Origin: Candidatus Sabulitectum sp.
GTDB taxonomy: Bacteria; Fermentibacterota; Fermentibacteria; Fermentibacterales; JCC-6
Length of the DNA: 62,277 nucleotides
NCBI GenBank assembly: GCA_029938555.1
Contig: JAOZUR010000010.1
Span: forward strand, 1 to 62,277
Reading direction: 5' to 3'
Shown: piece by piece, positions 1 to 62,277 of the stretch
Position numbering within the stretch: position 1 is the stretch's first letter
How the letters are laid out: the number at the start of each line of letters is the position of its first letter
Notes under the pieces: generated by a model
Database searches by the model: none
Seen by the model: only the letters and a program-made list of their open reading frames with translations
What the model was told of the DNA's origin: nothing
Position numbers and translations under genes: made by a program

Positions 1-910
1 CTTCCGCAATTTTTCTACCCATAATTTTCTTCTGAAGACCATTTACTTTCGTAACTGCTTCAAGAATGTCGAGATGATAACCAAACTTGTCTGAAGTGTG
101 TCTCAGGGCTCTTACATCTTTGGGGAAACAACTACCACCGAACCCTACACCAGGGAAAATAAAGTGAGGTCCAATTCTAGTATCACTTCCAATGCCTTTG
201 CGAATGTCTTTAATATCTGCACCTACCACATCACACAAGTTTGCTATTTCATTCATGAAACTGATTTTTGTGGCAAGAAGGCTATTTGCAACATACTTGG
301 TAAGTTCAGCAGATTTGTTGCTCATGATGTATATAGGGTTGTTTGTCCGCACAAATGGAGAATAAAGTTCACGCATTACCTCAGCCACATCTTCACTATC
401 AGTTCCAACAACAACTCTGTCAGGTTTCATAAAGTCATCAATTGCAGCGCCCTCTTTTAAAAACTCAGGGTTACTGACAATATCAACTCTAAAATCAGTG
501 TATTTTTGTACTTCTGTTTTCACCTGTTCTGACGTGCCCACAGGAACAGTGCTTTTATTGATAACAATTTTACGATCATTCATGGCTTTGCCAATATCAG
601 CAGCAACAGAAAGAACATGTTGCAGATCTGCACTGCCATCCTCACCAGGAGGGGTACCAACAGCAATGAAAATAATACTGCTCTGCTTAACTGCTATGGC
701 TGTATCTGTAGAGAAAGAAAGCCTTTGTTCTTTCACATTTCTATCGATAAGAACATCAAGACCAGGTTCATAAATTGGTAATTTGCCTTTTTTTAAACCT
801 TCGATTTTTTTCTGGTCATTATCAACACAAACAATTGTATTTCCCATTTCAGCAAGACATGCTGCTGCTACCAGTCCAACATACCCGCTTCCAACAACTG
901 CTATTTTCAT
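1..910 (-). CDS. ugd: UDP-glucose/GDP-mannose dehydrogenase family protein (3' end runs off window)
   Basis: Hand translation from ATG at 910: MKIAVVGSGYVGLV (Rossmann), IFIAVGTP, KSTVPVGT, SNPEFLKEG, catalytic GFGGSCFPKD; GGAG upstream. Absent from the ORF track because it is open-ended. Confidence 0.95.
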   Translation of the reverse strand, partial: MKIAVVGSGYVGLVAAACLAEMGNTIVCVDNDQKKIEGLKKGKLPIYEPGLDVLIDRNVKEQRLSFSTDTAIAVKQSSIIFIAVGTPPGEDGSADLQHVLSVAADIGKAMNDRKIVINKSTVPVGTSEQVKTEVQKYTDFRVDIVSNPEFLKEGAAIDDFMKPDRVVVGTDSEDVAEVMRELYSPFVRTNNPIYIMSNKSAELTKYVANSLLATKISFMNEIANLCDVVGADIKDIRKGIGSDTRIGPHFIFPGVGFGGSCFPKDVRALRHTSDKFGYHLDILEAVTKVNGLQKKIMGRKIAE

Positions 911-1022
911 CAAAAATCTCCTCTATATAAGGGAAAATGATACTATAATACGCTATTTTTTATATTACTTGAACGGTGAGAATATGAAATATTTGTCTCT
1001 TTGTAAAGTATCAGTATCAATG

Positions 1023-2903
1023 TTATATAAGAAATCTGCTTTCACCTTCTCTTCTTGTGATATTTTGTTTGTCCAAAACCTCCGCCCACATAAGAGTAAT
1101 TTTCCTTGATACACCCAATGATTCACGCAGTTCTCCTAGTCGAAATTTATTATTTCCAAAATGTTCATGAATAACTTTTGTTACATTTTTAACCGAATCA
1201 CAGGTAGATATCAAGTTTTCTGTCAAATAAAACAACATATTTCTTTGAATAAGTGCTTCAATATCTTCCATTCTTCTACCTTGTGCCGGTATTTTATAAC
1301 CTTGCAAACCGGCCTTCCTAACATCAGAAAGAATAAATTCAGCAAGTTTTGCAACATCTCCAACCATCTGCTCTGGGAAATCACTTAAACAAAGAAAATC
1401 CCCTCTTTTTTCAACTTTTCCTGCTTGATATAATCTGGCAAGAGAAAATCGAACAGTCCACACAGCTGTATCAGCGGGCAATTTTCTTGCAAGATATGCC
1501 GATGGAAGCCCGGGGCTCAAAGGTACATTCCGATGGATTGTACCAATACTTCCCAAAATTTTTCGCTCAATAGTCAGCACCTGAGCGGTAATAATCAATC
1601 TTTGGTTTTTACCTTCACCAGAAACTAAGATTCTTTCCTGTTTTACAAGCGAATCCACAGCTTTTTCAAGCTCCACAGGTTCAGCACCTGTCTTTTTAAT
1701 AAAAACATCTGCTTCTACAAAAAAACCAGCAGCTTCCTCCATAGTTTCAAACAAAAGATCCTCTAGATCTCCGTGTGAAAGAAGATCTAGATGTGATAAT
1801 CTTGCCTGTCTAAATCTAGATCTTACTTTCTGGGTACCGGTATCAAGAATAATTCCCCCACCTATGGTTTCCACAGGGCTATATCTTCTAATAACAAATC
1901 TATCACCAGGCATGGCAACAACAGGGTGTTCCAGCTGAAAATGAACATAACCGGTCTCTCCACGAGGCAAGGTTTTTCCCTCTACTGGAATTGCTCTTGC
2001 CATTACCTCGGAAGTTCCAACATGAAACCTGACTCTTTGCCGCAAAATTAGGTCAACATTTCTTTGGAGCATTGTACAAGAAGTGTCAAGGCTGTTAAGG
2101 CTTTTCAAAAAACCGATTTCACCAACAACACTTCCACGATGTACATCCTGTTTACTCACTCCTGTTAAGTTAAGTGCAATCCTATCTCCAGCTTCACCTT
2201 TAGTTGCATGTCTATGCTCGTTCACACCCATTTCTCTTATTCGAAATGTTTTTCCTACAGGCTGAATTTCAACTGTATCTCCTGCATTTACTTGCCCAGA
2301 AAGACCTGTTCCACAAACAATGGTTCCAAATCCTTTTAATGAAAAGATTCTATCAACAGGCATTCTAAATCTTCCCTGTGAGCTTTTCCTTTCCACTGAA
2401 GCAGCCATGTCTAAAAGAGCAGTTTTTAATGAATCAAGACCAAACCCTGTTTTAGCAGAAACGCGAAAGATAGGCGCATTTTCAGCAGGTGTATTTTCTA
2501 AAGCCTCTCTAACCTCTTCCTCTGCCAGTTCAATCAAATCATCATCAACAAGGTCACACTTAGACAATGCAACAATTCCCCTGTTTACTTCCAGAATTCT
2601 CAGAATATCAAGATGTTCCCGTGTTTGTGGCATAACACCTTCATCTGCCGAAACCACTAGAAGAAAACTATCAACAGTGGAAACCCCGGCAACCATGGTT
2701 TTTATAAATTTCTCATGGCCAGGTACATCAATAAATGAAACTGTACTGCCATCTTCCATATCAAGGAAAACATAACCTAGTTCAATTGTAATTCCCCTGG
2801 CTTTTTCTTCTTTAAGCCTGTCAGGGTCAACTCCAGTAAGAGCCAACATAAGACTGCTTTTTCCATGATCAATATGGCCGGCTGTTCCAATTATTACCCC
2901 CAT
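1023..2903 (-). CDS. selB: Selenocysteine-specific translation elongation factor SelB
   Basis: GTAGHIDHGKS, EEKARGITIELG, DVPGHEKFIKTM; C-terminal winged-helix LGVSRK...TRREGESR; overlaps selA. Confidence 0.96.
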   Translation of the reverse strand: MGVIIGTAGHIDHGKSSLMLALTGVDPDRLKEEKARGITIELGYVFLDMEDGSTVSFIDVPGHEKFIKTMVAGVSTVDSFLLVVSADEGVMPQTREHLDILRILEVNRGIVALSKCDLVDDDLIELAEEEVREALENTPAENAPIFRVSAKTGFGLDSLKTALLDMAASVERKSSQGRFRMPVDRIFSLKGFGTIVCGTGLSGQVNAGDTVEIQPVGKTFRIREMGVNEHRHATKGEAGDRIALNLTGVSKQDVHRGSVVGEIGFLKSLNSLDTSCTMLQRNVDLILRQRVRFHVGTSEVMARAIPVEGKTLPRGETGYVHFQLEHPVVAMPGDRFVIRRYSPVETIGGGIILDTGTQKVRSRFRQARLSHLDLLSHGDLEDLLFETMEEAAGFFVEADVFIKKTGAEPVELEKAVDSLVKQERILVSGEGKNQRLIITAQVLTIERKILGSIGTIHRNVPLSPGLPSAYLARKLPADTAVWTVRFSLARLYQAGKVEKRGDFLCLSDFPEQMVGDVAKLAEFILSDVRKAGLQGYKIPAQGRRMEDIEALIQRNMLFYLTENLISTCDSVKNVTKVIHEHFGNNKFRLGELRESLGVSRKITLMWAEVLDKQNITRREGESRFLI

Positions 2904-4276
2904 AATTCATTCAACCTTAGATTAATAAGTGAGGCAAGTTCTATATCCTGTTTTTCAGTCACTGCTCTCAGGTCAAACTTTATTTTTCCATCATCTATTC
3001 GAGCTGCCACTGCAGGACTAGAAAGCCGAAGTTTTTTTAACAGTAACTGAGCATCCGGGCAATCAAGTGATAATCCAGCAGATGGTATTGCATAATCCGG
3101 AAGACTGCCACTTCCAACATAACTGTTCATTTCCTCCACACTAACAATACATTCTGAAGGAAGATGAATAGAATTAACCACAACTTGAGCTCTTTCCTTC
3201 AATTCTTCAGGTTTTCGTGAAAAAGAGTGATACACCGGATGGTTAGCTGCTATGAATTCATCGTCTTCCAAAAATACCCTAAGAGAAGCTTCAATTGCTG
3301 CTATAGTTAATTTACCAACCCGGAGAGCTCTTGCAAGAGGATGTTTTTTTATTTTTCCAAGATATTGTTTTTTACCAAGAATAACACCAGCTTGAGGGCC
3401 TCCAATAAGCTTATCTCCAGAGCATGTTACCACATCAGCCCCAGCTTCAATACTATGAATAATTGTTGGCTCTGATGGTATCCCAAATCGGCTAAGAGGA
3501 ACCAGACTTCCAGCTCCAAGATCATCAATAACAGGAATTCCCCGTTCACGACCCAGTTTAACAAGATCTTCTAAAGGAACTTCACTGGTAAACCCTTTAA
3601 TCAGATAATTTGAAGGATGGACACGAAGAATTGCAGCGGTTTTTTCGGTGATAGCATTTTCATAATCCCTAAGATGTGTTCTGTTAGTACAGCCAACCTC
3701 CACCATAATACATCCACTCTGTTTCATAACATCGGGAATTCTAAAAGCACCACCTATCTCAACAAGCTGCCCGCGGGACACAATAACTTCCTTTCCCGCT
3801 GCCATGGCAGAAAGAACCAGAAGAGTTGCACCTGCATTATTGTTAGCAAGAGTTGCAGCCTCAGCACCGGTAAGCTCAGTTATCAAATTTTCAATGTGGT
3901 CGTCCCGGTTTCCTCTTTTTCCAGTTTCCCTGTTCCACTGAAGAACAGAGTATCCCATTGCAACTCTTGTTACGGCTTCAACTGCTGCCGGTGGTAAACT
4001 GGCCCGTCCAATTGCAGTATGAAGAACAATACCTGTTGCATTAATTACCTGCTCCATGGTTGGTTTTGTTTGAGTTTTGCCCAGATGAATACACTTTGCC
4101 ACCACTGAATCAATGGAAGGAAGCTCTCCACCTTCCATTACACATTTTCTTGCCCAGAAAATCCCTAAACGGGTTGCTTCCTTGATTTCGGAAGGAGTGA
4201 GCTTGGGTAGTTTTGCTGTTAGCTTCGGTATGATTTCATGAACAGCAGGCAAATTCTTCAATAATTCCATTTCCAT
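2894..4276 (-). CDS. selA: L-seryl-tRNA(Sec) selenium transferase SelA
   Basis: VINATGIVLHTAIGRA, NNNAGA, VSRGQLVEIGGAFRIPD, EVGCTNRTH, PLP-lysine SGDKLIGGPQAG. Confidence 0.97.
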   Translation of the reverse strand: MEMELLKNLPAVHEIIPKLTAKLPKLTPSEIKEATRLGIFWARKCVMEGGELPSIDSVVAKCIHLGKTQTKPTMEQVINATGIVLHTAIGRASLPPAAVEAVTRVAMGYSVLQWNRETGKRGNRDDHIENLITELTGAEAATLANNNAGATLLVLSAMAAGKEVIVSRGQLVEIGGAFRIPDVMKQSGCIMVEVGCTNRTHLRDYENAITEKTAAILRVHPSNYLIKGFTSEVPLEDLVKLGRERGIPVIDDLGAGSLVPLSRFGIPSEPTIIHSIEAGADVVTCSGDKLIGGPQAGVILGKKQYLGKIKKHPLARALRVGKLTIAAIEASLRVFLEDDEFIAANHPVYHSFSRKPEELKERAQVVVNSIHLPSECIVSVEEMNSYVGSGSLPDYAIPSAGLSLDCPDAQLLLKKLRLSSPAVAARIDDGKIKFDLRAVTEKQDIELASLINLRLNELWG

Positions 4277-4383
4277 TATATCTCCCGCACAAAAGAGTTT
4301 TATAAATATTTCAACTATGAAGAATAGAACGATCAGGAACTTTGGGCAAGGCTTATGTTATATTTCAGAAGAAAGGTGGTATT

Positions 4384-5181
4384 ATGAAGCTTAAAAATTT
4401 CTTTTGGAATGTGATAACTTCCGGACAATCTGATATGGTAGATATTGATATTCTAAGAAAAACAGTGCTTCTTAACGCCCTTGTTCTTCCAGGATTAATC
4501 AGTTTATTTTTTCTTGGTATTTTTGCATTTATAGAAGGAAACAATTTTATTGTAATTCTGAACTCTGTAATGCTTATTGTGTTTACATCTGTTTTCTTCT
4601 ATCTCAGAATTTCAAAAGACGTTACAAAAGCCTCTACTGTCGGTGTCTGGATCTGTTTTTTCTTTTTCCTTTTTCTGGCTGACCGAGGAGGTACACAGAA
4701 CACAGCTATTTTATGGATACTTATATTCCCTGTGATATCCATCTTCTTTCTAGGCACAAAAAAAGGTAGTTTCCTCTCAATTCTTCTTGCTCTTGGGGTG
4801 GTGTTAGTCTTTGCCTTCGGAAACACAACACTTGTAACAAGCAGTTACTCCACAGCATTTCAAGTTAGAATCATGGCTGTTTACACAATAATAGCAACTC
4901 TTGCTGTTATATCAGAAGAACTTAGGCGAAGAATCTATGAACAGCTTTCCCAATCAAATCTTGATAAAAAAGAAGCCATTGATAAACTTAACAAATCCAT
5001 TAAAGAAATAAAAACGCTACAAGATATACTTCCCATCTGTATGCACTGTAAAAACATCAGAGATGATGACGGTTACTGGTTTGCAGTAGAAAAATACTTA
5101 ACTGAGCGAACAGAAGTTCAACTCAGCCACGCACTGTGCCCATCGTGCGCAAAAGAACATTACTCTAAGTATCTTAAATAA
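4384..5181 (+). CDS. Multi-pass membrane protein with a C-terminal Cys/His putative Zn-binding domain
   Basis: About 6 hydrophobic segments, a coiled region, then LPICMHCKNIRDDDGYW...SHALCPSC. ATG at 4384 follows AAAGGTGG. Confidence 0.75.
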   Translation: MKLKNFFWNVITSGQSDMVDIDILRKTVLLNALVLPGLISLFFLGIFAFIEGNNFIVILNSVMLIVFTSVFFYLRISKDVTKASTVGVWICFFFFLFLADRGGTQNTAILWILIFPVISIFFLGTKKGSFLSILLALGVVLVFAFGNTTLVTSSYSTAFQVRIMAVYTIIATLAVISEELRRRIYEQLSQSNLDKKEAIDKLNKSIKEIKTLQDILPICMHCKNIRDDDGYWFAVEKYLTERTEVQLSHALCPSCAKEHYSKYLK

Positions 5182-5188
5182 CCAACTG

Positions 5189-7390
5189 TCAACGAATCAC
5201 CGCAACCCTGACTGAAGCCATACTGTTTTCCGTTTTTACTGTTATAAAATAAACTCCAGATGGAATCACACTAAAAGGTTGTATAGAGTAAGTTGATCCT
5301 GTGTATACTTCCTCTTGCATAGATACAACTCTTCCTGCCATATCAAGCATCTGAAGAGCAAATTTAGTCTCACTACTGATTCCACTGATATTTACACTGA
5401 AATTAGACCTTGTAAATGGATTCTGAACCTGAAGAGAAATATTATCTTCAACCACTTGGTGGCCACTTTCATTTTCTATACCCATTGGAACAATGGAAAT
5501 CAATACGGAATGATCGCCATAAGAAACTTCAGGAGCAATAGCAAATAATCGCCCATTATCACGAAGCTCCCAGGTTATGGGAGAACCATTAAGAGTCACA
5601 GAGTTTACCACATCGTCAGGATGTAAAGCAGCGCAGAAAGTAAGCCCTTCGGGAATACTTCCAGTGAGTTTCAATTCTAAATAAGCTCCACTACCGTCAA
5701 TGGAATTCACCCTGATGTTAAAGCAGTCTTCAAGAAAATCACCATACTCTTCTGGAAACAACCAGAGGAAGTTTTCATAATCTTCTTCCATTGAAGTGGT
5801 AACACTATCGATTCTAGCATAAGCAACAGGATCCCAATCCCCACCCCATACAGCTAACATATTGTACGGATGGCAACCTAAAAGACCAAATTTACCTTTT
5901 TCCATTACTTCTGCAAGATAAATCATTGGCTGTTGTGTCCAGTAATCTCCCCACCAGACAGTATTCGAACCCCAAATTCTACCATTAGTGGTCTGAAATC
6001 TGTTAATCCACTGATTTCGGAATTGTTTACCACCATAGGAATCAGTTAATCGCCAACCGTTGCAGAAAAAAGTAAACCCGTGGTCGATTATGGCCTGTAA
6101 ACCACTTAATGAAGTTCTGTGCCCTGAAAAACGAATTATTTTTACCATGTTGGTATCAAGACCGCAGTCATTTAAATCCTGAAAATTCATTCTGAATCTT
6201 TCCTGATGTTCCTCAGGCTCATACGTAATAAACTCATGAAACTCACCAAAGGAGGAATCTGGATTAGGTGTATGGTGATAACCATGGCTTCCCATTTGAA
6301 CCCTGTCTGCCCATGAGTAAGTATTGTTCTGAATATTCAACAACCATTGAAGGAATTCAGGAGGGGCTTCTGTGGAAAATCGCCAGGTTCCATGCCAGTG
6401 AGTCCAGCTGTCTTCATACCCAGGTTCAAACCAGACAGAATCTCTGTTAGGAGTAAGAATTCCATCAGGAAGAAGAAGCCAATTCATTTTCATGGTTGGA
6501 TGATTCTGCAGAAGAGAGATAAGAGCAGCACTGGTTCCCTCTTCCCCAAGTGAGTCTTCAGAGATCCCCCACATATAACCATGCTCAGGGTGAAGAAATG
6601 CAAGTTCATCCATTATCCATGCAGAAGAGCGTTCTGCCCCTTCAGGGTGCCCGCTGATGAAAACAGGAGCAAAATACTCATCCATTGAAAAGCGAATGAA
6701 ATACTCATCAACCTGACCGGCTGGAATTATGGAATGCAAAACAGGGCCCTGGCAATTCTCTCTGGGCTCTTCTGTATCAAGAACAACAACCGACATGTAT
6801 GAATTGGTAACACTATAATCATTCACTACAGCGATTCCCTTAGAAATATTAGGAAAAACAAACAAAGCTTCAGGATTACTGCCACTGGTGAGTTTAAACA
6901 ATTGATCACCTGAAAAACGCTGATAACCTGTTGTTCCATCAAGCGCAAATTCTTCATCTACAGTGGTCTGATTGGATATCTTAATGTCATCCCATCCGGT
7001 TATGCAATAATCAATTTCCAATGGATCCCAAAATTCACAATCCTGCAAATACTCGAATCTATATTCCATCTCAAGCCCACGATTAACAACAGTGTAGATT
7101 ACTGTTAAATCTAACGGAAAAGAAGTTGAACCGTCAGTAAAATGATCAGTATGAAAAGTAAGAGTCGTATCATTTAAAACGGTAATAGTTCCATTTGCCG
7201 GTATGAACGAACCTGTATTAATTCCTGAAAATTGGAAAGAACCTGCCATTTGTGTTTCGGTATAATTGTCGTATAAGGAACTAATTGACCCTGCACGCAC
7301 TGTTTGAGTTTCATCTGTAACCCCAACAGAAATCCATTGATTTCCTATATAAAAAACAGTGCTCATCAGACTTATCAAAAGAATAGACAT
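5189..7390 (-). CDS. Secreted protein with a T9SS type A-like C-terminal domain and a possible polysaccharide deacetylase-like core
   Basis: C-terminus NPF...DMAGRVV...PSGVYFITV; central GSHGYHH motif; ATG at 7390 after AAGGAG. Confidence 0.7.
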   Translation of the reverse strand: MSILLISLMSTVFYIGNQWISVGVTDETQTVRAGSISSLYDNYTETQMAGSFQFSGINTGSFIPANGTITVLNDTTLTFHTDHFTDGSTSFPLDLTVIYTVVNRGLEMEYRFEYLQDCEFWDPLEIDYCITGWDDIKISNQTTVDEEFALDGTTGYQRFSGDQLFKLTSGSNPEALFVFPNISKGIAVVNDYSVTNSYMSVVVLDTEEPRENCQGPVLHSIIPAGQVDEYFIRFSMDEYFAPVFISGHPEGAERSSAWIMDELAFLHPEHGYMWGISEDSLGEEGTSAALISLLQNHPTMKMNWLLLPDGILTPNRDSVWFEPGYEDSWTHWHGTWRFSTEAPPEFLQWLLNIQNNTYSWADRVQMGSHGYHHTPNPDSSFGEFHEFITYEPEEHQERFRMNFQDLNDCGLDTNMVKIIRFSGHRTSLSGLQAIIDHGFTFFCNGWRLTDSYGGKQFRNQWINRFQTTNGRIWGSNTVWWGDYWTQQPMIYLAEVMEKGKFGLLGCHPYNMLAVWGGDWDPVAYARIDSVTTSMEEDYENFLWLFPEEYGDFLEDCFNIRVNSIDGSGAYLELKLTGSIPEGLTFCAALHPDDVVNSVTLNGSPITWELRDNGRLFAIAPEVSYGDHSVLISIVPMGIENESGHQVVEDNISLQVQNPFTRSNFSVNISGISSETKFALQMLDMAGRVVSMQEEVYTGSTYSIQPFSVIPSGVYFITVKTENSMASVRVAVIR

Positions 7391-7429
7391 TTGGTTCTCC
7401 TTTGCTGGTTGCAACTTTACTATAAGACA

Positions 7430-7458
7430 ATTATCAGTCTTTTGTAACTAAAAGTCAA
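7430..7458 (-). promoter_or_regulatory. Putative sigma-70 promoter for the 5189-7390 gene
   Basis: Minus strand TTGACT-17 nt-GATAAT. Confidence 0.5.
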
Positions 7459-7499
7459 TATCTTCCGATATATTAATAAAATACCAACAAAGTATACAA

Positions 7500-7531
7500 A
7501 TAAAGGGCCATCGCAATTGATGACCCTTTAT
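7500..7531 (-). terminator. Intrinsic terminator downstream of the rnf operon
   Basis: Inverted repeat ATAAAGGGCCATC-GCAATT-GATGACCCTTTAT about 20 nt past the rnfB stop, with T-rich flanks. Confidence 0.7.
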
Positions 7532-7551
7532 TATTCAAACATACACTCAAT

Positions 7552-8607
7552 CTACTGCTGCGAAAGAACACCACCCATCATTTTTATGGAATTTTTAGGG
7601 CATTTTTCCACACATTGACCGCAGCCAATACACTTGTCTGCAATTACCGTGTGTTTTTCTTTAACGGATCCTTCTATAGCATCAGTAGGGCAAACTCTTG
7701 TGCAAAGAGTACATCCAATACAGCTAGAATCTATAAAGGCTTTAGGGCGCACTGGGATGCCATCAATAATGGCACCTGTGGGACATTCCGAAGCACACAA
7801 TCCACAGTTAATACACTTGTCTGGATTGATTACAGCAAGGAATCCATCCATAACAATTGCATCCACCGGGCAGACCTTAACGCACTTACGGCATCCTATA
7901 CAAGCTACTGAACATGCTTTACGAGCAAATCCACCCTTATCCTTGCTTGAGCATGCAACTACAACTTTACGGCTTGCAGGCCATAAAATAATTATGTTTC
8001 TAGGGCAGGCTTCAATGCACTTACCGCAAGCAACACACTTTTCGGAGTCAATCAATGGTACACCATTATCACCCATAACCATTGCATCAAACGGGCAGAC
8101 TGCTATACAATCACCAGAACCCAAGCACCCATAGGTACAAACTTTCTGACCACCCATAACCATAGATTTAGAAACACAATCCGCTGGACCATTGTAGTTA
8201 AAGGCGTCAACAGCAGACTTACCCCCATTACAAAGAATAGAAGCAATCACCTTTTCTTTTTCCTCTGCTACAGTTCCCATGATTTTAGCTATTTGAGAAT
8301 TAACAGTAGAACTGGCTGCTGTACAACCAGACACAGGCGTATTGCCTTCGACCACTGCAATTGCGAAAGCTCCACAACCTGGATAACCGCAGCCACCACA
8401 GTTTGCACTGGGAAGAACATCAAGAATAGCTTCAACTCTGGGATCTTTAGGAACAGCAAACTTTTTTGCAGCAAAAGCAAGCCCCAGGCCAAGAAGAAGG
8501 CCGATTGAACCCATGACAAGAACAGGTCCTGTGATCGCTGAAAGAATTGAGGCGTCTTGTTGTTGCGCTATAAGTATAATCGATATTTGTGTAATAAGTA
8601 TTGTCAT
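7552..8607 (-). CDS. rnfB: Rnf complex subunit B (polyferredoxin type)
   Basis: N-terminal [16 protein letters not shown], six ferredoxin-type CxxCxxCxxxCP motifs (one variant). Confidence 0.93.
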
Positions 8608-8610
8608 TCT

Positions 8611-9255
8611 TTAGCCTCCAAGCCCGGCAAAACCAAGGAAAGCTATAGACATGGCTCCTGCAATAAGGAAAGCCAGAGGTAGACCTTTAAGCGCCTCTGG
8701 AACATTGGCAGTTTCCATTCTTTCCCGAAGACCAGCCATCAACACAAGAGCAAGTGTAAAACCAATTCCTGCTGCTACTGAGTTAATAAGCGAGTATCCA
8801 AGGCTAAACTTGTCGTCAATATTTAAAACAGCAACACCAAGAATAGCACAGTTAGTGGTAATCAATGGCAGAAAAATACCTAAAGCATCATAAAGCGCAG
8901 GACTGAACTTCTGTAGAATCATCTCTACAAGCTGAACCAAACTAGCAATTATGATAATGAAGGTAATAGTTCTAAGATATTCCAAACCATTTGGAACAAG
9001 CATTTTATGATAAACAAGCCATGAACCAAGAGTTGCAAGAACCATTACAAAAACCACAGCAGCACCCATGCCAACTGCACTATCAAGCTGCTTAGAAACA
9101 CCTAAAAAAGGGCAAATACCCAAAAAGCGGGAAAGTACATAGTTATTAATAAAAATAGCACTAACTATAATTGCCATCATCTTTGCAATACTGAATGATG
9201 GTTCACCACCTTCAGGAACTGCAAAGATTATAGACATCAACATTGAATTCATCAT
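8611..9255 (-). CDS. rnfA: Rnf complex subunit A
   Basis: NNYVLSRFLGICPFLGVS, LGIFLPLITTNCAILG. Confidence 0.95.
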   Translation of the reverse strand: MMNSMLMSIIFAVPEGGEPSFSIAKMMAIIVSAIFINNYVLSRFLGICPFLGVSKQLDSAVGMGAAVVFVMVLATLGSWLVYHKMLVPNGLEYLRTITFIIIIASLVQLVEMILQKFSPALYDALGIFLPLITTNCAILGVAVLNIDDKFSLGYSLINSVAAGIGFTLALVLMAGLRERMETANVPEALKGLPLAFLIAGAMSIAFLGFAGLGG

Positions 9256-9863
9256 TTAGCACCACCTTTTTTGCGCTTCTCCATTATGTTGAAGAAACCA
9301 AGTATGAATGCCATGAGTATGAATGCCCCTGGGGCAAGAATGGCAATAAGAAGAGGCTGATTCTGATAAGACTCTCCTAAAAGGTTGAATCCCAACCAGC
9401 TTCCATTACCTAGGATTTCTCTGAATGTTGCCATAACAACCATTGCAAGAGTAAATCCAAGGCCCATGCCAATTCCATCAACAATTGAAGGTAGAACCTT
9501 GTTCTTGTTCGCAAATCCTTCTGCCCGACCAAGTATGATACAGTTAACAACAATCAATGGAATAAAAATACCAAGACTGCTGTGCAATGCTGGCAGATAA
9601 GCATTCATAAGCAAATCAACCAGCGTAACAAATGTGGCAATAATTACTATGTAACTTGGAATTCTTACTTTTGCAGGAATCACTTTTCGGAACAACGACA
9701 CAAGAAAATTAGAAAAGACCAACACAAATGTAGCTGCAGCCCCCATTCCTAATGCGTTTTCCACGCTGGTAGTCACTGCAAGGAAAGGACACATGCCCAG
9801 TGCCTGTTTGAACACTGGATTCTCTTTAGTAATTCCTCTGGAAAAATCCTGTGATAAACTCAT
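9252..9863 (-). CDS. rnfE: Rnf complex subunit E
   Basis: ENPVFKQALGMCPFLAVT, LGIFIPLIVVNCIILGRAE. Confidence 0.95.
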   Translation of the reverse strand: MSLSQDFSRGITKENPVFKQALGMCPFLAVTTSVENALGMGAAATFVLVFSNFLVSLFRKVIPAKVRIPSYIVIIATFVTLVDLLMNAYLPALHSSLGIFIPLIVVNCIILGRAEGFANKNKVLPSIVDGIGMGLGFTLAMVVMATFREILGNGSWLGFNLLGESYQNQPLLIAILAPGAFILMAFILGFFNIMEKRKKGGAK

Positions 9864-10471
9864 TAAACACCTCCTGAAGCTGGAATCAAGCCAGCAGCAA
9901 TAAGAGCATCAAGTCCGTCTCTCACTGAGTTTGTAACCGCCCTAGAAGTAATTGTGCTTCCAGTAATAGCGTCAAGACCACTTTCCCCTCCACCGTCTTT
10001 TTTCAAAACAAGGGTGGATGCACTAAGCTGAGGGAACTGGTAAAGAAATTTAGCAGGATTAGAAAGATTAGCACCAAGACCAGGGGTTTCCTGCTGATAC
10101 AGAACTGTAGTACCTGTGATTATACCATCAGTTTTAACAGCAATCATGGTCTGAATAGTACTGGAATAACCCTTACCATAAGCAACAAATAAATAACCAA
10201 GTTCAAATCCTGTTGAATCAGTCACAGAAACAACAGAAAGAGTTTGATCAACTTCAAGATATGGGTTAGTTAACCCCTCTACTGATAAACTGTCGAAAAA
10301 CAATACGCCTGAGGCAAGTGAACCTGCAACATCAATCATTGCATCAATCTTAGCCTGAGCCTTCTGCTCTGTTATTATTGGCGCAGTAACCGAATTAACA
10401 AACCCTAGAGCCACTGCTGCTATAACTGCTACAAGCATAAGCATAAGACCAACTCTAAAAATCTCACCCAT
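9863..10471 (-). CDS. rnfG: Rnf complex subunit G
   Basis: N-terminal TM, ETPGLG, FMN-attachment-like DAITGSTITS. Confidence 0.92.
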   Translation of the reverse strand: MGEIFRVGLMLMLVAVIAAVALGFVNSVTAPIITEQKAQAKIDAMIDVAGSLASGVLFFDSLSVEGLTNPYLEVDQTLSVVSVTDSTGFELGYLFVAYGKGYSSTIQTMIAVKTDGIITGTTVLYQQETPGLGANLSNPAKFLYQFPQLSASTLVLKKDGGGESGLDAITGSTITSRAVTNSVRDGLDALIAAGLIPASGGV

Positions 10472-11546
10472 TTTTCTTCACCTCCCCGAAGCTCAATGGT
10501 TTGGTGTATCTATCAATAAGTGGAGTGCAAAGGTTCATGAGAAGTATTGAATAACTGCACCCCTCAGGATAACCGCCCCATCTTCTGATTATCATGGTGA
10601 GAAGACCAGCTCCAATGCCGAAAATAATTCTTCCCTTTTTAGTAACAGGAGTTGTAACCATATCAGTCACCATGAAAAAACCACCAAGAATAACTCCTCC
10701 AGCCAACAGATGGAAAAGAGGATTACCGTCAAACCAGCCGGGACCTCCAAACAACCAACCAAACAGTGCAACTGATCCCAGGTAACTAAGAGGAAGTCGT
10801 AACTCTAAAACACCTCGTAGAACCAGATAGATAGCCCCTAATAAAAGCATAATCACACTGGTTTCACCGATGCAACCACCAATTCGACCCATGAAGAGGT
10901 TTTTCATACTCTCTTTTGAGAAAAGCATAACCCTGACTTCTTCTGATCTTTCAGTTTCACCTTCCCATGTGAATGTCTGCTTCAGAGCATTCAAAGGAGT
11001 TGCACCAGAAAGGGCATCAAGCTCGCCTGATTCACTCAGCTGCGCTGTTGATACACCACAAGCCTGAACATCAATCCTTTGACCGTCTCTCCACTCCATA
11101 GGAGCAATCCAGCCAGCGGTCATCAATACAGGAAAACTTGCCACAAGAAATGCGCGACCCAAAAGAGCAGGGTTCACAATGTTAAACCCCAGACCTCCAA
11201 AAGCCTGTTTTGCCACTGCTATTGCGAAAGCACTTCCAAGGACAGGAATCCACCATGGAACACCTGATGGTACATTGTACGCCAACAACAAACCAGTAAC
11301 AACAGCACTTCCATCAAATGCAAAATTAACAGGTCTTTTCATGAATTTCAGGCATAACCACTCAGTAAGTACAGCAGCACCAACACTTGCTGCCACAAGC
11401 AATAATGCCTTGGGACCAAAAAACCAGAAAGCCGCGATAAGAGCTGGAATAAGTGCAATTACAACATCCCACATTATTTTTTTTGTACTCTGTGAAGAAC
11501 CCACATGAGGTGAGACTGCAAGATCGAAAATTCTATTTTCAGCCAT
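10464..11546 (-). CDS. rnfD: Rnf complex subunit D
   Basis: SPH, FGGLGFNIVNPAL, FMN motif DALSGATPL, GGCIGETS, FMVTDMVTTP. Confidence 0.95.
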   Translation of the reverse strand: MAENRIFDLAVSPHVGSSQSTKKIMWDVVIALIPALIAAFWFFGPKALLLVAASVGAAVLTEWLCLKFMKRPVNFAFDGSAVVTGLLLAYNVPSGVPWWIPVLGSAFAIAVAKQAFGGLGFNIVNPALLGRAFLVASFPVLMTAGWIAPMEWRDGQRIDVQACGVSTAQLSESGELDALSGATPLNALKQTFTWEGETERSEEVRVMLFSKESMKNLFMGRIGGCIGETSVIMLLLGAIYLVLRGVLELRLPLSYLGSVALFGWLFGGPGWFDGNPLFHLLAGGVILGGFFMVTDMVTTPVTKKGRIIFGIGAGLLTMIIRRWGGYPEGCSYSILLMNLCTPLIDRYTKPLSFGEVKKNG

Positions 11547-12860
11547 TTACGCCTCCCTCCCGCGAATAAGAGCGCGAACTTCGTTTTGTGCACGCTTGAT
11601 ATAATGAACAAGATACCTGCCGGCAGGACATACATAACTGCATGTTCCACAAGCCATACAGTTCAAAGCACCTGCTTTTTCAGCATCGTCCCATTTTTCA
11701 TACTCTGAAGCGGTTGCTATAGAACAAGGAATCAACTTAAGCGGGCAGACATCAACACATTTACCGCACCTTATACATGGACCCTCAATGACATCTCTAA
11801 CCTCTTCAGATGACATGGCAAGAATCCCACTGGTGCCTTTTGTTACAGGAACAGCATCAGTAAACAAAGCCATACCCATCATAGGTCCCCCACCGATCAG
11901 CCTCTTAACATCTTCCTTGTATCCACCGGCGGCTTCAATAAGAGTTGAGACTGGTGTTCCAACACATACATCAAAGTTACCGGGGTTGTTAACTCCAAGA
12001 CCAGAAACAGTAGTTATTCTTCTTGTGCATGGTAATCCCTTGCAAACAGCATCTGCAACAGCAACACAAGTTCCTACATTTTGCACAACCACACCAACAT
12101 TAAGCGGCAGACCTCCAGCAGGCACTTGCCTACCAACAGCAGCATCAATAAGCTGTTTCTCTGCACCCTGAGGATACTGAACCTTTAATTTAACAACTTT
12201 AATTCCTTTTTTCTCAAGCAACTCAATGGCGTCAGGTTTGTTAACTTCAATTCCAATACATGGATTCTGTACACCAAGGGCATGTGCAAGAATATTCATT
12301 CCAGTAATTAAATCTTCTGTTTTTTCAAGCATAAGACGATGATCTGCAGTAAGATATGGTTCACACTCAACACCATTAATAATAAGCGTGTCTATTTTTA
12401 CACCTTTTGGAGGGGAAAGTTTAACGTAAGTGGGGAATGATGCTCCGCCCATTCCACAGACTCCAGCCTCCTTGATACGATTTACCAGCTGAGAAACTTC
12501 AATACTTTTCCAGTCTGTAATGGGGTCAAAAACAATTCCCCCATCTTCAGACTCAGTTTTAATAACCACTGCTGAACCACTGCGCATATGAGGCATTGGA
12601 ACATTCTCTATTCTAAGAACCTTCCCATTAACCGGCGAATGGGTTGGTAGACTGATAAAACCGTTCTGCTCTCCTATCACTGATCCCTTTTTAACCACAT
12701 CACCCGGTTTAACAACCGGTCGGGATGGGGCACCAAGGTGCTGACAGAGAGGAACAGTTACAACCTCAGGAGCTGGGAGTCTCACCACGGCACTACCGCT
12801 GGACAGACTCTTGTTTCCCGGAGGGTGTGTGCCACCTGCAAAGCTTTTTACCTTGCTCAT
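11547..12860 (-). CDS. rnfC: Rnf complex subunit C
   Basis: QHLGAP, GMGGASFPT, NGVECEPYLTAD, YPQGAEKQLI, two 4Fe-4S motifs. Confidence 0.96.
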   Translation of the reverse strand: MSKVKSFAGGTHPPGNKSLSSGSAVVRLPAPEVVTVPLCQHLGAPSRPVVKPGDVVKKGSVIGEQNGFISLPTHSPVNGKVLRIENVPMPHMRSGSAVVIKTESEDGGIVFDPITDWKSIEVSQLVNRIKEAGVCGMGGASFPTYVKLSPPKGVKIDTLIINGVECEPYLTADHRLMLEKTEDLITGMNILAHALGVQNPCIGIEVNKPDAIELLEKKGIKVVKLKVQYPQGAEKQLIDAAVGRQVPAGGLPLNVGVVVQNVGTCVAVADAVCKGLPCTRRITTVSGLGVNNPGNFDVCVGTPVSTLIEAAGGYKEDVKRLIGGGPMMGMALFTDAVPVTKGTSGILAMSSEEVRDVIEGPCIRCGKCVDVCPLKLIPCSIATASEYEKWDDAEKAGALNCMACGTCSYVCPAGRYLVHYIKRAQNEVRALIRGREA

Positions 12861-13003
12861 GATCCTCCATTGTTGGTGTTCAATTCTATATTGTTATATC
12901 TCTTACAATTACAGCAATTTCATCTATGTTGAATAAACAAAATTTAAAACAAAACTTATGGATACTCTGGATTCATGGAATATACAAAAATAGGAGGCAA
13001 TTT

Positions 13004-13456
13004 TCAGCCCTTAAGAAGTTTGTCCAATTCTTCTCTGAATTGAGACACATCCTTGAATTGTCTATAAACACTTGCAAATCTGACATAAGCAACCTGATCA
13101 ACATGCTGAAGCAGATCCATAACACACTCACCTATGAATTCTCCCTGGACTTCATCAGGGTACTCTTCAGTTACCTTGGAAATTATCTGTTCCACCAGTG
13201 AACTTATCTGCTGTGCAGAAACCGGTCTTTTCTCGCATGCCCGGCTTAAACCTTTCGCAAGTTTCTGCGGATCAAATGGCTCTCGCTGCCCATTTTTTTT
13301 CACCACAGAGGGATAACTTGTTTCAATATATTCATAGGTTGTAAACCTATACCCGCATTCATTACACTCCCGCCTTCGCCTGGTTGCCCGGCCATCTTTA
13401 ACTGTGCGGGAGTCAATTACCCTGTCGTTGCTGTTTGAACATCTTGGACATTTCAT
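13004..13456 (-). CDS. nrdR: Transcriptional repressor NrdR
   Basis: True start MKCPRC at 13456; VIDSR, RRRREC..C..RFTTYE, ATP cone, VAYVRFASVY. Confidence 0.96.
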   Translation of the reverse strand: MKCPRCSNSNDRVIDSRTVKDGRATRRRRECNECGYRFTTYEYIETSYPSVVKKNGQREPFDPQKLAKGLSRACEKRPVSAQQISSLVEQIISKVTEEYPDEVQGEFIGECVMDLLQHVDQVAYVRFASVYRQFKDVSQFREELDKLLKG

Positions 13457-13510
13457 ACCGATGTTACTACAAACGAAATTGCTCTTCGTCAAGACTAAAA
13501 AACTCAAAGG

Positions 13511-13539
13511 TTGACGATTTGCCAATCTGTGTATAGAAT
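13511..13539 (+). promoter_or_regulatory. Sigma-70 promoter of the tRNA cluster
   Basis: TTGACG-17 nt-TAGAAT ending 15 nt before tRNA-His. Confidence 0.75.
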
Positions 13540-13553
13540 TGGGACACTTCGGT

Positions 13554-13630
13554 GGTGGGTGTAGTTCAGTTGGTAGAGCCCCTGATTGTGGTTCAGGTGG
13601 TCGCCGGTTCAAGCCCGGTCACCCACCCCA
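13554..13630 (+). tRNA. tRNA-His(GTG)
   Basis: G-1 plus GTGGGTG/CACCCAC acceptor stem, CCTGA-TTGTGGT-TCAGG anticodon arm, TTCAAGC T loop, C73, encoded CCA. Confidence 0.97.
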
Positions 13631-13635
13631 TCGAG

Positions 13636-13711
13636 GCGCTCCTGGCTCAATTGGCAGAGCAACGGACTCTTAATCCGTGGGTTCCGGGTTCAAGTCCCGG
13701 GGGGCGTACCA
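13636..13711 (+). tRNA. tRNA-Lys(CTT)
   Basis: GCGCTCC/GGGGCGT acceptor, ACGGA-CTCTTAA-TCCGT anticodon arm, TTCAAGT, ACCA end. Confidence 0.95.
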
Positions 13712-13712
13712 T

Positions 13713-13738
13713 GGGGACATTATTGTATGTCCCCTTTT
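13713..13738 (+). terminator. Terminator-like hairpin between tRNA-Lys and tRNA-Arg
   Basis: GGGGACAT-TATTGT-ATGTCCCC followed by TTTT. Confidence 0.65.
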
Positions 13739-13752
13739 AAATCTTTGTCGGT

Positions 13753-13829
<77 letters not shown>

Positions 13830-14039
13830 CAGTAAGAGGCTCTCAATTAGTTGGATTTCTCCACAACCATTCTGTATAGAACACTAATGGAGACCGCCAC
13901 AAAGACATATCAAGTTACACTTCAATAACAAGCTTGATTCTGTTTTGCTCTTGACAATTACTTTTTTTATTTGCAGATAATACTAATATGTTTTGGGGCA
14001 AGTTATACGCTATCTTTTTTTTCAAAGGAGTGTAACCGC

Positions 14040-14882
14040 TTGGGTATTCGACGAGTAGAAGGTAAATCCCTAGAGTTATATCTAAAAGAAATTGGTTCTA
14101 AAGAATCACTCACATCCGAAGAAGAAGCAAATCTAGCAAAAAAAATACGGGAAGATGATAAGCAGGCGCAGGAAATTCTTGTGGAAGCTAATCTCAGATT
14201 TGTTGTAAGCATTGCCAAACAATATGCAAACCAGGGTGTTGCCTTGGAAGACCTTATAAGTGAAGGTAATGTGGGTCTTATTCGTGCTGCCCGTGGATTT
14301 GATGAACACCGAGGTTGTAGGTTTATCACTTATGCTGTGTGGTGGATCAGGCAAGCCATACTTCAAACTCTTGCTGAAAATTCGAGAATTGTTCGATTAC
14401 CGCTAAACAGAGTAAACGAGTTGTACAGAATGGGTAGAGCTACAAGAGAACTGGGTCATTCTTTGGGTAGATTACCATCCACTGATGAAATCGCTGGCAA
14501 ACTGGATGTTCCAAGAAAAAACATAGAAGGAATGCTCTCAATTCACAGTACACATCTTTCTCTTGACAGACCTGTTTATGATGGCAGTGATAAAACTTTC
14601 CAGGATATGATGGCATCAAAAAATGCAGATTCCCCTGAAGATGCAGTTGTTATTGATTCTCTTAAAAAAAGTGTAATTGAAATGTTAGAATTTCTTGATA
14701 TTCGAGAGAAAACTATAATCAGCCTATTTTTTGGATTAAGTACAGACAGACGACATACTCTTGCAGAAATTGGTCGCACCATGGGAATAAGCAGAGAACG
14801 GGTGAGGCAACTTAAAAATAGAGCAATAGAAAAACTTCAGCTGTGTTGTGATTCTGAGAAAATGCTGATGTTACTGAGCTGA
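14040..14882 (+). CDS. RNA polymerase sigma-70 factor, RpoD/SigA-like without region 1.1
   Basis: LVEANLRFVVSIAKQY, DLISEGNVGL, FITYAVWWIRQAI, region 4 TLAEIG...SRERVRQL. TTG at 14040 follows AAGGAG. Confidence 0.92.
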   Translation: MGIRRVEGKSLELYLKEIGSKESLTSEEEANLAKKIREDDKQAQEILVEANLRFVVSIAKQYANQGVALEDLISEGNVGLIRAARGFDEHRGCRFITYAVWWIRQAILQTLAENSRIVRLPLNRVNELYRMGRATRELGHSLGRLPSTDEIAGKLDVPRKNIEGMLSIHSTHLSLDRPVYDGSDKTFQDMMASKNADSPEDAVVIDSLKKSVIEMLEFLDIREKTIISLFFGLSTDRRHTLAEIGRTMGISRERVRQLKNRAIEKLQLCCDSEKMLMLLS

Positions 14883-15140
14883 TCAATTTGAATAGCAACG
14901 CCCGCCTGGGCCTGACGTTTTGTGCGCCTCAATTCTCTCTGGCGAGAACCCCTTCTGTTCCACAGCTTCAAGAAAAGCAGATTTATCTTCTTCTCTAACG
15001 GAAATACACATTCCACAATCAGTTGAAAGATTTCTTGGTATGGGAACCATTCTGCATGAAACTCCATTTGCTCTTGCAGCTCTTTCTGCTGAAAGGACAT
15101 GTGTCATGGATTTAAAAATCATATATAGATGATCATTCAC
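14883..15140 (-). CDS. DUF3343 family small protein (putative S/Se carrier-like)
   Basis: F.S.THVL.AE...MVPIPRNLSTDCG motif; coupled to the desulfurase gene. Confidence 0.8.
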   Translation of the reverse strand: MNDHLYMIFKSMTHVLSAERAARANGVSCRMVPIPRNLSTDCGMCISVREEDKSAFLEAVEQKGFSPERIEAHKTSGPGGRCYSN

Positions 15141-16272
15141 AATAACTCCGTACGGCTTTTAATGTCTTTTCCACATCTTCCACTGTTGTAAAAAGACCTG
15201 GACTGAGCCTAACAGTTCCTCCGGGAAATGTACCAATCGTTCTATGAGCAGACGAGGCACAATGAAAACCATGACGGCAACAGATGTCGTGTTCCCGTGA
15301 AAGATAATCAGCAATAGAAGCCGTACATGAATCTGCCAAGGTAAACGAAACTACTGCAGTCCATAACTTACCTGGTTGAGGTCTGTAAACAGTGGCCCCT
15401 TTAATATCCTCTATGCCTTCAGCAAGTTTCCCTGCGATGTTCATTTTTTGCTTATAAACAGTATCAAGGCCTAAAGAATTCAAATACTCAACCCCAGCAA
15501 GCAAACCTGCTAGACCTGGACCGTTCATGGTTCCAGCCTCAAGTCGATCCGGAAGAAAATCTGGTTGTCGGGTCTCTTCAGATAAACTACCGGTTCCCCC
15601 CTGAGCTAATGAATGAATCTGAGCAGAATCAAAATCATCTGAAAATACCATTCCACCAGTTCCTGGAACCCCAAGCAAGCCCTTATGGCCAGTGAAAGCT
15701 ATAATATCAGGGCCTTGCGAAAAATGTACAGGTACGATTCCAGCACTTTGAGCCACATCTAACAAAAAAACTGTACCATTGGAAGCACAGATTTTTGATA
15801 TAGCTTCAACATCCTGCACTGTGCCGGTAACATTTGACCCATGGTTAATAACAGCTAATTTAGTGCCAATTATGTTCTTCTCAAAACTATCTAAGTCTAA
15901 GTGACCAAAACTATCACACTGGGCATAAACAACATTTACGCCTTTTTCAGCAAGTGCAGTAAGTGGCCTGGTAACAGCATTATGCTCCATTGTAGTTGAG
16001 ATAACTTTATCACCACTTTTTAACATTCCATGAAGAACAGTATTGATTGCCCATGTAACATTATGGGTAAAAATCACATTCAATGAATTAGAACTTCCAA
16101 AAAATGAAGCGATACCTTCACGGCAATCAAGCACAACACCAAGAGCTTCTAAAGCAGCTGTACAGTTACCTCTTGCAGGGCTTGCTCCAATATTTAAAAT
16201 ATAACTGGAGACAGCCTCTGAGACCGACAATGGTTTGGGCCATGAAGTGGAAGCATTGTCTAGATAAATCAA
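15133..16272 (-). CDS. Aminotransferase class V, cysteine desulfurase/selenocysteine lyase family
   Basis: IYLDNASTSWPKP, MEHNAV, HGSNVTG, PLP-lysine FTGHKGL, catalytic RHGFHCA. Confidence 0.92.
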   Translation of the reverse strand: MIYLDNASTSWPKPLSVSEAVSSYILNIGASPARGNCTAALEALGVVLDCREGIASFFGSSNSLNVIFTHNVTWAINTVLHGMLKSGDKVISTTMEHNAVTRPLTALAEKGVNVVYAQCDSFGHLDLDSFEKNIIGTKLAVINHGSNVTGTVQDVEAISKICASNGTVFLLDVAQSAGIVPVHFSQGPDIIAFTGHKGLLGVPGTGGMVFSDDFDSAQIHSLAQGGTGSLSEETRQPDFLPDRLEAGTMNGPGLAGLLAGVEYLNSLGLDTVYKQKMNIAGKLAEGIEDIKGATVYRPQPGKLWTAVVSFTLADSCTASIADYLSREHDICCRHGFHCASSAHRTIGTFPGGTVRLSPGLFTTVEDVEKTLKAVRSYCE

Positions 16273-16366
16273 ACGAATCTCCTTTCTGTATAGCGGAAAT
16301 ATATATGATTACAGAAGAAGGTCTATCCACAATGCGAATTGAAGAAATATTGAAAATTACCTCAAT

Positions 16367-16960
16367 CTACAAAAAACTACTTTTAATCTCTGCCCATGTA
16401 TAACGATTCAAGCTTGTTCCACCGTGACCCGTTATAGTCATGTCCCATACAGACCAGTAAAGATTTACACCTGCTATGTACCCGTAGGTATAAACACCAC
16501 CTGTGAAGTCAAGTTCGAAAGTATCACCTGTTTGATAAGGTAATACACACCATACCAAGGTAGTATCTGAACCTTCATAACTGGCATAATTGTAGCTATC
16601 AAGACCATCATATACATCAACAAGAGAATATGGAGCTACCCCTGTATCTACTTCTGCACTTATAGAAATGTAGGAACCTCCATCCATAGCATAACCATCA
16701 TATTCATAACCGCTGTAAAATTCAATGGTTATTGAATCAATACTTTCCGGAACCGTTAAAAGACCACTGTTAAAAGACCTGTACACAAAAGCCAAATCAA
16801 CATCATCGTATGAAGTAGAATAAATTGCGCCAGTATCATTAACTACCCACGGATATTCAAGTTCCCAATCAGCACCAAGTTCGGAAAAAGGAAAAGTCCA
16901 GACAGTATCAGCGAATACAATCGAACTAAAAAAAACAAGAAACAAGATTGTTTTTTTCAT
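16367..16960 (-). CDS. Secreted hypothetical protein with a C-terminal TWAEIKSSFL tail
   Basis: ATG at 16960 after GGAGG; signal peptide MKKTILFLVFFSSIVFA; acidic, Tyr-rich, beta-type composition. Confidence 0.8.
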   Translation of the reverse strand: MKKTILFLVFFSSIVFADTVWTFPFSELGADWELEYPWVVNDTGAIYSTSYDDVDLAFVYRSFNSGLLTVPESIDSITIEFYSGYEYDGYAMDGGSYISISAEVDTGVAPYSLVDVYDGLDSYNYASYEGSDTTLVWCVLPYQTGDTFELDFTGGVYTYGYIAGVNLYWSVWDMTITGHGGTSLNRYTWAEIKSSFL

Positions 16961-17138
16961 TACAGCCTCCCCTGTTATGAAACACAAAACAGCAAATCAT
17001 AACAACGATATTATTAACTTATTCAATCGTGTCAACCAATCTCGCATGATCCATGTACCAAAACTTTTTAGTGGGTTGATTATTTTCTTCTACTGAAATA
17101 GAATACAGTTAGTATTTATAATAAATAGGGGGGAAATT

Positions 17139-17759
17139 GTGAGAGTTATTCTTGTTTTGTTAGTTGTAACATTTTCTGTATCAGCAGAAACTGTATTTGT
17201 AGAGAACTGCGATTTATGGGCAGAAATAGATGGAATTAATCTAATTTTAGAAAATGCAGATGAATTAGACTCTGAAACTCTTGAAGGCTTGTTTCAACAG
17301 ACGGTGGAAATTGTTGTTTCTTCTGAGTTATCGCAACAATTCGAAGATCTCAGGGCTGATGCTTTTGAACATGATAGTTTCCAAGAAATCGATGCTTATA
17401 CAAACCGAGCCGGTATTGCTGTTAATGTATTCATCATGGGTGAGTCAAACAATATAGGTGTGAATGTTGCAGCTTTTTACGAATTGAGTACGCCAGATTC
17501 AGAAGCTAATTCTTTTTTCTTAGTGTGTACAGGCGGTTTCTATGCCGGTAACAATCAGATAGGTACTGCAGAGCTACCTGCATGGATGATTAGAACAGAA
17601 TCAAGCGCACAGGCTGTTATAGACCATGACCAAGCGCAAGAATGGTTAAGCTTCTGGACAGACATTCAGACTTCTCTTGATGGGTATTTCCTAGAAATAG
17701 CAAACCATACAATCCTAAATCTGAATCAAGTTCTCTTGACACCTAAAATTTCGGTATAG
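17139..17759 (+). CDS. Secreted acidic hypothetical protein
   Basis: GTG after a G-rich SD; signal peptide MRVILVLLVVTFSVSA; fills the gap between neighbours. Confidence 0.7.
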   Translation: MRVILVLLVVTFSVSAETVFVENCDLWAEIDGINLILENADELDSETLEGLFQQTVEIVVSSELSQQFEDLRADAFEHDSFQEIDAYTNRAGIAVNVFIMGESNNIGVNVAAFYELSTPDSEANSFFLVCTGGFYAGNNQIGTAELPAWMIRTESSAQAVIDHDQAQEWLSFWTDIQTSLDGYFLEIANHTILNLNQVLLTPKISV

Positions 17760-17784
17760 CTCAAAATACTAAACAGCTACTAAT

Positions 17785-18231
17785 TTAAGTGTAAATACAT
17801 CCCACACTGGCTGTTCCAAGTATGTGCCCCTTCATGGCCGATTGAAGAATTGAAGCTGTTACATCTTCATCGGCTATGGACAACATTTTGTCAAGCGCAT
17901 ACAATTCAAATTTTAATGATAAATCGGGCTGCTTTTCAAGCGGTCCGGCCCAACCCACACCCAATAGATCATTAACTCCCTGTCGCATTCCAGCAGGCAG
18001 AGTCTGCTTTGCAGGCAATCTTCCATAGACTGTTTTTGTTTGAGTTATAATGTTCCATAAAACCCATAAAACCTGGCCCTGTGAGGAAGTACAGATCAAT
18101 GCTAAACTTTCGGTACCCTCCGGTTCTTCTGCCCACCCAAACGGCGGAGATGCATTAAGCCCTGCTGCCGTATACCAACTCGGTAGATATCCACCATCAT
18201 TAAAAGCACTACTGCAAATTTTAAATTCCAT
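17785..18231 (-). CDS. YbhB/YbcL (PEBP/Raf kinase inhibitor-like) family protein, divergent
   Basis: SSAFNDGG, N.SPP..W...PEGT.SLALI, WVLWNI, QGVND, FELYALD. Confidence 0.85.
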   Translation of the reverse strand: MEFKICSSAFNDGGYLPSWYTAAGLNASPPFGWAEEPEGTESLALICTSSQGQVLWVLWNIITQTKTVYGRLPAKQTLPAGMRQGVNDLLGVGWAGPLEKQPDLSLKFELYALDKMLSIADEDVTASILQSAMKGHILGTASVGCIYT

Positions 18232-18233
18232 TA

Positions 18234-19226
18234 TTACTCCTTCTTTACCCTCTGTAAAGCAATATATTCATTCTTTTCCCTGCTGTAAATACCCTTACTC
18301 AATCTGCTACAATTATCAGCATCACCACAAGGAGAAAAAGGTTCAACTCTTGCAATAACATCCCGTACTGATGAATCACACTCCATTATACAGACTTCAA
18401 CGCTCTTACCTATAGCATATCCATCTATCACTTGGATATCTGAATCCACCTGAAGATGAAGGTCAACATATATACCTCCCCCTTGCATTCTAGCTCTGAA
18501 TTTATGAATACTGATCACACCGGTTTCTTTCTCGGCTGCTTTTTTCATTTTGCTCACGACTTCAGAAGGCGGGGCTGAGTTTGTAACTTCTCCTATCACC
18601 GGTTGTAATACATTCCATCCTGCTTTAATCACAAAGATTGAAACAATAAAACCACCAATACTATCCAAAAACATAAATGAACTGCTAAAAAATGAAGCGG
18701 TGACCGCAACTAAAACAGGAATAGAACTAAAACCATCTGATCTGTGGTGCCATGCGTTTGCAGCAAGCGCACCAGAGCCTGTTTCTCTTGCTTTAAGCAA
18801 AGTCCATCGAAACAAAACTTCTTTTGCTACAAGCGAAAGAACTGCTGCAATTATTGCAAATAAACTCGGCCTGATTGATGAAGAATCACTGCCAATGGCT
18901 TTAAGAGAATCTATTGTAATTCCTACCCCAGTTAGCAGTAACATCAGGCCTATAAACAAACTAACAACAGTTTCAATACCCTTGTGCCCCAGTGGATGGG
19001 TATCATCCGGGGGTTTACACCAGAATCTAGCTCCAACAATTATGGCAATATCTGTTGTAAGATCAGAAAGACTATGAACCGCATCAGCAATCAAAGCTCG
19101 ACTTCCAGATAAAACTCCAGCATATCCTTTCAAGACTGTGAGAATTATATTCACCCAAAGCCCTACAACCGCTGTGTGCTGTATTATCTCAGATTTATCT
19201 TGCGACTCTTGAAATATATCTGGCAT
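18234..19226 (-). CDS. Cation diffusion facilitator (FieF/CzcD family) transporter
   Basis: SRALIADAVHSLSD, PPDDTHPLGH, ANAWHHRSD, VDLHLQVD. Confidence 0.92.
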   Translation of the reverse strand: MPDIFQESQDKSEIIQHTAVVGLWVNIILTVLKGYAGVLSGSRALIADAVHSLSDLTTDIAIIVGARFWCKPPDDTHPLGHKGIETVVSLFIGLMLLLTGVGITIDSLKAIGSDSSSIRPSLFAIIAAVLSLVAKEVLFRWTLLKARETGSGALAANAWHHRSDGFSSIPVLVAVTASFFSSSFMFLDSIGGFIVSIFVIKAGWNVLQPVIGEVTNSAPPSEVVSKMKKAAEKETGVISIHKFRARMQGGGIYVDLHLQVDSDIQVIDGYAIGKSVEVCIMECDSSVRDVIARVEPFSPCGDADNCSRLSKGIYSREKNEYIALQRVKKE

Positions 19227-20424
19227 AAAAATTCACACACCTTAAATAATCTGCTATGGAAATACTTTCATCTACTGAATGCAAGGCACCTATACCTCTA
19301 TGATCCAAATGAACAGGCATAAAGCGATATACATTTTCTGCTACTTTACAGTACCTGCGTGAATCGGTCGCTGCAGGAAAAATCCCGCACCGAAACCCTG
19401 TACCACACGGAATGACTTCCTGAATAGATTGCTTCATAACAAGAAAATCTCTTGTACTCACATTAGAAACAATTGAAGCTTCTGATACACTGGCATTATC
19501 TAAAAGAGTAACCGAAATATCTAGGTGTTTTACAAGTTTCTGTATAAATGATTGCACCTGGGCCACTGAAATGCCTGGAGAAGGTCTGGTATTAACAACA
19601 ACTTTAGCCTCCGCTGGCAGAACGTTTTCCTTGCACCCTGCGGACAGTATTGTCGGTGCTATTGTGGTTTCAAGCCACCTTGACGATTTTATCTCAAGAG
19701 GTACTTCTGGTAAAGGCATAGGAGTGTTCTCAAGCAGAACTATAGCTGAAGCAAGAGAACCGATAGCTGTTTTATCTGGCGGAACAGAAGAGTGTCCCTG
19801 GGTTGCAAATGAAGTTAATTGGAATGATGCATAACCTTTTTCAGCAATGGCAAGTTCAGCTGTTGTTGAACCATCTGACTCAGAGTATATGTACCCACCT
19901 TCATCCAGAACACTGCTACACTGAATACCTCTCTGTAAAAAATTATCTGCTATTGCTTTTGCTCCGGCAAGCCCCCCGATTTCCTCATCATGCCCAAATG
20001 CCAAATACACTGTACGCTTCGGTTTATAACCTTGGGAAATCAAGAGTGAAACAGCCTCAAGCATTCCAGCATAACCACACTTGTAATCAATAGAACCTCT
20101 ACCACAGATTCTTCCTTCTGAAACCTTTCCACCAAAAGGATCAAAAGACCAGTCTTCTAACTGACCCACAGGAACCACATCCTGATGAGCGGCGAGCATC
20201 ACAGGAGTTTGTGATAAATCACCCTGCCACTTAAGAAGAATTGAAGCACCACCAAAAATTTCTAACTCCAGATTAGAAAATACATTACTCCAAGCTGTTT
20301 GCGAATACGATCTCATGTTGTGAAAAGGTTCTAATGAAAAGCCATCAGGAGCCGATATAGTTGGAAATTTGAGTATTTCAGCGAATCGGTGAATAACATC
20401 ACCGGTGGCTTCCCTGGAAAGCAT
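19195..20424 (-). CDS. M20 family metallopeptidase/amidohydrolase
   Basis: AHQDVVP, GRGSIDYK, GHDEEIGG, DEGG, AEKG, GHSSVP, TDSR, LHSVDE. Start is uncertain; the frame is open to 20490. Confidence 0.88.
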   Translation of the reverse strand: MLSREATGDVIHRFAEILKFPTISAPDGFSLEPFHNMRSYSQTAWSNVFSNLELEIFGGASILLKWQGDLSQTPVMLAAHQDVVPVGQLEDWSFDPFGGKVSEGRICGRGSIDYKCGYAGMLEAVSLLISQGYKPKRTVYLAFGHDEEIGGLAGAKAIADNFLQRGIQCSSVLDEGGYIYSESDGSTTAELAIAEKGYASFQLTSFATQGHSSVPPDKTAIGSLASAIVLLENTPMPLPEVPLEIKSSRWLETTIAPTILSAGCKENVLPAEAKVVVNTRPSPGISVAQVQSFIQKLVKHLDISVTLLDNASVSEASIVSNVSTRDFLVMKQSIQEVIPCGTGFRCGIFPAATDSRRYCKVAENVYRFMPVHLDHRGIGALHSVDESISIADYLRCVNFYARYISRVAR

Positions 20425-20449
20425 AAAACTTTCCAGGGAAGAATTTAGA

Positions 20450-21376
20450 TTAGTTTGTAACATTAACCCATCTGATGTTAAAACCTTCATATCCTAATGA
20501 ATCTGTATAAACTGCAACGCTGTCTATGATATCCATTGCTTCGCCAAAAGTAGACTCTGATGGAAAAATCATGGTAATATGAACAGGGCGATCCTCAGTA
20601 TTCTTTCGCTCTATAGATCTAACAGCTTGATTAAATCCACGAGTAAATACTGACTGATTGAATCCATAACCACTGATAGGTTCAGCAACATCTGTATCAA
20701 ACTCTTCAATCATGCACCTGATCCAGCCGTCTGTGAACAATATTTTAAGCTCCACAGGCTGAGTTCCAGTAGTATCTCTTAAAACTGGAAGAATTGGTGC
20801 AGAAAAATAACTTGTTTCCGTGGAATCTTTCCATGCATAAACAGAATCCGGTAATAATGATCTAAAATCATTACCATTTATTTTCTGTAACATATAATTC
20901 ACCACTGGCTGAATAGACATGGAACCACTACCTAGGAATGATACTTTTGTACCCTCTGGAATTAAGGCAAGATTCACATTTGTTCTAGGAGATGCCGAAG
21001 TTCCCTCGGCATTAAAAACGTAAACAATGTCTGTACCAAGCATCAAAGGCAAAGAGTCAATTGGGATTTCTTCTTCAACTATTTCGTGTGCTATATCTAT
21101 TTCAGATTCAACCTCAGCACGTTCGAAACTGGTGAAAATAAAAAGAGCGCCAGCAGCTCCCACCAAAAACACAATCAATCCAATCAGGCCTGATTTTGTT
21201 TTTTGCGCAGGAACAAGATTAGGAGCCTTAGGGTTTTCATCAGGATCTACAAGTGCTTTTTGCATTGCAGCACGCTGATCCTTCATGGAATCTGTCTGAG
21301 GCTCAAGTCTGAACCCACAATTGTCGCACTTACCGGAATTTCGATGATTATCATAACCACAATCTCTACAACGCAT
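20450..21376 (-). CDS. Zinc-ribbon, single-TM membrane protein with a possible ExbD/TolR-like periplasmic part
   Basis: MRCRDC-x10-CDNC at the N-terminus, one TM helix, acidic periplasmic domain. Confidence 0.7.
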   Translation of the reverse strand: MRCRDCGYDNHRNSGKCDNCGFRLEPQTDSMKDQRAAMQKALVDPDENPKAPNLVPAQKTKSGLIGLIVFLVGAAGALFIFTSFERAEVESEIDIAHEIVEEEIPIDSLPLMLGTDIVYVFNAEGTSASPRTNVNLALIPEGTKVSFLGSGSMSIQPVVNYMLQKINGNDFRSLLPDSVYAWKDSTETSYFSAPILPVLRDTTGTQPVELKILFTDGWIRCMIEEFDTDVAEPISGYGFNQSVFTRGFNQAVRSIERKNTEDRPVHITMIFPSESTFGEAMDIIDSVAVYTDSLGYEGFNIRWVNVTN

Positions 21377-23064
21377 TAAATAACCTCCAATGAACTCTCT
21401 GTTGTTAAAACAGAGTCTACTTCCATAGGGATGTAAAAGCCCTCAAAATACCCTTCATCTATGTATAAATGATACTCATTAGACAGGCTATCAACAAGTG
21501 CTTCAATGGTGGTAGTCTCCATACGCTGACTGGCTTCAGAAACAACTCTTTCTCTTATCTCGTGAAGTTCTGGAATTCGTTCTTCAATAACCTTATCTAG
21601 TTTGAGCCAGAGGGCTGTAGAGTCTGATAATTGAATTATTGCTGCATCTGCAACTATTAAACTGAACAGAGATTCGCGGTCGTTTTCAGGAATCATGTGT
21701 CTTGAAAGTGGAACAGTAATTGTTTCCTCACCTTCTGCAAGAATGGGAGGGAAAAATTCAAAAGTATCCACAGACTCAAGCAAATCCTGTCCAGAAGACA
21801 TCATGGACTCAGCAGTGGCGATTTTTTCATTACTGGCAAGAAAAAGAACATGAAAAACGCGAGATTCTGTAATTGGCAATTCATCTCTTAACTCCAGATA
21901 AACTTCGTTCATCAGCACAGAATCAACCTGAATAGAAGGGGCAAGAACCACTTCATAATACTTATCTAGAACCGCTTCCCAGTGTTTTGCTTCAATGGTA
22001 CGAGCGATTTCAGGAATAGTATCAAGACCGTAAGAAATAGCCTCTTCCATCTGTATATCAAACATGGCTAATCTTGTTGCATAACTACTGAGCCATTTGC
22101 TTTTATTAGTGTATCTAGGCATGTAACCAGGCAATCCAAGAATGTTTTCAGTTACAGAAAAGAGATCCCTAGATCCACCGTCCCAAGAAACAGCCACAAG
22201 ATCAAGTTCGTCAGGTGAAAAAATGCCAAACATCTGCCCGCGCGCATCTGCTTTTGAAGCCATTAATTCAATTGCTTCAGTATTTATTTGAACATTATAA
22301 ACTACCTTTAAGCTGTCTTCAAGGAATTTTTTTCTCGACTCTCTTGCTCTGGAGAGTAACATTCCAGCAATTCGTGAAGAATCAACATCAAACGAAAATG
22401 GTTCATAAGTCCATATAGAATCAATTTGAAGCATCCGCCAGCCGAGAGTTACTGGGAAAGGATCTATAACATCCCCAACTTCCGCGGATAGAAGATATTC
22501 AAAATCCATTACATTAGAAAAATTCCGATCATCCAGAGTGATTATACCCTCTGTCTGTCTGATTATTTCATCCATTGCTAAATCTACAGCCAGTCTCGAA
22601 AGATTTTCACCATTTTTTACCATGTTTAAAACACTATCCATTACAAGACTGTCTTCATGATAAAAACAAGTGTAGGATATTCCAGTGCCCATGGTTTCCC
22701 AGAAATCTCTAATTGTTTGATCTTCCAATTCAACCTGATCAAGTACATAGGAAAGCCACTGAGCCTGAAGTATCTCACGACTTCTTTCATGAGTAAGTCG
22801 CAAAACTTCCCTGTCATTATCAAGGCCAATTGCTAATGCATGTGTTATAAAAAGTTCACGGGCAACTATGTTTTCTTTAAAAACATCAACTGAAACAGTA
22901 TCACCACGGAATCTCTCAAAAGAATCTTCTATATTCGCAGGGTAAATTGACCGGTCTCCAACTACAATAACAGCCCCGTCAGTTGGGGGCTCAAAACCCT
23001 GCTCACATGCCAAAAGTAGGACCATAAATGCGATCCCCAAGAAAAATACAATTGCCTTCTTCAA
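21376..23064 (-). CDS. SurA/PrsA/PpiD-like foldase lipoprotein with degenerate parvulin domains
   Basis: Lipobox LLAC; parvulin-like GDVIDPFPVTLGWRMLQI and RVFHVLF; TTG start after GGAG. Confidence 0.65.
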   Translation of the reverse strand: MKKAIVFFLGIAFMVLLLACEQGFEPPTDGAVIVVGDRSIYPANIEDSFERFRGDTVSVDVFKENIVARELFITHALAIGLDNDREVLRLTHERSREILQAQWLSYVLDQVELEDQTIRDFWETMGTGISYTCFYHEDSLVMDSVLNMVKNGENLSRLAVDLAMDEIIRQTEGIITLDDRNFSNVMDFEYLLSAEVGDVIDPFPVTLGWRMLQIDSIWTYEPFSFDVDSSRIAGMLLSRARESRKKFLEDSLKVVYNVQINTEAIELMASKADARGQMFGIFSPDELDLVAVSWDGGSRDLFSVTENILGLPGYMPRYTNKSKWLSSYATRLAMFDIQMEEAISYGLDTIPEIARTIEAKHWEAVLDKYYEVVLAPSIQVDSVLMNEVYLELRDELPITESRVFHVLFLASNEKIATAESMMSSGQDLLESVDTFEFFPPILAEGEETITVPLSRHMIPENDRESLFSLIVADAAIIQLSDSTALWLKLDKVIEERIPELHEIRERVVSEASQRMETTTIEALVDSLSNEYHLYIDEGYFEGFYIPMEVDSVLTTESSLEVI

Positions 23065-23160
23065 AATTTCTCCGTTTCTTACTAATAATTTGTAGTTTTA
23101 CAAACGCACCAGATAGTATTATTGTTGCTCTTTATACTTGAATTGTCAACAGGAGGCAAA

Positions 23161-24510
23161 ATGTCAGTTTTCTTCAATTTACTGATTACCGGTTTTTTAA
23201 TCATGCAACCGTCTCCAACCATTCCATCATCCTGGAATGCTGGCATCTTAGTTGTTGATTTGGCTTCAGAAAATACTCTAGTTTCAATAAATTCAGAGAT
23301 AGCATTTAGACCTGCTAGTACTGTAAAGGCTGTTACTACCCTTTCTGCCCTTAGCTCGCTGGGATCAGCCCATGTTTACCATACCTCAATAAAAGTTGAT
23401 ACTACTACGAACTCAATCTTTCTGGTTGGTTCAGGAGCGCCTTTACTTTCAATAGAAGATGTGACCAGAGCAGCAATGGAAACAGTAGCTCTGCTTCCAA
23501 CAAGAAATAACTGGAATCTTTACCTTGATCCTTCCGCGATTGCAGGGGAAACCCATCTTCCCGGGTGGAGTTCTTCCGACTGGAACAGAACATATTGCCC
23601 TCCTGTAGAGCCTTTGTGTATAGGTGACAATATACTAGAAATAGTTGTGGCTTCTATAAACGGAAATATCAGATTGTTTACATACCCCCCGCTGCCTGGA
23701 TTAAATCTATTTAGAAATAATCTCTCCACTGGACAAACTACAGCAATCACGGCAATCGGTGGGAATTGGGAGACAGGTTTGCCTGAAATGATCATATCAG
23801 GCACCATTAGAAACAATTCAAGAGAAATTCTTTACAAACCTTTCGCAGGCGCTCCAGGAGAGCTAGTTATGGTTTTGCAGGATGAACTTATTGATTGGGG
23901 AATAACTGTTAGTTATAACGGCATAAGAGATGCTAGTACCAGTGACAATCTACTTACCACTGCTATTATGTACTCAGATCCACTCTGGATGATACTTGGT
24001 TCAATGAATAAATGGAGTAGGAACATAGTTGCAGAGCAAATACTCAGGACTATTGCAAATGAAGTTACAGGGCAGCCAGGCTCAACAAGAGCAGGTTGTG
24101 ACATTTCAGGTGCACTTCTAACAGATTTATCTCCAAACTCTGAATCCAGCAATTGGCAACTTGCTGACGGATCAGGATTATCTAGATTAAATCTACTTAC
24201 CCCTGCACAACTTGTGGCAGTTTTTGTTGCAGGAGCAGAATCACTTGAATTCGGACCGGAATTTCTTGCCTCTTTTCCTGTGAATGGCGTAGATGGAACT
24301 CTTTCGCGCAGAATGAGTGATCTTCCTGCAGGTAGCTTCAGGGGAAAAACTGGCTCACTTAATGATACCTGTACTATTGCAGGCATTCTTACAAGTCAAA
24401 GTGGCAGAAAACTGGCTCTGGCAATATTTCTGGAGTTCCCTCAAGGGCAGATATGGAGAGCCAGAGCCTGGCAAGATAATTATATAGAATCTCTGTATTG
24501 GGCTTTATAA
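23161..24510 (+). CDS. dacB: D-alanyl-D-alanine carboxypeptidase/endopeptidase (PBP4, peptidase S13)
   Basis: PASTVK (SxxK), SRN (SxN), DGSGLSRLN, GVDGTL, KTGSL; ATG after AGGAGG. Confidence 0.93.
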   Translation: MSVFFNLLITGFLIMQPSPTIPSSWNAGILVVDLASENTLVSINSEIAFRPASTVKAVTTLSALSSLGSAHVYHTSIKVDTTTNSIFLVGSGAPLLSIEDVTRAAMETVALLPTRNNWNLYLDPSAIAGETHLPGWSSSDWNRTYCPPVEPLCIGDNILEIVVASINGNIRLFTYPPLPGLNLFRNNLSTGQTTAITAIGGNWETGLPEMIISGTIRNNSREILYKPFAGAPGELVMVLQDELIDWGITVSYNGIRDASTSDNLLTTAIMYSDPLWMILGSMNKWSRNIVAEQILRTIANEVTGQPGSTRAGCDISGALLTDLSPNSESSNWQLADGSGLSRLNLLTPAQLVAVFVAGAESLEFGPEFLASFPVNGVDGTLSRRMSDLPAGSFRGKTGSLNDTCTIAGILTSQSGRKLALAIFLEFPQGQIWRARAWQDNYIESLYWAL

Positions 24511-24515
24511 GATTT

Positions 24516-25076
24516 TTACTTAACTCGCTCCATGTACTGACCAGTTCTAGTATCAACCCTAATTTTTTCGCCTTCCTTAACAAACAATGGAACCTGAACA
24601 ATTACACCTGTTTCAAGTGTGGCAGGTTTTGTACCGCCTGTTGCAGTATCACCCTTTAAACCTGGATCTGATTTTGTAATAGTAAGTTCTACAAAATTTG
24701 GTGCTTCTACCATAATGGGTCTTTCATCTACAGAAAGAACATCTATCTGAGAATTATCTGTCAAAAAATTAGCTGCATCCCCAATAAGATCAACTGAAAG
24801 ATCAATCTGCTCATAAGTATTTGGATCCATCACAGTATATAAGCTATCGGTATGATACAAAAGCTGATATGGCCTTCTTTCTAATCTAATTTCTGTAACT
24901 CGTTCACCTGCTCGCCATGTTTTTTCAATCACTTTACCGGAAAGAACATCTTTTAACTTCGACCGTACAAAAGCTGCACCCTTACCGGGGTTTACATGTT
25001 GAAATTCACTAATTTGATAGTATTTACCATTAATATCTAAAACCATGCCTCGTCTAAATTCATTAGATGTAGCCAT
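24516..25076 (-). CDS. efp: Elongation factor P
   Basis: HVNPGKGAAFVR, PGLKGDT, KPATLETG, VPLFV, VDTRTGQY. Confidence 0.97.
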   Translation of the reverse strand: MATSNEFRRGMVLDINGKYYQISEFQHVNPGKGAAFVRSKLKDVLSGKVIEKTWRAGERVTEIRLERRPYQLLYHTDSLYTVMDPNTYEQIDLSVDLIGDAANFLTDNSQIDVLSVDERPIMVEAPNFVELTITKSDPGLKGDTATGGTKPATLETGVIVQVPLFVKEGEKIRVDTRTGQYMERVK

Positions 25077-25083
25077 TAGTTGC

Positions 25084-25521
25084 TTACCTCCGCAGCAGTT
25101 CGGTAACTGTGTTTATCGCCATCAAATAACCATGAATGCCTGCACCGGAAATAACAACATCGGCCCCTTGAGCAGTTAGCATTCTGTGTCTGTATGGCTC
25201 TCGCTTATGAATCTGAGAAATATGTACTTCTATTACCGGACCGTCAAAAGCTCGCATAGCATCCAGAACAGCAACAGAAGTGTGAGAAAAACCCCCAGGG
25301 TTAATAATCAATCCAACTGAATCTTTTGAAACTTCCTGAATAGCAGAAATTAATAAACCTTCCTGATCAAATTGATTGAATCGAACAGAATATCCAGAAT
25401 CAATTCCAGTTTTTAACAGATCAACCTCAAGCTGATCAGCGGATATGGAACCATATACCATAGGTTCGCGCAATCCGAGAGAAGCCAAATTGGGTCCATT
25501 AAAAATAGCTAACTTTTTCAT
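25084..25521 (-). CDS. aroQ: Type II 3-dehydroquinate dehydratase
   Basis: NGPNL..LGLREP..YG, INPGGFSHTS, IEVHIS..HKREPYRH; ATG overlaps the upstream TGA. Confidence 0.93.
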   Translation of the reverse strand: MKKLAIFNGPNLASLGLREPMVYGSISADQLEVDLLKTGIDSGYSVRFNQFDQEGLLISAIQEVSKDSVGLIINPGGFSHTSVAVLDAMRAFDGPVIEVHISQIHKREPYRHRMLTAQGADVVISGAGIHGYLMAINTVTELLRR

Positions 25522-26180
25522 TTGTCGAATGGCGACAACCCCAACTCCTGGCACTCTTCTGAAGAAAAAAGATTAAACAAACTTCTAGGGGCTCTACTGG
25601 AATTGTCTGTTGATGCATTTGTCTCTGCTGGTATCTGTTTCTCATTCTTTAAAGGAGTTGCTTTATCAGCAGATTCTGTTTTCTTTTGTGCAGCCAGTAT
25701 GGAAGCCATTCTATCGTTGGTAGGATAAGTGACATTCTGCCCTGTTACCCTAGCTTCTCTTTCCGCTTCTTTTTTTCTTTCTTTAGCTTTTTTCAGTATT
25801 GATTCAATTTCTGGATCCCCAGGGTATTCAAAAAGATATTCTTCAAAAAGCTCAATAGAACGATTCCACTTTTCTTTTTCGTAATATATTTCAGCAAGAC
25901 TACGAATTGCAATCAAGTTTAATGGATCAATTGATATGACTTTTTGGAAAACTTCAAGAGCTTCATCTTTCAATTTTTCATTAAGAGCACATCTACCAAA
26001 AACAACATTAACTGAAATATTATCGGGCCAGCTTTTTAATCCTTTTCTGGCCACTTCCAGTGCTTCAGTATTTCTTCCAGAATGACGAAGTTTACCGGCC
26101 AGCCTTACACACAAAGCTGGGGATGGTGCAGAAAGCCATTTCTGGTACAGATCCTGTATATCACTTTCAATGTGGGGCAT
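25518..26180 (-). CDS. Tetratricopeptide repeat protein
   Basis: TPR-like helices (EALEVFQKVISIDPLNLIAIRSLAEIY) and a low-complexity C-terminus. Confidence 0.8.
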   Translation of the reverse strand: MPHIESDIQDLYQKWLSAPSPALCVRLAGKLRHSGRNTEALEVARKGLKSWPDNISVNVVFGRCALNEKLKDEALEVFQKVISIDPLNLIAIRSLAEIYYEKEKWNRSIELFEEYLFEYPGDPEIESILKKAKERKKEAEREARVTGQNVTYPTNDRMASILAAQKKTESADKATPLKNEKQIPAETNASTDNSSRAPRSLFNLFSSEECQELGLSPFDK

Positions 26181-26183
26181 TTT

Positions 26184-27146
26184 TTACTCCTTAGCGAAAG
26201 TATCCATGATAATCCACCCCTCACGCAAGTAAGGTTCCTTCCTAAAACCAGGATTATAAATCTCCATATCGAGAATATACCATTCATCACCTGCATTAAG
26301 AACCCTAGTGGTAAAAGCACCTGCATTCAAGTAGTCTGGATTTCGCCAAACTCCTGTGAGTTCCCATCCTGATAAACCGTTAATATTGATCTCTTCAGTG
26401 AACAGCTTAGCTCTATCTACCGAGTCGGCGGAAGCATCAAAAAAGAACAATCGAGCCATGGCTTCCCTGGCTAAAACAGCATTAGAATCAGACAATTCCG
26501 CTTCAGTACTAAACATACGAATACTGAGAAGAATAAGAGATTCCTCATCTGGCTGTCTCTGGTATTGAATAAATCCATCATCAGGAGACCAGATTCTAAC
26601 AGAGTATGATTTGGGGACATTCAGCTGAAAACCCAACACGGAAAGACTGTCAATTCTTTCTTGGGATGTCATGCTGGTACTTACAAAACTCTCATAAATA
26701 TAATCATGCATCTGATTGTCATATGCATTTTCTAGCAACTCAGGCAGACCAATTGGGATTTCTGGGTTTACTGGATCAACTACAACTGCAAATACAAATT
26801 GATCCAATGCCCATATATCAGAACCAAAATAAATTCCATTTTCGTTCTCATTCAGCCCTGATGGAATCAAACTAATTTCATCAGGGGTCAAGAGCAGCAA
26901 AATAACTCTTCTTGACTTAAGTGTTCCCTGAAACTCTGAAGTTTCAGCAAAGGAAAAACTAAAGACCTCTTCTGGGTCAACAGTTTCTACTACTAAATGC
27001 AATTTCTGGAGCCCATTATTGTCTATGAAGTCGTCTAGCGTAGAACTATAAACAATCAGTATTCCATTTATCGGTCCGATTGACTCTTGCTTACAAGAAA
27101 CAGCAAAAATTAACAGGAAAAAAACAAGAAAACTATTTTTACCCAT
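26184..27146 (-). CDS. DUF4837-like lipoprotein
   Basis: Lipobox AVSC; C-terminal LTGVW...AGAF...EIYNPG.RKEPYLRE resembles DUF4837. Confidence 0.6.
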   Translation of the reverse strand: MGKNSFLVFFLLIFAVSCKQESIGPINGILIVYSSTLDDFIDNNGLQKLHLVVETVDPEEVFSFSFAETSEFQGTLKSRRVILLLLTPDEISLIPSGLNENENGIYFGSDIWALDQFVFAVVVDPVNPEIPIGLPELLENAYDNQMHDYIYESFVSTSMTSQERIDSLSVLGFQLNVPKSYSVRIWSPDDGFIQYQRQPDEESLILLSIRMFSTEAELSDSNAVLAREAMARLFFFDASADSVDRAKLFTEEININGLSGWELTGVWRNPDYLNAGAFTTRVLNAGDEWYILDMEIYNPGFRKEPYLREGWIIMDTFAKE

Positions 27147-27504
27147 GGTTTCTATTTCTTATCTTTTCAAAAAATGGTCTCACTGTTTTGAAAACAGTAA
27201 ACGCCAATGGCAGATAATTTACAGCTCCACTAACGGTAGAAGCTGTTGTACCTGAATTAATTCTTCTTGTTAAAGCCTTGATCTCTGAAGCTGTTTGCCC
27301 CATTTCCTGACCACTTTTTTCAACTTCCTGAAGTGTTTCTGATAAAATTGGAGTGAGCTGAGCCATATTGTCTCTCATATCAGCCAGCGTTTGATCCATG
27401 TTCTCTAGAACTTTTTTGGCTTTTCCAAACAGAGCAAACATCATTCCAACAACAACCCAAAAACTACATATTCCAACAAGCAACACAATTGCGGTAGCGT
27501 CCAT
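27139..27504 (-). CDS. DUF948/YoxC-like small membrane-anchored coiled-coil protein
   Basis: N-terminal TM then heptad-like helix; ATG after GAGGGGGG. Confidence 0.6.
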   Translation of the reverse strand: MDATAIVLLVGICSFWVVVGMMFALFGKAKKVLENMDQTLADMRDNMAQLTPILSETLQEVEKSGQEMGQTASEIKALTRRINSGTTASTVSGAVNYLPLAFTVFKTVRPFFEKIRNRNHG

Positions 27505-27530
27505 AATCCCCCCTCTGAGAATAAACAAAT

Positions 27531-29504
27531 TTATCTTCTTAGTATAACGATTTCTACTCTTCGATTAAGAGACCTTCCTGCTTCATCGTCATTTGCAGCA
27601 GCAGGTCTTCTTTCGCCAAACCAGATAGGTTCAATCTCTATGTTGTAATCACTAAGTTCGGCTTCAAGATATTCTGCCACATTCAAGGCTCGTTCAGTGG
27701 AGAGCCCATCGTTAAATCCAAAAGCTCCATCACTATCAGCGTGACCTTCAACTGAAACAAATACACCTGGATTATTCTTAAGTGTTTGAACTACCCTGTC
27801 CAGATCCGGATACTGATCACTGCGTATGGCGCCAATACCGTTATCGAAATAGATTGTGGACATAGATAATCCATCGCGTTCCTGCGCAACAATCATGAAC
27901 TGAAAAAGATTAATCGGATCTGTTTCATAATACAGATAACTCAAATCTTCATTACTCTGTCGGCAATTCACGTCCAGTGGAATACCACCTCTAACCCTGG
28001 TTAGTCCAAGTGTGGAAGGATCAATACGATTGCGATCCATCCAGACTTTGCTTACCCTGAAACTCAAACTTGCCTCAATTATATCAACACTGTCTACAGC
28101 ACCATAGATTATTTCAGGATCTACCATAACAAGCTCTGCATGTCGTGCCGATATAAGGAAATCACCTATTTGATCAAGTGAAGCTTCAAAGTAGTAGTAA
28201 CCTTCATCTTCTTCAACAATTGCAGCAGGCATTCTAACTAAAGAATTATCTTCTTCAACTCTGTAAAGTCGTAGTAGTCTTAACTCAAGATTATTCTGCT
28301 CAAGCCAGTATCGTGGAATCCTGAAGCCCACAGAAAGGTCTCTAATGTCTTCCTCTGTGAATGTCGCTCTTGAAGGGAAGTAAGCAAATAAAACCTGTTT
28401 ATCATCAAGTTTAAGAGTGCTGTTCAGAGGTATCTGATCGAACTGAGCCACCACTAAAGAATCGTCCTGAACATCTCTGTTGGCCCAAAGACTAATCTCA
28501 TACAGGTCTGTTCCAGTTTCCCATATTCTTCTATCAACCAAAGGTGGAAGAGGAACCCTTGGTTCATTCTCTATCCATTCTGTACCGCCAAATCGGAAGG
28601 TCAATCCACCTCTGTGTCGACCCCAAGTAGACTGAAGATCATTCATAGGCAGAGAAAGTGCATAATCGAACGAAACAGGCAATGATCCTTCGTATCTTGC
28701 GGAGAACCCAGCAGAAAGTTCCGAAGATTTGCCAAGAGTTCTAGCACGATATCCAGCCCTAAAGCCCCATGTGGAAGTTAATCCAAACCATTTTTCTAAA
28801 CCAAGGGCAATATCAATATCTTTTTCACCATCAACATCATCTAAAGACCAGTCAATCTGGACAACAGGTGTGATAAACTTAGGATAAAATGCTGCCCCAA
28901 GTGATATCTCCAATGGAAGAACATCTTCTTCGCCAATACCCATATCTGGAGCAATTAGATTTCTGGCTACGCCTGCAAGGGTAACCCTTCTTCCAAGCTC
29001 AGCCTGAAACCCAAAATCAGCTGATATTGCTTTTGCCCTAAACCCATTTGTTGTAAAAAGAGGATCATACGAAGTAAATTCGTTATCTATGTAATCTCTG
29101 AACATATACCTACCGGAAAAACCAAATGACACAGGAAAAATTCCTGGACGAAAAGCAATTGCTAGCAACCCTTCTCCTTGGGTACACTGATCTGAAGCAT
29201 TGAGTATATCAATACCAAGACTGAAAGCTGAATATTTTGTTATTGGTTGAACATAACCAAGAGCACCATAATTAATAGAATTCAAGTCCATGTTCGGATA
29301 AAAACTAGTGTACTCAGTTCCAACCATTATTCTGCCGGATCTCAACAAACCTGCTGGATTCCACCAAGCAGCCCAAGCATCATCTGATAAAGCTACAAAT
29401 GCACCAGCCATTCCCATGGCACGAGAGCCAGGATTAAGAACATCAGCCTGAATAATAGAAGCAAACAAAAGAAGAACTGTTAAAATAATTATCTTGCTAC
29501 GCAT
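27531..29504 (-). CDS. PorV/FadL-like outer-membrane barrel fused to two PGF-pre-PGF-like repeats and an OmpA C-terminal domain
   Basis: GSRAMGMAGAFVALSDD...WWNPAGL; two repeats F.[IV]...W...N; OmpA motifs EGHADSDG, LSTERA, GERRP, NRRVEI. Confidence 0.8.
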   Translation of the reverse strand: MRSKIIILTVLLLFASIIQADVLNPGSRAMGMAGAFVALSDDAWAAWWNPAGLLRSGRIMVGTEYTSFYPNMDLNSINYGALGYVQPITKYSAFSLGIDILNASDQCTQGEGLLAIAFRPGIFPVSFGFSGRYMFRDYIDNEFTSYDPLFTTNGFRAKAISADFGFQAELGRRVTLAGVARNLIAPDMGIGEEDVLPLEISLGAAFYPKFITPVVQIDWSLDDVDGEKDIDIALGLEKWFGLTSTWGFRAGYRARTLGKSSELSAGFSARYEGSLPVSFDYALSLPMNDLQSTWGRHRGGLTFRFGGTEWIENEPRVPLPPLVDRRIWETGTDLYEISLWANRDVQDDSLVVAQFDQIPLNSTLKLDDKQVLFAYFPSRATFTEEDIRDLSVGFRIPRYWLEQNNLELRLLRLYRVEEDNSLVRMPAAIVEEDEGYYYFEASLDQIGDFLISARHAELVMVDPEIIYGAVDSVDIIEASLSFRVSKVWMDRNRIDPSTLGLTRVRGGIPLDVNCRQSNEDLSYLYYETDPINLFQFMIVAQERDGLSMSTIYFDNGIGAIRSDQYPDLDRVVQTLKNNPGVFVSVEGHADSDGAFGFNDGLSTERALNVAEYLEAELSDYNIEIEPIWFGERRPAAANDDEAGRSLNRRVEIVILRR

Positions 29505-32500
29505 ACTGTTCCAGTCACCTCCCCTACGGGGGCTAAGCCATGAAAGATATAAACTCCAGAAGGAACCGGTACCCCTACATTATCTTTACCATCCCATACT
29601 GGCTCATCTCCGGTGATGGTTCTAACCGGTACTCCTTCTATATTCATAATAGTAAGAGTTATCATGGCATCTTCTGCAGCCAGCCAAACAAAAGAAGCTG
29701 TATCATTTATACCATCACCGTTAGGTGTAAATGGTGTTGGAATCACTGTCATTCCCTGTGAAAAATCTCTTACAAGAGCTATATCAAATTCTGTATAAAT
29801 ATTCTCCTGTACCTGAGCGGTATCAGAAAACTGAATATACGGTTCTTGATTTACAAGAAGAGGTACATTTCCAATTGGAACATCTTCGAAATAGTAATAT
29901 CCAGTATTATCAGAATCTACGCTAATACCAAGACCTTCGATGAATACTGTTATGTTCTCTAACTTTCTGCCTGTGTAAACATCTGAAACAATGCCACCAA
30001 GAGAACCTGTGGGCCCCTGGGCTGTTGCTGAAGACATATTGCTGTATGAGCTTTCTCCATTAGGATTTGTATAAACGCATGTTGCCCAATAGTAATAACC
30101 CAGACCATTAACAACATGAGAATCAACCCAATTCACTGTATCCGTGCCAAGTTCAACTATATAATCTGGTTCAGGGGCAAGAGGGCTAATTGATCTATAG
30201 ATTCTATATGATGTTAAACCCTTGCCATCCAAACTCGCTTCCGGTGGATCCCAGCTGAGAGGAATGAAACCATCATTACCACTTACTGCCACAAGATTCT
30301 GCGGAGGTGCAAATTCACCTGTTACAAGAAACGAACCGTATACTGATTTATTATTAGTTTCATCATGTTCTATCATTGAGGAATCAGGGTCCACAAAAGC
30401 CACAAGATACCTATCTCCTATATCAAAATAAGTAAATTTGTAACTGCCTTTAAAAGAGGTTGTCTCGCCACTCTCAAGTGGTGGTACATCAAAAAGCACA
30501 ACAGGGGTGAAAAGAGAATCAGGATCATCTGTTACATAATACACCAATTGAGTTTCAGATGAAGGTCCTTGACCGTCGTTACTTACAATTACACTAAAAC
30601 CAACATTCTGCCCTACTTCAAAAGGAGGGGAAACATCAGGTGATGCAATGGAAACACTTAAATCAGGATAAGCAAGTATTACAGTAAACTGACTAATGGC
30701 ATCATCAAGCCCCCTATTACCAGCACCGGCTTGAACATTAACAATGTGTGTTCCAGGCTGATCAGGACACAACAAAACGAACTCTGCACTTGCAGATGAG
30801 TTTTTGTAAACAAGATTACCCAAAAATGCTGGAATATTAACATCTCCTGCAAAAACAGCCGGTGGAATTAATTTTGCCCAAGCTCCAACCGCAACATATC
30901 CACCGGTATTAGAAAGAGAAACCGGTATTGTGAGTTCGCCTCCTGGAGGGGCAAAAATTGTTGTATCCACTGGAAAAGTAATGGTTAACTCTGGATCTCG
31001 AGCAAAACGATATGCTGTAATGGCAAATTGCTGTGTTTCGGATGGATCACCTGGGTCCGCCCAGGAATTTGCCGCAATTCGCACAGTCCATGCGCCTGGC
31101 TCAGGAGATTCCACCACAATTCGTTCTACAGGACTTTCAGAAGTAACACCAGCTGGAAGAAGGTAGTTGTATTCCACATTAGTTGGTGAGATAAGAGTAA
31201 TGTCAAGATCTACTTGAAGGTCTGGAGATGGAGATGGAACATCTGTATACCCGAGACCGGTTGACAACCAGCTGGTATATGCAGGAACGTACATTATCCA
31301 TTGTTTAGTACCAGTACCCTCTGCAATTTCAGAATTAGCCCAGAATAATCTGTCAACTTCCTCAGAGAAATAAGTACCTGGCAAATGATAACCATCAAGA
31401 AGCCCAAAGCCACTTTCTGTGGTTGCGTAACCGGAAGCAGGAGGACCTGTATTGCTCTTTAATGGAATTGCACATGCGGCCATAATTGCCATTGCGTCTT
31501 CAGGGTTAAAAAGATCACCATATTTTTCTTCGCATATTGCCAGAGCGGCAGATACAAATGCTGCTGCCATACTGGTACCAGCAAAACGAGTATACGATTC
31601 TTCCCCTGGCCACCTGTTCACAGGGTCATCAAGCCACTGCCCTGCGTACTGTGCATTGGTGGTAGCCACACCATTTTGCATTGTTGATTCCAGATACTCG
31701 CCACCTGGAGCTAAAATTTCAGGTTTCAATCTACCATCCGCCGTTGGTCCTCTTCCACTGTATGAGGCAACTAAAACATTGCCAGTATCATCTGGAAGGA
31801 AGGTAACAGCTCCTACAGTAATAGCATTTCTTGCGATTGCAGGGGAAGGTATAAATCCTGCAGCTGGATTATTGCCAGAACTAAAAACAGAAATACCACC
31901 GTTTCTAGCGTGAGTATCTACCACCTGACAAAAGGCATCATAAGAAAGAGAACCATCAAAACCCCAGGAATTATTTACAATAAAACAATCAGCAGAGAAA
32001 AAATCTGTATAAAAAGTTGCAAACTGCGAAGATGTCATGGACTGTGGTCTTTGAATAACAAAAAGCTGGGCATCTGGGGCGCCACCACTACCATTGTATT
32101 CGCAATCTAGATCTACCCCGCCCCTGGAAGCAATAACGCCACATACGGCGGTTCCATGGCCATCAGGGTCTGGGACTCCTTGATATATTGCATCAACCAA
32201 ATCTGGATGGTCGGCCCAAACTCCTGTGTCTAAAACACCAATACGAACACCCAAGCCCGTATAATAAGTCCATAATTCCGTTAAACCAGAAATCTGACGA
32301 CTATCATCTGCCTGTACATTAACAGAATGAGAAGTTGCTGTCAGAGATCTATTTGGCGTAGCCCATAGAACTCCACTTGTAACAGGTCTTGATACAAGCC
32401 AGTAATCCTCATACAAATAACTACCGTTTTCTGGTACAGAGCCAGATGTCATTTTAACTATCCAATCACCGGTCCAGTACCTATCTTCCGGTAAAACTGC

Positions 32501-32917
32501 ATTATTCCAAGACCATCTGGTGATTGTTTTTACAAACCCTGAACCTGAAAGAGCATTCAGATCGGGGGATTGCCCCACCAAGGCAATGAAACTGTTTTTA
32601 TCTGGCGCATAACCAGCGGGCCATAAGCCTGCCTGGTCCAAAATCAAAAGATCCATAGGAGTCAAAGATCTGTAAACTTCTACGCGAACAAGATCTCCTG
32701 GTGAACCTGGCAACGATGATGTCAATAAAAGACCCGAACCTGACTCACTGGATATATAATCTTCATCTAGCTGTTGCAGAATGGTCTGTCGTTCTTGATA
32801 ATTCATACTAGACAGATCTTCAATAGATATGTAATCAGACGTTTCAATCAGTGGATAATCGCTAGATAAAAAGAAAACCAATAGGAAAATTGAAAATACA
32901 GACATAGTTACTCCCAT
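29489..32917 (-). CDS. S8 subtilase with PPC, CARDB, FN3-like and carboxypeptidase-regulatory-like domains and a T9SS type B/FlgD-like C-terminal domain
   Basis: Catalytic triad VLDTG, HGTAVCG, GTSMA; GRLKPEILAPG; C-terminal PTPFTPNGDGIND...WDGKD...PSGVY. Confidence 0.9.
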   Translation of the reverse strand: MGVTMSVFSIFLLVFFLSSDYPLIETSDYISIEDLSSMNYQERQTILQQLDEDYISSESGSGLLLTSSLPGSPGDLVRVEVYRSLTPMDLLILDQAGLWPAGYAPDKNSFIALVGQSPDLNALSGSGFVKTITRWSWNNAVLPEDRYWTGDWIVKMTSGSVPENGSYLYEDYWLVSRPVTSGVLWATPNRSLTATSHSVNVQADDSRQISGLTELWTYYTGLGVRIGVLDTGVWADHPDLVDAIYQGVPDPDGHGTAVCGVIASRGGVDLDCEYNGSGGAPDAQLFVIQRPQSMTSSQFATFYTDFFSADCFIVNNSWGFDGSLSYDAFCQVVDTHARNGGISVFSSGNNPAAGFIPSPAIARNAITVGAVTFLPDDTGNVLVASYSGRGPTADGRLKPEILAPGGEYLESTMQNGVATTNAQYAGQWLDDPVNRWPGEESYTRFAGTSMAAAFVSAALAICEEKYGDLFNPEDAMAIMAACAIPLKSNTGPPASGYATTESGFGLLDGYHLPGTYFSEEVDRLFWANSEIAEGTGTKQWIMYVPAYTSWLSTGLGYTDVPSPSPDLQVDLDITLISPTNVEYNYLLPAGVTSESPVERIVVESPEPGAWTVRIAANSWADPGDPSETQQFAITAYRFARDPELTITFPVDTTIFAPPGGELTIPVSLSNTGGYVAVGAWAKLIPPAVFAGDVNIPAFLGNLVYKNSSASAEFVLLCPDQPGTHIVNVQAGAGNRGLDDAISQFTVILAYPDLSVSIASPDVSPPFEVGQNVGFSVIVSNDGQGPSSETQLVYYVTDDPDSLFTPVVLFDVPPLESGETTSFKGSYKFTYFDIGDRYLVAFVDPDSSMIEHDETNNKSVYGSFLVTGEFAPPQNLVAVSGNDGFIPLSWDPPEASLDGKGLTSYRIYRSISPLAPEPDYIVELGTDTVNWVDSHVVNGLGYYYWATCVYTNPNGESSYSNMSSATAQGPTGSLGGIVSDVYTGRKLENITVFIEGLGISVDSDNTGYYYFEDVPIGNVPLLVNQEPYIQFSDTAQVQENIYTEFDIALVRDFSQGMTVIPTPFTPNGDGINDTASFVWLAAEDAMITLTIMNIEGVPVRTITGDEPVWDGKDNVGVPVPSGVYIFHGLAPVGEVTGTVCVAR

Positions 32918-32985
32918 TTATAGTTAATCGTATACCTAGAGATACTATAAATTGTACCGGTTCGTCAACCGCTAAATAAACTGAA

Positions 32986-33022
32986 ACAGCAAGAGCCATC
33001 AACTATTGATTGCCCTTGCTGT
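32986..33022 (-). terminator. Intrinsic terminator after folD
   Basis: Minus strand ACAGCAAGGGCAATCAA-TAG-TTGATGGCTCTTGCTGT followed by TTCAGTTTATTT. Confidence 0.7.
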
Positions 33023-33066
33023 AATATAAACAGAACTATTTAGCTAAGTCAAAAGGCTGTACCTAA

Positions 33067-33918
33067 TCAGCGATTGCCGAATAGGGCACTAACTCTAGCT
33101 TTTAAAGTGTTTTCCAGTAAGAAAGCGATAGTGAGCGGACCCACGCCCCCTGGAACAGGAGTGATTGCAGAGCAACTGTCGAATACATCTTCATAATCCA
33201 CATCACCAACAAGTTTTCCATGAGCATCAGTATTCATTCCCACATCAATCACAACAGAACCTGATTTCACCCAATCACTTTTTATCATTTCAGCTATACC
33301 CACTGCAACAACCAAGATATCTGCTTTAGCGCATAATTCTTTCAGGTCTGTGGTTCGGCTGTGCGCTATGGTAACAGTACAATTTTCCCGAAGAAGAAGG
33401 GCAGCCATGGGTTTACCAACAATGTTAGATCGACCCACTATCAGAGCATTTCTACCGACCATCTGTATTTTATGGTGCTTAAGAAGAGCTACGATTCCAG
33501 ATGGTGTACAGGGGAATAAACCTTCTTCCCCCCTCCACAGCTTTCCTACATTTACAGGATGAAAACCGTCAACATCTTTTTCTGGAAGAACAGAAGAGGC
33601 GATCCTATGTACTGATATATGATCAGGAAGAGGAAGCTGCACAAGAATACCATGGACGGAAACATCTTCATTGAGAGAATCAACAAGTTCAAGTAATTCC
33701 TCTTCTGACGTTTCCAATGGCAAGGAAATAACATTGCTATTAAATCCAACTTTTTTACATGCCCTCTCTTTGGCACCCACATAAACCTTACTGGCAGGAT
33801 CATCTCCAACCATAATAACAGTAAGGCCTGGGGGCGGACCTTCTAGTTGCCCAACTCTTTTCTTCAAGGAGAGTCGTACGACTTTTGCAAATTTTCTTCC
33901 TGATAAAACAATTGCCAT
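33067..33918 (-). CDS. folD: Bifunctional methylenetetrahydrofolate dehydrogenase/cyclohydrolase
   Basis: HGILVQLPLP, KDVDGFHP, PCTP, GRSNIVGKP, TPVPGGVGP. Confidence 0.97.
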   Translation of the reverse strand: MAIVLSGRKFAKVVRLSLKKRVGQLEGPPPGLTVIMVGDDPASKVYVGAKERACKKVGFNSNVISLPLETSEEELLELVDSLNEDVSVHGILVQLPLPDHISVHRIASSVLPEKDVDGFHPVNVGKLWRGEEGLFPCTPSGIVALLKHHKIQMVGRNALIVGRSNIVGKPMAALLLRENCTVTIAHSRTTDLKELCAKADILVVAVGIAEMIKSDWVKSGSVVIDVGMNTDAHGKLVGDVDYEDVFDSCSAITPVPGGVGPLTIAFLLENTLKARVSALFGNR

Positions 33919-33923
33919 AACAA

Positions 33924-34238
33924 TTAGCCCTTAGCTATTTTTTCGATCTGAACCCAAGTCTGATACTGTCTGTGACCGGTTTTTCTTTGGTATCCCTTGC
34001 GTCTTTTACGCTTAAAGATAATAACCTTAGGACCTTTTGACTGTTCAACTATTGTACCTTGAACCTTAATACCTTCAATGAAAGGTCGTCCAACAACAAC
34101 TTTGTCATCTTTAGCCACAAGAAGAACATCTTCAAATGTAAGAGAAGTGCCTTTTTCGCCTTCAAGTCGAGGAACCATAATCTTCATACCCGGCTCAACT
34201 CTGAACTGGTATCCACCTGTCTTTATAATCGCGTACAA
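33924..34238 (-). CDS. rplU: 50S ribosomal protein L21
   Basis: MYAIIKTGG.Q, FKRKRRKGY..KTGHRQ; TTG start after GGAGG. Confidence 0.97.
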   Translation of the reverse strand: MYAIIKTGGYQFRVEPGMKIMVPRLEGEKGTSLTFEDVLLVAKDDKVVVGRPFIEGIKVQGTIVEQSKGPKVIIFKRKRRKGYQRKTGHRQYQTWVQIEKIAKG

Positions 34239-34309
34239 TTCGTACCTCCATTTATATTATACAACCACACCAATAAACCATATTTTGAAACCATTCATAA
34301 CTGCGCAAA

Positions 34310-34338
34310 CTTATACTAATTCAGTTCTTCAAGGTCAA
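34310..34338 (-). promoter_or_regulatory. Putative sigma-70 promoter for rplU-folD
   Basis: Minus strand TTGACC-17 nt-TATAAG; the -35 overlaps the rng stop codon. Confidence 0.5.
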
Positions 34339-35882
34339 GCTCTGGCCTCAGGAGAATAAAGATTGGTGATTTCTTCATGCGAATCTAAAGAAAAAACCTT
34401 GAATTCTTCTTGAAGCATTCGTTCATCCTCGTGAACATGAACTGATAACTTATCACTTCTGGCAGTGAGGTATTCAAGCCTTCTACCATTTTCTTCCATG
34501 AGAAAACTTGATACAATTGGATTAATTGTAACAACAAGATTCATATGTGTTTTCCCATTGGCTGCCCTCTCTAGGAATCGTTCAATCTCTGTAAGAACAC
34601 TTACTGGAGTTTGAATTCTTCCTGTACCGGCACAGAATTTACAAGCAATAGACATGGACTGCACCAAGCTTGGCCTTACCCTTTTTCTTGTCATCTCCAC
34701 AAGACCCATAGGGCTTACCTGGCAGGTTTTTGTTGGTGAACGGTCTCTGCCGAGTTCGCCTCGAAGACAATTAACGACTTTATCCCGATGAGAAGAATTA
34801 TCCATATCAATAAAATCAATAACAATAATCCCGCCCAAATCTCTAAGGCGTAGCTGTCTAGCTACCTCTCGGGCAGCCTCCATATTTGTCTTAAAGATCG
34901 TATCTTCCTGTCTCTTCCGACCCACATACCTCTTTGTGTTAACATCTATCGCTACAAGAGCCTCGGTATGATCAATAACAATTGACCCTCCACTCTTCAG
35001 CGATACTTCTCTTCTTACAAGACCTGAAATTTCTTTTTCCACTCCATAATGATCAAAAACAGGTGTTTTTCCCCTATATAATTTCACCTTACCGGCCACA
35101 CCAGGGTCAAAAGTCTTCAGATACTTACGAATCTGCTTAACGACAATTCTAGAATCACAAACAATTGCATTTACATCAGGTGTTACTAAATCCCGAACTG
35201 TCATTGTAATCAAATCGTGTTCCTGATGAAGAAGAGCAGGTGCTTTAGATTTAACGGTAAGAGTTCCGATTTCTTTCCATTTGTTTACAATTCTTTCCAC
35301 ATCTGTTTTAAAACTATCTTCATCCTTATCAATACCGGCGGTTCTTGCAATTATCCCAAATCCTTCGGTTTTCACCTGCTGAATAATCTTTCTGAGTCGA
35401 CTTCTTTCCTGTCTATCAATAATTTTCCTAGATACACCTGCAACGGAATCGCCTGGCATGCTAACAACATACCTGCCTGCAATGCTTATTCTGGTGCTGA
35501 CTCTTGCACCTTTGGTTCCAATAGGTTCCTTAGTAACCTGAACAAGTATTCGCTGCCCCTTTTCTAACACTTTCTCAATAGGACGACGGGTTTCGTCTGA
35601 CCTTGGAGGTTTTCCCTCAATAAGAGCTCTAGCAAAACTTTTTTCATCAACTAACTTTTCTCTCACGTCTGATACATGAAGAAAAGCACTTCTTTCTAAT
35701 CCAATATCAACAAAAGCAGCCTGCATCCCAGGAAGCACTGCATTAACTCTACCAAGATAGATATTTCCAACTATACGCTTATCATCAGCCATTTCAACAA
35801 TAAGCTCCATTAGTCGGCCATCTTCTATCACAGCAATTCTAGTTACTTCAGGATGCTGGTTGACTATAAAATCAACCTTCAT
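34335..35882 (-). CDS. rng: Ribonuclease E/G family (RNase G-length)
   Basis: VGNIYLGRV, AAFVDIG, VQVTKEPIGTKGAR, IDVNT, RLRDLGGIIVIDFIDM, CKFCAG. Confidence 0.93.
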   Translation of the reverse strand: MKVDFIVNQHPEVTRIAVIEDGRLMELIVEMADDKRIVGNIYLGRVNAVLPGMQAAFVDIGLERSAFLHVSDVREKLVDEKSFARALIEGKPPRSDETRRPIEKVLEKGQRILVQVTKEPIGTKGARVSTRISIAGRYVVSMPGDSVAGVSRKIIDRQERSRLRKIIQQVKTEGFGIIARTAGIDKDEDSFKTDVERIVNKWKEIGTLTVKSKAPALLHQEHDLITMTVRDLVTPDVNAIVCDSRIVVKQIRKYLKTFDPGVAGKVKLYRGKTPVFDHYGVEKEISGLVRREVSLKSGGSIVIDHTEALVAIDVNTKRYVGRKRQEDTIFKTNMEAAREVARQLRLRDLGGIIVIDFIDMDNSSHRDKVVNCLRGELGRDRSPTKTCQVSPMGLVEMTRKRVRPSLVQSMSIACKFCAGTGRIQTPVSVLTEIERFLERAANGKTHMNLVVTINPIVSSFLMEENGRRLEYLTARSDKLSVHVHEDERMLQEEFKVFSLDSHEEITNLYSPEARA

Positions 35883-38232
35883 TAATCACTTCTCCTTCAG
35901 CTAAGGCCATGAGCGTCACAAGATGTCCGTCATGGTCCGTAGCAAAAATGCTTTTTCTTACTATTGTTTTCCACTTCACGCCAGCAGCCTCCAGGATTCT
36001 GTCCGGCCTAGAAGTTCCCTTCCGTGGATCTGAAACAATATTAACTCTATTAGTATCCTCAACTGACACAGATATAACCAACTGGTTCAGTCCTAAATAT
36101 TCAATCAATTTTTCGGTACAATCAACTCCATCAATAATATACTCTGCTGCGACTGTTAAAGAACCGGGAGATTTATACTTCCCTGAAATCTTTTTCGCCG
36201 CTGTTATCTCAAATCCTGTAGGTATTACATTCCTGATAGAATTCAGTACCTGATCAAGTTTTACAGATTTCATTAACTGAAAATCAAGATACTCACTTTC
36301 ACTACCCATCCCCAATGGAATAGGTTGCGAGAAAACAAGCTTCATTCTTCTGGCAAAACCTGTACTGTAATATACTGGAAGTTCAGTTCTTCTGAGTATT
36401 CTTGTCCACATTCGCACCATGTCAAGATGAGAAGTAAATCTAGAAAGCCCAGTTTTAGAGTACCGTAATCGAATTCTTTCAACAGGCAGTGCTGTTGATA
36501 ATACAGCAGTTTCATTGGTTGTAGAAACAGACTGAGGAAAAGGCAGAACCACTCCGTCACATCCCCCACAATGGCTACAGCCAGCTTCTCGGCAGTCAAG
36601 AAGAATTTCTTCCAAAGCAGATCGTTCGTATTCTTTCTTTAACCATTGCTTTTTTATACCTGTATCGACAAAATCCCATGGAAGTGCATCTTCAGGTGAA
36701 AAATCAGGAACCGCGGTTAGCAAATCTTCCCAGACATCCCAACGAAATTGATCACTCCAACCATCAAAAACAGCTCCTTTAAGATAAGCTTGTTCAAGAA
36801 TATCCTGCGATTCAATATCACCCTTACAAAGAAAATGCTCTACAATTGATACTCTTGGATCGTTCCAAGCTACTTTTGCTTTTAAACAAGAACTTCTTAC
36901 AAGTTGAATTTTACGCCACAATTCTTTGTAATCAGACTGATTACACCACTGAAAAGGCGTATGAGGTTTAGGAACAAAAGGAGACAAAGCTGCGGTTACA
37001 GTTCTCTTTCGACCCATTATTTTCGCTATAGAATCTGCAAGATTCGCTATTGCAACAATATCCTCATCTGTTTCCCCTGGAAGCCCCACCATAAAATAAA
37101 GTTTCACACCTCGTGCACCCATTTTAGAAGCGGTTTCAGCTGCTTTAATAATTTCATCATGCGAAAGAGGTTTATTAATTATCCTTCTCATTCGTTCACT
37201 ACCAGCTTCAGGGGCCATTGTAAGGCTACCCTTAAAGAATTTCCTATTACTCACACTTGGAAGTGTATCCGGCCTGAGAGAGGGTTGAGATATTCTAAGA
37301 TGCATAGATTCCTCTAGCTGAGAAAAACCTTTCAAAAGAGAATTTATTCTGGAGTAATCACTAAAAGAAAGAGTAAGCACTCCAGCCTGCTCCCAGCCTG
37401 TGCTGTGAACAGCCCCAGAAATGATCTTAAATATATCTTCCGGTGACCTTTCTCGAACAGGCCTTGATAGCTGCGAAGCCTGACAGAACCTGCAACCACG
37501 GGTGCATCCCCTAGATATTTCCACCACAGCTCTATCATGTGATACTGTTGCCATGGGAACAATTTGCTCCACTGGGGCGTCATCAATATCCAGTTCCTTT
37601 ACAGTAGCCCAGCGAACAGTTTCTCCATTATGATACTTAGGAACCAAGACAGAAGGAAGAGCTGAGGCCTTCTTGAGTTTTTCGTTTTTATCCAAGTCCG
37701 AAGACAGAATATCCATTAAAGGTCTAAGACCTGCTTCAGCTTCTCCCATGAAAAACACATCAATAAACGGCATAAGAGGCACAGGATTTGCCAATCCACC
37801 TCCGCCTGCAAGAATGATCGGATCAGAAGCTTTCCGTTTTTCTGAACGGATTTCAAGTCTCATAAGATTCAAAAGACACAAAACATTGGTGTACAGAATT
37901 TCTGTAGATATTCCAAAACCCACTACATCACTCTGATACACCGGATCTCCTGCTTCCAGATCTACCCAGTTTAAATTCTGTTCTTTCATCAATTTATACA
38001 TATCAGCAGCTGGGAAAAAAGCCCGCCGTACTGAATATTTATTCTCTTTCAACAAAAGATGACGGACAACCTGCAGACCAAAATTGGAAGCCCCAAGTTC
38101 ATAAGTATCTGGATAAACAAGTGTTACCCGATAACCAGCCTTTTGTAAAGCTGCATTATACTCGAAACCTATATACTGCTGTGGTCGCTCTATATCACCT
38201 AAAACATCAAGTAGACTTCTTTCTAACTCCAG
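35872..38232 (-). CDS. Radical SAM protein (TIGR03960-like) fused to a TIGR03936/DUF2344-like C-terminal domain; probable CTG start
   Basis: RGCTRGCRFC, APEAGSERMR, KLYFMVGLP; C-terminal RFTSHLD...GF; conserved N-terminus RPQQYIGFEYN...YPDTYELGASNFG lies upstream of the ORF-track start. Confidence 0.88.
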   Translation of the reverse strand: MELERSLLDVLGDIERPQQYIGFEYNAALQKAGYRVTLVYPDTYELGASNFGLQVVRHLLLKENKYSVRRAFFPAADMYKLMKEQNLNWVDLEAGDPVYQSDVVGFGISTEILYTNVLCLLNLMRLEIRSEKRKASDPIILAGGGGLANPVPLMPFIDVFFMGEAEAGLRPLMDILSSDLDKNEKLKKASALPSVLVPKYHNGETVRWATVKELDIDDAPVEQIVPMATVSHDRAVVEISRGCTRGCRFCQASQLSRPVRERSPEDIFKIISGAVHSTGWEQAGVLTLSFSDYSRINSLLKGFSQLEESMHLRISQPSLRPDTLPSVSNRKFFKGSLTMAPEAGSERMRRIINKPLSHDEIIKAAETASKMGARGVKLYFMVGLPGETDEDIVAIANLADSIAKIMGRKRTVTAALSPFVPKPHTPFQWCNQSDYKELWRKIQLVRSSCLKAKVAWNDPRVSIVEHFLCKGDIESQDILEQAYLKGAVFDGWSDQFRWDVWEDLLTAVPDFSPEDALPWDFVDTGIKKQWLKKEYERSALEEILLDCREAGCSHCGGCDGVVLPFPQSVSTTNETAVLSTALPVERIRLRYSKTGLSRFTSHLDMVRMWTRILRRTELPVYYSTGFARRMKLVFSQPIPLGMGSESEYLDFQLMKSVKLDQVLNSIRNVIPTGFEITAAKKISGKYKSPGSLTVAAEYIIDGVDCTEKLIEYLGLNQLVISVSVEDTNRVNIVSDPRKGTSRPDRILEAAGVKWKTIVRKSIFATDHDGHLVTLMALAEGEVINEG

Positions 38233-38732
38233 AAAAAGACCTCCTGAGAAATCGGATTACTGAACAGTCCAGAAGACCTGGATTTGCTTACTGCAAGATC
38301 AAGTGCCATCTTTTTAACAAGTGCTTCATCTGTATCAATTAAATAACCCATTCTCCACAAAACACTGTGACTCAAAGACAACACTGGAAATTCTCTGCGT
38401 TTCAGCAGTTCAGTCCAGTTATCACTAATACTGTCTACAAAATCCTTAACCACAATACCAACCCACTGCAACTCTGTATCTTCTTCAGGAAAAGAAATTT
38501 CTTCCCCTGCAAACATCCATGACTGTTTATTTGGATTAACAATATCAGAAAAATGCTTTACAACATTAGAAACAGTATCAATTCCCCCTTCAATAACTTC
38601 AAAATCCCAGAGGTCATACCTTTGAATTTTAAGAGGTGGTAACTGTAAACGCATGGCTTTAATTGCATTAAGTGCAGTTATAGCCTGTGGGTCTGGGGTA
38701 TTTAATTTTACCGCAATCTGAAGGCTATCCAT
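38223..38732 (-). CDS. purS: Tandem-duplicated PurS-like subunit of FGAM synthase
   Basis: Directly follows purQ; VKLNTPDPQA and two NP-containing ends (DIVNPNKQ, LFSNPISQ); 169 aa. Confidence 0.65.
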   Translation of the reverse strand: MDSLQIAVKLNTPDPQAITALNAIKAMRLQLPPLKIQRYDLWDFEVIEGGIDTVSNVVKHFSDIVNPNKQSWMFAGEEISFPEEDTELQWVGIVVKDFVDSISDNWTELLKRREFPVLSLSHSVLWRMGYLIDTDEALVKKMALDLAVSKSRSSGLFSNPISQEVFFWS

Positions 38733-39543
38733 TATTTTCTCCAAGGTACTTTGCAAGACTTTTAAAAACAACAGCCCCAGGCCCTGGTTTTTCTTCAAGA
38801 TCTTTTAATGATGCATTTCTTCGTAACTCTCCCCATGGACCTTTAATCCCAGGTGGAACCTGCCATAAATGAAAACAACGCTCAGGGTGAGGCATAATAG
38901 CAAGTACATTACCTTCCGGATTCATAAGAGCTGCTATATCAAGAATTGACCCATTAGGATTCTCAGGCCAACCTTCTGCTGCTTCTCCGTTAACTCCACA
39001 GTAAACAAGGCCAATATTGCTTTTCACCTTATCTAAATCATCTTCTCGAAAAACAAATCTGCCTTCTGCATGAGCAATTGGTACTGGAATCGCTTCCTGT
39101 CCCAGAGCACAAAGCCATGGAGACTTTTCTCTGGCTTCATCGGTTGATTTCAAATAAACCCAATCAGAAAGATAACCACTTCGTCCAGGAGACAAATTAC
39201 TGGCAAGAGCACCCTGTATAGCCCCTGGTTTCCAACCTGGTACTAGACCACTCTCAACCAGTACCTGAGCTCCATTACAAATGCCAAGTATTGGTTTGCC
39301 ATTAACGGCTTCCTGAAAAATTAAATCCATAATGCTCTCACCGGCTGCAACAACACCTGCTCTTATTCTATCCTGGAAAGAAAACCCACCTGGAAGTATA
39401 TATGCATCAGCTCTACTGTCTGAGAGTTTTTCTATTTCATTCCAATTATATATGCGAGTATCAATACCGGATTTTCTTAAAACTCTGGCAGTCTCAAACT
39501 CACAATTGGAACCTGGAAATCTTATCACCGCAGCTGTAGACAT
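38725..39543 (-). CDS. purQ: Phosphoribosylformylglycinamidine synthase subunit PurQ
   Basis: FPGSNCE, PGGFSFQD, LGICNG, AHAEGR, NPNGS, MPHPER. Confidence 0.96.
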   Translation of the reverse strand: MSTAAVIRFPGSNCEFETARVLRKSGIDTRIYNWNEIEKLSDSRADAYILPGGFSFQDRIRAGVVAAGESIMDLIFQEAVNGKPILGICNGAQVLVESGLVPGWKPGAIQGALASNLSPGRSGYLSDWVYLKSTDEAREKSPWLCALGQEAIPVPIAHAEGRFVFREDDLDKVKSNIGLVYCGVNGEAAEGWPENPNGSILDIAALMNPEGNVLAIMPHPERCFHLWQVPPGIKGPWGELRRNASLKDLEEKPGPGAVVFKSLAKYLGENNG

Positions 39544-41822
39544 CAAACACCCTCCTCACGCCATACAATAGAAGCAAGCTTATCCGACCATTCTTTCCTT
39601 AACGCTTCCAGATTTACAAACCATCCATTGCCTGATACGGAAGACTTGTTACACACTTTCCCTGCAACAGAAACAAACTCAGGAAGAGTAATATCCTCGA
39701 TAAAACGACCATCTACTTCCATTAAATATCCTGGAGTTTCGGAAAATAGCGTTACAGGATTTGAATCTAATGAGAACTCAATACCCAATTTCCCACTGGC
39801 CAAAGCCATTTCTGCACCGGCCACTGCAAGTCCACCAATGCTTATGTCATGGACAGAGAATGCCTTTCCATCATGAATTGTACTAAGAACCCAGTCTGCC
39901 ATTTTTTTCTCAAGAGCACCTTTAAAAACAGGAACAGTTCCCCCATGATGGTTTAAGCATGTCCGATAAAAAATACTACCACCAAGCTCATCCTTTCGTG
40001 TACCAATTAAAAGAATAAGATTACCTTCTTTTCTAAGAACAATATCTGTAGCCTTTCGGTGGTCATGTATCTTTCCGAAAACTGCAACAATAGGCGAAGG
40101 CGGAATTGCTTTGCCACCGATTGACTGATTGTAGAAGCTAACATTTCCTGATACTATTGGTAACGGAAAATCTCCACCACTAAATCCGAGTGTATTACAA
40201 CCTTCAGAGATTCCTGCAACAGCCTGTTTGAACTGCCAAAATGCCTTAGGGTCTTCCGGGTTTCCAAAATTCAGGCAATCAGTGGCACAAATGGGTGTTG
40301 CACCTGTAGCAACCACATTCCTTACTGCTTCACCAACAGCATGAGCCCCACCGAGGAATGGATCAAGTTCACCATACCATGGATTACCATCTCCGCTAAC
40401 AGCAAGTCCTACACGGGAGCCTTCAATGGGAACAGAAACACATGAATCAGCTTCTCCAGGCCGCAAACGGGTGACTCCTTGTACTTCTGAGTCATAATAA
40501 GACCATATGTGCTCGCGACTGCAACCTGAGACGGAAGTAAGAATTTTCACAAGATCAACGGAAGGATTGCATGGTCTGGAATCAGGTTCCACTATTTCGT
40601 TTTCAATAGGAAGTTCTTCCCGTTCATAAACAACACCTTCGGTAATGTAATTAATTGGCGTCTCGGCTGCATTTTCGCCTCTGCATACAACATTATACAT
40701 AGGCTTGGAAGTAAATTTTCCAATAACAGCAGCTCTGCAATTAGGAAATAGTCTAGGTAATTCAAATTTTTCATTATATATGTTTAGAACATCATCAATT
40801 ACAGTGGCCGGCACAGCAAGCCCATATCGTTCCTGAGTTTCACTGCATGCAATCACCTCTGGTGGAAGATTCTTGACAGATACAGGTACTGCATCAAGAT
40901 CCACATCAATTCCCAACCCTCCATGGGCCGCAAGCTCACTGGTAACACAGGCTATGCCTCCAGCACCAAGGTCTTTAAATCCGAATTCTACTTCTTTTTC
41001 AAAAAGCATATCAAGAACTGCCTGATTGGCTTCTGATAACACCCTTTTCAAAAATGGATCAGCCACTTGAACTGATCCCATACCCAACTCTCCATCAAGA
41101 TCAGCGCTTGCAAAAGTGGCGCCTCCAAAACCGGTACTATCTGTTGGTTTTCCTGTGAGGATCAAAACATAAGGTTCCTTATGGGCCTGCTCCGGAACAA
41201 AACTATGAACAATTCTGTCGTGTGGAACAACACCAAATGCCACCACATTCACAAGACAATTGTCATCATATCCTGGGTGAAATTCAGTATCACCACCCAT
41301 ATTGGGAACTCCAAGAGCATTTCCATACTTCCAGATACCCTCTACAACTCCCCTAACAATGCCTCGTGTAGTTTCGCCCTTCTTTCCCTGAGGGTCTCCA
41401 AAGCGAAGAAGATCCATGGAACCTGTTACCCTAGCACCCATACAGTAAACATCCCTGACAATACCGCCAATGCCAGTTGCCGCCCCTTCAACCGGTAAAA
41501 CCTGCGATGGATGATTATGACTTTCATGAGCCACAACCAAATCCCATTCTTTACCGTCCTGATGGCAAAAACTTACAACACCTGCATCTTCTCCAGGTCC
41601 AATTACAACACCTGGCGAATCTGTTGGAAGGGTCTTCAAAACAGATTTTGAACTTTTATATGAACAATGCTCACTCCACATGGTATCAAACAGATGAAAC
41701 TCAAGCGGTGTGGGCAGTCTATCCACATAACCAGCCAGCTTATCTGCCTCATCAGCAGTCATCGCTAACCCCCGTTTTGAAATCTCTTTCTTCAGCTCTT
41801 CTCTATCTGGTCTTTTTGACAT
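39543..41822 (-). CDS. purL: Phosphoribosylformylglycinamidine synthase subunit PurL
   Basis: WSEHCSYKSS, ESHNHPS, GAATGIGGIVRD, DLGAGG, SETQER, DCLNFGNP, SGNVSFYN. Confidence 0.97.
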   Translation of the reverse strand: MSKRPDREELKKEISKRGLAMTADEADKLAGYVDRLPTPLEFHLFDTMWSEHCSYKSSKSVLKTLPTDSPGVVIGPGEDAGVVSFCHQDGKEWDLVVAHESHNHPSQVLPVEGAATGIGGIVRDVYCMGARVTGSMDLLRFGDPQGKKGETTRGIVRGVVEGIWKYGNALGVPNMGGDTEFHPGYDDNCLVNVVAFGVVPHDRIVHSFVPEQAHKEPYVLILTGKPTDSTGFGGATFASADLDGELGMGSVQVADPFLKRVLSEANQAVLDMLFEKEVEFGFKDLGAGGIACVTSELAAHGGLGIDVDLDAVPVSVKNLPPEVIACSETQERYGLAVPATVIDDVLNIYNEKFELPRLFPNCRAAVIGKFTSKPMYNVVCRGENAAETPINYITEGVVYEREELPIENEIVEPDSRPCNPSVDLVKILTSVSGCSREHIWSYYDSEVQGVTRLRPGEADSCVSVPIEGSRVGLAVSGDGNPWYGELDPFLGGAHAVGEAVRNVVATGATPICATDCLNFGNPEDPKAFWQFKQAVAGISEGCNTLGFSGGDFPLPIVSGNVSFYNQSIGGKAIPPSPIVAVFGKIHDHRKATDIVLRKEGNLILLIGTRKDELGGSIFYRTCLNHHGGTVPVFKGALEKKMADWVLSTIHDGKAFSVHDISIGGLAVAGAEMALASGKLGIEFSLDSNPVTLFSETPGYLMEVDGRFIEDITLPEFVSVAGKVCNKSSVSGNGWFVNLEALRKEWSDKLASIVWREEGV

Positions 41823-41847
41823 AATACCTTCCTGTTCTTAATTCTGG

Positions 41848-43011
41848 CTATGTCTCATAATAACCTTCAAATTCTTTTGTTTCTTCCTGTTCTAATTTTT
41901 TAAGCAATTCATGGGTTTCATATCTCGATCCACCATTAACTTCAATACATTTCATGTGTACGGAACCCATGAGCGTACCGTTATTCAAAGTAAGCTGAGG
42001 TATTTCCCCTCCAAGTTTTCCCATAACCCAGTTCATACCTTCACTATCTGTTCCCGGCAGTAGAAGAAGAATTCTACTTATGGTTAATCTTAATCCAATA
42101 TCAATGTTCCGTAAGGATGAATGAATATACTCGCTAGCGACTTTCATAATATCTTTTGTATCATTATGCTTTTCATTCTCAGCAAACTTAAAATTAAGCT
42201 CTATAATCGCAAGATTACTTCCAAATCTTTCCACCCGTTCGAGCTCGTTATCAAGAACAAACTCAAGAGAATGTTTCCCCAAAAAACCAGTGTCAGGATC
42301 AAGAGTTGATGACCTGGCCAGTCGTTCAAGTTTTCTAACATTCTCAAGAGCAGCTGCACCAACCGCAGCAAGAGCCCGCAGAGTTTCCACCCGGAGAACT
42401 GAAGGTCCCTCAAAATCCCCTGCGGTAATAATACCGTACAGAATTCCCTCCACAAGCATTGGAGCAGCGTAATCAGGCTTAAAACCTGGAATATCACTCA
42501 TTATCATATTTCTACGGACCAGCACGCTCTCGTTTTCCAGATCCCCTCGAAACAACAGTCTACCTGTTTCCGCAGCCAGTCCAACAAAACCTTCACCAAG
42601 CCCTAAATTTATCTGTTCTTCTGGTTTATCTGTGAAACCGGACGAGCTTGCTAGGCACAGTCGGGCACCGGTTCTATCTGCAAGAAAAATAGATGTTTCT
42701 TCAGCTTTTAATAAACTTTGAGTTGCTCTGTTCAAAGATTTTACTACCTCGTCACTGTCTTTGCAAGTAAGTACTTTTTTTACAAGATCAGGAAAAAGTT
42801 TAATAAGATCACTTCCCCTTAACTGACCTTTCTCCAATCCCTGCACAGTGAGGCTTAATTTTGCAAGCTCGGTTGTAGCTCTTCTGGCAGCTCCCGTAAG
42901 AATTTTTGCCTCATCTGAAGTTGCAACTTCCTTTTTCCGCATAAGATTCTGAAAAATGAGAAAAACTGTGGCAGCGCCAAGTACAATACCTGTAACTAAT
43001 CCAATGAACAT
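41848..43011 (-). CDS. Membrane-anchored GAF domain protein with a degenerate GGDEF-like domain
   Basis: N-terminal TM; GAF (GEGFVGLAAETG, AAALEN); LDPDTG...ELERVER...LRNID...LLLP without the GGDEF motif. Confidence 0.75.
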   Translation of the reverse strand: MFIGLVTGIVLGAATVFLIFQNLMRKKEVATSDEAKILTGAARRATTELAKLSLTVQGLEKGQLRGSDLIKLFPDLVKKVLTCKDSDEVVKSLNRATQSLLKAEETSIFLADRTGARLCLASSSGFTDKPEEQINLGLGEGFVGLAAETGRLLFRGDLENESVLVRRNMIMSDIPGFKPDYAAPMLVEGILYGIITAGDFEGPSVLRVETLRALAAVGAAALENVRKLERLARSSTLDPDTGFLGKHSLEFVLDNELERVERFGSNLAIIELNFKFAENEKHNDTKDIMKVASEYIHSSLRNIDIGLRLTISRILLLLPGTDSEGMNWVMGKLGGEIPQLTLNNGTLMGSVHMKCIEVNGGSRYETHELLKKLEQEETKEFEGYYET

Positions 43012-43038
43012 AATTCTCCCTTCCAGTCAACTAGGTTA

Positions 43039-44334
43039 TTAGTTTAAGCCCAATCTACCTAAAATATAAGATTCATTTCGAAGATGATTATCAATGGTAC
43101 AGATACGACTCAGTTCCTGTTCAGGAACAACCCTTGTAATTTCGCCCTGCGAAAGAGCAGCGGCAGCAAATGATTCGCCATGTTCCATTGCATGCATTGC
43201 AATTTTTTGAACAAGGGCATAAGACTCTTCCCGTGTCAAACCATTTTTAGACATAGCCAGCATTATTCCCTGGGAGAAGTATCTGTCACCAGCTTTTTCT
43301 ACATTTTCTGCAACAGCATCTTTCATAATTCGTAAACCGGATGCTAGGTCTGCAGCTTTTTGAAGACCATAAAGAGTTACACCACAAGCATCTGGGAAAA
43401 TAAAACGTTCAGCTGCTGAATGGCTGATATCTCTTTCATGCCACAAAGCTGTATTTTCTAATCCGACCTGCAGATAACCACGAAGAAGACGGGCGAGACC
43501 ACACAATCGTTCGCCTACAATTGGATTTCTTTTATGAGGCATGGCGCTGGAGCCCTTTTGTCCTTTGCCGAATCTTTCTTCAACTTCGCCAACTTCCGTT
43601 CTCTGAAGATGTCTGCATTCAGTTGCAAATCTTTCCATAGCACCACCAATGGCTGCTAGAGCATAAAGAAATTCCGCGTGACGGTCTCTTGCCACCACCT
43701 GAGTGGGAACCTCTTCCACCGAAAGTCCGAGTTTTTCACAAACAAACTCTTCAACTGAAGGATCTAGGTATGCATAAGTACCAACAGCCCCTGAAATAGT
43801 ACCTACACAAGAAGAAGCCAGACTATTCTCAAGCCTTTTTAAGCACCTAAGATACTCAGAATAATGGCCTGCAAACTTTAGTGCCATAGTTGTTGGTTCC
43901 GCATTCATACCATGAGTTCTACCCATACAGACAATGCCTTTTGACCTTTGTACTAAACCCTTAAGAGCTTCCCCATAAGTAACAAGGGCTTGCTTGATCA
44001 AAACACCAGAGTCTCTGATCTGCATTGCAACGCATGTATCCAGAATGTCACTGGAAGTCATTCCGTAATGAATGAATCGACTTTCCAGACCAAGAGATTC
44101 GGAAACTGAAGTAAGGAAAGCAATCACATCATGTCTGGTAACAGCTTCTATTTCATTAACTCTTTGAGTATCAAAAGAAGCATTTTTTTTGATCTTTTCA
44201 AAATCCTCCACAGGAACCAGACCGGCTATGGTTCTGGCTTCAACTGCGAGAATTTCAATTTCTAACCATCTGGAATATCTGGCTTCAGTTGTCCATATCT
44301 GGGTCATTTCTGGAATTGCATATCTCTCTATCAT
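43039..44334 (-). CDS. purB: Adenylosuccinate lyase
   Basis: MIERY, TRHDVIAF, HYGMTSSD, GRTHG, GSSAMPHKRNP, WHERDISHS. Confidence 0.97.
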   Translation of the reverse strand: MIERYAIPEMTQIWTTEARYSRWLEIEILAVEARTIAGLVPVEDFEKIKKNASFDTQRVNEIEAVTRHDVIAFLTSVSESLGLESRFIHYGMTSSDILDTCVAMQIRDSGVLIKQALVTYGEALKGLVQRSKGIVCMGRTHGMNAEPTTMALKFAGHYSEYLRCLKRLENSLASSCVGTISGAVGTYAYLDPSVEEFVCEKLGLSVEEVPTQVVARDRHAEFLYALAAIGGAMERFATECRHLQRTEVGEVEERFGKGQKGSSAMPHKRNPIVGERLCGLARLLRGYLQVGLENTALWHERDISHSAAERFIFPDACGVTLYGLQKAADLASGLRIMKDAVAENVEKAGDRYFSQGIMLAMSKNGLTREESYALVQKIAMHAMEHGESFAAAALSQGEITRVVPEQELSRICTIDNHLRNESYILGRLGLN

Positions 44335-44347
44335 TTTAGCTCCTGAA

Positions 44348-44671
44348 CTAGTGGGGTAAAACCGCACCTGTAGTTAACCCGGCATAAATCCAGGCAAAAA
44401 GTGATTTATCGGGAATGTATACTTTGTACCAGTCAGTTGCCTCACCGGTTACCAATAAACTATCTCCGGAAAATACAGATCCCACAATTGCATACTGTGT
44501 TCCTGGGCCTTGTCTTAAATTTACATTTCTTCCTGCGACATAAACAGTCTGAAACGGATTTGAATTTGTTGCCGGTGATAAAACACTGGATTCTGCCCCC
44601 TGGGTGACAAGCGTGTTTCCACACCCGGAAATCAGCACAATAATTATTAAACTAAACAAAAAATATTTCAT
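44348..44671 (-). CDS. SH3b-domain lipoprotein
   Basis: Lipobox ISGC; VNLRQGPGTQY...DWYKV...AWIY. Confidence 0.85.
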   Translation of the reverse strand: MKYFLFSLIIIVLISGCGNTLVTQGAESSVLSPATNSNPFQTVYVAGRNVNLRQGPGTQYAIVGSVFSGDSLLVTGEATDWYKVYIPDKSLFAWIYAGLTTGAVLPH

Positions 44672-44679
44672 TAACCCTC

Positions 44680-46395
44680 TCAAAAACAGCAGAGCAAATA
44701 TGGAACTAAACCTGCTAGTGCCAAACTACTGTCAGCTATGACCCTAACGGACAATTCAGAAGGAAATGATTCCTTCTCAAGATAAATATAAGACAATATC
44801 AAAATAACAGGTGCAATTACAAAACCAGAAGCACACATTGGAAATTTACCTAATAAAACTGCAATAAGCTGCACAAGGCCACTTAAAACTGCTGATGTTA
44901 TCAAAATTTTTCTACACCTTGCTGCACCTAAATGCAACGGAAGCGTATCCATGCCCAATAAGGCATCTCCTTGCAAATCCACAAGATCAAGGAATAATGA
45001 TCTTCCAAAAAACAAAAAGGCTAAAGATGTTGGCCATACAAATAATTTCAAACTAAAATCTAGTCCAGCTAAAGATACTGCAGGCAAAATACAAACAAGA
45101 AAACTCCATGCTAAAGTAAACATGATTTCTCGAGAACCTGGGATTGCCCGAAGCAAATTAGAGAAATAATTTTTCCCTATCAAGGGCATGGCATAAAGCA
45201 AACAGAAAAGAGTGGCAATCGCAGTCCAGAATAACCATAATTTACCTAGATAAATAGATAAAACAACTGCTCCTAAAAAACTAAAACCAGCAAGAAAAAT
45301 CATTTTCCCTTCATTTGCTCTTATGAATTCCTGTCGTTTTTGACTTGTCATGGTTACCCGCCTGCATTCAAGAACAGCGGTAAAATTAGTAAATGACCAA
45401 AGAAGAAACCCAGCAGCAATTCCAGCAACTGCCCATTCTTCACCACCAAGAGTTTTGCCCTGTGCAAGTGTTATAACCAAGGCGATCAAAGGAATATGAA
45501 CACCACTGAATATCAGGCTTCTAAATACTCTGCGTAGCCGACCGGCCCCTGTTGATTCTCCTTGTATTTCAAGCAACCGCTCTCGAACCTTTCTTATGCT
45601 CCAGCCAGGAGTGGAAGCACCGGCGGATAACAGAACTCGACGATACTTCACAATAATATCTGCATCAAGTTCATCTTGACTCTCTATTTTAAATACAGGC
45701 AGCCCCGTTTCCCCAGCAATTAATGCAAGCCTTTGGGTATTAGCACTGTGTCTTCCGCCAACAATCACAACAGCATCAGCTTTGTCGAGTAATTCCCTGA
45801 GTTCTTTCTGCCTTCTGGCAGTAGAGTCACAAATTGTATTGGAAGACTCTATCGCAGGCCATCGCTTCTTCAGAATAGAAAGTATCTCAGATAAGGTAAT
45901 GCTGTTTTGTGTTGTCTGGGACAACAAAAATGGTTTTTTAAGTTCTGGTAAATTAAGAGCATCTTCCACAGACGAAATAACTCTACCTGAAGTACCAGCT
46001 GATGAAAGAATTGCTTTTACTTCATGATGGCCAGAATCACCAAAAATAATAACATCATAACCTTTTTTTGACATTTTAGTTGCAATTGAAAGAGCTCTTC
46101 CAACTCTTGGACATGTAAGATCCCGTAAGTTCAAAGGAAGTTTTCTTAATCGATTTCGTTCTTCAACTGTAACACCGTGGGTTCTTAAAAAAAGTGTACC
46201 ACCAGACTCATCCCATGGTTCATGGGATGTGGCAACTCCTCTGTCTTTTAAGGCCTTCAATACTTGAGGATTGTGTACAAGGGGGCCATAAACACGAAAT
46301 GGACCCTGCCCCTTCTTGATTTCAGTAACAACGCTGTCAACAGCCCTGCGCACTCCCCAGCAGAAACCTGCGGTCTTTGCAACAATTACACTCAT
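44680..46395 (-). CDS. ispH: 4-hydroxy-3-methylbut-2-enyl diphosphate reductase fused to a UbiA-like prenyltransferase domain
   Basis: AGFCWGV, GPLVHN, RTHG, DLTCP, SQTT, NTICD, GGRHSANT, AGASTP; then multi-TM region with DLVDLQGD..LG.DTLP. Confidence 0.9.
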   Translation of the reverse strand: MSVIVAKTAGFCWGVRRAVDSVVTEIKKGQGPFRVYGPLVHNPQVLKALKDRGVATSHEPWDESGGTLFLRTHGVTVEERNRLRKLPLNLRDLTCPRVGRALSIATKMSKKGYDVIIFGDSGHHEVKAILSSAGTSGRVISSVEDALNLPELKKPFLLSQTTQNSITLSEILSILKKRWPAIESSNTICDSTARRQKELRELLDKADAVVIVGGRHSANTQRLALIAGETGLPVFKIESQDELDADIIVKYRRVLLSAGASTPGWSIRKVRERLLEIQGESTGAGRLRRVFRSLIFSGVHIPLIALVITLAQGKTLGGEEWAVAGIAAGFLLWSFTNFTAVLECRRVTMTSQKRQEFIRANEGKMIFLAGFSFLGAVVLSIYLGKLWLFWTAIATLFCLLYAMPLIGKNYFSNLLRAIPGSREIMFTLAWSFLVCILPAVSLAGLDFSLKLFVWPTSLAFLFFGRSLFLDLVDLQGDALLGMDTLPLHLGAARCRKILITSAVLSGLVQLIAVLLGKFPMCASGFVIAPVILILSYIYLEKESFPSELSVRVIADSSLALAGLVPYLLCCF

Positions 46396-46477
46396 AAGGG
46401 TAAGATACAAAAAAAACAGGTGTTTCCGTTAACCTTATCAAAAAAAGATTTTTATGAATATCACCTATAACTAAGAA

Positions 46478-46501
46478 GGCCGGCCTCAGAAGAGACCGGC
46501 C
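46478..46501 (-). terminator. GC-rich terminator-like hairpin after the 46533-47135 gene
   Basis: Minus strand GGCCGGTCTC-TTCT-GAGGCCGGCC followed by TTCTTAGTT. Confidence 0.65.
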
Positions 46502-46532
46502 AAAAACAATTCGCTATACTTCAGTCAGTTGA

Positions 46533-47135
46533 CTAAAATGTTGCCTTGAGTGAACCCCATGTGGTGTTATCAAGAGCAGCAGCTGGAATAGTAGCAAGAG
46601 CGGAGATAAAGTAATCACCAGTCCATGGTTCCCAAATGATGAAATCATCACTGAAGAAACTATGACCACTGTTGGCTACATCACCGAGAATTGCTGGCCA
46701 TCCACCGGCACTCATCTCTGTGTTCTGGAATCCCCAGAAGTTACCTTCTGCTACGATTGGTGTAGCATAAGAAATGATCTGTGGAGCATAATGAATAGCA
46801 GTGATCATGGTCTGATCAAGCTGTGTCACTGGTGCCATTGCATCGCCATTCCAAAGTTCGATATAGGTATCGGAAGTATCCCATGGGTAGCTACTGTGGT
46901 GGTAGAACCAGAATTCAAGTTCTTCAACTGCTGCGCTGGTTTCACCTGGAACGAAGTCCTCAGTGTTGAACCATACGCCTCTGTACATTCCACCCCAAGT
47001 GAGCCACTGTGCGGTTCCATCATCATACACGAGCCAATCAGCATCTGTTCTCTGGATAGGATCGAGATTAACTGCGACCTGTCCTGCGAAAGCTGCCAAT
47101 GAAAGTACAGCAAGAATTGCTATTACGTTCTTCAT
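46533..47135 (-). CDS. Secreted hypothetical protein with a C-terminal TWGSLKATF tail
   Basis: Signal peptide MKNVIAILAVLSLAAFA; YDDG motif; Trp/Asp-rich; AAGGAG SD; own downstream hairpin. Confidence 0.85.
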   Translation of the reverse strand: MKNVIAILAVLSLAAFAGQVAVNLDPIQRTDADWLVYDDGTAQWLTWGGMYRGVWFNTEDFVPGETSAAVEELEFWFYHHSSYPWDTSDTYIELWNGDAMAPVTQLDQTMITAIHYAPQIISYATPIVAEGNFWGFQNTEMSAGGWPAILGDVANSGHSFFSDDFIIWEPWTGDYFISALATIPAAALDNTTWGSLKATF

Positions 47136-47242
47136 GACTCTCCTTTCTTTTAAGTTTGAGTAACACGAACCCCTTTAGTTTTCAACATCACGCAAGAAAC
47201 ATTCTGCTTATTTTCAATCATGTCAAGTACCCGACCATTACC

Positions 47243-49213
47243 CTATTTCTCATGTAGTAACTTCTTCAATATATCACGATACCGAGCAGCCTCTTCAAAT
47301 TCAAGATGTTTTGAAGCCTGCATCATTTTCGTTTCTATTTCAGTTATTCTGTCCACAGTGTAAGTCTCAGCCATTTCCGCAGCTAGAAGGCTTTTCTTTT
47401 TACCCATGATATCAGCAATGCCTGTTGATCTTATTATTTCTTCCCTACTTTTTACAATTGTAGTGGGTTTAATACCATGGGTTTTGTTATAAGCCATCTG
47501 TATCTCACGGCGGCGTGCTGTTTCATCCAGAGCATATTTCATGGAAGCTGTTATCTTGTCCCCATAAAAAATCACTTTACCTACATTGTTTCTAGCAGCC
47601 CTGCCGGCAGTTTGTACAAGACTTGTTCTTGATCTTAAGAATCCTTCTTTATCTGCATCCATCACAGCCACCAGAGTAACTTCAGGCAGATCCAAGCCTT
47701 CCCTTAACAGGTTAACTCCAACAAGAACGTCAAACTCAGCAAGCCTCAATTCTCTCAGTATAGAAACCCTTTCAAGCGCATCTATCTCACTATGGATATA
47801 ATTTGTTCTGAAATCTAATCTTCTAAGATAATCTGTAAGCTCTTCAGCCATTTTTTTTGTAAGAGTTGTGATCAGTACCCTTCCAGATTTCTCGGTTGCA
47901 GATCTAACCTGTTCAACTAGATCATCCACCTGACCGGTGGCAGGTTTAACTTCAATAACAGGATCTATCAACCCTGTTGGTCGAACTATCTGCTCAACAA
48001 TATTTGTAGAAATATCCAGTTCATAATCAGCTGGAGTAGCTGACATACAAATCTTTCTTCCGGTAATTGCCGTAAACTCTTCCAAAAAAAGTGGTCGATT
48101 ATCAAGAGCTGAAGGCAATCGAAAACCATAATTTACCAAAGTTTGTTTCCTTGATCGATCTCCTTTAAACATTCCTCTGATCTGAGGGAGAGTACGGTGA
48201 CTCTCATCCACAAAAACAAGATAATCATCAGGGAAATAATCAAGCAAACAGGATGGGCGTTCACCAGGTTTTCTATCACCAATAACTCTACTGTAATTTT
48301 CAATGCCAGAGCAGTAACCGGTCTCACCCATCATCTCCAGGTCAAAATTAGTTCTTGATTCAAGACGATGCGCCTCAAGCATTTTACCTGCTGCTCGCAA
48401 TTCTAGCAGTCTATCCTCAAGTTCTCTACTGATTCTACCCATGGCGAGATTAAGCTTTCTCTCACCTGTAACAAAATGCCTTGCTGGAAAAATCATGGTT
48501 CTTTCGAGAGTACTCATAACACTACCGGTAAGATGATCTACCTGTTTGATACTTTCCACAAAGTCACCAAAAAACTCAATTCGAATACCTGTGCTTGCAT
48601 ACGAAGGAACCATATCAACTACATCACCATTCACCCGAAAATGACCACGAGTAAGTGTCAAATCATTCCGTCTGTACTGCATTCCTATCAATTTCATTAG
48701 AAGCTTATCTCTGGATAAAGTGGTTCCAGCAACTATATTGAATCCAGTGTCCATAAAATCCTTGGGGGCTCCAAGTCCATACAAACAGCTCACAGAAGCA
48801 ACCACAATTACATCACTTCTGCTGAGTAAACTGGCTGTTGTCCGTAGTCGCAACCTGTCCAGCTCTTCATTTAAACTGGCATCTTTTTCGATAAACATGT
48901 CTCGGGCTGGTATGTATGCTTCAGGTTGATAGTAGTCATAATAACTTACAAAATACTCAACGGCATTATCTGGGAAAAAACCTGATAACTCCCCGAAAAG
49001 CTGTGCAGCAAGGGTTTTGTTGTGACAAATAACAAGAGAAGGCAAATTCATTTTCTCAATAACATTTGCCATGGTAAATGTTTTTCCAGAACCTGTCACC
49101 CCAAGAAGTGTCTGCCACTGAGCTTTTTTATTCAAACCATCAATCAAACCCTTAATAGCCCCTGGTTGATCTCCCGAAGGGCTATAAGGGGCTTGTAAAG
49201 AAAACCCAGACAG
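47243..49213 (-). CDS. uvrB: Excinuclease ABC subunit B; probable CTG start
   Basis: GVTGSGKT, HNKTLAAQL, YYDYYQPEAY, DESH, LLREGLD, C-terminal UVR domain; conserved F.L..PY.PSGDQP.AI lies upstream of the ORF-track start. Confidence 0.96.
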   Translation of the reverse strand: MSGFSLQAPYSPSGDQPGAIKGLIDGLNKKAQWQTLLGVTGSGKTFTMANVIEKMNLPSLVICHNKTLAAQLFGELSGFFPDNAVEYFVSYYDYYQPEAYIPARDMFIEKDASLNEELDRLRLRTTASLLSRSDVIVVASVSCLYGLGAPKDFMDTGFNIVAGTTLSRDKLLMKLIGMQYRRNDLTLTRGHFRVNGDVVDMVPSYASTGIRIEFFGDFVESIKQVDHLTGSVMSTLERTMIFPARHFVTGERKLNLAMGRISRELEDRLLELRAAGKMLEAHRLESRTNFDLEMMGETGYCSGIENYSRVIGDRKPGERPSCLLDYFPDDYLVFVDESHRTLPQIRGMFKGDRSRKQTLVNYGFRLPSALDNRPLFLEEFTAITGRKICMSATPADYELDISTNIVEQIVRPTGLIDPVIEVKPATGQVDDLVEQVRSATEKSGRVLITTLTKKMAEELTDYLRRLDFRTNYIHSEIDALERVSILRELRLAEFDVLVGVNLLREGLDLPEVTLVAVMDADKEGFLRSRTSLVQTAGRAARNNVGKVIFYGDKITASMKYALDETARRREIQMAYNKTHGIKPTTIVKSREEIIRSTGIADIMGKKKSLLAAEMAETYTVDRITEIETKMMQASKHLEFEEAARYRDILKKLLHEK

Positions 49214-49215
49214 AA

Positions 49216-50856
49216 CTATACCTTCAGACTTTCAAGTGGCAACTCAAAACCAGCAACTGGCACAGTGATTCCCCATGCTTCCAGTACCCCTGGATGAAAT
49301 TCCCCAAGAATACCCACCACTTCCCCATTTATCAGCACAGAAGCACTTCTACCGGGAATAAATCTGGTATCATCAATAGGTTTTAAAGAAAGATCCAGTC
49401 CTCTCAAATGACATATAACACCAAGTATGGAATGAACAGCTCCGAAATCACCATCTCCCACACTTACTGCAAGGATCATTGTAGTATTGCACAGTGTACT
49501 GGTTGAACGACACAGCGTTTCTCCCACTGTAAACAGTCGATGCGGGAAAGCAGCATGCCCACTTGATGCTTCCACTTCAAGAAGAGCCGGCAAAAGGCTA
49601 TTGGAAACAACACCATATTCTGCAGTCATAGGGTTACTGATTTTTATTGGCAATTCTGGAGTTCTTGTGCGTTTTGTAATTTTCTCTGTACTGGTAAGGA
49701 TAGGTCTCATTATCTCCTCACAACCTGCACCAACAAGCAAAGATTTAACAGAACGAGCTAAAATTTCAACTGGGGCTGCGGAGCCAACAGTGTATTCTGC
49801 TGGAAGAATAGGTTCTATATTATTCAGTCCTATGGATATGACAATATCTTCCATAAGATCTCTGGGATGTATACCATCTCGGCGATATGGAGGCATAACA
49901 GCAGTAACAGAATTACTAGATACTTTGATCTGACCGTAATCCATCTTTGAAAGAAGAATATTCAGGTCAAGTTCCTCTGCTGGGGAACCAATCATTTCCG
50001 TAATCTCTGCAAAAGTTGCTGTAAGGGTATCGTTATAAAGAACAGGTGTAACAGTGACTTTTCCATCTGGATATCTTATCTCAACCGGGCTGATAAATGC
50101 GCCTCTGTCTTCAAGGTTACAGGCAAGAATGGTTGCTGTGAGGTTCACAGTATGCCAGTCAGTTCCAGTTACTTCACAAAATAATCTGCTGTCTCCAGGG
50201 GTCACCTTGCCGGTTGAAAAACTATTAAGAACCGGTGGGAATGATAGAATTTCACCTGAACTATCTTTAAGCACAGGGTAACTCTTAAAATCACTCAACA
50301 GACCAGCATATTTAATGCCTGCTTCTGTTTCTTCCAGTACCTGTGAGAAGCTCATCTCTGATTCTTCACCAAGGGGGTGGAATCTGGTATCAGGAGATGT
50401 GACAGAATATTCCACTGGGAAACTTAATCCATCAAGAGGGTAAAAACCGATGGCTGCGGTTTTTCTCTCTTTTCCAAAACTGGAAGCTATTTTCTCCTGA
50501 GCAGTTATTAATGATTCGAGCCCGTCCTGATTCACCTTCCATCCAACAGCTGTGAATGCAGCGATGTATGGTCTTATTTCTTTTAGATCACTGTGAACAT
50601 CAATATGCACAGCAGGTGGTTTCATAGAATCAAGATGTGATTCAGCACCATAATTCCAGCACCTTAAACCCCGAGCAACTCCTTCTGCAGTCCACAGATC
50701 TGGCCTATTGGTATCATTCAATTCTATCTTCACTGTTTTATCATTCAAACCATCAAGTTCAGCCTTGAGAGATTCAAGAAGTTTCTCAAGATTATCTGTG
50801 TTTTCCATTTTTGCCAAAGGAAGAAAATCCTTAAGAGGTATTTCAATTTTAGGCAT
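49216..50856 (-). CDS. pheT: Phenylalanine--tRNA ligase beta subunit (short archaeal/spirochaete type)
   Basis: MPKIEI start; KIELNDTNRPDL, RPYI, SFPP, PPYR.D..H..D..ED, NPMT; about 546 aa, lacking the tRNA-binding OB insert and the FDX-ACB domain. Confidence 0.93.
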   Translation of the reverse strand: MPKIEIPLKDFLPLAKMENTDNLEKLLESLKAELDGLNDKTVKIELNDTNRPDLWTAEGVARGLRCWNYGAESHLDSMKPPAVHIDVHSDLKEIRPYIAAFTAVGWKVNQDGLESLITAQEKIASSFGKERKTAAIGFYPLDGLSFPVEYSVTSPDTRFHPLGEESEMSFSQVLEETEAGIKYAGLLSDFKSYPVLKDSSGEILSFPPVLNSFSTGKVTPGDSRLFCEVTGTDWHTVNLTATILACNLEDRGAFISPVEIRYPDGKVTVTPVLYNDTLTATFAEITEMIGSPAEELDLNILLSKMDYGQIKVSSNSVTAVMPPYRRDGIHPRDLMEDIVISIGLNNIEPILPAEYTVGSAAPVEILARSVKSLLVGAGCEEIMRPILTSTEKITKRTRTPELPIKISNPMTAEYGVVSNSLLPALLEVEASSGHAAFPHRLFTVGETLCRSTSTLCNTTMILAVSVGDGDFGAVHSILGVICHLRGLDLSLKPIDDTRFIPGRSASVLINGEVVGILGEFHPGVLEAWGITVPVAGFELPLESLKV

Positions 50857-52414
50857 TGTTTCCACCTCCGAGTAGTTTCTCTGGTGTTGACTTCATCTCT
50901 CTAAGTTTTGTGAGATCCGGGTTCAATAAGTCTCGTATATCTGAAAGACCCAGTGCAAGAAGGGCCATTCTATCCAACCCAAGTCCCCAAGCCACTACAG
51001 GAACATCAATTCCCATAGGTTCACATACCTCCCTGCGGAACAGTCCAGCACCACCCATCTCGAACCATCCAAGGGTTGGATGTTTAACATGAAGTTCAAC
51101 TGACGGTTCTGTGAAGGGGAAGTAGGCAGGAACAAATTTGTATTCAGTAGCGCCTGCAACTTCAGTTGCGAAAAGCTTAAGAAGACCCAATAAATGCCTC
51201 ATATTGATATGCTCACCTAGAACGATTCCTTCAACCTGGAAAAAATCAGGTAGATGAGTAGCATCAACCTGATCATATCTGAAACACTTTGCAATTCCGA
51301 AATACTTGCCTGGTATTTCCGGTTTAGAGCCAAGAGTTCTTGCGGAAAGAGCTGTTCCCTGTGAGCGCATTATAGCCTTCAAAGATCTATCCCACTGGAA
51401 CGAATATTGCCAGCCTCGTCCACCGGTATTACCACCGTCCTCATGGGCAGCTTTAACTTTGTCGCCTATTATTTTAGATGGAGGCGCTACTTCAACTCCA
51501 TCTTCCAGATAATAAGCGTCATGAATATCACGAGCTGGATGAAACTGAGGCATGAACAAAGCGTCATTGTTCCAGAATTCACTCTCTGCCAAAGAGCCTT
51601 TCATTTCCTGAAAACCCATTGCCTGAAGCTTATCTCTCACCGAATCAAGAAACATTGCATAAGGATGAAATCTTCCAATATGAATCCTTGAAGGAGGAAT
51701 ATCAACCTGATATCTCCTGAAAGATCCTTCTTTCCATTCACCAGACATCAAAATTTCTCTTGTTAATATTCCGATTGTACTTTTTCCAGCTGCTGCTTTC
51801 AGTGCTTCTCTGCCTGCTTGTGTTATTTCGATAACATTAGAGGAAGTTTCATTAATAACAAATTCTGCTCGGGATTTCCCCCTTTTGGGTGCCCTCTTGG
51901 TTACCTCAACTACTACATCTTTTTCCAGATCAGAAAGATTAAGGGTGGCTCCCGAAAGCAATACAGAATAAACATTTTTCCATATCAACGAAAAAACACC
52001 ACCAGACACATCATTTACAGATAGACCTTCTTTGCCTTTGCTCAATATCCGACCTTTAACAAGAGCACCCATGGCGCTTCCCCACTGAGCTCGATCAAAC
52101 AACTCATTCTTCTGTATTTCTGGCAAAGACGATGTTCCATTTTTTACAGCTTCAAGCAAAACCAGTTCAGGAGTTGTACCTTTTTCGGCATAAATAGAAC
52201 CTACTGGCCCAAGTTCTACAGTAACAGTTTTTTCACTGGACAAGACGGAAGCCATTTCTCGAGACAAAAGCCACTGAAATGCCCTTCTATAAGAACCCTC
52301 ATCCATTTTTGTACCTGCAATAGCATCCATATCACTTGCTGAGCCGTTCTCTACAAGCCAGCTAAGTAATGTTTTCTCCAGCGGGTGCAGGTCTTTTGAT
52401 ACAGTATCTGACAA
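50849..52414 (-). CDS. pheS: Phenylalanine--tRNA ligase alpha subunit (long archaeal/spirochaete type)
   Basis: FWNNDALFMPQFHPARD, FRYDQVDATH, YFPFTEPS, AWGLGLDR; about 230-aa N-terminal extension. Confidence 0.95.
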   Translation of the reverse strand: MSDTVSKDLHPLEKTLLSWLVENGSASDMDAIAGTKMDEGSYRRAFQWLLSREMASVLSSEKTVTVELGPVGSIYAEKGTTPELVLLEAVKNGTSSLPEIQKNELFDRAQWGSAMGALVKGRILSKGKEGLSVNDVSGGVFSLIWKNVYSVLLSGATLNLSDLEKDVVVEVTKRAPKRGKSRAEFVINETSSNVIEITQAGREALKAAAGKSTIGILTREILMSGEWKEGSFRRYQVDIPPSRIHIGRFHPYAMFLDSVRDKLQAMGFQEMKGSLAESEFWNNDALFMPQFHPARDIHDAYYLEDGVEVAPPSKIIGDKVKAAHEDGGNTGGRGWQYSFQWDRSLKAIMRSQGTALSARTLGSKPEIPGKYFGIAKCFRYDQVDATHLPDFFQVEGIVLGEHINMRHLLGLLKLFATEVAGATEYKFVPAYFPFTEPSVELHVKHPTLGWFEMGGAGLFRREVCEPMGIDVPVVAWGLGLDRMALLALGLSDIRDLLNPDLTKLREMKSTPEKLLGGGNNA

Positions 52415-52426
52415 TTTACACCTTCT

Positions 52427-54763
52427 TTATTCCCAGACTGGTTCGTCTGAGTTGAGGAAAAGACCCTGTTCTGGTCTTGGAATTCGGTATTCACCTTTTA
52501 GTACCGTTCCGCATTCTGAACATTCAGCCATTCCCTGATTTACCACCGAGTCACAGACTGGGCAGATTCTTGCCATCATTCCGTCAACATAATTAACAAG
52601 TTCCCCGGCTGTTATAATTCCATTACCATCAATATCTGCAGCTCCTGTTGATCCCTCAAGTAGTATAGGAGTAAGAACCCTTTCACTCACTGATTTGTCT
52701 TCTCGGGCAGCTGTAAGAATAAGGATATTATCATCCTGTGAGAAGTCATTTACAAACCCGCCTGAATTACACGCATCGGTAAACAGGTAAATAGCGCCTG
52801 GAAAATCACTAAGAAGACTTCTCATCTCATCATCGGAAATATCTTCATTATAAAAGCATAAAACTTCGTTCATACCATCAGCTTCTTCAATCCCCCCAGA
52901 ACCGGGAGACTGCTGAGAGCCATGACCACTATAGAATATCACCAGACGATCCGAAGAGTCTGCCCGGGAAGAAATATCTGAAACAGCCTTCCGGAATGTT
53001 TCAGCCCTAGCCTCTGCATCAACCATCAATATCATATGATCAGCCTCTGTTGATTGATCATCACGAAGGAACCTATAAAATTCAATAGCATCCATGCTGG
53101 CCCTAGAAAGAATATCGGCCCTGGATTCATAACCACTTATTCCTGCAACCACAGCCCAAGTCTCAACTGTTGAAACATCTCCAGAAGAAAGCATCTCTGC
53201 TGGAATTCTTTCTGCTTCAATTGTAAAAGTGCCTTGACCACCACGAGAATAAGGATACACAGTAACTCCATAAACAGCATCTTCTTCACAATACAGTGCC
53301 ACAGATTCATCAGCAGCGTTATCAGTGTTACTTATCCCTCCTTCTGCTTGAAGGAAATATCCAGGACCACTTACAAGCATATCCAGATCAAAATCTCTTT
53401 GATCCCCGCGAAGCTCAATCACAAGAGTGCTTCCAGCCTGTCCATGGACAGTATAAAACATCTGCGGCAAAGAAGAATCATCAATTCTTCCATGGATCAG
53501 GCCAACAACCGGCTCAGCTTCTGTGGGCTCCACAGATATTTTGCACATACCACCTCTGTCAGAATCAAGAAAACAAGGTGATATCCACAGGGTATCTGCT
53601 CGTTGAGCCCAGAAACAGAAACTTTCATTACCTCTATCGGTGATTAAAAAAGCCGCAGGTTCTCCATAACTGTCAAATAATCTCAAGTCACCGTCTCTCT
53701 GTTTTTCAAAAGCAGCGGATACTGTGAAAAATCCAGAGGAAGGAGCTATGAACCGCAATAATTCAGATTGACCAAAACCTGTTTCAATTTCAACATCCCT
53801 TGATAAAGTGATGTCTGTCTCCGGAGCAGACAAATTAAGTTTGTATGGGAATGCATCAAGATCATCACCAACATCATAAGGTCGAACTTCAACTATCAAC
53901 GGAGAGACATCAGCAGGAACCATCAACCCTTCTGTGGACAGATATGTAGTTGAAGAATAAATAACATCACCTTGTGTATTGCGCACAAAGAGATCAAGAT
54001 CTCCATCGTTTTCATAAGTGAGTTCAAGAAGAGCTTCTGTTTCAAGTTCAGGTAGTTTGAATCGCTGAATAGAACCATCGATAGCGTCCCCAGAGAGAGA
54101 TTCAGATAAAACATTCATTTCGCCGGTTCTCATCACCTCTAGAGTATAATCACCGTTGCCACCTTTGTTGTATCTTGAAACAACTATTTGTACGGTTTCA
54201 CCTTCCAGCATATCAACTGAAAGTTTCTCTGAAGAATTGTTGCTATAACTTCCACTCCACAAATTATTTCCAACTCCATAGAGTTCTAAATCAAGATCAG
54301 AAGTTTCGTCACTTCCTCGAATAAGAAAATTCCAATTCCCCTCTTCTGGAACAGTAAAAGTCCATATCTCAGCCATAACCGAAGATGATAAAGAAGAGAC
54401 TGCTCCGTTTAAATCAACAGATTCAGGCTCTAGATACAATACGGAAAAATCTACAGGATCGTCACTTACAGCCTTAATCCAGAACCAGTAATCACTGTAT
54501 GCAGAAAGAATTAAAGGCTCTCCATCAGTTGAAAAAACCAGAACCTCTCCAGCATTATCATAAGCTGTCATGGGCACCGCCGGGTAAGATACCACTTGGA
54601 TAACTGAATAATCACTTTCCAAAATCCTAACCCATTGAAACCCATCTATTTCAACACTGATTACATTTTCTCCAGCATTAACCCCAGGAACTGTAACAGG
54701 ATCTGGAAGCGTCACTGCAAATGTAACAATAAACAAAAGAATAGAACCTAACAAAATAACCAC
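52427..54763 (-). CDS. Secreted caspase-family (peptidase C14) protein with N-terminal PPC-like repeats
   Basis: Hydrophobic N-terminus; four DxD[LM] repeats; WAVVAGISGY, YSGHG, DACNSG (His/Cys dyad). Confidence 0.85.
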   Translation of the reverse strand: MVILLGSILLFIVTFAVTLPDPVTVPGVNAGENVISVEIDGFQWVRILESDYSVIQVVSYPAVPMTAYDNAGEVLVFSTDGEPLILSAYSDYWFWIKAVSDDPVDFSVLYLEPESVDLNGAVSSLSSSVMAEIWTFTVPEEGNWNFLIRGSDETSDLDLELYGVGNNLWSGSYSNNSSEKLSVDMLEGETVQIVVSRYNKGGNGDYTLEVMRTGEMNVLSESLSGDAIDGSIQRFKLPELETEALLELTYENDGDLDLFVRNTQGDVIYSSTTYLSTEGLMVPADVSPLIVEVRPYDVGDDLDAFPYKLNLSAPETDITLSRDVEIETGFGQSELLRFIAPSSGFFTVSAAFEKQRDGDLRLFDSYGEPAAFLITDRGNESFCFWAQRADTLWISPCFLDSDRGGMCKISVEPTEAEPVVGLIHGRIDDSSLPQMFYTVHGQAGSTLVIELRGDQRDFDLDMLVSGPGYFLQAEGGISNTDNAADESVALYCEEDAVYGVTVYPYSRGGQGTFTIEAERIPAEMLSSGDVSTVETWAVVAGISGYESRADILSRASMDAIEFYRFLRDDQSTEADHMILMVDAEARAETFRKAVSDISSRADSSDRLVIFYSGHGSQQSPGSGGIEEADGMNEVLCFYNEDISDDEMRSLLSDFPGAIYLFTDACNSGGFVNDFSQDDNILILTAAREDKSVSERVLTPILLEGSTGAADIDGNGIITAGELVNYVDGMMARICPVCDSVVNQGMAECSECGTVLKGEYRIPRPEQGLFLNSDEPVWE

Positions 54764-54836
54764 CTTTCAACGCTCTGCAGAAGATACAAAATCCAAGGTT
54801 ATAAGATAACGAAAAATGTAAAATCTGTCTGCTTTT

Positions 54837-55544
54837 CTAAAACAACTCAGCAAAAAGAGAAAAAGACGCACAAGAAATTTTAATATTGCTATCTATTGCA
54901 GAAATGCCTGTAGCAAGATCCCAAAGACACAAAAGACCATACCCAAAAAGTTTTCGGTTAAAAGAGATTACCAGAGGTACAGAGGCTCCATGAACAGAAA
55001 GGTGAAAACAAATGGTTTCTTCACCTGGCCGCCATGCATCTGGAAGCCTTCCACCGGTGGGCCACACAGAAAAAACCAGTTTCAGCTCCTGTGCAGAAGG
55101 TTCCGGTCTGCGAAGTAAATCAATAAATCTAGACATATCGCCACCAAGATGATGGATTGCAGCTCTGATCTGAGAAGTAGTTCGAACTGGATTGGAATCA
55201 GGATTAGGTAGCGCTGTTATAAAATCAATACCATCCTCACGACGATATCCAAGCTCAAGCAGTGAAGAAGCCTCTTTTGCACAGGCAACCAAAAGAGCCG
55301 ATGCTCCCGCTGGAGGAAGAATTGTACTGGATACTGATTCATCAGTCCACAAGTTAACCTGTCGAAAGATGCTTTTCACCCTTTCCCCTGATGGCGTGCG
55401 AGATATATCAGTAATAGTTTGGTGCAACCTAGGTAATTGTGGAACTCTTACACCTGCTCTGCCCAATGCAGACCTTGCTGCAGATCGTCTGAACAAAATA
55501 TCAAGATCATCTAATTTATTTAATTCCGCAGGAAATTTTACCAC
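54837..55544 (-). CDS. Hypothetical protein
   Basis: 235-aa ORF overlapping the xerD stop; no family recognised. Confidence 0.6.
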   Translation of the reverse strand: MVKFPAELNKLDDLDILFRRSAARSALGRAGVRVPQLPRLHQTITDISRTPSGERVKSIFRQVNLWTDESVSSTILPPAGASALLVACAKEASSLLELGYRREDGIDFITALPNPDSNPVRTTSQIRAAIHHLGGDMSRFIDLLRRPEPSAQELKLVFSVWPTGGRLPDAWRPGEETICFHLSVHGASVPLVISFNRKLFGYGLLCLWDLATGISAIDSNIKISCASFSLFAELF

Positions 55545-56428
55545 ATTCCACTTCCCCTAGGATGATATTTTTTTACTGCTTCAGCCAAGCGTTTACGACT
55601 AACTGAGGTATACATTTCTGTTGTTCTAATATCTGAATGGCCTAACAACTCCTGAACGATACGAATATCAGCTCCACCTTCCAAAAGATGTGTTGCAAAT
55701 GAATGTCTTAAGGTATGAGGATGGATAACAGAAGTTATGCCAGCTTTTAATGCAGAAGCACGAACAATATTCCATACAGTCATTCTTGATAGTGAATTAC
55801 CGTTCCGCGTAAGAAATATCGCTTTTCCTGTTTTTTCTTTTAACAGACTTGCTCTCCAGTAGTCTAGGTATTTCCCCATCTGATCAATTGAAGGTGAACT
55901 CATCGGCACCATTCTTTCCCTGCTACCTTTACCAAGTGGACGCACCCAGCCTTCATGGAGATTCAATCTGTCCACTGTTAATGAAATCAATTCACTTTCC
56001 CGAAGTCCTGAACCATAAGCAAGTTCAAGAAGAGCTCTATTTCTTGAAGAAAGGGAATCATCACCAAACCAGACCTCAATAATCCTGACAACTTCATCAA
56101 CAGAAATACAATGTGGCACTTTGAAAATTGCAGCAGGAGATCGTACCCGAGAGGCAGGATTTGATTCAATAATTTGATTTCTAGTTAAATAAGTAAAAAA
56201 TGACCGAAGAGAAGATAGTTTCCTAGTAATTGTTGAAGGAGCCAAATTTATTTTCGCAAGGTGTTGTACCCATTGCCCTATTTCAGCAGAATCCGCTAAA
56301 ACAAGATTACCAATAAACTCTCCTGCCTCTGTTATATCTCTGCTATATGCTGCCACTGTATTGGCAGACAAATTTCTAACTAATACAGCCCATGACAGGA
56401 ATGCATCAAGATGTTCATCAGTGTTCAC
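55538..56428 (-). CDS. xerD: Tyrosine recombinase XerD
   Basis: LSANTVAAY, RNRALLELAYGSGLRESEL, GKGSRER, HPHTLRHSFATHLL, LLGH, TTEMY. Confidence 0.88.
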   Translation of the reverse strand: MNTDEHLDAFLSWAVLVRNLSANTVAAYSRDITEAGEFIGNLVLADSAEIGQWVQHLAKINLAPSTITRKLSSLRSFFTYLTRNQIIESNPASRVRSPAAIFKVPHCISVDEVVRIIEVWFGDDSLSSRNRALLELAYGSGLRESELISLTVDRLNLHEGWVRPLGKGSRERMVPMSSPSIDQMGKYLDYWRASLLKEKTGKAIFLTRNGNSLSRMTVWNIVRASALKAGITSVIHPHTLRHSFATHLLEGGADIRIVQELLGHSDIRTTEMYTSVSRKRLAEAVKKYHPRGSGMW

Positions 56429-57659
56429 TCAACCACCCTAAAAAAGAATTCTCTTGTACAGGAAGTTCGCTGTGATCAGTTCCTGAGAATAAAGATACTG
56501 GCAACCCTTGATCAGAAAGCTCTGTTATGGCAACCAAGGCATCAATCCTCTGGGTAAAACCAAGAATAGCCACCGGTGTAGCCTGAATGAAATTCTGCAC
56601 TTTGAGTATTGGAATTTTTAAGTAGTGGCTTAAAACAGTAATTGCCTGCTGTTTTTCCGTTTCGGCAACCTTATACAGATAAACAAAAAAAACACCAGAA
56701 GAATCTATGATTCCTGGAGGTACAAATGTATTTATTCGAATTGGAATTACATCCGGTACAGAAACAGCAGGAATAGTAAATTTGATGGAATCTGGTACTG
56801 TATACTGTTGGGTTTTTTCTGTTTCATTATGAATAACCGGAGGATTTATTATCTGCTCAAAACAAGATGGTTTTTTAAAAGAAAAAACATGAGGATCTAT
56901 ACTGTTTGAAAAATTGGCGGAGCACAAGCTATCATCAGGAGAGACGAAAGAAATAACCGGAGGTGGATCTGCTGAAGTTTTATCTGGTTTAAGGTTAGAG
57001 CTATACTGCTTATTTTGCGTGTCAGAGGTAGAAGACAATAAACTACCATCAGAACGTTCCAATGAAGCGGTGGGAGGTAAGGTTGTTGTTATATCAGGAA
57101 TTTGGCCGTAATTATTTTCAGTATTTCTAGAATTTGAGTTAACTGATTTAACAACTTTTTTATTCCCAGCCATCCTTAAAGAAGATGAGTAATTTTTCTT
57201 ACTGGAAACTCCTATCAAATCCTGCGTTGATCTTATTTCAACAATTCCACCTGCATGCTCTAGTATATTTTTAATAGACTCGGCAGTTGCCAGATCTGTA
57301 TCAGACCTGAGCGCAATAGGAATACTTGCAAGAAACTGAATAACCTGTTCTGTTGGAAGTTTGCTAAATTTTTGCAGTGCAATTCTGAGTCGACCGCGAC
57401 TCCCTGGTCGATAACCCATTAAAACCGGTATACATGCACCATCATCAGGTAAAAAAGTTACTTCAATAGAACCATCATCAGGCAGCTCAGCTGAAAGAAT
57501 TTCAGCTTTTTCTCTTGACATACCGGTCTGCAGAATCATTCCACCTGGAGAATCTAAAAGAGAACGAACAGTATCAATCGTCTCCCCAGTTCTGGCATAT
57601 AAAACCGCAAGCATTCTGCCTGAAGGATTTTTTCCCTTTAAGACAATCTTCCATAACAC
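56418..57659 (-). CDS. Hypothetical protein with L7/L12-CTD-like repeats and an S/P/T-rich linker
   Basis: GMSREKAE, TAESIKNILEHAGGIVEI, ELSDQGLPVSL. Confidence 0.6.
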   Translation of the reverse strand: MLWKIVLKGKNPSGRMLAVLYARTGETIDTVRSLLDSPGGMILQTGMSREKAEILSAELPDDGSIEVTFLPDDGACIPVLMGYRPGSRGRLRIALQKFSKLPTEQVIQFLASIPIALRSDTDLATAESIKNILEHAGGIVEIRSTQDLIGVSSKKNYSSSLRMAGNKKVVKSVNSNSRNTENNYGQIPDITTTLPPTASLERSDGSLLSSTSDTQNKQYSSNLKPDKTSADPPPVISFVSPDDSLCSANFSNSIDPHVFSFKKPSCFEQIINPPVIHNETEKTQQYTVPDSIKFTIPAVSVPDVIPIRINTFVPPGIIDSSGVFFVYLYKVAETEKQQAITVLSHYLKIPILKVQNFIQATPVAILGFTQRIDALVAITELSDQGLPVSLFSGTDHSELPVQENSFLGWLSEH

Positions 57660-57668
57660 AATTGTACC

Positions 57669-58676
57669 TCAGTCAACCTGACTCTGACTTAGATACAATT
57701 TATCACCTAGTTCAATCAAGTTGGCTGTTCTTGTACTAACAATCATTGCAGCACAACTATTTGCCTCTGTTGTAAGAACAACAACTTCAGCAATAGGTAT
57801 TTCCGCTGTATAAACTGACTGATCATTAACATCTCTCACATGTTCGCTAGCAGTGTAGGCTGTAAAAACATCTCCTGGATTTATACCCTGTGAACTGCCT
57901 GCACTTAAATAAACCACATCATAAGTATAAGCACAGTTTCTATCAGGATCCCTGAAGCCCAGTACCCATAACAAACCTCGATCAACTCCTGGCTCATTCT
58001 GAATATGAATATCTGAAGCCGCCTGATAGGGAACCAGCATATCTCCTTCAAGTACTGTAAGATAACCATGCTGTATTTTTGCTATAGATGTTGAAGGGGT
58101 TGCACTTTCAATCTGGCATACTCCGGCAACTCTAATAATGTGTCCTTTCGCGCCTGTTTCAGGATCTTCAACCTCTTCACACTTTCTAAGGATATGATAT
58201 ACACGACCGATTTCCACACCATCATCGGCACCAAAATCTAGTTCAATCAGATCACCTGGAAGAGCTGTCAGATGTCTGTATACACCCTCTTCTTCTGGAT
58301 TAGTGGCAAGAATATATCCCTCTGGTCGTAAATCGGAATAAGAAACAAATCCTGCAGATTCCCTTTGAAGGCGGGAAAGAATAGGCTCACTGGATCTGAT
58401 AAGAACTGCACCAGCAGGTATTTCAGTAATATATTGTGAAGAACCTGCAGTAGATGCTATAGCACCGGTTGTATTGGGTATTTGAAGAACCATACCGGGA
58501 ACAAGATATTCAGCGCCCTGTAAATTAGGGTTAGCTGCCAGTATATCTACCCATTTTTCCCAAGTACCATAATAATGGACAGATATATCAGAAAGAGTAT
58601 CTCCATAACCAACAACATACTCACTTGCACCGGAAACAGTAACAAGAAGAGCGAACAACATAATTGTATATTTCAT
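57669..58676 (-). CDS. LysM peptidoglycan-binding protein (TsaP-like architecture)
   Basis: Signal peptide; YVVGYGDTLSDIS..YYG....W..I..AN...LVPG..LQIP; two C-terminal beta domains (G..DGVEIG, GSSQGINPGD). Confidence 0.85.
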   Translation of the reverse strand: MKYTIMLFALLVTVSGASEYVVGYGDTLSDISVHYYGTWEKWVDILAANPNLQGAEYLVPGMVLQIPNTTGAIASTAGSSQYITEIPAGAVLIRSSEPILSRLQRESAGFVSYSDLRPEGYILATNPEEEGVYRHLTALPGDLIELDFGADDGVEIGRVYHILRKCEEVEDPETGAKGHIIRVAGVCQIESATPSTSIAKIQHGYLTVLEGDMLVPYQAASDIHIQNEPGVDRGLLWVLGFRDPDRNCAYTYDVVYLSAGSSQGINPGDVFTAYTASEHVRDVNDQSVYTAEIPIAEVVVLTTEANSCAAMIVSTRTANLIELGDKLYLSQSQVD

Positions 58677-58728
58677 CAGGCCACCTTCCTTAAAATATTT
58701 ATACACTATCGAATATCATAACTTCATA

Positions 58729-58758
58729 AATTCTAAACTCTAACACACTGCCAAGTCA
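58729..58758 (-). promoter_or_regulatory. Putative sigma-70 promoter for the LysM-xerD run
   Basis: Minus strand TTGACT-18 nt-TAGAAT. Confidence 0.5.
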
Positions 58759-58770
58759 ACCTTAGTATTT

Positions 58771-59487
58771 TCATCTACTTGCTGGATAAAAAGAATAAGC
58801 ACTAGAATGGTCTCGATTAATACATGCGTTTACTGTAACTGTGTAAATACCATGGGATTCCGAACTATTTTCCAATGGTACATTTACAGCCAGAGCCAAT
58901 GAACCGTTAGCAGGAGATTCTCCTAGCCAGGAATCGCCAGCGGCAACAGGCAAATCTGAGCCTACTTTGAAAACAAGTTGACCTGATGTGGCGCCGGGAA
59001 CCAAAGCAACGGAAGATGAGAACTTATCCTGTCCGTCTGGAGTAGAACTTCCTGTTTCAGTAAAAACAAAACCACTGCCATGCAATGAAAAAATATCTCC
59101 CTGCTCCAGTACTATTCCTGTATCAATCCATCCTAGGGCAGCATCCACGGAAAAAGTCTCTTGTAAAAAATCTGAATCCATCCAATCTACCTGGTAAACT
59201 GAATCTTCAGGAACCGAAAAGGCACCTGATTCAAAAAAACCATTAGAAGCTAAAATTTCACCGACAAATGAACTTCCATCTAAACACCAGACCCTACCGT
59301 AATCTGGAATATCAACAGAACCAGTAGAAAAAATTGCCTTTCCTGATTGGATTGATAAGAGCTCTCCAGTTAAAACAGTACCATCAGCAGCTACCAGAAC
59401 ATCCATCGGTTCACTTGAGCAACCAATGATAAAGGTAACTGAAAAAACAGTAAAAAATATGATAGAAATTCTATTCAATCTTATCAC
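58771..59487 (-). CDS. Hypothetical lipoprotein with a possible LecA/PA-IL-like C-terminal domain
   Basis: Lipobox IIGC; GWIDTGIVLEQGD...G.LVFKVG...GSLALAVN. Confidence 0.6.
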   Translation of the reverse strand: MIRLNRISIIFFTVFSVTFIIGCSSEPMDVLVAADGTVLTGELLSIQSGKAIFSTGSVDIPDYGRVWCLDGSSFVGEILASNGFFESGAFSVPEDSVYQVDWMDSDFLQETFSVDAALGWIDTGIVLEQGDIFSLHGSGFVFTETGSSTPDGQDKFSSSVALVPGATSGQLVFKVGSDLPVAAGDSWLGESPANGSLALAVNVPLENSSESHGIYTVTVNACINRDHSSAYSFYPASR

Positions 59488-61774
59488 CTCTGATGATTAG
59501 AAGTTCCATTGCCTGATTTATGTTGGCGATTGGGACAAACTCCAGAGCATTCCTCTGCGCTTCTGGTACATCTTCCAGATCTCTTACATTTTCCTGTGGA
59601 AGCAGAATTCTCTTGATTCCAGCTGCAAGTGCACCTAAAACTTTTTCTTTAACTCCGCCTACTGGAAGAACTTTTCCACGAAGGGTAATCTCACCTGTAA
59701 CCGCAGTAAGATTATGAACAGGGTCTTCACTAAGAGCACTAAGAATTGAGGCAGTTATTGCAACTCCCGCAGATGGTCCATCTTTTGGGGTGGCCCCAGC
59801 AGGAACATGAATATGTATGTCAAACTTTGTAGGATCATTGCGAAGGTCTTGTTTGTTTGCTTTTATCCAGCTTAATGCGGCTTTTGCAGACTCTTTCATC
59901 ACATCACCAAGCTGACCTGTGAGTATTAACGAACCTTTTCCAGGAAGAAGAAGGGTTTCAATCATTAGAATCTCTCCTCCAACTGCAGTCCAGGCAAGAC
60001 CGGTAGAAACACCTATTTCCGGTTTAGCAAGACTTGATTCGCGGGAAAATTTCCAAGATCCAAGGTACTCAGGTACTGTTTTCTCAGTAACAATCAATAA
60101 GCTGTTAGTACCACTAGCTACTTTGACCGCATGTTTTCGACAGATAGCACCGATTGACCGTTCCAGTTCTCTTACGCCTGCTTCTCTTGTATACCTTTTT
60201 GCAATACAACGAAGACCACTTTCCCGGAATCTAATTAACTTACCAGAGAGGCCGGTTCTATCTACCTGTCTTTTAACAAGATATCTTTTCGCAATTTCAT
60301 ATTTATCATCTTCTGTATATCCTGGTATTCTGATAATCTCCATACGATCTAACAGAGGGCTTGGTATAGTATCGAGCGTATTTGCTGTGGTAATGAATTT
60401 AACTGCACTAAGGTCAAAAGGTGTGTTCAGATAATTATCTCTAAATGCATAATTCTGTTCTGGGTCAAGAACCTCTAAAAGAGCAGATGTGGGATCTCCA
60501 CGGAAATCTCTACCTATTTTGTCTATTTCATCAAGCATGAATACAGGATTTGATGTTGCAACTTCTTTGAGACCCTGAATAATTCTACCGGGCATGGCTC
60601 CTATGTATGTTTTTCTGTGACCTCTTATCTCAGCTTCATCATGAACTCCACCTAAACTAAGTCTGAAAAACTTTCTTCCTAGTGCCCTTGCTATTGACCT
60701 TCCCATGCTGGTTTTGCCAACACCAGGAGGGCCTACAAAACAAATAATGGGTGCTTTACCGTCTGGATTAAGTTTTCTTACTGCAAGAAACTCTAAAACT
60801 CTTTCCTTCACGTCTTTCAAGTCATAATGATCCTCATTAAGAATTCTATCGGCTTCTTCAATGTCTAAACGATCTATTGTTCTATCCATCCAAGGAAGCT
60901 GCAATATCCACTCGATATAACTCCGAGCAACCCCAGCTTCAGGGGAACCGGGATGAAGCTTTGAAAGACGCTTAAGCTCTTCCTCAGCAGCTGTAGCCGC
61001 AGATTCAGGAAGATCTTTTTTTGCAAGCTTCTCTGTAAGTTCAACAACATCAGGATTTAGCGAATGACCACCAAGTTCCTTCTGAATTACCTTCATTTTT
61101 TCTTTGAGGTAGTATTCTTTCTGATCCTGCTCCATTTCAACACGAACCTGACCCTCAATGTGCTCACGGAGTTTTAGTCTCTGTATTTCGTAGTTCATCA
61201 TGGATCTAAGCAGTCTGAATCTCTTGATGATGTTGTTCTCTTCTAGAAAAGTCTGCTTCCGTGGTACAGAAGCTTCAAGTCCACTGGCTGCAACAAAGCT
61301 CAATTTCTCAGGATCACGAAGAAGAGTAATAAGCTGCAATTCATCCGGTATTCCTGGAGTAAGCTCCATTATCCTCCGCAATTGCATTTCTACAGATCTA
61401 CGCCAGGCTTCCAGTTCATCAACATCATCTGGGAAAACTGTATTCAACCTCTCAACACGAGCACTTGGTATGTTGTCAATTTCCAATTCTTCCAGAATTT
61501 TGAACCTGTAAAATCCCTTCAGCGTAACTCGAATAACATCCCCTGGAAATCGATACAGCTTCAATATTCCAGCAGCAGTACCTACTTTGTATTTTTCACC
61601 ATCTGGCGACTCTGCAACCACACCTATGATTTTATCACTGTTAACAGAATAATCAATCATTGCTATCATGTCTGGATCTGTTACAGTGAGAGGTAATGCT
61701 GTATAAGGCATAAGAATGCCCTGATTAAAAATATGAATGGGTATTATTTCAGGAATATCTCCACCTTTAATCAT
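59471..61774 (-). CDS. lon: ATP-dependent Lon protease
   Basis: GPPGVGKTS, EIRGHRKTYIGAMPG, LDEIDK, catalytic PKDGPSAG, GGVKEK. Confidence 0.97.
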   Translation of the reverse strand: MIKGGDIPEIIPIHIFNQGILMPYTALPLTVTDPDMIAMIDYSVNSDKIIGVVAESPDGEKYKVGTAAGILKLYRFPGDVIRVTLKGFYRFKILEELEIDNIPSARVERLNTVFPDDVDELEAWRRSVEMQLRRIMELTPGIPDELQLITLLRDPEKLSFVAASGLEASVPRKQTFLEENNIIKRFRLLRSMMNYEIQRLKLREHIEGQVRVEMEQDQKEYYLKEKMKVIQKELGGHSLNPDVVELTEKLAKKDLPESAATAAEEELKRLSKLHPGSPEAGVARSYIEWILQLPWMDRTIDRLDIEEADRILNEDHYDLKDVKERVLEFLAVRKLNPDGKAPIICFVGPPGVGKTSMGRSIARALGRKFFRLSLGGVHDEAEIRGHRKTYIGAMPGRIIQGLKEVATSNPVFMLDEIDKIGRDFRGDPTSALLEVLDPEQNYAFRDNYLNTPFDLSAVKFITTANTLDTIPSPLLDRMEIIRIPGYTEDDKYEIAKRYLVKRQVDRTGLSGKLIRFRESGLRCIAKRYTREAGVRELERSIGAICRKHAVKVASGTNSLLIVTEKTVPEYLGSWKFSRESSLAKPEIGVSTGLAWTAVGGEILMIETLLLPGKGSLILTGQLGDVMKESAKAALSWIKANKQDLRNDPTKFDIHIHVPAGATPKDGPSAGVAITASILSALSEDPVHNLTAVTGEITLRGKVLPVGGVKEKVLGALAAGIKRILLPQENVRDLEDVPEAQRNALEFVPIANINQAMELLIIRGDKIE

Positions 61775-62124
61775 AAATTATTGTTTCCCTTATCCTGCAC
61801 AGATACAACGACACTAACTGCTTTTTCTTTTACAAGCTTGATGTGCAAAACACCCAATTTCAATTCAGCAGATACATTTTCCGTATCAACTCTACTGGGA
61901 AGATATAACTCCCTCTGAAATTCACCTGTTTGAATCTCGATAGCCAGTGCTGTTGCCCTGTGGCAAAGTTTTTTTTTGACTCCCCATATCTTCACAACAC
62001 GGGGAGTAATTTCCAGCTCAAAATCGTCAGAGCCAACTCCTGGAATCTCTACATAAACATCAAACCCAAAAGCAGTAACATATACATCACAATGCAGAAT
62101 CCAGTTATCTGAGTTTCTATACAT
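61771..62124 (-). CDS. Hsp20/alpha-crystallin family small heat-shock protein
   Basis: EIPGV, GEFQRELYLP..VD...VSAEL..GVLHIKL; overlaps the lon start. Confidence 0.85.
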   Translation of the reverse strand: MYRNSDNWILHCDVYVTAFGFDVYVEIPGVGSDDFELEITPRVVKIWGVKKKLCHRATALAIEIQTGEFQRELYLPSRVDTENVSAELKLGVLHIKLVKEKAVSVVVSVQDKGNNNL

Positions 62125-62127
62125 TAT

Positions 62128-62277
62128 TTACTGAATATCAAATCTAACTGAAACTGTGGTTGAAACCTCAACAGGAACACCGCCCTGGGTGGCAGGATTA
62201 AATATCCACTGCCTAACAGCGGCCTCTGCAGCAGCTCCACAGCCCAATCCCAATTCATCCGAAACAACAGATACATT
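62128..62277 (-). CDS. TonB C-terminal domain protein (5' end outside window)
   Basis: Hand translation NVSVVSDELGLGCGAAAEAAVRQWIFNPATQGGVPVEVSTTVSVRFDIQ* matches the TonB_C pattern AA..AV..W.F.PA...G.PV. Confidence 0.85.
   Translation of the reverse strand, partial: NVSVVSDELGLGCGAAAEAAVRQWIFNPATQGGVPVEVSTTVSVRFDIQ

Follow-up and report, generated by a model that had tools for sequence, protein, structure and literature searches.

A short C-terminal tail on unrelated exported proteins of Candidatus Sabulitectum and its possible link to a T9SS-type envelope

The window analyzed here (the whole stretch of 62,277 nucleotides from a contig of Candidatus Sabulitectum sp., phylum Fermentibacterota) carries two genes on its minus strand whose products share a short C-terminal tail (Table 1), as a preliminary description of this DNA had claimed and as the reading of both ORFs confirmed. 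The first protein, hereafter the 16367 protein, ends with ...SLNRYTWAEIKSSFL, one residue beyond the conserved Phe of the tail, and the second, hereafter the 46533 protein, ends with ...ALDNTTWGSLKATF. A TTG start would give the first gene an ORF of 206 aa (16367-16987) and the ATG at 16960 one of 197 aa, compared to 200 aa for the second gene. A sigma-70-like promoter match located 48 nt upstream of this ATG would, on sequence grounds, favour it as the start, this type of site being found five times in our scan compared to 4.2 times expected in shuffled sequences. The 46533 gene looks monocistronic. The translated flanks of both genes are of housekeeping type (cysteine desulfurase, UvrB and an IspH fusion) and no dedicated operon was seen around either gene.

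Table 1. Features of the two tail-encoding genes of the window (positions on the 62,277-nucleotide stretch)
Feature	Position	Strand	Remark
Gene of an exported protein, 197 aa (ATG at 16960), tail at its end	16367..16960	-	Body beta-rich, without family
Putative signal peptide of the 16367 protein, ~17 residues, ...VFA then DTVW	16910..16960	-	Cleavage site by eye
Tail coding region of the 16367 gene (S-L-N-R-Y-T-W-A-E-I-K-S-S-F-L)	16370..16414	-	25.1 bits with the tail HMM
Sigma-70-like promoter match, TTGACA, 16 nt, TAATAT, 10/12	17008..17035	-	Consensus match only
Gene of an exported beta-sandwich protein, 200 aa, tail at its end	46533..47135	-	One of five paralogues in the genome
Putative signal peptide of the 46533 protein, ~17 residues, ...AFA then GQ	47085..47135	-	Cleavage site by eye
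Tail coding region of the 46533 gene (A-L-D-N-T-T-W-G-S-L-K-A-T-F, then stop)	46536..46577	-	22.7 bits with the tail HMM
Terminator-like GC-rich hairpin, 32 nt past the stop of the 46533 gene	46478..46501	-	

Both proteins begin with a Sec-type hydrophobic N-terminus. Pfam and NCBIfam searches gave no match for either of them, even with E-values up to 10 allowed, and no homology was detected between them: the best BLASTP E-value is 0.39 and, in an hhalign comparison of both families' alignments, the signal peptides are the only part that aligns (56% probability), in agreement with the dissimilarity of bodies that had been claimed previously. When the tail proteins of this genome are clustered by BLAST, the 16367 protein is a singleton and the 46533 protein has four paralogues.

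AlphaFold2 modelled the 46533 protein (55 sequences in the alignment) as a beta-sandwich with a mean pLDDT of 86.8, in which nearly no linker separates the last body strand from the tail and a short helix, off the body, is drawn for the last ten residues (pLDDT ~54). The model of the 16367 protein (nine sequences) is also beta-rich but poor (pLDDT 66.7, and ~50 in the tail). The tail is thus predicted to lie outside the folded body. A Foldseek search of the PDB with the 46533 model returned nothing at E<=0.001 and only weak lectin-like or CBM-like rows. Compared with control 8-mers of the same proteins, the eight-residue core of the tail has a hydrophobic moment of 0.29 versus 0.24 if it is folded as a helix and of 0.45 versus 0.25 if it is folded as a strand (95th percentile of the controls: 0.54).

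The source assembly (3.03 Mb in 151 contigs) was scanned for the motif [TS]W[GAS]x[ILVM]K. It is found 35 times in the 7678 ORFs of at least 60 aa, and 32 of these matches fall in the last 15 residues, which represent 8.7% of all residues and therefore give a binomial P of 5e-31 for terminal placement. The C-terminal enrichment predicted for a proteome scan is thus observed. The three internal matches belong to ORFs of 79 and 61 aa and to an ORF of 475 aa with hydrophobic, transporter-like stretches. The consensus of the tail extends over 14 residues, [AS]-L-x-R-x-[ST]-[WF]-[GA]-x-[ILV]-K-x-x-F, followed by 0-3 residues. Alignment of the 31 W-type tails on their Trp gives the pattern [AS]-L-[EQD]-R-x-[TS]-W-[GA]-x-[ILV]-K-[AST]-[ST]-F; the Trp, the Lys and a Gly or Ala after the Trp are each present in 31/31 tails, and a Leu precedes the Trp by five residues in 27 of them. 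Phe occupies position +7 from the Trp in 22/31 tails, the protein ends exactly at +7 in 23/31, and the position two before the Phe is A, S or T. The tail extends 7-10 residues past the Trp without any hydrophobic stretch or basic cluster, and the sequences bear out the earlier statement that it lacks a TM helix and a basic tail.

A tail HMM detected, in addition to the 31 W-type tails, seven F-type tails in which Phe replaces Trp, and none of its internal matches in this genome scored above 10 bits. The ORFs of at least 100 aa concerned number 38, and 37 were kept as tail proteins; the window ORF at 10464-11546 (360 aa, ending ...SFGEVKKNG) was judged unconvincing and left out. Furthermore, 116 loci were fetched from public genomes by means of a tail DNA pattern, and their 2452 ORFs contain 130 terminal matches and no internal one. 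The tail is far beyond chance and strictly C-terminal.

The ~37 tail proteins range from 118 to 321 aa as called, the longest one possibly being over-extended at its start, with a median near 214 aa. A crude rule detects a signal peptide in 25 of these 37 proteins versus 474 of 2571 crude genes outside this set (odds ratio 9.2, P 1e-10), which corroborates the expected enrichment in signal-peptide proteins; in-frame TGA read-through restores a signal peptide in four of the 12 misses. Several tail proteins resemble exported selenoproteins, with an in-frame TGA after a Cys followed by a hairpin, and the genome carries a tRNA-Sec gene. The acidic character noted for the two window proteins extends to the whole set: the computed pI is below 4.6 in 37/37 tail proteins, compared to 99% of the proteins carrying a type IX secretion system (T9SS) C-terminal domain (CTD) and 68-72% of the other signal-peptide proteins.

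This set of proteins is very diverse in its bodies. Once the signal peptide and the tail are removed, the 31 W-type bodies form 17 BLAST clusters, of which ten are singletons. Among the 37 proteins, Pfam and NCBIfam models recognize CBM96/DNRLRE in two, a disaggregatase repeat in two, a TGF-beta-propeptide-like jelly roll in two and a lamin-tail domain in one, and three other models match one protein each. No model is common to more than two of the 37 proteins (Pfam at E<=0.01, NCBIfam at E<=0.1), HMMER filters being able to miss very short models. Judging from these family assignments, the nameable bodies (CBM96/DNRLRE, lamin-tail domain, beta-sandwich and propeller-like) would be non-catalytic binding modules. 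Since the tail found no match in our searches of Pfam, NCBIfam and the literature, its bearers are annotated as unrelated proteins, and they indeed appear as unrelated "hypothetical proteins" in the source annotation.

Within families, the tail is almost always kept. Among 120 listed homologues of the 46533 protein, 119 carry it, and the remaining one has the motif followed by extra residues; it is also present in 9/9 sequences of the 16367 family and in 67 of the 68 lamin-tail homologues, the exception being annotated as partial. The tails of the lamin-tail family end with ...W-A-F-I-K-A-F-V-x, which indicates that the spacing between Trp and Phe is conserved even when the Phe is not the last residue.

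The genome encodes the core of a T9SS, i.e. SprA, three PorV-like barrels and three PorU-like sortases of 1237-1247 aa, and thus has the SprA, PorV and PorU by which this core is recognized. The type A CTD model has 111 matches in this genome and our own CTD HMM retrieves 119 ORFs, whose median length is 568 aa versus ~214 aa for the tail proteins. No ORF carries both a tail and a CTD among the 37 tail proteins and 119 CTD proteins. Two families of tail bodies have CTD-bearing paralogues and three have paralogues without the tail. This exchange was followed in the propeller-like family, whose profile, built without the tail, was run against 1.84 billion representatives. Of the best 150 representatives examined, 91 end in the tail and two bear a CTD; a variant end, [ST]-[LIM]-G-x-[IV]-[KR]-x-x-[FY]-x, is seen in at least ten of the remaining 57, with Arg in place of Lys in one of ten variant tails. 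One cluster with the [ST]-[LIM]-G variant has a member called Ca. Coatesbacteria, the one informative organism name obtained for 20 distant tail-bearing representatives. The CTD forms have a Gly/Ser/Pro linker and a CTD instead of the W-G-x-I-K-x-x-F core; the stretch preceding the Trp is kept, and a close sister sequence bears the tail. Tail and CTD thus behave like alternative modules of one position. A further genome (98% complete) has 1-2 strict tail matches but also 23 CTD matches, SprA and PorV paralogues, and thus provides no helpful contrast. The Candidatus Sabulitectum genome also carries one secretin gene and two YkuD transpeptidase genes, so that other routes or fates are possible for the tail proteins.

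The close homologues of the window proteins bear the names Ca. Fermentibacteria, Sabulitectum or Aegiribacteria. These names also dominate the 80 fetched loci with listed titles, many others being just "uncultured bacterium". With the strict DNA pattern [ST]-W-[GA]-x-[ILVM]-K-x-x-[FY]-stop, this genome has 23 matches and none with the reversed pattern. All the 70 genomes of the phylum are positive, with 1-30 matches each compared to 0-1 for the reversed-pattern controls, and 3 of 101 genomes of another phylum have one match each. Among the matches listed, MAGs labelled Victivallales, Deltaproteobacteria and Syntrophaceae carry tails on one small contig each, which probably results from mis-binning.

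A panel of 91 genomes outside the phylum, one per family, was also searched. Four of these outsiders carry 35-51 tails of the form [ST]-W-G-x-[IV]-K-x-L-Y-R, one residue being allowed before the stop, the remaining genomes having 0-2; a fifth tail-rich outsider has ten matches with the original pattern. The tails of Fermentibacterota end in F, those of the four outsiders in L-Y-R. In the phylum of one of these four, 12/12 genomes have 16-62 matches, and the other three belong outside that phylum. Seven further outsiders encode one conserved protein of ~130 aa made of a signal peptide, a Fn3-like domain and an R-T-W-G-S-I-K-A-M-F-R end, with Leu replacing Trp in one orthologue. This protein matched no Pfam or NCBIfam family, and the Atlas clusters closest to it (0.97-0.98) belong, according to their labels, mostly to Ignavibacteriota and Bacteroidota.

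SprA is encoded by 24 of the 91 outsiders, including the 5/5 tail-rich genomes and the 7/7 genomes with a full-length match to the ~130-aa tail protein. The 67 outsiders without SprA include neither a tail-rich genome nor one encoding this protein. One-sided Fisher tests give P 0.004 for the first four tail-rich genomes (4/24 versus 0/67), ~9e-4 by hand when the fifth is included, and P 5e-8 for 11/24 versus 0/67, these values applying to families that are not independent and to T9SS-bearing phyla that are related. The co-occurrence with SprA may reflect the shared ancestry of these phyla rather than function, and the data reveal a restriction of the tail to T9SS lineages, not a dependence on the T9SS. 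Furthermore, no tail was found in 12 of the 24 SprA-positive outsiders with the patterns used, which miss variants; T9SS is thus not sufficient for the tail. In 20 loci from two outsider lineages, tail genes are interleaved with genes of CTD cargo, and none of the 17 ORFs of these loci that match the CTD model has the core motif.

Profiling across genomes had been proposed as a way to find the partners of the tail. It did associate the tail with SprA, present in all 12 tail-bearing outsiders, but the copy number of the PorV family, which is found in 70/70 genomes of the phylum, does not split tail-bearing from tail-free SprA-positive genomes. The counts of GWxTD proteins, which adjoin a PorV-like gene in an ExbB-ExbD-TonB cluster, do not split them either. 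The distance between tail genes and CTD genes in the genome is no different from random placement. Within four genes on either side of the tail genes, the only recurring neighbours are CTD proteins, generic ATPases or sensors; those recurring in the 116 fetched loci resemble synteny, and no recurrent neighbour family is common to these loci and to the 20 loci of the two other lineages. A complex prediction between the canonical PorV and the mature 46533 protein returned no answer (score 0.00) and weighs neither for nor against binding, and the best score of an ESM Atlas search with the last 25 residues, 0.76, was uninformative. Searches of the literature (supplements being outside their scope) gave no match for strings of the tail motif; those combining Fermentibacteria with type IX secretion gave none either, and broader ones returned general T9SS papers with nothing on the tail.

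Taken together, these results lead us to propose, with about an even chance of being right, that the tail is a modular tag at the C-terminus, serving as an address or for docking and connected with a T9SS-type envelope. The last 14 residues of ~37 small exported proteins would be a portable tag, separate from the folded body. After Sec export, a cell-envelope protein would read this tag and set the destination of its bearer, the tag standing in for the CTD of type IX secretion. Because the tail takes the position of the CTD and, in the genomes searched, occurs solely where SprA is present, the sorting machine probably has a connection with the type IX secretion envelope. The tag could be a minimal signal for export or shuttling by the T9SS, or a docking peptide that fixes the modules to a T9SS-dependent surface partner. 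The preliminary description had proposed a sorting signal in the form of an amphipathic helix. The first part fits a short, modular and strictly C-terminal element on unrelated Sec-exported proteins. The helix is not established, since AlphaFold2 draws it at a pLDDT of ~50 and the hydrophobic moment differs little from the controls for a helix (0.29 versus 0.24) and more for a strand (0.45 versus 0.25).

A more specific proposal, which we regard as possible but rather doubtful, is that the tail constitutes a third, minimal class of T9SS signals of ~14 residues, by which small folded modules would exit without a CTD. These modules could be passed directly to the translocon or to a shuttle. Alternatively, they could dock on CTD-bearing cargo and ride with it through the very wide SprA pore, and such a passage as passengers would account for the size of the tail proteins, under ~320 residues. 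The conserved ~130-aa tail protein would then be the ancestral client.

Another explanation does not involve a transport signal. The tail could be a beta-strand taken up by an adjacent subunit or scaffold (beta-augmentation), many small lectin-like subunits thereby building a surface layer, a fibre or a multi-module complex. The core is indeed more amphipathic as a strand than as a helix (0.45 versus 0.25 in the controls, below their 95th percentile of 0.54), the bodies named by Pfam are non-catalytic binding modules, the tail proteins are small (median ~214 aa versus 568 aa for CTD cargo), and nearly no linker separates their last body strand from the tail. However, 17 unrelated bodies would need a common acceptor, the neighbourhood searches found no candidate acceptor or scaffold, and the replacement of the tail by a secretion domain fits an address label better, which makes this strand insertion unlikely.

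Two further proposals, which seem to us improbable to the same degree, concern anchoring. Trp, Lys and Phe are typical components of interfacial peptides, and the tail, which has this make-up and is modelled by AlphaFold2 as a short terminal helix off the body, could be an anchor without any reader, its Trp, Ile/Leu, Phe and Lys binding the membrane or the LPS in-plane. Its conservation is nevertheless far stricter than that of generic amphipathic anchors (Trp, Lys and a Gly or Ala after the Trp in 31/31 tails, fixed spacing from Trp to Phe), its helical hydrophobic moment is ordinary (0.29 versus 0.24), and eight residues are very short for stable binding. The second proposal is a covalent one. 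Braun's lipoprotein and T9SS cargo are linked to peptidoglycan or LPS by transpeptidases, and the tail could similarly be cleaved, or attached through its invariant Lys, by a YkuD L,D-transpeptidase or by one of the three PorU-like sortases. The presence of this Lys in 31/31 W-type tails, of two YkuD genes and three PorU-like genes in the genome, and of variants ending in Y-R or Y-K in other phyla is consistent with such a reaction; the non-terminal position of the Lys in Fermentibacterota and its replacement by Arg in 1/10 variant tails argue against it.

It is still less probable that the tail is the ligand of a periplasmic PDZ protease or chaperone, acting as a degron, a quality-control signal or a removable propeptide. 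The C-terminal Y-x-F of outer-membrane proteins, or apolar tails, are read in this way by DegS or Prc, and most of the tails described here end in Phe after small residues (Phe at +7 in 22/31, end at this position in 23/31). However, the spacing from Trp to Phe holds when 1-3 residues follow the Phe, the lamin-tail family has ...KAFVx in 67/68 members, and tails from other phyla end in Y-R. Since the Phe is not always the last residue and the spacing is kept, its free carboxylate is not what is read; furthermore, it is difficult to see why a degron would be conserved on ~37 stable families throughout a phylum. Finally, a functionless tail, due to chance resemblance or to common descent of whole proteins, has nothing in its favour except the shortness of the motif and has a negligible probability, given the P of 5e-31 for terminal position, the 17 unrelated body clusters, and the 70/70 positive genomes compared to 0-1 matches for the reversed-pattern controls.

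C-terminal sorting signals define how bacterial surfaces are built, and each of the known classes led to a dedicated machine (sortase, exosortase, rhombosortase or T9SS). In several uncultured phyla, the tail described here is carried by 5-40 or more proteins in each genome. Through its link with SprA and its exchange with the CTD, what was an orphan motif becomes a hypothesis on the type IX system outside Bacteroidota that can be tested. A tail HMM would improve secretome prediction in these phyla and, if a tag of 14 residues proves sufficient, such a tag would be of use, by its compactness, for secreting proteins or displaying them on the surface. If the tail is indeed a minimal T9SS signal, the ~130-aa tail protein would provide an experimental handle in cultured species.

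The tail does not match any catalogued signal, and the searches of Pfam, NCBIfam and the literature left it unmatched; the possibility, left open previously, that it corresponds to an already characterized signal thus finds no support in Pfam/NCBIfam or in the CTD models. Like LPXTG, PEP-CTERM, MYXO-CTERM and GlyGly-CTERM, it is a short C-terminal motif carried by many unrelated exported proteins of one genome. However, signals of the sortase/exosortase type are tripartite (motif, TM stretch and basic cluster), whereas the tail has neither a TM helix nor a basic cluster, and we know of no sorting enzyme for it. Peptidoglycan attachment of the Lpp type involves a C-terminal Lys, whereas 0/31 aligned tails end in Lys. 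The peroxisomal PTS1, recognized by PEX5, the Y-x-F ends recognized by the PDZ domain of DegS and the beta-signal of BAM substrates likewise consist of few C-terminal residues, usually with an aromatic end, that a receptor can read; the tail differs from all three by a spacing to the end that is not fixed (0-3 extra residues). Moreover, the tail shows neither the alternation of hydrophobic residues nor the G position that belong to the beta-signal of outer-membrane proteins, and the bodies that carry this signal are barrels, whereas the body of the 46533 protein is a soluble beta-sandwich in its model (pLDDT 86.8).

The closest parallels are found within the T9SS itself. Type B CTDs (CHU_C / TIGR04131), served by shuttles of the PorP/SprF type, set a precedent for a single T9SS with several classes of signal, distinct shuttles serving distinct CTD classes in F. 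johnsoniae according to PMC12618676. None of the 37 tail proteins matches CHU_C or TIGR04131. The CHU_C model works on this genome, since it matches a subtilase of the window (29489-32917) whose gene adjoins a PorV-like/OmpA barrel gene. Type B CTDs have dedicated shuttles, whereas no dedicated barrel gene lies beside the tail genes. Concerning type A CTDs (TIGR04183 / PF18962 Por_Secre_tail, FlgD_ig-like), 0/37 tail proteins match the CTD HMM and neither PF18962 nor TIGR04183 is among their Pfam/NCBIfam matches. These CTDs are folded beta-sandwiches of 43 to ~80 residues with motifs B, D and E and are borne by much larger proteins, whereas the tail is 14 residues long and lacks all three motifs. 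The two nevertheless share several features: both are C-terminal on Sec-exported proteins, both occupy the same place on homologous bodies, the tail occurs only in SprA-bearing genomes in the panels searched, and their bearers are equally acidic. The shortest CTDs described have 43-55 residues (PMC11969387). In P. gingivalis, a GFP fusion is reported to be secreted only if the last 22 residues of Hbp35 are present, this part being an absolute requirement (PMC11969387), and a very short T9SS-linked signal would thus not be absurd.

Six ORFs of the genome that contains the window are interrupted by an in-frame stop, which is TGA in every case, and the sequence features listed here suggest that they are probably exported selenoproteins. 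A cysteine lies immediately before the TGA or one to two residues earlier (C-U, C-x-U or C-x-x-U). In five of the six ORFs (four tail proteins and the tail-less paralogue of contig C97), the TGA is located about 15-25 residues past the signal peptide; no signal peptide was found in the stretch read for the ORF of contig C75. All six carry a hairpin of at least 6 base pairs starting 15-25 nt 3' of the TGA, with a CAGGUG-type loop in five, and aragorn detected one tRNA-SeC in this genome. The tail is present on all of these ORFs except the C97 paralogue, with F replacing W in four.

Location of the features in the window and in the other contigs (C numbers) of its genome
Feature	Location	Strand	Basis or remark
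Subtilase and adjacent PorV-like/OmpA gene	window, 27531-32917	-	domain matches
ORF of 576 aa, IspH/LytB-like N-terminal half	window, 44680-46410	-	translation
Acidic 206-aa protein with signal peptide	window, 17139-17759	+	adjoins the tail-protein gene at 16367-16960 (-), divergent transcription
Candidate selenoprotein ORF	C82:27651-28130	+	in-frame TGA
Candidate selenoprotein ORF	C79:12906-13409	-	in-frame TGA
Candidate selenoprotein ORF	C22:13536-14030	-	in-frame TGA
Candidate selenoprotein ORF	C144:200-688	+	in-frame TGA
Candidate selenoprotein ORF, tail-less paralogue	C97:33341-33775	+	in-frame TGA
Candidate selenoprotein ORF	C75:3685-4041	-	in-frame TGA
ExbB-ExbD-TonB/GWxTD gene cluster	C151:39900-51200 (L227)
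Two PorU-like genes, almost in tandem	C49:9267-17337
PorU-like gene, adjoins canonical PorV	C118:113029-117778

In the window, the subtilase (1142 aa) contains Peptidase_S8, CARDB and CarboxypepD_reg domains and ends with a CHU_C type B T9SS domain. The gene directly following it encodes a 657-aa protein combining a PorV-like N-terminal part and a C-terminal OmpA domain; the pair resembles a type B cargo and a shuttle or anchor dedicated to it. The C-terminal half of the 576-aa ORF includes several hydrophobic segments that appear membrane-spanning; joined to an IspH/LytB-like half, it would be an unusual fusion. The 206-aa protein has neither a family match nor the tail.

Elsewhere in the genome, the three PorU-like genes (1221-1237 aa as called ORFs) each encode their own CTD. 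The C151 cluster successively encodes ExbB, two ExbD, TonB, a 780-aa protein that falls into no family, then a PorV-like barrel, a pair of GWxTD-domain proteins and finally a CTD protein. Since 20 of the 22 GWxTD-bearing genomes among the 91 outsiders are SprA-positive, GWxTD proteins may be linked to T9SS.

Fermentibacterota-type tail genes were also found in MAGs labelled Victivallales, Deltaproteobacteria and Syntrophaceae (L011, L021 and L056; G070, G071 and G073). They are confined to a single small contig in each MAG, and these contigs are probably mis-binned.

Seven SprA-positive families outside the phylum (G176, G190, G224, G230, G237, G246 and G257; loci L210-L221) share a conserved, single-copy protein of about 130 aa, which matches no Pfam or NCBIfam family. 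It consists of a signal peptide, an Fn3-like domain and a terminal R-T-W-G-S-I-K-A-M-F-R, with L in place of W in one orthologue. For experiments on the tail, this protein may offer the best starting point; its closest Atlas clusters belong mostly to Ignavibacteriota and Bacteroidota.
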